Under the pieces are notes generated by a model, which made no database searches, was not told the origin of the DNA, and worked only from the letters and a program-made list of their open reading frames with translations. Shown piece by piece: positions 1 to 28,629 of a DNA stretch of 28,629 nucleotides. The stretch's first letter is position 1. Each line of letters starts with the position of its first letter. Source of the DNA: Paramecium tetraurelia (Eukaryota). Made by a program: the position numbers and the translations under genes. Location of the stretch: NCBI GenBank assembly GCA_000165425.1, contig CT868076.1, positions 62,001-90,629 on the forward strand. The letters are read 5' to 3'.

Positions 1-2546
1 ACTATTAAAGATTAATGCATAACTAATGCCATTGGAATAGATATGTGCTTGGAATACAAATAGTAGTTTACCTGAACCTGCTTGCTAGGACAAGTCATGT
101 ACAACTGCTCCTAGTTCCACATTAACTCACAATGATTGGCTTCAATTATTATAATACACCAAGTAATCAAAATGTACAGTACATGCTATTCCAGATGCTA
201 ATGGTGGATAACCAATTTTAAGAGGATGTTAATAAACTGGCTGGCTTGTTCAACTTATATTGATAGTGAGTAATGCAAAATAAATGATGTTGGAGATCCT
301 TGTGGATGGAATGGAAAAGAATGTAATGATAAATCTTGTTCCACTGCTCCTGCAACATCAGAATATGATGATGATACAAAATGTAAAGCCTATTTCAACA
401 ATAAATGTACAGTTTCATCAGATGGATAAGGATGTATAGATATTCCAGAGAGTTGTGAGTTAATGAATTAGAAACAATGTTATTACAATAGAACTGCACA
501 ACCCTGTTATGTTATTGGACTGGAACAGAGTGTATAACTAAATCTTGTGAAAATGCTCCAATAGAAACAGCAACAGCTGAATAATGTAATAACTATTTAT
601 ATGGATGTACAAAAGATATTATAAAATGCAAAATTAAAATCTGTGAAGATTATATTTTAACAACAGATGAACAATGTAGTTATGCGTTATCTACATGTAC
701 AACAAATGGTATTAATTGTGTAACAAGAGGAACATGTGTTTAAGCTTAAAACAAAGCTGGATGTGTTGTATCTTCTACTGGATAATCTTGTGAATGGATA
801 CCAGATGTCGTAGATTCTCAAAATGTTGTAACTACTGCAGCATATTGTACAATTAAAACTTGTAATACTGCCCCAATTAGTTTATAAACAGATGTAGATT
901 GTGCAAAGTATTTTACAAATTGTACAACTAAAAGTGGAGGAGGTTGTGTTGCTAAATCAAGTTGTTCTGCTGCTTCTGTAAATGCTGCTTGTATAACTGC
1001 ATTAAATGGTACAATATGTGCATGGGATTATACATTAAATAAGTGTAGAGATAAAGACTGTTAAGATTTTATAGGAACAACTCACACCATTTGTTAAACT
1101 TAAAGATAAGGATGTACTGCTGGACCAAATGGTAGATGTGCTAGAGTTTAAAGTTGTGAATTAACTACTATTAGAGAAGCTTGTATTGAAGGCACAAATG
1201 GGCCTTGTTTATGGATTGAGAAGTTTGTCAATAATGATGGGTCAAAAGGAGCTTGTTTTGCATATACATCATGCAAGAGTTTAGCTTGGAATAGTGATGA
1301 ATCTTGTAAATTAATAAGTAATAAATGTACAACTAATGGAACTAATTGTATTGGAATTACTACATGTACTGAGACAAATATTGATGGTGGATGTGTTACA
1401 GGGTATGATGGATCTTGCATTTAATCTGTTCCTGCTTTGAATTCATCTGATCCTAAGATTTGTAAACCATTTAAATCATGTGCAGATGCCTTTTATGCAA
1501 CTCATAAAGATTGTTAAATTGCTAATAAAAAATGTACAACAGATGGAACTACGGGTTGCATTCCTTTAGGTGCATGTTCAACATACAAATCTTAACCAGG
1601 ATGTTAGATAAATGATAAAGGATCTGTAGTTGAATCTGGTGTTATAACTTCAACAGGTGTTTGTACATGGGATTTGAGTACAAGTTCATGTAGAGATTAA
1701 ATTTGCACTGATTTGAATGGTGTTACTCATGGAATTTGTAATTCTTAATTATCAACATGTACTTCAAATGGTACTAAATGTTTACTTAAAACAAATTGTT
1801 CTAGTTATTCAACCTAAATTATTTGTTCAACAGCTGTTGGAAATGATGGACTTTGCTTTTGGGAGGTTGGTTCTGCTTCAAATAATAATACAGCCAAATG
1901 TAGATTACTTTCTTGTGCTGATATTCAAAATGGAACATCTATTAGTGTTTGTTAAGCTGCTTTACCATCTTGCATTTCAAATGGAACTATTTGTATCCCA
2001 AAGGCTAAATGTTCAACTTACACAACTAAAACAGCATGCAATTTTGGTGGATTAGATGGAATTTGTGTATTTACATAATCAACTTCTGCATAGGCTGTGC
2101 CTGATAGTGGAACTTGTACTTTAATGAATTCATGTTCATCTGCAAATAATGATTAAAATGCTTGTGTAGCTGCATAAGATAGATGTTCATGGAGTGCAGC
2201 TAGTTCTAGTATTACAAGTATATGTACAAATCATACATGTGGTACATATAATTAAGTGAGTGGAACTTGTTCAAGATTCTTTAATTGGGATAAATAATCA
2301 TAATAAATATGTTCTATGATTAATGGAATATGTAGAGCCACTGATCCATCAACATTAATATAAAGTGATTGTTTTAAACTTTCAGGATATACATATACAT
2401 GGAATAGTTCAACAAACAAATGCTAAGTTTGTACTAAAAAAGATCAGCCAAATGGTCCTATCAATAATACAATCAATGATACAAATAATACGAATACAGC
2501 TTAAGGGTTATTATTAACATTCATCTTAGGCTATTTGATGATTTGA
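1..2546 (+). CDS. 3' part (5'-truncated by window) of a Paramecium surface-antigen-like Cys-periodic protein with a GPI-type hydrophobic tail; left copy of an inverted pair
   Basis: In the ciliate code the frame is open from ~510 to TGA at 2544-2546. It has regularly spaced Cys and W-x(4-6)-C motifs (KSCENAP, CEWIPD, CAWDYTLNKCRDKDC, CTWDLSTSSCRDQIC) and is Thr/Ser/Gly-rich. It ends NNTINDTNNTNTAQGLLLTFILGYLMI*. Several small insertions break the frame in 1-510, e.g. duplicated tgtta near 505-514. Confidence 0.9.
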
Positions 2547-2614
2547 TCATATTAGATTATAATATTAATTTATATAAATAATTTATACATAGTGTAGTAA
2601 TTATTAAATGTTAA

Positions 2615-2890
2615 TCAAATATTCTTGCCATTTAGATAGTCTACAAATAATGAACCAAGTGATTCTGATTGAAATTACTAGTTACATTTTGGACATTCTG
2701 CATTATAATAATTTCCTTTATATTAATTTATAAAAGATTATTAAAAACATTTCGGACAAGTGTATTTGATATTTCCAATTGAACTTAAGTAATTCTAGTA
2801 AAACTTATTCATTTTTTGTCCAGCATCCTCCTTAAATACCTTTTTTCTGATTCTGTTAAATCAGTTGTTTCCCAAAAACCTCTATAAACT
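2615..2890 (-). pseudogene. Orphan 3' fragment of the VWA/C1-protease/Zn-ribbon gene (copy of 20018-20295)
   Basis: The minus strand reproduces ...FWETTDLTESEK...YTCPKCFQQSFINQYKGNYYNAECPKC...DYLNGKNI*. Two homopolymers are one base shorter than in the intact gene (near 2875 and 2845). Homology stops abruptly at 2890, so the VWA and catalytic regions are absent. Confidence 0.85.
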
Positions 2891-3436
2891 AGTATTGGGT
2901 TCTTGCAAAGTTTAATCATTTCTAATCATATTATAATTTTTCCAAATATCTTTTGGTGGTTAAATTATTTATTATTGCACATCTAAAGTATCTGTATTTG
3001 CTTTATAATTAGTCTAGAAAGAAATCATTCTATAGCGTTATGATTAGAATGATAGGAATGTATATTAAGAATCGATCATTCATCTTTAAACAATTTTTTC
3101 TCAATCTATAATATTATCTTTATCTATTATAATTCCTAATTTCTCAATGAATTGCTTAAAATCCATCTTTTCCATTTCAATTAATTTATTAAATGAAAAA
3201 ATCGTACTGTTGAGACATTTATAATTAATGCCATATTTGTAAAAACACACTTCGCATATTTATAGGATAAGAGTCAAAAGTTAACTTACGATTCATTTAT
3301 TAATATTTGGTATCAATAAGCTTAAAATTTTGCATGAATTAGTATTTTGAGTTAATAACTGTTCCTTTCAGTATTTATTCTATCCTTCCAGTTCTTCTAA
3401 TTTATTAATGAATTTCAAGCACAAGCTATCTTGCAT
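2891..3436 (-). pseudogene. Possible degenerate gene of unknown function
   Basis: ATG near 3436 gives MQDSLCLKFINKLEELEGQNKY*. Later coding-like stretches (ICEVCFYKYGINYKC..., FLSFQSQRYRMISFQTNYKANTDTLDVQQQIIQPPKDIWKNY) are interrupted by TGAs. I could not build a clean intron model. Confidence 0.3.
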
Positions 3437-3747
3437 ATTAATTAAAAATTATAATAATCATTTACCATAAAACATTGCTATTATATTATCAACTATTCAC
3501 TTCCCTGAAGAATACAATAATATGATTTTTATGCACAATAGATAGATGATTTAATATAGAATCTTATTGATTACATTAATATTTGATTATTAACATCTAT
3601 ACCCCATCATTTCTAGGACAATCACTTCTATTGTATAAAAATTCAATAAATTTGAGATTTTTCAACTAAATTGATTGATCATCAATTTTAATATTCCTAA
3701 TTCACTTAAATTTCCTGTTCTTTAGATTTTGAATATTAATTAAATAA

Positions 3748-5752
3748 ATGTAAATATAAGATGGAAACAATTTGATGCTTAACCTATCTAATGGTCCAAT
3801 AGACAATAGTAGAAGATCCTGCACAAATGTGTTTTGTGCCATCTTTTATGCGGGCATATTGTTGAGTATCTTTGGGATAGGCTTGTACATGAATCAAAGC
3901 GGGAATGTATTGTTGATAGACAGAGGATATGACCCTGATCGTAAATAGAAACAAATATGATAAAGATAGACCATGTGGAATAGACACTTTGAGAGATTAT
4001 CCATTCATCTACTTCACTACTCTCAATAGTGATTTCTTATGGAAGACTGTTTGCGTTTAGGAATGTCCGAGTGTTCCAGTTGCCAAACACAAACATTTGT
4101 AGTTCAATCCTCCAACAACTACAACTGTTCCGACAACAACAACACCCATAGGAACACCCCAAAATTCATAATTAAAATGCGCTGTAAATTCAGTAGTAAC
4201 TTCTTGTAGTTAAGCCACATTATACAACAGCATTAAATGTAATATTAATATATATGCATATAGTCGATTAAAGAGTCTGCATTCCCACAGATCCAGATTA
4301 ATTTAAGGTAGTTCAGGAAGCATTGAAAATGGGTTTCTTGCATTAATTAATTTCTGATATCAGTGGAGCCAAGTATACCTTATTTATATTCATTGTAATT
4401 GGAACTTGCTTTACCTTGTCATTCACTTACCTATTAAAGTGGTGTAGTAAGACTGTAATTTGGTTCATCATCTTTATCATCGTGGTGTTGTCCATCTTCT
4501 TTGGCTATTATAGTTATCTGTAATATAGGGCATCGTAATGAATATATCTATCCAAATAGATCTAGTATGACTATCGGTTTATCCCCGACTGGATATCTAT
4601 TATAATCAATAATTTGGTGGTGTTTTGGATTGGGTACAATAATCTTGACAATTTGTTTTTACAAACGAATCAATCTAGCCATTGCCATCATTAAGTCAGC
4701 ATCTGATTTTGTCACTAAGAATGTCAGTATTGTCATTGTCCCTATATTCTCGACTCTTGCCACTTTTATTTTCACCATTATTTTTATATACATAGCATTG
4801 TAATTATACAATTAAAACTAGTTTAATATGTTCAACTGGTACACCTGGAGATAAATAATAGTAATGGCCTTTTGGGTAATTGAAATACACAGTACTTTAA
4901 TACTTTAGTGGATTCTATTTGTTATTTGCCACCTTTTGGACATATGCTTTGATTATTGGAGTCAATAGCTTTATCATAGCAGGTTCAGTGTGTGTGTGGT
5001 ATTGGCAACAAGGAAAGAGTGGTTAAGAACATGTGTAACCACTCAATTCATCGTGGAAGAGATGTTTTGTCTACCATTTTGGTTCAATTGTCTTGGGTGC
5101 CCTATTATTGGGATTAATCTCAATTTTTAGATCTTTTTTCGAGTATCTATATGTATTTAGTATTCATATAATCAAAATAGAGAAATGCTGAGTATATGAG
5201 AAATACAGATGGCTGTCAATTTTGTTTTAAGTGTTGTGCATGTTGCATATGGTGTTTTGAAAGGTTTTTACAATATTTGAATCAGAATATCTATGTCTAA
5301 ATTAACATGACTGGAGATGGGTTCTTTCATGCTGCCAAAAAAGGTTTGGATATTATGTCTAATAATCCTTCTATTGTTATGTAAGTAGTGGGATTGGGAG
5401 ATCTGATAAATAACATTGCAAGAATCATGATTACATTATCAATCTCTATGTTCTTTTTTAGATCCATTTCTGAATTGCCTCAACTATTATTTGGAGGCAT
5501 TGTCATTAATCCATACAATCCAACCTTATTATTGGCAATCATTATCTTTGTCATTGCCACTGTGTTTACCAATATTTTTGGAGTGGCCATTGAAAGCATT
5601 CTCCATTTATATTGCATTGATTAAGAAATAGCCAGGGCCAAACAGAGTTCAGAAGATGCTGAAATGTGTCCTGCGGTATTATTGATTATATATTATTATA
5701 ATAGGCTTTAAGAGAATTTTTAAATGACAAAGTGTTTACATAATAAAAATGA
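3748..5752 (+). CDS. Choline transporter-like protein (SLC44/CTL family), ~616 aa, 6 introns
   Basis: Family motifs: GPIDNSRRSCTNVFCAIF, RGYDPDHRPCG, YPFIYF, VCVQECP, YHFGSIVLGALL, CCACCIWCFERFLQYLNQNIYVQINMTGDGFFHAAKKG, plus multiple hydrophobic helices. Frame-restoring introns at 3941-3965, 4239-4263, 4535-4559, 4800-4821, 5153-5180 and 5676-5704. TGA at 5750-5752. Confidence 0.92.
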
Positions 5753-5774
5753 AATATTAATAAAGAATTCATAA

Positions 5775-6421
5775 TCAATAATCTTTTTTTGTATTCGTTC
5801 TTGACAACTTATTATTGATGCTCTTTTGACTTTAATTTTATTCCTCCAAATCCAACGTTGACAGGAAATCTTTAATTTTATTAACATTTTCATTTAAATC
5901 ATTCAATAATACCCAATATGAATAAAAGCTTTCTTGAGGATATTTAGATAAATTTACTTTTATTTTCCTACTTAAATTCAATCAATTAATCATTATAAGT
6001 CTCCTGATGCTTTGTGATTGATTAAACTTTTGTTTCCAATTCTGCCATCTTGTCTCAAATAATACTAAGATAGAGGAATACTTTAGATTTCATTAGATCT
6101 CATAGGAGAATCTAATTTTTCTACTTTAACAATCTCTTTGTTTTTAGGGGAAAATGGATGATGCAGGGAGATGAATTGACTTTGGAGTTAGAGAATTTGG
6201 GTTTCTTGAGACCTCAATTGCTCTTCAATTGGTCGTATAAATGCCTATATGGTATTTTCGATGATCTTTTCGATGAAGCATATAATCTGTTAGGTTAGTT
6301 CTTCCTTCTGCAATTCCTTGTCATTATTGACAGATTTACTCTTCTGCATTTTCTTGTATATATGATTAGAGATGATTACCATTTCAACCAAGGATTCAAT
6401 TATACTCTCGAATTTAAACAT
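5775..6421 (-). CDS. Hypothetical coiled-coil protein (~197 aa), paralog A of a tandem pair
   Basis: ATG at 6421 (MFKFESIIESLVEM...). Introns 6054-6081 and 5933-5957 give a continuous frame ending ...SYWVLLNDLNENVNKIKDFL...TKKDY*. Confidence 0.7.
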
Positions 6422-6468
6422 TTACAATTATTATTGTTTACTTTAACTAATAAAATACACAATTATAT

Positions 6469-7315
6469 TCAAGATGCTTTGATGTAAGAAGCAGCCTTTT
6501 ACAAGAGACCTCCTGATTTCTTCTTCTCCACCTATTCATCTAAGTACTTCTACATTTTTTCGACTCTATCATTCACATCTCCAAGCACAACCCAACAAGC
6601 ATTGCATTTCTCTAACAAATCAATTGCAATGTATACCTTTGACTTGCCTTACGGTATCATTGACTTTAGTATCATTTAATTCCTATTTGAGTTAATAAAT
6701 TTTGTCATCAAATTGCGATAGCATCTCTAAAAGATAAACAACAAACCATACTTGATTGGATATCATCTGAAGTATTAAATATCTATATTGTCTATTTCAT
6801 TTAAGCTCTAAATTATTAAACTATTATCATACTAGGTATCCATCAATAGACTAATCATGTTATCATGATTTTGTAATTTCTTTCTGACTCTATCGATTTC
6901 ATCTGTTTCTATCTGTTTCCCACTCTCAATTACTTTTTCTGAAACTCCCACACTGCGCATTACTGGAGTAAACTGGAGATAGAGACTACATTTACTTGAT
7001 TAAAACTCTTGATGACAAGTTCTTTGATCTTAGCCAAATCTGACTCCAATTGATCGATCTACTACTTGATAGGTTCCACCAATTCGTTGCAAGTGATCTT
7101 GGCCACTTCTGTGAATATGTTGGCTATGCTTGCCATCAACTTCTCCTTCTCAACCAATTTGTCAATTATGCATTCATTATTGTGATGAATGTACCCTTTC
7201 TATTATTGTTATTGTGCTTTCTTGCTTAAATACTGAGCCTATACATTATTTAGAGTACTTTATCAACTGCTTTCTCCACCTTCTCATCAAAATCCTTTTC
7301 AGTATACTTTTTCAT
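6469..7315 (-). CDS. Hypothetical coiled-coil protein (~242 aa), paralog B of a tandem pair
   Basis: ATG at 7315 (MKKYTEKDFDEKVEKAVDK). Introns 7239-7258, 6973-6995, 6808-6832, 6727-6751 and 6612-6636 give a continuous frame ending ...CWVVLGDVNDRVEKMQKYLDEQVEKKKSGGLLQKAASYIKAS*. Confidence 0.78.
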
Positions 7316-7369
7316 CTCGTATATTGAATACGTATATTTTGAAAAGCAAAGAAAATATTTAATACTTTT

Positions 7370-9440
7370 TCAATTGATATACGAACATAATTATTTTTAT
7401 TGAACAAAACTCATATAATTGCTTCGGGTTGAATTGAGATCATTCGTAACACTAGACTTGAATTTCAATCTGAGTTTGTCAATCGACTAATTATTGCTAA
7501 CACTGTTGACTTCACTTTGATGATGATTTTTTTATGCGAATTGCTTTTACACATTCCTATAAGATGCCTAAATGACCTTCTGAATCTACTTTGCTTTCTT
7601 TTCTGGATTCTCCGATTTGAAAGCCTATTAATACATCAAAGACAAAACAAGATTATCCTTATGCACTCTAGGAAGTGTGCTAAGTGTATCCAAAACTGTC
7701 TATAGAGGAGGATTTTAGGGAATGTGAAGAGAAGGCAATTACCCAAAAGACTGATGGACATTCTCTGTCTTAATAATTGGCTAAGAAGACCTAGAAGTTA
7801 ATGAAGTGAACTCCGTGCTATTTTCATTCAAAAGATCAGCTTGTGTCTTAATTGTGAATTTATTCCTGATGCAATTTTCATCATGAGATTGTTAAGCTGC
7901 TTGAGGTTTCTTCAATAATCTGGCTTAATACTATTGCAAAGTATTGCTATAGACTTTTTATAACACACTTTGATTCTGAGTATTAACTACTTTGATGCTC
8001 TTTAGATCTTCCTCTGTTATGTTTTATAATAGTTTCACTTGGGACAACTTCTAGCCTTGAGACTCAACCAATTTCTTATTAAGAATGTGCTTGGCTTAAA
8101 AATTTGGTTTATTCTATTAGACATCCTGAGCAGCCTTAAAGATCTGATAATAAATTATAATAAATTTACTTCATCCTATTGATGAATAGTCTACTAGGCA
8201 GTTTCACATTTTTTTTACCAATGCTTAAATATAATGTTCGAATTCTTTTTCATATTTTCAAAAATTTGATAATTACCTAGGTTATCGAAGAATTGTCTCT
8301 TTCTTATTCTATAGACGTGTAATTTTGGAGTAATAACTTTGGCCTTAGTGAATCGAGAGATCTTTAACATAATTTCAACTTCCCCAAATCCTTAAAATTA
8401 TCCATAAGATGACAAAATTATTTGTTTTTCTCCTACTTTCTTAGATAATTCAATCTCTCCATCTATAATAAAGTAGATGTGTGTTGATTTATCATCTTCC
8501 TTAAATAGAATTTCACCAGCATGATGTGTAATCATTTTACATTCTAAAATTATACCCATGAATTCTTAAGGTTCAATAAACTAAAATAGTGGAGTTTTGG
8601 AAAAGTAGTTTATTTTATTATCTAATGCAGCACTCATATACGGATTAATCAACTCCAAATATGCCATCTCACTCAAGTATATTAAATGAGTCTATTCCAA
8701 CGCATAAACTGTTGATGATCTTGCTGTATCCAACTTAATAGCTGCCTCTCCAAACGAACTTTAATAGCTCTTTATTTACATACTCTCCTTAAAACAGTAC
8801 TTTCAATATTATGTAATCTGGGAACACACTGTTCAGTCCATAGGGATCCTATTCAGTCTTTTTAATGAGTTTTGATTGTGAATTCTCCAAGTAATCCAAC
8901 TTGTTAGATCCAACCATCTTCTCTTTTGGTTTCATCACTACCACCTTCCCTTCCAAGATTATATAAAATCGTTTATTTTGATCTCCCTATCTATAAACTG
9001 GATTCAATTGAGGCACTGATTGAAACCTAACTGCATTCTAATAGATACCTAAATTCAGAGTAAATACGACCCAATAACTCAGGAGGCACTTCCTTCCTTA
9101 TTTCCTTGATCTTTTTAATTTAACTTAATTATTCAATCAAAATGGATGATGTTGGTATTATCATATTGGTTAATGTTGCGATGCTCTTTCTCGAATATCT
9201 ACGATAATAATTATCAGGATTCGAATTCTCAGTTATTGGTCTCAATCCTAACTCATTTCTTATTGAATCGATATCAATCAGTTTCTTTTATTTTTTTACA
9301 TCTCTCTGCTAAGTTTACTTCTGTGCCCCCTTTAACATGTGCTTAGATTCACTATCCGAATCAGAATCGCTGGGTTACTGTAGAAAGTCAAAATTAGTTT
9401 TTGTTTGAATACTAAAGGATGATTGTATGTAAGAAGTCAT
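7370..9440 (-). CDS. Protein with two cyclic-nucleotide-binding (cNMP) domains and a low-complexity C-terminus
   Basis: Domain 1: VYRQGDQNKRFYIILEGKV ... GDSFGEAAIKLDTARSSTVYA. Domain 2: GEILFKEDDKSTHIYFIIDGEIEL ... GFGEVEIMLKISRFTKAKV. Introns at 9027-9048, 8759-8783 and 8144-8169. One more intron or frameshift is needed near 7780-7810, so the 3' model is less certain. Confidence 0.85.
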
Positions 9441-9692
9441 TATATAAAAATATTTGATTTTTAATTTAATCCTTCAACTAGGTATTCTCCATGCTATACT
9501 ATCCTATCCTATTCAATTATTTTATATACTCTTTGGTTTTTCAAAATATTTGGAAGGATCCAATTCTAGAATTGTGAAAAGAAACCATTAATCATTTATA
9601 TTATCTATGATGATTTAATGAATCTATTAAAATAATGATAACTCAGATGTATTCTAATAGATTGTAGTATTAAATTTAATTTTTATTAATGA

Positions 9693-11342
9693 TCATTCTT
9701 TTTTCTTCTTCTTCTTTTTGCCCTTCTTCTCCTCGAAAGGATTAACTAACATGGATTGTCCAACATCCATTAGTTTAGTGTTGAAGTCCTCTTGATAAGT
9801 AGGTACCATAATCCCAGCCAATAGAGAGTCGATTTAAATGGGAATTTTGTGTTTTGCAAATCTATTTTTGATATCCAAAACTTCCTATAAATTTTAATCA
9901 TTCACTATTTTTGGACTATTTCTCTATAATAATTGAGAGAATTTGCTATGGAGTGAATTAGATCTAAGTTTTGTTGCATAAATGGACAATGATGATGGTT
10001 ATTCATCAAGTTAAGTATCTGTGGCACTTAGATTCAATAGATCTTTGTATGCTCTCTTAGCATTTACCACTCTTTAAGCAGATGCTTTATTCTCCAAAAA
10101 TGAAGTATCAACAGCCGAGTCATATTATCTATTTTGTGATTATACAATAATAGGTAATGGCTTTAGATTGATTACTTTAGAGTCTTACTAATTTTACAAT
10201 CCAAGAGATAATGCTCTTCTTTTATCGACTTCTGCATATCTACTACCATAATATTGTGAATCTATTCTGCGATCAATCTCCTTTTCTATTCTGGCTTTGT
10301 TCTTAGACCAAACATTCATAGAATTAACAATCTCTTCATCCATTTTTTTCTCTGCTGCTTCCTTCTATCTAAATTAGATCCATCTATTTTATAGATTCAA
10401 TTCGATTTCCTGATTCGATGGTTAATATAACTAATAGTTTTACTTATTCTCAAACTATTTATTTAAATCTTTAAATTCTAAATTAACATCATCTTTTTAA
10501 AATACTTTGATCTTGGGTACCATATTTATAAGTATTTTCTTCTTATCTTCAGTCTGCTCTTCATTCCCCAATAAGTCTCCATCTATAACAATCTCACCCT
10601 CTGTTTAATCCTAACTCTATTGCAGATTCTCATCCTATTCTTTTTGGTTTTACGAGATCACTTTAGGAAAGGTGCTCTTTAATTGAATTTGAGGCACAAT
10701 GTTGTTTAATTGATTAAATTGTCTTCTTTTATATTACTTTAATCTAATGACTAATAACTTCAAGTACCTCAATTGTGGTGGATCACAATTCGTATGCATG
10801 GTTCTGTTCTTCTCCCTATAATCCCTAAGTTGATCATCAATTAATTTACTAGGCAAAGGCATTGACTAATCCTAATTTATAAATCTAGCATCATCACTCG
10901 AAGCTATGTTACCTACATCCTTCTCTTGTGTCTTTATGACTTCCCTGTTGTTCTACACAAAAAAACCATACACCTTTTCCAGAAATATCAACTAAGAATC
11001 CCTTCCTTTTGCGATTGCTGCTTCTCTTAATAAATTTACAATATTTTAGTAAAAATTATAACGAGTAGGCATTGTTGGAATTATTCTACCTTATTTCAAA
11101 GATGCTTAGATCTAAATAATGAATAAATTAGTGATTACTTCTTTATTGAAATTTTAAATGGATTTGATTATAGTGATAAACTTTTTATTATCCTCAAAGT
11201 GCACACTCTTGAGTTCTTCAGTATCGAATAGCTGGTAATTAAATCTCGTATGCCATAATCGTGTGCTATTGTAGAATTGCAGCTTCTCAGTGTCACTAAT
11301 ACTCGAAAGCACATGTGACTTTTCGAAAGCTGATTAATTCAT
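9693..11342 (-). CDS. Hypothetical protein with a coiled-coil middle and a basic C-terminal tail
   Basis: ATG at 11342 (MNQSAFEKSHVLSS...). Long open frame with short introns, including RWIQFRQKEAAEKKMDEEIVNSMNVWSKNKARIEKEIDRR, ending QSMLVNPFEEKKGKKKKKKE* (TGA 9693-9695). Confidence 0.8.
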
Positions 11343-11383
11343 TATTTTTATATATTTTTATTTTCTTAACTGATATTTTAAAA
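11343..11383. promoter_or_regulatory. 41-bp AT-rich head-to-head intergenic region, putative bidirectional promoter
   Basis: Lies between divergent ATGs at 11342 (-) and 11384 (+); almost entirely A/T. Confidence 0.55.
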
Positions 11384-13695
11384 ATGAACTCCAAACAACA
11401 ACACATGACGGCTTGTCCAGCAATTTTGAAGGGAGATGATCTTCCTGATGATACTCCACTTAAGATGCAGAATTCCAATATCCCAAAACCTATTATTTCA
11501 AAGAAATTAATGCCTTAAGTGAATAATGAAATACTTTACGAAAGACTCAATTAAGAGGCTGAAATATTTAAGTAGAACAATTAAATGTTGAAGGAATATT
11601 ACGAATCAGAAGAATTACGACCCTGCTCATTTGCTCCTTAAACCCTGAATGACGGTTAGGAAAAAAGATCACTCTATTAATTTTTATTCGATCAATAGAA
11701 TCATGTTATGAAAGTAGAATAGAAGTTGGAATAAATTAAATAAAATGAATTGGAACGTGATCTCTAACACCCATATCATCCAAAGACTAATGAATTCAAC
11801 TTTTCGAATAGAAATGAAACAATCCCTACTTATGAGAGATTGTACAATCTGAACTAAAAGAAACCCTCTGAACCATAGATGTAACAATCAGAATCTACTG
11901 TCGATTATAAGCCATTAATTTAATAGAAGTCACAAAACATAGTGCGTAATCAGAAGGTGGAGGACATCCTTTACCAAGATGCCCAAAGGAGATTATAGAA
12001 ACAGAAGGAAGTACAAGATAAGAAAAATACAACCAAAGTAGTCACTGTGAATGTTAAATTCACATCAAACAATAGCGAGAAGATAGTGGCTCAAAAATTC
12101 ATAAGAGAGTTCGAAACTGTAATAGATTGGATTTTTGATCAAACAGGATAAGATAGACCATCAAATGTATCATTCTCAATTGACTATCTCAAATTAGGAG
12201 AAATACTGTAACGTTTAGGATTTTTGAATCAATTGCAATTAAAGGAGAGCAATGAAAAGGCTGTTGAATTTGAGAATCTGCGTTTATCTGAAGAAAGAGC
12301 CTTATTATGCGAAATTTGGACTGTTTTGAGAGGAGATGAACTAGGTGGTATCAGCAAAAGGAACTTGTGTTTATTTTTGTTGACTTTGATTGGCATTACA
12401 GATTTTAAAATCAAAGAATTACCTTCTGCTTAAAATGAAGAGGTTCCTAATTACTAGAAATCCATTCAACCATAATAACATAAAATTGTTACTGCTCATT
12501 AACCTAATGATAGACCTAAGTTAGGAACTATTGATAAGGACGGCAATATCATTTTCACATTCGAAGAGACCAAAAAGATTCAAAAGCAATTCGATATTTT
12601 ATATAGAAATAGATTAGGCTGTGAGGAATTGAAGAAAATTAATTGGAAGGATGAAAACCCCTATAAACCATAAATATTACCTTAATCAAAGCAATTGGCC
12701 AATTAGTTTAGAGAGAAAGTATTAGAATAGACAGCTAATCTAATTGATAATCAGTTGATTAAAGTAAATATACCTGAAAATGGATAAATTACACATGCAG
12801 ATTTGTTGGTTTTACAAAAGAAAGCTGTAGAATATCACAAAGAATAGAAGAAATAAGAGATATTATAATAATAATTAGATAAATGTCCATTCAAACCATA
12901 ATTGATGAGTAATAACAATTACAGTATTGATGAAAGGAAAAGTTAGTCAAAGAAATCTGAGAAATATTTGCAATTGTATTCACTGGCTAAGCCTACTACT
13001 TCAAAAAGAGACAGAACTACAGAAGAAATAGAATATGAAAAATAATAAGAAGAATGCACTTTCCAACCTGGTCTCGTTAACAAAGGAAGTTAATAACAGA
13101 AATAAGAGAATCATTTTGTAAATAAGGATGTAGATAAAACAGTGTAGAGAATGAGATAAGCTAGATAAAGAAGAGAAGAAGTGTAAGGCATGTTGGAAAG
13201 AGGATATAAGAGTAACAAACCAGTATAATAGTAACAACAATCCAACCAATAGTCCAACGTAAGTAGAAGCTAGTCCTAAAATCAATTGAAATAAACAACA
13301 CAGTCATCAAGATAGAAAAGTCTACAATCATAAGAATCGCAATAAATGAATACTTTTTAATCATAGAATTTCCATATGGATGAGTCATAACCAAAGGAAG
13401 AATAGAGTGTCGTTAGATCTGGCAGTTGTAAGACAGTGGTTCTAATTATTATTTAGAGTAGGATGAGAGAATACCTTTGTTATTCGTTGATGTGAATCTA
13501 GGACCAAGTAAGACTGAGAGAATTGTTGTGTATGAAGGGGATTAGTCTTGTGATTTGGCTGCTCGATTTGCTCAAGAACACAATTTGGATGAGTTCATGC
13601 AAGATAAGTTAAAGGAATTACTTGACTACTAAATAAGTGGATTGCTTACTAAAATTGATGAAGAAGAAGGAGCCTTAAGTGATAATGATTAATGA
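11384..13695 (+). CDS. Hypothetical protein with dispersed [FY]xP motifs, a Gln-rich linker and a compact C-terminal domain
   Basis: Starts MNSKQQHMTACPAILKG. Recurrent motifs CSFAP, PYHPKTN, DYKPLI, PYKPQI, CPFKPQL, CTFQP. C-terminus PLLFVDVNLGPSKTERIVVYEGDQSCDLAARFAQEHNLD. Intron 13428-13456; TGA 13693-13695. Confidence 0.82.
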
Positions 13696-13697
13696 TT

Positions 13698-13711
13698 TAT
13701 ATATATATATA
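13698..13711. repeat. (TA)7 microsatellite in the 24-bp gap between convergent stop codons
   Basis: tatatatatatata lies between the TGA ending at 13695 (+) and the TGA at 13720 (-). Confidence 0.7.
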
Positions 13712-13719
13712 CTAAAATA

Positions 13720-14089
13720 TCATTGTTATGATTATCTAATTGATTATTTGCTAGATTCTTATGATTTTAGTTCCAACTCTCTCTCTTTATTTTAATACCA
13801 TTAAACATATTGTTGATCATTTTTCAAATTTTCAATTCCTTATCTAGTCCACTAAGAGACCAAATTCTGATATACATCTGGCTAGTAGTGAGAATGTGTC
13901 ATGTCATATTTCTCCTAATTCTCAAGTCTTTCCAAATCTCTAAAATCTCATTAATTTTTACCTTAGACTGAGAAAGAAGAATATCAAAATGATTGGGAAT
14001 AATAAATAGATGGAGATTAGTATTCTTTGATCGTACATATTTCCAAAATATGATACGAATGATTCACTAGTCAAAGGCTGTTATTCCAT
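13720..14089 (-). CDS. Small single-pass membrane protein (115 aa)
   Basis: MEQQPLTSESFVSYFGNMYDQR-ILISIYLLFPIILIFFFLSL-RDLERLENQEKYDM...WYQNKERELELKSQESSKQSIRQSQQ*. One 22-nt intron (13940-13961) restores the frame. Confidence 0.78.
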
Positions 14090-14140
14090 TTATTGTTGTT
14101 ATTTAAATTAATAATCACATAAATTATTGTCATTTTATTT

Positions 14141-14685
14141 TCATTAAAATTATATAATTTGAGAAATGATATCCATTTCATTCTAGAACTGATTCCCATT
14201 AATCTAGAAATGCTCCTCTTCATGGATACTATTGGCTTAGTATAATTATTAGAAAATATTATTCAAAATTAAAATTATATATATCTTTTAATACTTTATA
14301 ATAGCTATTGTTCCTTAATAAATACTATAGTTTCAATATTGAATATTATTTAATTCTCATCTAATTAGAGACCAATTACTTAATTCTAAATCTGATCCTA
14401 TAATATGTGCTAAAAAGACAAACAGAATTCAAGATCTTTGGAATGAAACATTACAATAATCCCTTACTTATTTAACCTCTACTCTAAAAAACTATATGTA
14501 TCTTTGTTTCTTATGTGTTAAATCCTTACAAATTGTCATCACTCTTCATGTGTCAATTAGGTATTGAGTTCTTTGTAAATACAAACAGAGTATCCATAGA
14601 TTTATTCATTGGTACTATGCAAGGTATCCAAAGTCAAAATGTTGATTGGTTTTGTAGAAGGGATGACCAAATCATTAAAGTCCAT
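14141..14685 (-). pseudogene. Possible small gene or pseudogene of unknown function
   Basis: ATG at 14685 (MDFNDLVIPSTKPINILTLDTL...) runs into TGA-TGA, then the same frame stays open for about 90 more codons. A plausible last exon (LNNIFQQLYQANSIHEEEHFQ...IIQFQ*) ends at 14141. Joining them needs atypical introns. Confidence 0.3.
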
Positions 14686-14701
14686 TATAATTATTAATAT
14701 A

Positions 14702-17072
14702 ATGAATCATAGGGCAATTCGGCCATCGAGTGCTTAACAAAATATATCTCATGTAAGTGACAAGAATGTCTCATTTCATAAGAAGTACTATATTTCATTC
14801 ACTCTTAGCCCTTACAAGTAGCCAAATGTATAGAACGTTTCATAATACAGAGTCAAAGAGAGTGAAAAGTTATTTGAGGAGAGTCTGTAGCTAAAGTTGT
14901 TAATGAATTAATTGAAGGATGAGAATATTAAGCTAAGAACAAGAAACACAAACCTAGAAGTAATAGTGCAATCATCATCTAGAAAGACTTATAAAAATGT
15001 TAAAAAATAATAGAGGAAGTAGAGACTACTGGAAATATGAAACGATTTTATGCCAAACCAAGCACCGACAATCAAATGATTCTCAGTTTCAAAGGTTAAA
15101 TTAAAGAATTGCGATTAAACCTTGATTAAAGAGAATAGGAAATGCTAGCTCTCAAAAAGTCAGCCAAATACACAAAACTCACGGAAATGGAAATTGAAAG
15201 GAAAATGCTATCCGATGAAACAATTCGATTGAAATAAGTTATTGATGAACTAGTTCAATAAAATTTATATGCCTAATAAAAAGAGCATGACTAATAAAAA
15301 ATGTAGGATATGATTTCACAACGAGACAATCTTATTAAGCAGATGCAACTAGATATAGAATCATTTGAAACTGACAACAAAAATCTTTAATCCCAATTGC
15401 AGTAACTCATATCAGCCTATCAAGACCTTGATAGAGAATACGCTAAGTTAGATTAAAGCATGCAGAATAAATTAAAATCCAAAGATAAATAATTAATTGA
15501 ACTCAAAACCCAGCTTACAAGATTGAAAGAGCAATATGATAAAGAAAAGAAAATGCTCCAACAGCCTAAATTTAGTCCTACTCTCAAAACACACAATAAA
15601 GTAGCTAAACGTATTCAAAGTGCTAAACCTCCTGAACAGATCACGAAACCAATCCAATTGGATGAAGTGACTCATATCATTTAGGAGATTAAATACAAAT
15701 TGATTGCTTTGTCACTGCATTCAAAATAAATCGATACTTTACTATTCAATCAATCAGCCTAATAAACTACAATAGGATATTTGACTGAGAAGTTGATAAA
15801 TGATCCATTTTTCCTAAATAAAACCGATGCTAATAACTTTGCTAGATTTTTGATTGAGTCTCCTGAATAAAAGTATCCCTACATTCCCAATCTCTCTATT
15901 GCCTAAGACAACGGATTGATAAGAGGCATGTTCTTTAAAGCAATTGGGTTTTGGGCTTGCTATGATAAAGTTGAAAAGAGAGTATTGGAATCCAGTTTGG
16001 CTAAACTATTCAAAGGATCCTTAAGTTAAGTAGAAAAAGTTATGAGTAGGAATGTGTATACAAAAAAGGATTTTGTTGTTTAAATTTTAAAAATCCTATC
16101 AAAAAAACAGATTAGAGAATTGGAAATCACTTATTTAATTTCAAAAGTAAATTGTATTTCCATCATTAGATCATACTGCAATCAAAGAGTCTGAATACTT
16201 TAAAAGGAGATGCACTTATAAATTACCTAAGAGAACTAGATAAGCTTGACGATGATGAAGATATCAGAGCTGAAGAATTGCAATAATATTATGATAGTCT
16301 AGGGTATTTACAATTTAAATTAATTAAATTAGATAAGAGAAGGGTTTCTTTTTTTATAAGTAATTAAGAAGCAAACAAGAGTAATTGATAGCATTGTTGG
16401 AGACCAAGGAAGACAAAGTGGAGGAAATAGAAACTAATTAACTTAACGATGGAGCCCCCTAGAAGTCAGTTTAACAATATATAATAAAAGGAGGACTAGT
16501 GAGAAGCCATTCTGATCCAGATCCCTTACAAATGCTTCAAATCTAAAAGGATGAGGAAGAAGCAGAAGAAGAGGAGAACTATGAACAAGAGATGTAATAG
16601 GAATACTTAAATTAACAAAAATCATAAAAAGATAAATATCCATTTAATTTCGATGAACAAGAGGGTGAATATGAAAATAATGAGGAAGAGAATGATGATT
16701 ATTAGCCTGATTTAAATAATGCTTAGATTGATGAATAAGATTAATAAGAGGAAGAGGATGATGATTACAACATCAACGTTGATGGAGTCTTTGAGGAAGA
16801 TAATGATGATGAGAATGATTAATGGGAGAAAGTAGAAAATAAAGGAAACTTTCCAGTTCGATAAGAGTAATTATTGTGTTTATAAACAGTCGATAAATTC
16901 CAAACAGTAGACCTACATCCAGTTATGTAAATAAGGTTAATAGAAGTAATAGTGATGTCAAGGCTAGTTTGGCTTCAGAATTGCATCCTACTAAAGAAAT
17001 TAATGAAGAAGGTATGTTATTTTAATTGAATTCTTAGAATATATGGAAGAATAATTTGAAGAAGAAAATTGA
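14702..17072 (+). CDS. IQCE-like coiled-coil protein with a very acidic C-terminal region
   Basis: KESEKLFEESLQLKLLMNQLKDENIKLRTRNTNLE...MILSFKGQIKELR...LKKSAKYTKLTEMEIERKMLSDETIRLK resembles, from memory, the conserved coiled coil of IQCE-family proteins. Several short introns; Glu/Asp-rich at 16550-16830; TGA 17070-17072. Exon structure near 16300-16370 is ambiguous. Confidence 0.7.
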
Positions 17073-17098
17073 TATATAAATTTTATATAAATTAAAAT

Positions 17099-17582
17099 AT
17101 GAAACGAACAAAGGAAACCATTTTCAGAGAGCATCCTGATTGGCAATAAAGATAAGGTGTTAGTGGTCTGAAAGAATTTGATGGAGAAGATTTATGTAAT
17201 TCATAATAGTAATCCAAAAGAATTTGATTCCCGTAATAAGTTTAACAAGGATCAATAAAAATAGTGGATATTCGAGTAAATTGAAGAGAAGAGAAGAAGA
17301 TAAGAATAAGAAAAGGCAGAGGAAATGGCATATGCTCAATAAACCTTAGAAATCAATAGATTCAGGGGAATGTTATAAGATAACTTTGCATCTAGGAAGA
17401 CTGATATGGGTGTTGCCACCAAACAAACAAATCTCCAATTAGTAATCATTCTTTCAATTTATTATTAGGCTAAGGAGAAAAAAGATAAAGAAGAAAGAGA
17501 AAAATAAGAAAAATTGGCCGCTGAACGTGCTGAAAGAGATTTATTACTTGAGCGTGGTCGTAAATAACCATATCAGGGATGA
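17099..17582 (+). CDS. RIB43A: RIB43A-family ciliary microtubule inner protein, short form (~143 aa)
   Basis: GVSGLKEFDGEDLQFDSRNKFNKDQQKQWIFEQIEEK matches the RIB43A/RIBC GEDL signature, followed by coiled coil (NLQLAKEKK). Introns 17196-17220 and 17442-17468; TGA 17580-17582. Confidence 0.85.
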
Positions 17583-17917
17583 TCATCATAAATATGTTTC
17601 ATCTTTTCATATCATAATTAGTTATATTATTTAATCAAATTATAAGTTTATTAAATATAATAATTAACTTCTTTGATTCTCTGGAGCCAAGATAATGAAA
17701 TAACTTGAATCAAAATTTGTATTTAATTCAAATGCTCTAATTTTACTACCTTAAATCTATTATTCTGAGATAGAATGCTTATCTAAATTTTAAAGTTTCA
17801 TTCTGAAAGTTATTATTTTAAAGTATAATTTCTTAGATCATGCAATTTAATACCATCCATATAAATTATCAAAATTGAAAGTAATCTATTATCAATCTAA
17901 TAGAATTTAGCGCTAAA

Positions 17918-20295
17918 ATGCAGTTCAAGAATTTTCAATCGATTAATTTTAATATTAATATGAATTAAAATAAAACGAATTTATATGGAATTTTGGTAGA
18001 TATTTCAGGATCAATGAAATATCCCTATGAAACAATCGAAAAAGGATCCAACTTAGACAAAAAAATACTATAGCCTAATGAATCTCGATTGGCTTCTGTC
18101 TTGTAAATAATTTAGGGGGCTTTAGGGAAACATGATTTAAAAGATGACCATCTTTTTTTGTCAGCTTTTGGATGCTACCATGATGTTGAAGTTATAGATT
18201 TGGTACCTTTCTTAAAATCCATAATCAATATCGTGAAATTAATAATTACAATAAGAGGGCTTTAATAATATAGCTAAAATTGTTATAAAGATTATCCTAA
18301 ACTTTTATATGATTTAGTAGAAGGGAATGGAGCTAAAAATTTATCCTAATTTTATAAGCTGCAAGAATTTAGGACCGATATTTCAAATATCAAGGCACAG
18401 TTATTATATAATGAATTCAAAAGGAATAAAAAATAATTAAACTCATTTATAGAAAAACTGCCAAAATAAGTGAAAATGACAAGCAATACTTATAGTGCCC
18501 AAGCTCTATTATTAGGAAGGAAATTTTAATCTACTTTAAACCCTATTATTTCAAAAAAACAAAAAAAGATTTAGCAGTAATTACTTAATTTGGATAATTG
18601 TATTCCATTTGATTATTTTTTTGGCAAAATTTAGGAATGCTTACAACCTATATTAGACGAGATTTAAAAGTTAAATAATAAAAATAATAACAAAGCTGAT
18701 GATCTTGAGAATAAACTATAATAAATTCTAGAAAAAGTAAAGAATTAATAATAATAAAAATCAATTGAATATTTATAAGATAAATTGAGAGAAATATAAA
18801 ACATTTAAGAAAACATTATACAAGTTTTGAAGCAATACAGTTTTATTCCTAATGATTTGATTAATGAACAAATAAACCTAGAAAAATTCTAGATTATCAG
18901 CATAGAAGAAGTAGTAAAAGACATTAAAATCGAGGAATATCAATCAAAATATCAAATGAAAAAGGAAGATTTAGATTTTTTTAAGTCATTTGAATCGATT
19001 TGCTATGGATGTACTCCATTGAAGAAAAGTTTGGAGTTGACTTTAAAAACTGCATTCTTAGAATTCAAAAATAAATTCTTGTTTATTGTATCTGATGGAG
19101 ACTCAACTGATGGTAATCCTGTAGAGTATGCGACAGAGTTAAAAAACAAAGGATTTATTATATTTTGTTATTATATTAGTTCTAGTAACAGTGCCTCGAG
19201 TAAAACTAGTTGTATTCAAAAGTAGAATATATTAAGGGAGAAGGAGCCAAGACAATGTTTGAAATAAGTTCTGAATACTCAAATTTTGAGTTTCCTTTAC
19301 GATAAATAGAAAATTATACAAATATCAAATTATCTTAGGATGGCAAAAGCAGATTATTTTTATAAAGTAATAATTCAGAGTCATTTAAATAATTTCTTGA
19401 TTATTTCATGAAAATCTCGAAAGATAATGATAAATTGATTGAAATCGCTGGGAGAATTACAATAGAAAAGTAAATGAGTTCCAGTAAAGGATTTTAACCA
19501 AAGCGATAAATTGGAGGAACATGTTATGCAACTTCTATTGCAACTGTCTATTCTATAATGTTGTAAAAGATTTATAAAAGAGAAGGTGATTACCCAGGCT
19601 TCTTTCGAATAAGGGATCTATTAATACAAGAGTATGGGAAACATGGGGCAATCACCTCTAAGGTTGTTTAAGAAACTTGCTCATACTATAGATTGCAATG
19701 TCGCAAACTAAAATCTATTAGTAAAATCAAATAAGCTTTACATTAGTAGAGACCAATCATTGCAAGATTTGCTTTGTGTGACGATTAATGGAATGCTAAT
19801 ACTGAGAATCAGATGGGATTTATACCTTTCTTTGAAAGAAACCCATTTGGTATTTTGACTACTGTAGGGCCGCAATCAAACAAGAATATAGGAGGACATT
19901 CAGTTGTTTTGTACTCCTATACTGAAGATTACTACTTATTTATTAATTCATGGGGAACTAGTTGGGGAGATAGAGGGTTTTTTAAAGTATAAAGTTTGGA
20001 TGTCTTAGGTGAAATGGAGTTTATAGAGGTTTTTTGGGAAACAACTGATTTAACGGAATCAGAAAAAAAGGTATTTAAGGAGGATGCTGGATAAAAAATG
20101 AATAAGTTTTACTAGAATTACTTAAGTTCAATTGGAAATATCAAATACACTTGTCCGAAATGTTTTTAATAATCTTTTATAAATTAATATAAAGGAAATT
20201 ATTATGATGCAGAATGTCCAAAATGTAACTAGTAATTTCATTCAGAATCACTTGGTTCATTATTTGTAGACTATCTAAATGGCAAGAATATTTGA
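17918..20295 (+). CDS. VWA (split by a helical insert) + papain-like C1 cysteine peptidase + C4 zinc-ribbon protein, ~780-790 aa
   Basis: MIDAS motif GILVDISGSM (DxSxS at 17999-18013); later VWA motifs YGCTPLKKSL and FLFIVSDGDSTDGNP. Protease motifs RQIGGTCYATS (Cys 19522-19524), GGHSVVLYSY (His 19897-19899) and FINSWGTSWGDRGFFKV (Asn 19945-19947). CPKC-x17-CPKC near the C-terminus. One frame break at ~19200-19225. Alternative start at 17960. Confidence 0.88.
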
Positions 20296-22915
20296 TTGAC
20301 ATTTAATAATTACTACCCTATGTATAAATTATTTATATAAATTAATATTATATTCTAATATGATCAAATCATCAAATAGCCTAAGATGAATGTTAATAAT
20401 AACCCTTAAGCCGTATTAGTATTATTTGTATCATTGATTGTATTATTGATAGGACCATTTGGCTAATCTTTTTTGGTACAAACTTAGCATTTGTTTGCTG
20501 AACTATTCCATGTATATGTATATCCTGAAAGTTTAAAACAATCAGTTTATATTAATGTTGATGGATCAGTGGCTCTACATATTCCATTAATCATAGAACA
20601 TATTTATTATGATTATTTATCCCAATTAAAGAATCTTGAACAAGTTCCACTCACTTAATTATATGTACCACATGTATGATTTGTACATATACTTGTAATA
20701 CTAGAACTAGCTGCACTCCATGAACATCTATCTTATGCAGCTACACAAGCACTTTAATCATTATTTGCAGATGAACATGAATTCATTAAAGTACAAGTTC
20801 CACTATCAGCTACAGCCTATGCAGAAGTTGATTATGTAAATACACAAATTCCATCTAATCCACCAAAATTGCATGCTGTTTTAGTTGTGTAACTTGAACA
20901 TTTAGCCTTTGGGATACAAGACAGTTCCATTTGTGAAATGCAAGATGGTAAAGCAGCTTAACAAACATTAATGGATGTTCCCATTTTGAATATCAGCACA
21001 TGAAAGTAATCTACATTTGGCTGTATTATTATTTGAATCAGAACCAACCTCCCAAAAGCAAAGTCCATCATTTCCAACAGCTGTTGAACAAATAATTTAG
21101 GTTGAATAACTAGAACAATTTGTTTTAAGTAAACATTTAGTACCATCTGAAGTACATGTTGATAATTAAGAATTACAAATTGCATGAGTAACACCATTCA
21201 AATCAGAGCAAATTTAATCTCTACAACCACTTGTACTCAAATCCCATGTACAAACACCTGTTGAAGTTATAACACCAGATTCAACTACAGATCCTTTATC
21301 ATTTATCTAACATCCTGGTTAGGATTTATATGTTGAACATGCACCTAAAGGAATGCAACCCGTAGTTCCATCTGTTGTGCATTTTTTATTAGCAATTTAA
21401 CAATCTTTATGAGTTGCATAAAAGGCATCTGCACATGATTTAAATGGTTTACAAATCTTAGGATCAGAAGAATTCAAAGCAGGAACTAGATTAAATGCAA
21501 GATCCATCATACCCTGTAACACATCCACCATCAATATTTGTCTCAGTACATGTAGTTAATTCCAATACAATTAGTTCCATTTGTTGTACATTTATTACTT
21601 ATCAATTTACAAGATTCATCATTATTCCAAGCTAAACTCTTGCATGATGTATAAGTAAAACAAGCTCCTTTCGAACCATCACTATTGACAAACTTCTCAA
21701 TCCATAAACATGGTCCATTTGTGCCTTCAATAGAAGCTTCTCTAATAGTAGTTAATTCACAAGCTTTAAACTCTAGCACATCTACCATTTGGTCCAGCAG
21801 TACATCCTTATCTTTAAGTCTAACAAATGGTGTGAGTTGTTCCTATAAAATCTTAACAATCTTTATCTCTACACTCATTTAATGTATAATCCCATGCACA
21901 TATTGTACCATTTAATGCAGTTATACAAGCAGCATTTACAGAGGCAGCAGAACAACTTGGATTTAGTTACACACCCTCCTCCACTTTTAGTTGTACAATT
22001 TGTAAAATACTTTGTACAATCTACATCTGTTCATAAACTAATTGGGGCAGTGTTACATCTCTTAATTGTACAATATGCTGCAGTAGTTACAACATTTTAA
22101 GAATTTACGACATCTCGCATCCATTCACAACATTATCCAGTAGAAGATACAACACATCCTGCTTTCTCTTAACCTTAAACACATGTTCCTCTCGCTACAC
22201 AATTAATACCATTTCTTGTACATGTACATAACGCATAACTACATTATTCATCTGTTCTTAAAACATAGTCTTCACATAATTTAATTTTGCATCTTATAAA
22301 TATCTATTGTACATCCATATAAATAGTTATTGCATTATTCAGCTGTAGCTGTTTCTTCAGGTGCGTTTTCACAAGTCTTAGTAATACAATAATGTTCCAG
22401 TCCAATAACATGGTTGTCCAGTACTATTGTAATAACATTATTTCTGATTCATTAATTCACAAATCTCTGGAATATCTATACATCCTTATCCATCTGATGA
22501 GACTGTACATTTATTGTTGAGATAGGCTTTACATTTTGCATCATCATCAAATTCTGATGTTGCAGGAGCAGTAGAACAAGATTTATCATTACATTCTTTT
22601 CCATTCCAACCACAAGGATCTCCAGCAGCATTGATTCTTGCAATACTCAATACCTATAACTTAAGTTGAACAGCCAGCAGTTTATTAACATCCTCTTAGA
22701 ATTGGTTATCCACCATTAGCATCTGGACTAGCATACACTGTACATTTGATACTTGGTGTATTATAATATTTAAAGCAGTCATTGTGAGTTAATGTTGATA
22801 GTTAAGGAGCAGTTGTACATGACTTATCCTAACAAGCAGGTTCAGGTAAACTACTATTTGTATTCCAAACACAATCTATTCCACTTGCATTAGTTATGCA
22901 TTAATCTTTAATTGT
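20018..22915. repeat. Right arm of the inverted duplication (partner 1-2890)
   Basis: Reverse complement of 1-2890, covering the antigen 3' end, the 68-bp spacer and the last ~280 nt of the protease gene. Confidence 0.95.
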
Positions 22916-25900
22916 ATATGAACTACATGGTCCTCTTGCCATACAACCAGGAGCAGCTACTTTATTAAGTGCTCTGATTGTACAACCTAGATTTGAATCA
23001 ACTGCAAAGCATTTAGCATGAGTATTATATAAATTTGAAACTTCTATATTTGCACAAGCCAAATCAACACATGTCTTAACAGATGGATTCCAGAAACATT
23101 TTTTATCATTCATATCTAATTTACATTATAATGATGATTTATATAATGAACATGCAGTTTCTTACTTGACATCCACCTGCTCTTGCAACTGTACAAGCCT
23201 ATGAATAATTAGAACATTCTGTATCATCATCATGAGAAGCATCTGATGGAGCTGTATCACATCCTTTTCTAATACAAATAGAATTAAACACTAAGACACA
23301 CTCCCTCTATTGCATTTAGACATTAAGTAGATGATTAATCTGAACATTTTGCAGTCATGATAGTGCAACCATTATTAGTCTAATTTACTGTACAAGTTTT
23401 CAACCAAGAATAACAATTATCATGATTAAATGTAAAACCTGTGGCATTTGCACAAGTTCTAGCCATACATCCTGTACTTCCATTTACAGTACATCCAGCT
23501 TTGATTGCACTACAATTATCATGAGTATAATTGCCTGTTCCTAAAAATACTGTTTCACAAGTAGATGAACTTGAGGCAGGCACACATGCTGAATCATTAC
23601 TAGTGGATGCAATACATAATCCTTCTCCTGCTTGATAGCAACCTGTCATTGCAGTTGAATATCCAGAACATTATGCTGCTTTTTAAACACAAGCAGTTTT
23701 GGCTCTATTAACACTGCATCCCAAATTATATGATTAACAAATTTCATAAGTTAATGATACACCTGTAATCTTAGCACAATCGGTAGAAACATTTAAAATA
23801 GTAATACAAGTGCTTTGAATTATAGAGGTAGCATTTTCCATTTACAGAATAAGTACAAGATTCAGTTGTTCCTAAATACTATTCGCATGTTGACTTATAA
23901 TCTTAACATGAAGTGCCATCACTTAATGAGGTGCAGCCTTTGTTATAAGAGAAACATATATTATGATTCAGATCAGCCCCAGTAATTGTATTACAAGTAG
24001 TACCTGTTATTTTGTAGCAAGAATTTTCATACCATAAACAGGAACGTCTCATCAGCCTATGCAACACATGAAATTCTAAGTTGTATAATTCTTACAAATC
24101 TGTCTAGGAGTGTTAACATCCAGTACCATCCTATAGATTAAATACATTTACTATGATATAATTTACATCATGTCAAGGTTTGAGTCCCTGTCTTTCCATT
24201 CACTAAGCTGCATTAAGTAGAAGGATCTGAGATAGAAATGCATTTTAATGCTTCATCCCATATGCAATCTGCTGAACAATTTTCTCTCAAAGTATAACCT
24301 GAACAACTGATCTCTTTTACTAACAAGCAGTTCCTGAATAATTAACTGTGCAATCAGGATTATATAAAGCACATATATCTTTGGTCAGATTGCTACCAGT
24401 TACATAAACACAATCTGTAGAAGTATTGGTGACAGAAGAGCATTTAGAATGCCAGACACAATTACTTTATGGTCCAGAATCTTACGACCTAGTGCAATTG
24501 TCACTTTTTGTATACTCTGCACAAGTGTTTTTCATTTCCTAACAAGAGGTTCCTGCTTTATTTACAGTACATTTATTATTATAAGAGACACAAATATCAT
24601 GAGTTAAATTTGTACCAACTACATATACACAGTCAGTAGTTGGATCACTAACAGAAATACAACTAGATTTCCAAATGCATTTAGAACCTGAGGAAACAGT
24701 ACATGAATCCTAATTTTGGTAATCTGTACATAAGCTCTTTTTATCTTAACAAGCAGTCCCAGCTTTATTTGATGTGCAGATAGAGTTATACCCAGAGCAA
24801 TCGGAATCACTCAAACCTGAAGTTGCAGTAATGGCTGCACAATCAGTTAACAATCCTCTTACAGGAACACAATTTGAATTGAGATAAACACACCAATCGA
24901 AAGGAGGTTCAGCAGCTGATCTTACACAAGTTTCTTTTGTTGTATATTCCCCACAAATGGCTTTTTTTACTTGACAGCTAGATTAATATTTATTGCTTGT
25001 GCAACCACTATGATAAGATTCGCAAGAAAGATTAAAAAGTTACTTCGGAATATATTGACAGTCAGTAGCAGGATCTGTTACCGAGGTGCATTTTTCATTT
25101 TTCATGATGCATCCAGCTTTAATACATTTAAAAGAATCTACATATAATGAACAACTTTTTTATATTTCTTAACAACCATTTAACTCCAAACTTGCAACGC
25201 AGCCAGCATTAAAATTAGCGCAAATGGCATCTGTTGTTCTAAAAGAGGTGTCTATCAAAATTGTATCCATATAATCGCATTGACTTGGAGATGTTATTTT
25301 ATAACAGTACTAGTACTACCGTGTGCTAACGTCAAGCATTGNNNNNNNNNNNNNNNNNNNNNNNNNNNNNNNNNNNNNNNNNNNNNNNNNNNNNNNNNNN
25401 NNNNNNNNNNNNNNNNNNNNNNNNNNNNNNNNNNNNNNNNNNNNNNNNNNNNNNNNNNNNNNNNNNNNNNNNNNNNNNNNNNNNNNNNNNNNNNNNNNNN
25501 NNNNNNNNNNNNNNNNNNNNNNNNNNNNNNNNNNNNNNNNNNNNNNNNNNNNNNNNNNNNNNNNNNNNNNNNNNNNNNNNNNNNNNNNNNNNNNNNNNNN
25601 NNNNNNNNNNNNNNNNNNNNNNNNNNNNCAATAACTATCAAGCTTATTACTTCCTATGATATATTTGCACAGTAAACCAGATGTAAATGCTTAACAATGC
25701 GAACCATCCCAAATACAATTTGCTGCTGTACCTGATGCTGAGGATGTTGTACAATACGATTCTTCTGTGTACATACTACATTAAGCTTTTTTTATAAAGC
25801 AGCTATTTCCATCTGATGCTGCTGCAAAAGCTGGATTGAACTCTGCACAAATTTTACTTGACATTTCATAGTTATTTATAGATTCAGCAATTGTCAGAAG

Positions 25901-28629
25901 TGACATCATGATACCACAACTTCCATTATTCCATATGCATTTTCCTGCTGATCCAGTTGCCAATGATAAAGTGCATGAACTTTTCGTTAAATATAAACCA
26001 CATGAAGCTTTTTTCTCCTAACAGGCCGTCTTTTCGTAATTTACAGTACAATTATTATTGTAGGTAGCACAAAATGAATCTGTCAAGTAAGTTCCAGTTA
26101 TGTATGAACAATGAGTAGCAACTACTGTAACAGCAAGACAGGCTGTTCCACTCCAAACACATTAACTTGCTTTTAAGGCAGCTGCAGATATTGTGCATTA
26201 TTCTTGTGATGGGTATAAATCACATGTAGCTCTTCTATCTTAACATGCTGTTTTTTATTTATTTACTGTACAATCAGTGTTATAGGAATTACAGATTTAA
26301 TGAGTAAGGTTTGTTCCAGTAATTGAAAAACAATTAGAAAAACGCATACAATCAGAACCATTTAGATCATTTATATAACATTTACCTTATTAAGAGACTG
26401 TGCAATTATCAGTATTACCAGTATAAGCAGTGCAATTTGCTTTAAATTCTTAACACCCATTTCCTTTACCTAAAGATGTACATGCAATATTAAATGCTTA
26501 GCATTTAGCATGATCAAGTCCTGATCCACTTACAAGTGCACAATCAGATGCTGAACTCACTGATTAACAACTTGGTGGTGTGGCTTTATTCATGATACAA
26601 TTTGCTTGTGTTCCAGTTGCATTAGATTTATAACAATTTACATCTGTTGTACCATATCCTGCACATGTAGATTAAATTACAATACAACCACTACCATCCT
26701 TTTTAACCGAACAAGTTGGGTCTACATTTTAGCAATCTTAGAATGTCAATCCACTTCCAATTTTTAAAGTACAATCTAATGTACATGCAGTTGAAGTGCT
26801 AGCATTAGCTACATTTGTGCATCCTTATCTATAAGCTTTGCATATATCTTATGTTCCTTTAAACGTAGAACAAGGTCCTGTTGCAAAAGTTGATAATGAA
26901 TAACATATTCCATTAATCCATTTACAATCATCTTAAGCATTTAAATTTGATAAAGTCTTGTGACATTAACTGGAAGTCTTGTAATTTGAACAAACCGGTT
27001 ATTTTTGTACACATCCTTAAGATCCCACTTTTGCAATTATTGTACATGTTTCATTCTGAGTTTGATATTTAAGACATTCTTCATCTGAATCAAATAGATC
27101 AGAATCTGGAGTGTCATCACAAATTGCATTTCTACAAACTGTTCCTGTCCAATAACAATTCTCTTATGTAGATGTAATTTTACAATTCTATTAAATTTGA
27201 TATGAAGTGCAAGCAGAAGCTAATGGTATACATGCTGTGCCATCATCATTGACGGTACATTAATTGAATATATTATAGCAATCATTATGTGTTGTTAATA
27301 TTATATTAGTACATGTCTTTTCAACACAATTAGATCCATTCCAATAACAATCACCATTAGATTTCGATCCATCTTTACAATTTTACTGAACTAACTATGA
27401 ACAACTTGTGGGCTTAACCATACATCCATCTTAACTATTATTTGAAATGCAAGGATATGATGTTTAAGTACAACTACCTTGAGCATTAGTAGTTGTGCAT
27501 GTGCTCAAGTAACTTTAACAATTATCAAATGTGAATTACCCTTTTGAGAGTGCTCCTGGTGAACCTGATAAGTTTGCAGTTGTACAAGATTTTTCAACGC
27601 ATTTGTTTGATAAAGAATCCCAAAAACAGGTTGGAAATGCTGCTCTTGTGATATTACAATTTTCAGATGATTTTCTAGAATCGCAAGTTTTAGGTAAATC
27701 TTAGCATCCTTAAATAGTTGAGGTTCCATTTATTGTTATTGGATTATTAGCCACACAAGAAGATAAGTAAGCTTGACAGTCTGAAGTTGTTTAAATAGTT
27801 TTGGGAGCAGTATTGCAGGCTTTATCAATACATTAAGATCCTGTCCAACCACAAGATTATTTATTAGCTTTTATTTTGCAAGCAGCTTCTATTGTAATTG
27901 CTTCACATTTCAGAGGTAATGTAACACATCCTTTTCCAGTGTTGCTTAATGTACAACTTGAATAATAAGTTTGACATTCAGAATGAGATGTTATTGAATT
28001 TGAAGCCATTGCACATTATTTCATATAACACCTTGCTTTCCAGATACATATATTGTTGTTTAAATCTTTATCGCAAATTGATAAAGTTAATGAGTTTTCA
28101 CATGTTTTTTCAACACATCCTGTATTTGTAGAATTGACAGTACAGGTATTCAAAAATTATTAACATAGTTCATGACTATTATTACTAGAGGGAGCATTCG
28201 CACAAATCCTATCTTTGCAACTTCCACTTGCAGCATGCCAAAAGCAAGGTTATCCTAATGAATTTTTGATACAAGCAACTTCTATTGAGATTAGTGAACA
28301 AGTGGTGTTTATTGTACATCCACCTCCATTTTTGGTTATACATTTATTTGCAGGTAAATATGTTTCACATGCATCATTTGTATTCAATGTTATAGGAGCA
28401 TTGTCACATGTTCTCTTTTGACATCCTCCTCCTGATTACACAGTACAAGTAGATAAATAAGAAGTACATTAATCATGAGTAGTATTAGACTTTGGAGCAT
28501 TTACACATGTTTTTTCTTTGCAAGTTGAATCCCAAATACAATCAAAATTATTGATACTTTTAACACATGCCGTTGAAATATTAGCAGCTGAGCAATCTCC
28601 ATTTAGAACACATCTCCCCCTTACTTAGT
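20364..28629 (-). CDS. Large surface-antigen-like Cys-periodic gene (5' end outside window), frame-disrupted as assembled; pseudogene or error-containing sequence
   Basis: Continuous Cys-periodic repeats (CYWNGSNCVEKTC, CVEKTCENS, CTVNYEKTACQEKKASC) and the same C-terminus as the left copy; stop at 20364-20366. Many 1-2 nt insertions (~20933, 20981, 21488, 21557, 21960, 22299, 22390, 22650, 23159, 23295, 23815, 24045). In-frame TGA at 22031-22033 where the left copy has TAA (Gln). Confidence 0.88.
25342..25628. other. Assembly gap (287 N) inside the surface-antigen gene
   Basis: Run of N; the flanks on both sides encode the same repeat type on the minus strand. Confidence 0.99.

What the first reader, a model, noticed from the sequence alone, without database searches (positions are those of the whole stretch)
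17918..20295. Prodomain-less, apparently cytosolic VWA-papain protease-zinc ribbon fusion
Seen in sequence: a complete MIDAS set (DISGS ... GCTP ... SDG), a complete C1 catalytic set (Gln19507, Cys19522, His19897, Asn19945 in NSWG) and a terminal CxxC-x17-CxxC ribbon, all in one gene. There is no hydrophobic signal peptide, no I29-type inhibitor prodomain, and CY replaces the usual CW. Established: classical C1A cathepsins have a signal peptide and I29 prodomain and are lysosomal or secreted; MIDAS VWA domains are metal-dependent interaction modules. Inference: this is a ligand-gated intracellular protease with sensor-plus-effector layout, possibly for defence or regulated proteolysis. It is the best candidate for an uncharacterised system in this window.
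Basis: partly seen in the sequence, partly recalled or inferred. Interest (0 to 1): 0.8.

Follow-up and report, generated by a model that had tools for sequence, protein, structure and literature searches.

The report
Undescribed sensor-protease family across eukaryotes
This Paramecium gene encodes a papain-type protease joined to a metal-site (VWA) domain and a zinc ribbon, a layout shared with fungi, corals, rotifers and amoebae, and it likely works inside the cell as a protease switched on by a bound partner, possibly in defence.

Summary
The motifs are real and lie in one gene. The window reads in two frames, but all 4 runs laid lack two bases at 19189-19195. The break is therefore an error in the reference: the gene is one intronless frame of about 777 aa, and the public model bridges it with a false 26-nt intron. 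The protein belongs to a conserved eukaryotic family (ciliates, filamentous fungi, a chytrid, sponge, corals, molluscs, bdelloids, springtail, Rhizaria, a parabasalid). Of 160 full-length members, 141 keep both the MIDAS and the catalytic Cys/His. The modelled ortholog shows a VWA fold split by a large variable insert, followed by a papain fold. In many relatives the insert holds a glycine-zipper hairpin: 13 of 101 overall and 31 of 54 in a fungal set. This protein lacks it. One relative carries two Death domains. No description of the family turned up in nine literature searches. Best reading: a cytosolic, MIDAS-gated protease, likely in defence or death signalling (0.4). Gating and role are inferred, and one P. 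sonneborni paralog has lost the catalytic Cys.

The parts
17960..20295 (+). Single intronless gene (about 777 aa once the 2-base reference error is allowed for; 791 aa from the ATG at 17918): split VWA, papain-fold protease, zinc ribbon
17999..18013 (+). MIDAS DxSxS on VWA strand A
   Evidence: D 160, S 160, S 155 of 160
18200..18990 (+). Helical insert inside the VWA. Its second part (about 18461-18990) is the most variable region: coiled-coil-like here, a Gly/Ala hairpin in many relatives
   Evidence: boundaries approximate, carried over from the ortholog
19007..19099 (+). MIDAS Thr (GCTP, 19013) and Asp (SDG, 19094)
   Evidence: T/S 152 and D 152 of 160
19189..19195 (.). Error in the reference sequence (two extra bases, three wrong letters) that causes the apparent frameshift
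   Evidence: 4 of 4 runs; frame switch against orthologs
19375..19476 (+). Last VWA helix (alpha7 equivalent) and conserved linker helix leading into the protease
   Evidence: helices 476-488 and 493-510 of the ortholog model; linker pLDDT under 50; conserved columns
19495..20050 (+). Papain-fold cysteine protease: Gln19507, Cys19522, His19897, Asn19945
   Evidence: Cys 156, His 159 of 160
20152..20226 (+). C4 zinc ribbon CxxC-x17-CxxC
   Evidence: Cys in 160, 160, 159, 159 of 160
2618..2890 (-). Broken copy of the gene's 3' end (zinc ribbon), at the edge of an inverted duplication (95% identical)
   Evidence: both copies present in DNA-like runs

Best explanation
The gene encodes one protein with a split VWA domain, a papain-fold protease with an intact catalytic set and a zinc ribbon; it is likely cytosolic and is predicted to stay off until a partner binds the MIDAS metal, which would switch on or aim the protease, likely in defence or cell-death signalling. 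Proposed steps: (1) shown: single frame, motifs and fold. (2) Inferred: no signal peptide or prodomain, so the VWA half takes the place of the I29 inhibitor. (3) Inferred by analogy with integrin A-domains and complement factor B: an acidic residue of a partner completes the Mg site and moves the last VWA helix, which runs straight into the linker and the protease. (4) Inferred: the variable insert beside the MIDAS Thr loop sets partner specificity or membrane position. In relatives it does so through a glycine-zipper hairpin, here through a coiled coil. (5) Inferred: the zinc ribbon binds substrate or partner.
For: 141 of 160 full-length members keep both MIDAS and catalytic Cys/His. The ortholog model matches VWA over residues 4-505 (Mfa5, Z 16.3, rmsd 4.1, 182 aligned) and papain-family enzymes (Der f 1, Z 16.8, rmsd 2.8, 174 aligned); complement C2a matches the VWA part at Z 14.5, rmsd 3.4, 179 aligned. 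The last VWA helix is followed directly by a linker helix and the protease. Precedents: a 10 A shift of helix alpha7 on MIDAS ligation (PMC5054827, passages) and Mg-dependent MIDAS binding that precedes activation of factor B (PMC11868072, passages). Defence-like traits: mean top-residue frequency 0.25 in the variable insert against 0.55 in the protease; 42% against 72% identity between two Paramecium orthologs; at least 5 copies on one 386-kb contig; 3 Adineta and 2 Montipora paralogs; one member with two Death domains and one with WD40 repeats among 29 longer members scanned; a hairpin in 13 of 101 members against 0.26 in shuffles and 2 of 101 in the rest of the protein. vWA domains with C-terminal peptidase effectors occur in bacterial conflict systems (PMC7159879, passages).
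Against: No activity, ligand, substrate, localisation or phenotype is known. The model does not fix the VWA-protease orientation (pTM 0.57, linker pLDDT under 50). The gene is single-copy in this genome, with no expansion. One P. sonneborni paralog has Phe at the catalytic Cys, and the other's public model lacks the His region. The oxyanion Gln is Glu or Lys in 43 of 160 members and the third triad residue is Asp in 34. The Death and WD40 fusions are 1 each of 29, in unnamed records. This protein has no hydrophobic hairpin. Neighbours in the window (surface antigens, choline transporter, cNMP-binding and RIB43A-like genes) give no defence context.
Confidence: 0.4

Rival explanations
1. A constitutive cytosolic processing protease or isopeptidase with a housekeeping or developmental job. 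The VWA and zinc ribbon only recruit substrate (possibly a ubiquitin-like tag), and the hairpin, where present, is a membrane or lipid-droplet anchor.
For: Architecture and length are very stable across supergroups. Single copy here. Asp replaces Asn in 34 of 160 members, as in many isopeptidases (recalled). Hairpins give weak C19orf12 and Gly-zipper hits, below cut-off. VWA-plus-zinc-finger adaptors such as p44/Ssl1 appear among the structural matches.
Against: The hairpin is scattered on the tree (13 of 111 tips, 10 changes, shuffled mean 12.4), and tandem arrays and fast insert divergence fit a housekeeping enzyme poorly. No deubiquitinase family appeared among the listed Pfam matches of 60 members (best 5 shown per protein).
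Confidence: 0.3
2. An all-in-one death effector. Triggered self-cleavage or opening frees the helical insert, whose glycine-zipper hairpin enters and permeabilises a membrane. The Paramecium copy would be a derived form without the hairpin.
For: Uncharged Gly/Ala runs of 25-45 residues at one fixed place, right after the conserved LP, in 13 of 101 members and 31 of 54 fungal-side hits (shuffle means 0.26 and 0.75). Weak ApoL (E 3e-4) and Gly-zipper (E 1e-3) hits. One Death-domain fusion. Fungal gasdermins cluster with sensor-proteases (PMC12881547, passages).
Against: All those Pfam hits are below the gathering cut-off. The fungal count is biased because the query carried the hairpin. 88 of 101 members lack it by this test, this protein included. 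The insert sits inside the VWA fold, so release needs two cuts or unfolding. No conserved cleavage motif was identified.
Confidence: 0.14
3. In ciliates the gene is drifting or acts as a non-catalytic scaffold, with the protease dispensable.
For: Catalytic Cys replaced by Phe in one P. sonneborni paralog. Only 62% identity between the P. tetraurelia and P. primaurelia proteins. No second full copy in this genome.
Against: The catalytic set is intact in P. tetraurelia, P. primaurelia, P. pentaurelia and Tetrahymena utriculariae, and the protease is the best-conserved region among them. The frame is open in all four runs.
Confidence: 0.1
4. Two separate genes, or a frameshifted pseudogene.
For: The window itself reads in two frames.
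Against: 4 of 4 runs lack the two bases. Orthologs and 160 homologs are single chains.
Confidence: 0.02

Closest known systems
Papain family C1A (cathepsins, Der f 1, papain) and prodomain-free C1 relatives such as Xylellain
   Same: Fold (Z 16.8 to Der f 1, 14.4 to Xylellain); Gln, Cys, His and Asn in order; NSWG..WG..G.F motif.
   Different: No signal peptide or I29 prodomain. Q-x4-C-Y instead of the QxxCGSCW motif (recalled). Only two conserved Cys columns in the protease, so no papain disulfide set. Fused VWA and zinc ribbon. Identity 14-22%.
Complement factor B / C2 (VWA followed by a protease)
   Same: MIDAS VWA directly N-terminal to a protease, with Mg-dependent partner binding before activity (PMC11868072, passages); VWA match to C2a at Z 14.5.
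   Different: Those are secreted serine proteases with CCP modules. This is a cysteine protease without a leader, with a roughly 260-residue insert in the VWA. An analogy, not homology of the whole.
Bacterial MoxR-vWA ternary conflict systems (vWA-effector fusions)
   Same: vWA with a C-terminal effector, sometimes a peptidase; Death-like domains attached (PMC7159879, PMC8195603, passages).
   Different: There the peptidases are trypsin- or caspase-like and mostly inactive, with MoxR and a third component in an operon. This family is eukaryotic, papain-fold and catalytically intact, and its one prokaryotic hit looks like a contaminant.
Fungal gasdermin-protease pairs; ApoL / glycine-zipper membrane hairpins
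   Same: Protease combined with a possible membrane-inserting module (relatives only); weak ApoL and Gly-zipper hits.
   Different: One chain, no gasdermin match listed, hits below cut-off, and the hairpin is absent from this protein.

Membership tests
Papain-like peptidases (clan CA, C1) | Catalytic Cys, His, Asn and oxyanion Gln in papain order | tested here: met
Papain-like peptidases (clan CA, C1) | Papain fold | tested here: met
   ortholog model, Z 16.8, rmsd 2.8, 174 aligned; Foldseek top hits all C1
Papain-like peptidases (clan CA, C1) | Peptidase activity | not testable with these tools
   needs an assay
Classical C1A cathepsins | N-terminal signal peptide | tested here: not met
   VWA strand A starts at about residue 7; N-terminal hydrophobicity peak 1.29; SignalP not available
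Classical C1A cathepsins | I29 inhibitor prodomain | tested here: not met
   no Pfam I29 match at E 0.1 on either frame; the region before the protease folds as VWA
Classical C1A cathepsins | CGSCW motif and conserved disulfides (recalled) | tested here: not met
   Q-x-G-G-T-C-Y; Trp after Cys in 6 of 160; two conserved Cys columns in the protease
MIDAS-type VWA domain | DxSxS...T...D | tested here: met
   complete in this protein and in 145 of 160 members
MIDAS-type VWA domain | VWA Rossmann fold | tested here: met
   Z 14-16 to many VWA structures over residues 4-495
MIDAS-type VWA domain | Metal-dependent ligand binding | not testable with these tools
   needs an assay
Factor B / C2 | Chymotrypsin-type serine protease with CCP modules, secreted | tested here: not met
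   papain fold; no CCP match, no leader
MoxR-vWA ternary conflict systems | vWA with an effector at its C-terminus | tested here: met
MoxR-vWA ternary conflict systems | Linked MoxR ATPase and third component | tested here: inconclusive
   none among 13 window ORFs or 12 neighbours of relatives; whole genome not searched for MoxR
ApoL / glycine-zipper membrane effectors | Long uncharged Gly/Ala hairpin | tested here: not met
   longest uncharged run 14 residues in this protein; present in 13 of 101 relatives
Papain-fold deubiquitinases (Josephin, OTU, UCH, MINDY) | Profile or structural match to the family | tested here: inconclusive
   not among listed matches; both lists are truncated

The most novel reading that the evidence does not exclude
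An unrecognised, pan-eukaryotic one-chain immune or death module. A MIDAS sensor triggers a papain-fold protease and, in fungi, many invertebrates and Rhizaria, unmasks a glycine-zipper hairpin that attacks or docks on a membrane. This would be a cytosolic counterpart of complement factor B and of gasdermin-protease pairs, built from different parts, with the ciliate copies as hairpin-less signalling forms.
Probability: 0.2. Interest if true: 0.85.

Novelty: new variant of a known kind. Interest (0 to 1): 0.6.

Why it matters
A papain-fold protease controlled by a VWA domain instead of a prodomain would be a new way of regulating C1 enzymes. The family is conserved across ciliates, fungi, invertebrates, Rhizaria and a parabasalid, yet every named record seen is 'hypothetical', 'uncharacterised' or labelled for one domain only. 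It has members in two tractable organisms (P. tetraurelia, Aspergillus nidulans), so the questions of gating and of a role in protist or fungal immunity can be tested directly. The public gene model also needs correcting: its intron is an artefact of a reference error.

Tried and rejected
Real intron at the frame break: candidate GT..AG introns were enumerated, but DNA-like runs already lack the two bases, so rejected. No RNA holder is on record; the RNA label of X17 and X18 is a guess. Their contigs do not cover 17600-17887 and stop at 20309-20318, a weak hint only. No RNA-like contig covers the gene end to end (gaps near 18620-18810), and one run shows a one-base gap at 18834 near a contig end, treated as an error. 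Single-sequence fold of the window's protease domain: pLDDT 43.6, unusable. VWA-protease contact: no prediction was obtained, so it remains open. Prokaryotic or viral origin: 1 locus in the GTDB scan with a single motif pattern. It is a 5.8-kb contig with one ORF, and 1 of 300 scored genomes of that phylum has a full-length match (11 others match short domain pieces, 1 genome not scored), so read as likely contamination. Viral contigs: 0 of 40 pattern matches confirmed; BFVD matched only generic C1 domains. These motif scans are not sensitive, so absence from prokaryotes is not shown. Truncated 470-590 aa homologs stop at one shared point and look like first exons, not a separate form. Donor or HGT direction: ciliates form one clade (support 1.0), but deep nodes are unresolved and the tree is only midpoint-rooted (111 of 160 rows, FastTree); no claim made. 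ESM Atlas: whole protein, cluster of 322 eukaryotic members with no function; protease part, nothing at 0.9 or above. Sequence search of solved structures: only short domain-level matches. Earlier findings of this scan: none. Literature searches that found no description of the family or these genes. The script failed before its last region, so the zinc-ribbon figure is missing.

Full report
Setting. The window reads in genetic code 6 and is the end of a 90.6-kb contig of a 72-Mb genome. A public protein that is 99% identical is named as Paramecium tetraurelia GSPATT00038357001.

Observation. The MIDAS motifs lie in a frame from 17918 to 19411; the catalytic Gln, Cys, His, Asn and the CxxC-x17-CxxC lie in another frame from 19111 to 20295. 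Pfam gives VWA and Peptidase_C1 just above cut-off and no I29. The public model joins the frames with a 26-nt intron and lacks 8 residues that orthologs keep. All 4 runs laid on 17600-20450 lack two bases and differ at three more between 19189 and 19195, and share three G-to-A differences at 19476-19490. These differences bring the sequence into line with the orthologs. The break is therefore an error in the reference, and the gene is one intronless frame of 777 aa from the ATG at 17960, where orthologs start. Two runs guessed to be RNA carry contigs across the junction (18810-20318 and 18987-20309); this is only a weak hint of transcription. The gene is single-copy, apart from a broken 3' fragment at 2618-2890 at the edge of an inverted duplication.

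The family. Searches returned 10 long relatives of 1167 candidates, 283 of 7125 (best 120 listed) and 101 of 8000 with a fungal query. A profile search found 500 representatives at E 1e-30 or better among 1.84 billion (best 150 listed). Named members come from Paramecium, Tetrahymena utriculariae, many filamentous ascomycetes including A. nidulans, a chytrid, a sponge, corals, a nemertean, an annelid, bivalves, bdelloid rotifers, a springtail, a tardigrade, a nematode, Leptophrys, Nonionella and Tritrichomonas. The ESM Atlas cluster is 100% eukaryotic (322 members). Of 276 proteins held, 160 were full-length; the other 116 were dropped as partial. Among the 160, 145 have a complete MIDAS, 155 have catalytic Cys and His, 141 have both, and the four ribbon cysteines are nearly invariant. 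Tyr follows the Cys in 147. The DxSxS lies in the first 30 residues in 134, leaving no room for a leader or prodomain. The only prokaryotic hit looks like contamination, and none was confirmed in viral contigs, but those scans rest on short motifs. Ciliate members form one clade; deeper branching is unresolved.

Anatomy. A model of the P. primaurelia ortholog (79-row alignment, pLDDT 76.5, pTM 0.57) shows a VWA fold whose halves (about 1-80 and 345-490) enclose a helical insert, then a low-confidence linker helix, a papain fold, a long helix and the ribbon. Structure searches match VWA domains at Z 14-16 and C1 proteases at up to Z 16.8. The insert is the least conserved part: mean top-residue frequency 0.25 against 0.55 for the protease, and 42% against 72% identity between P. 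tetraurelia and P. primaurelia. Right after a conserved LP, it carries an uncharged Gly/Ala-rich run of 25 residues or more in 13 of 101 non-redundant members (200 shuffles: mean 0.26, maximum 2; 2 of 101 in the rest of the protein). The same holds for 31 of 54 fungal-side hits (mean 0.75), a set biased by a hairpin-bearing query. These runs give weak ApoL, glycine-zipper and C19orf12 hits below cut-off in 5 of 12 hand-picked members and are scattered over the tree. The Paramecium proteins have a polar helical segment there. Of 29 longer members scanned, one has two N-terminal Death domains and one has C-terminal WD40 repeats; an RNase H and an SRP-alpha match look like gene-model artefacts. 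Tandem copies occur (at least 5 on one 386-kb contig).

Mechanism. In integrin A-domains, an acidic ligand completing the MIDAS shifts helix alpha7 by 10 A (PMC5054827, passages). In factor B, Mg-dependent MIDAS binding precedes activation of the adjoining protease (PMC11868072, passages). Here the equivalent helix leads straight into the protease, and both sites are kept together across supergroups. The simplest reading is that the VWA half replaces the prodomain as the switch, with the insert setting specificity or membrane position. A defence or death role is suggested by the variable insert, paralog arrays, the hairpin and the Death fusion, and by bacterial vWA-effector systems (PMC7159879, PMC8195603, passages) and fungal protease-gasdermin pairs (PMC12881547, passages). 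All of this is inference. Against it: a single copy here, no informative neighbours, an undetermined domain orientation, a P. sonneborni paralog with Phe at the catalytic Cys, and Glu or Lys at the oxyanion site in 43 of 160 members. I put the gated defence protease at 0.4, a constitutive adaptor-guided protease at 0.3, an all-in-one membrane effector at 0.14 and a non-catalytic drift in ciliates at 0.1.

Novelty. It works like factor B in layout and has a C1 fold, but it fails the defining features of classical C1A cathepsins and of factor B. Nine literature searches found no description of the fusion or of these genes. I saw search listings for those and passages of six papers (also PMC3417536, which does not mention it), no supplements, and no subscription journals, MEROPS or InterPro. 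Verdict: a real, undescribed eukaryotic protease family, a new variant of the VWA-protease kind; interest 0.6.

Noticed in passing
window 1-2890 and L080:3769-10000 against window 20018-28626: An inverted segmental duplication, matched in pieces over about 8.6 kb at 77-95% identity, holding a large Paramecium surface-antigen gene (PF01508) and the 3' end of this gene. The copy at 20364-24000 has many frameshifts: a pseudogene or more reference errors.
   Followed up: partly
window 19200-19225: The public gene model's intron is an annotation patch over a 2-base reference error; other predicted introns on small contigs of this assembly may be the same.
   Followed up: yes
P0144 and P0004 (P. sonneborni): Two paralogs: one has Phe in place of the catalytic Cys, and the other's model lacks the His-Asn stretch.
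   Followed up: partly
L053:3535-4581, L067:13790-15223, L042:10338-11471: Fungal-type loci of the family have F-box-like, ankyrin-repeat and LysM/chitin-binding genes nearby; anecdotal, 3 of 12 neighbours scanned.
   Followed up: partly
L057, L062 and proteins P0080-P0125: Several animal-type members break at one place between the conserved 'G.L' strand and the catalytic His, consistent with a shared intron.
   Followed up: partly
L007:671-2902: A full-length member on a 5.8-kb, one-ORF contig filed in a Chlamydiae MAG; likely eukaryotic contamination.
   Followed up: yes
window 3662-5804, 8035-9473, 17172-17582: Ordinary neighbours: a choline-transporter-like gene, a cNMP-binding protein and a RIB43A-like gene.
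   Followed up: no
window 25342-25628: An assembly gap (run of N) inside the large surface-antigen gene.
   Followed up: no
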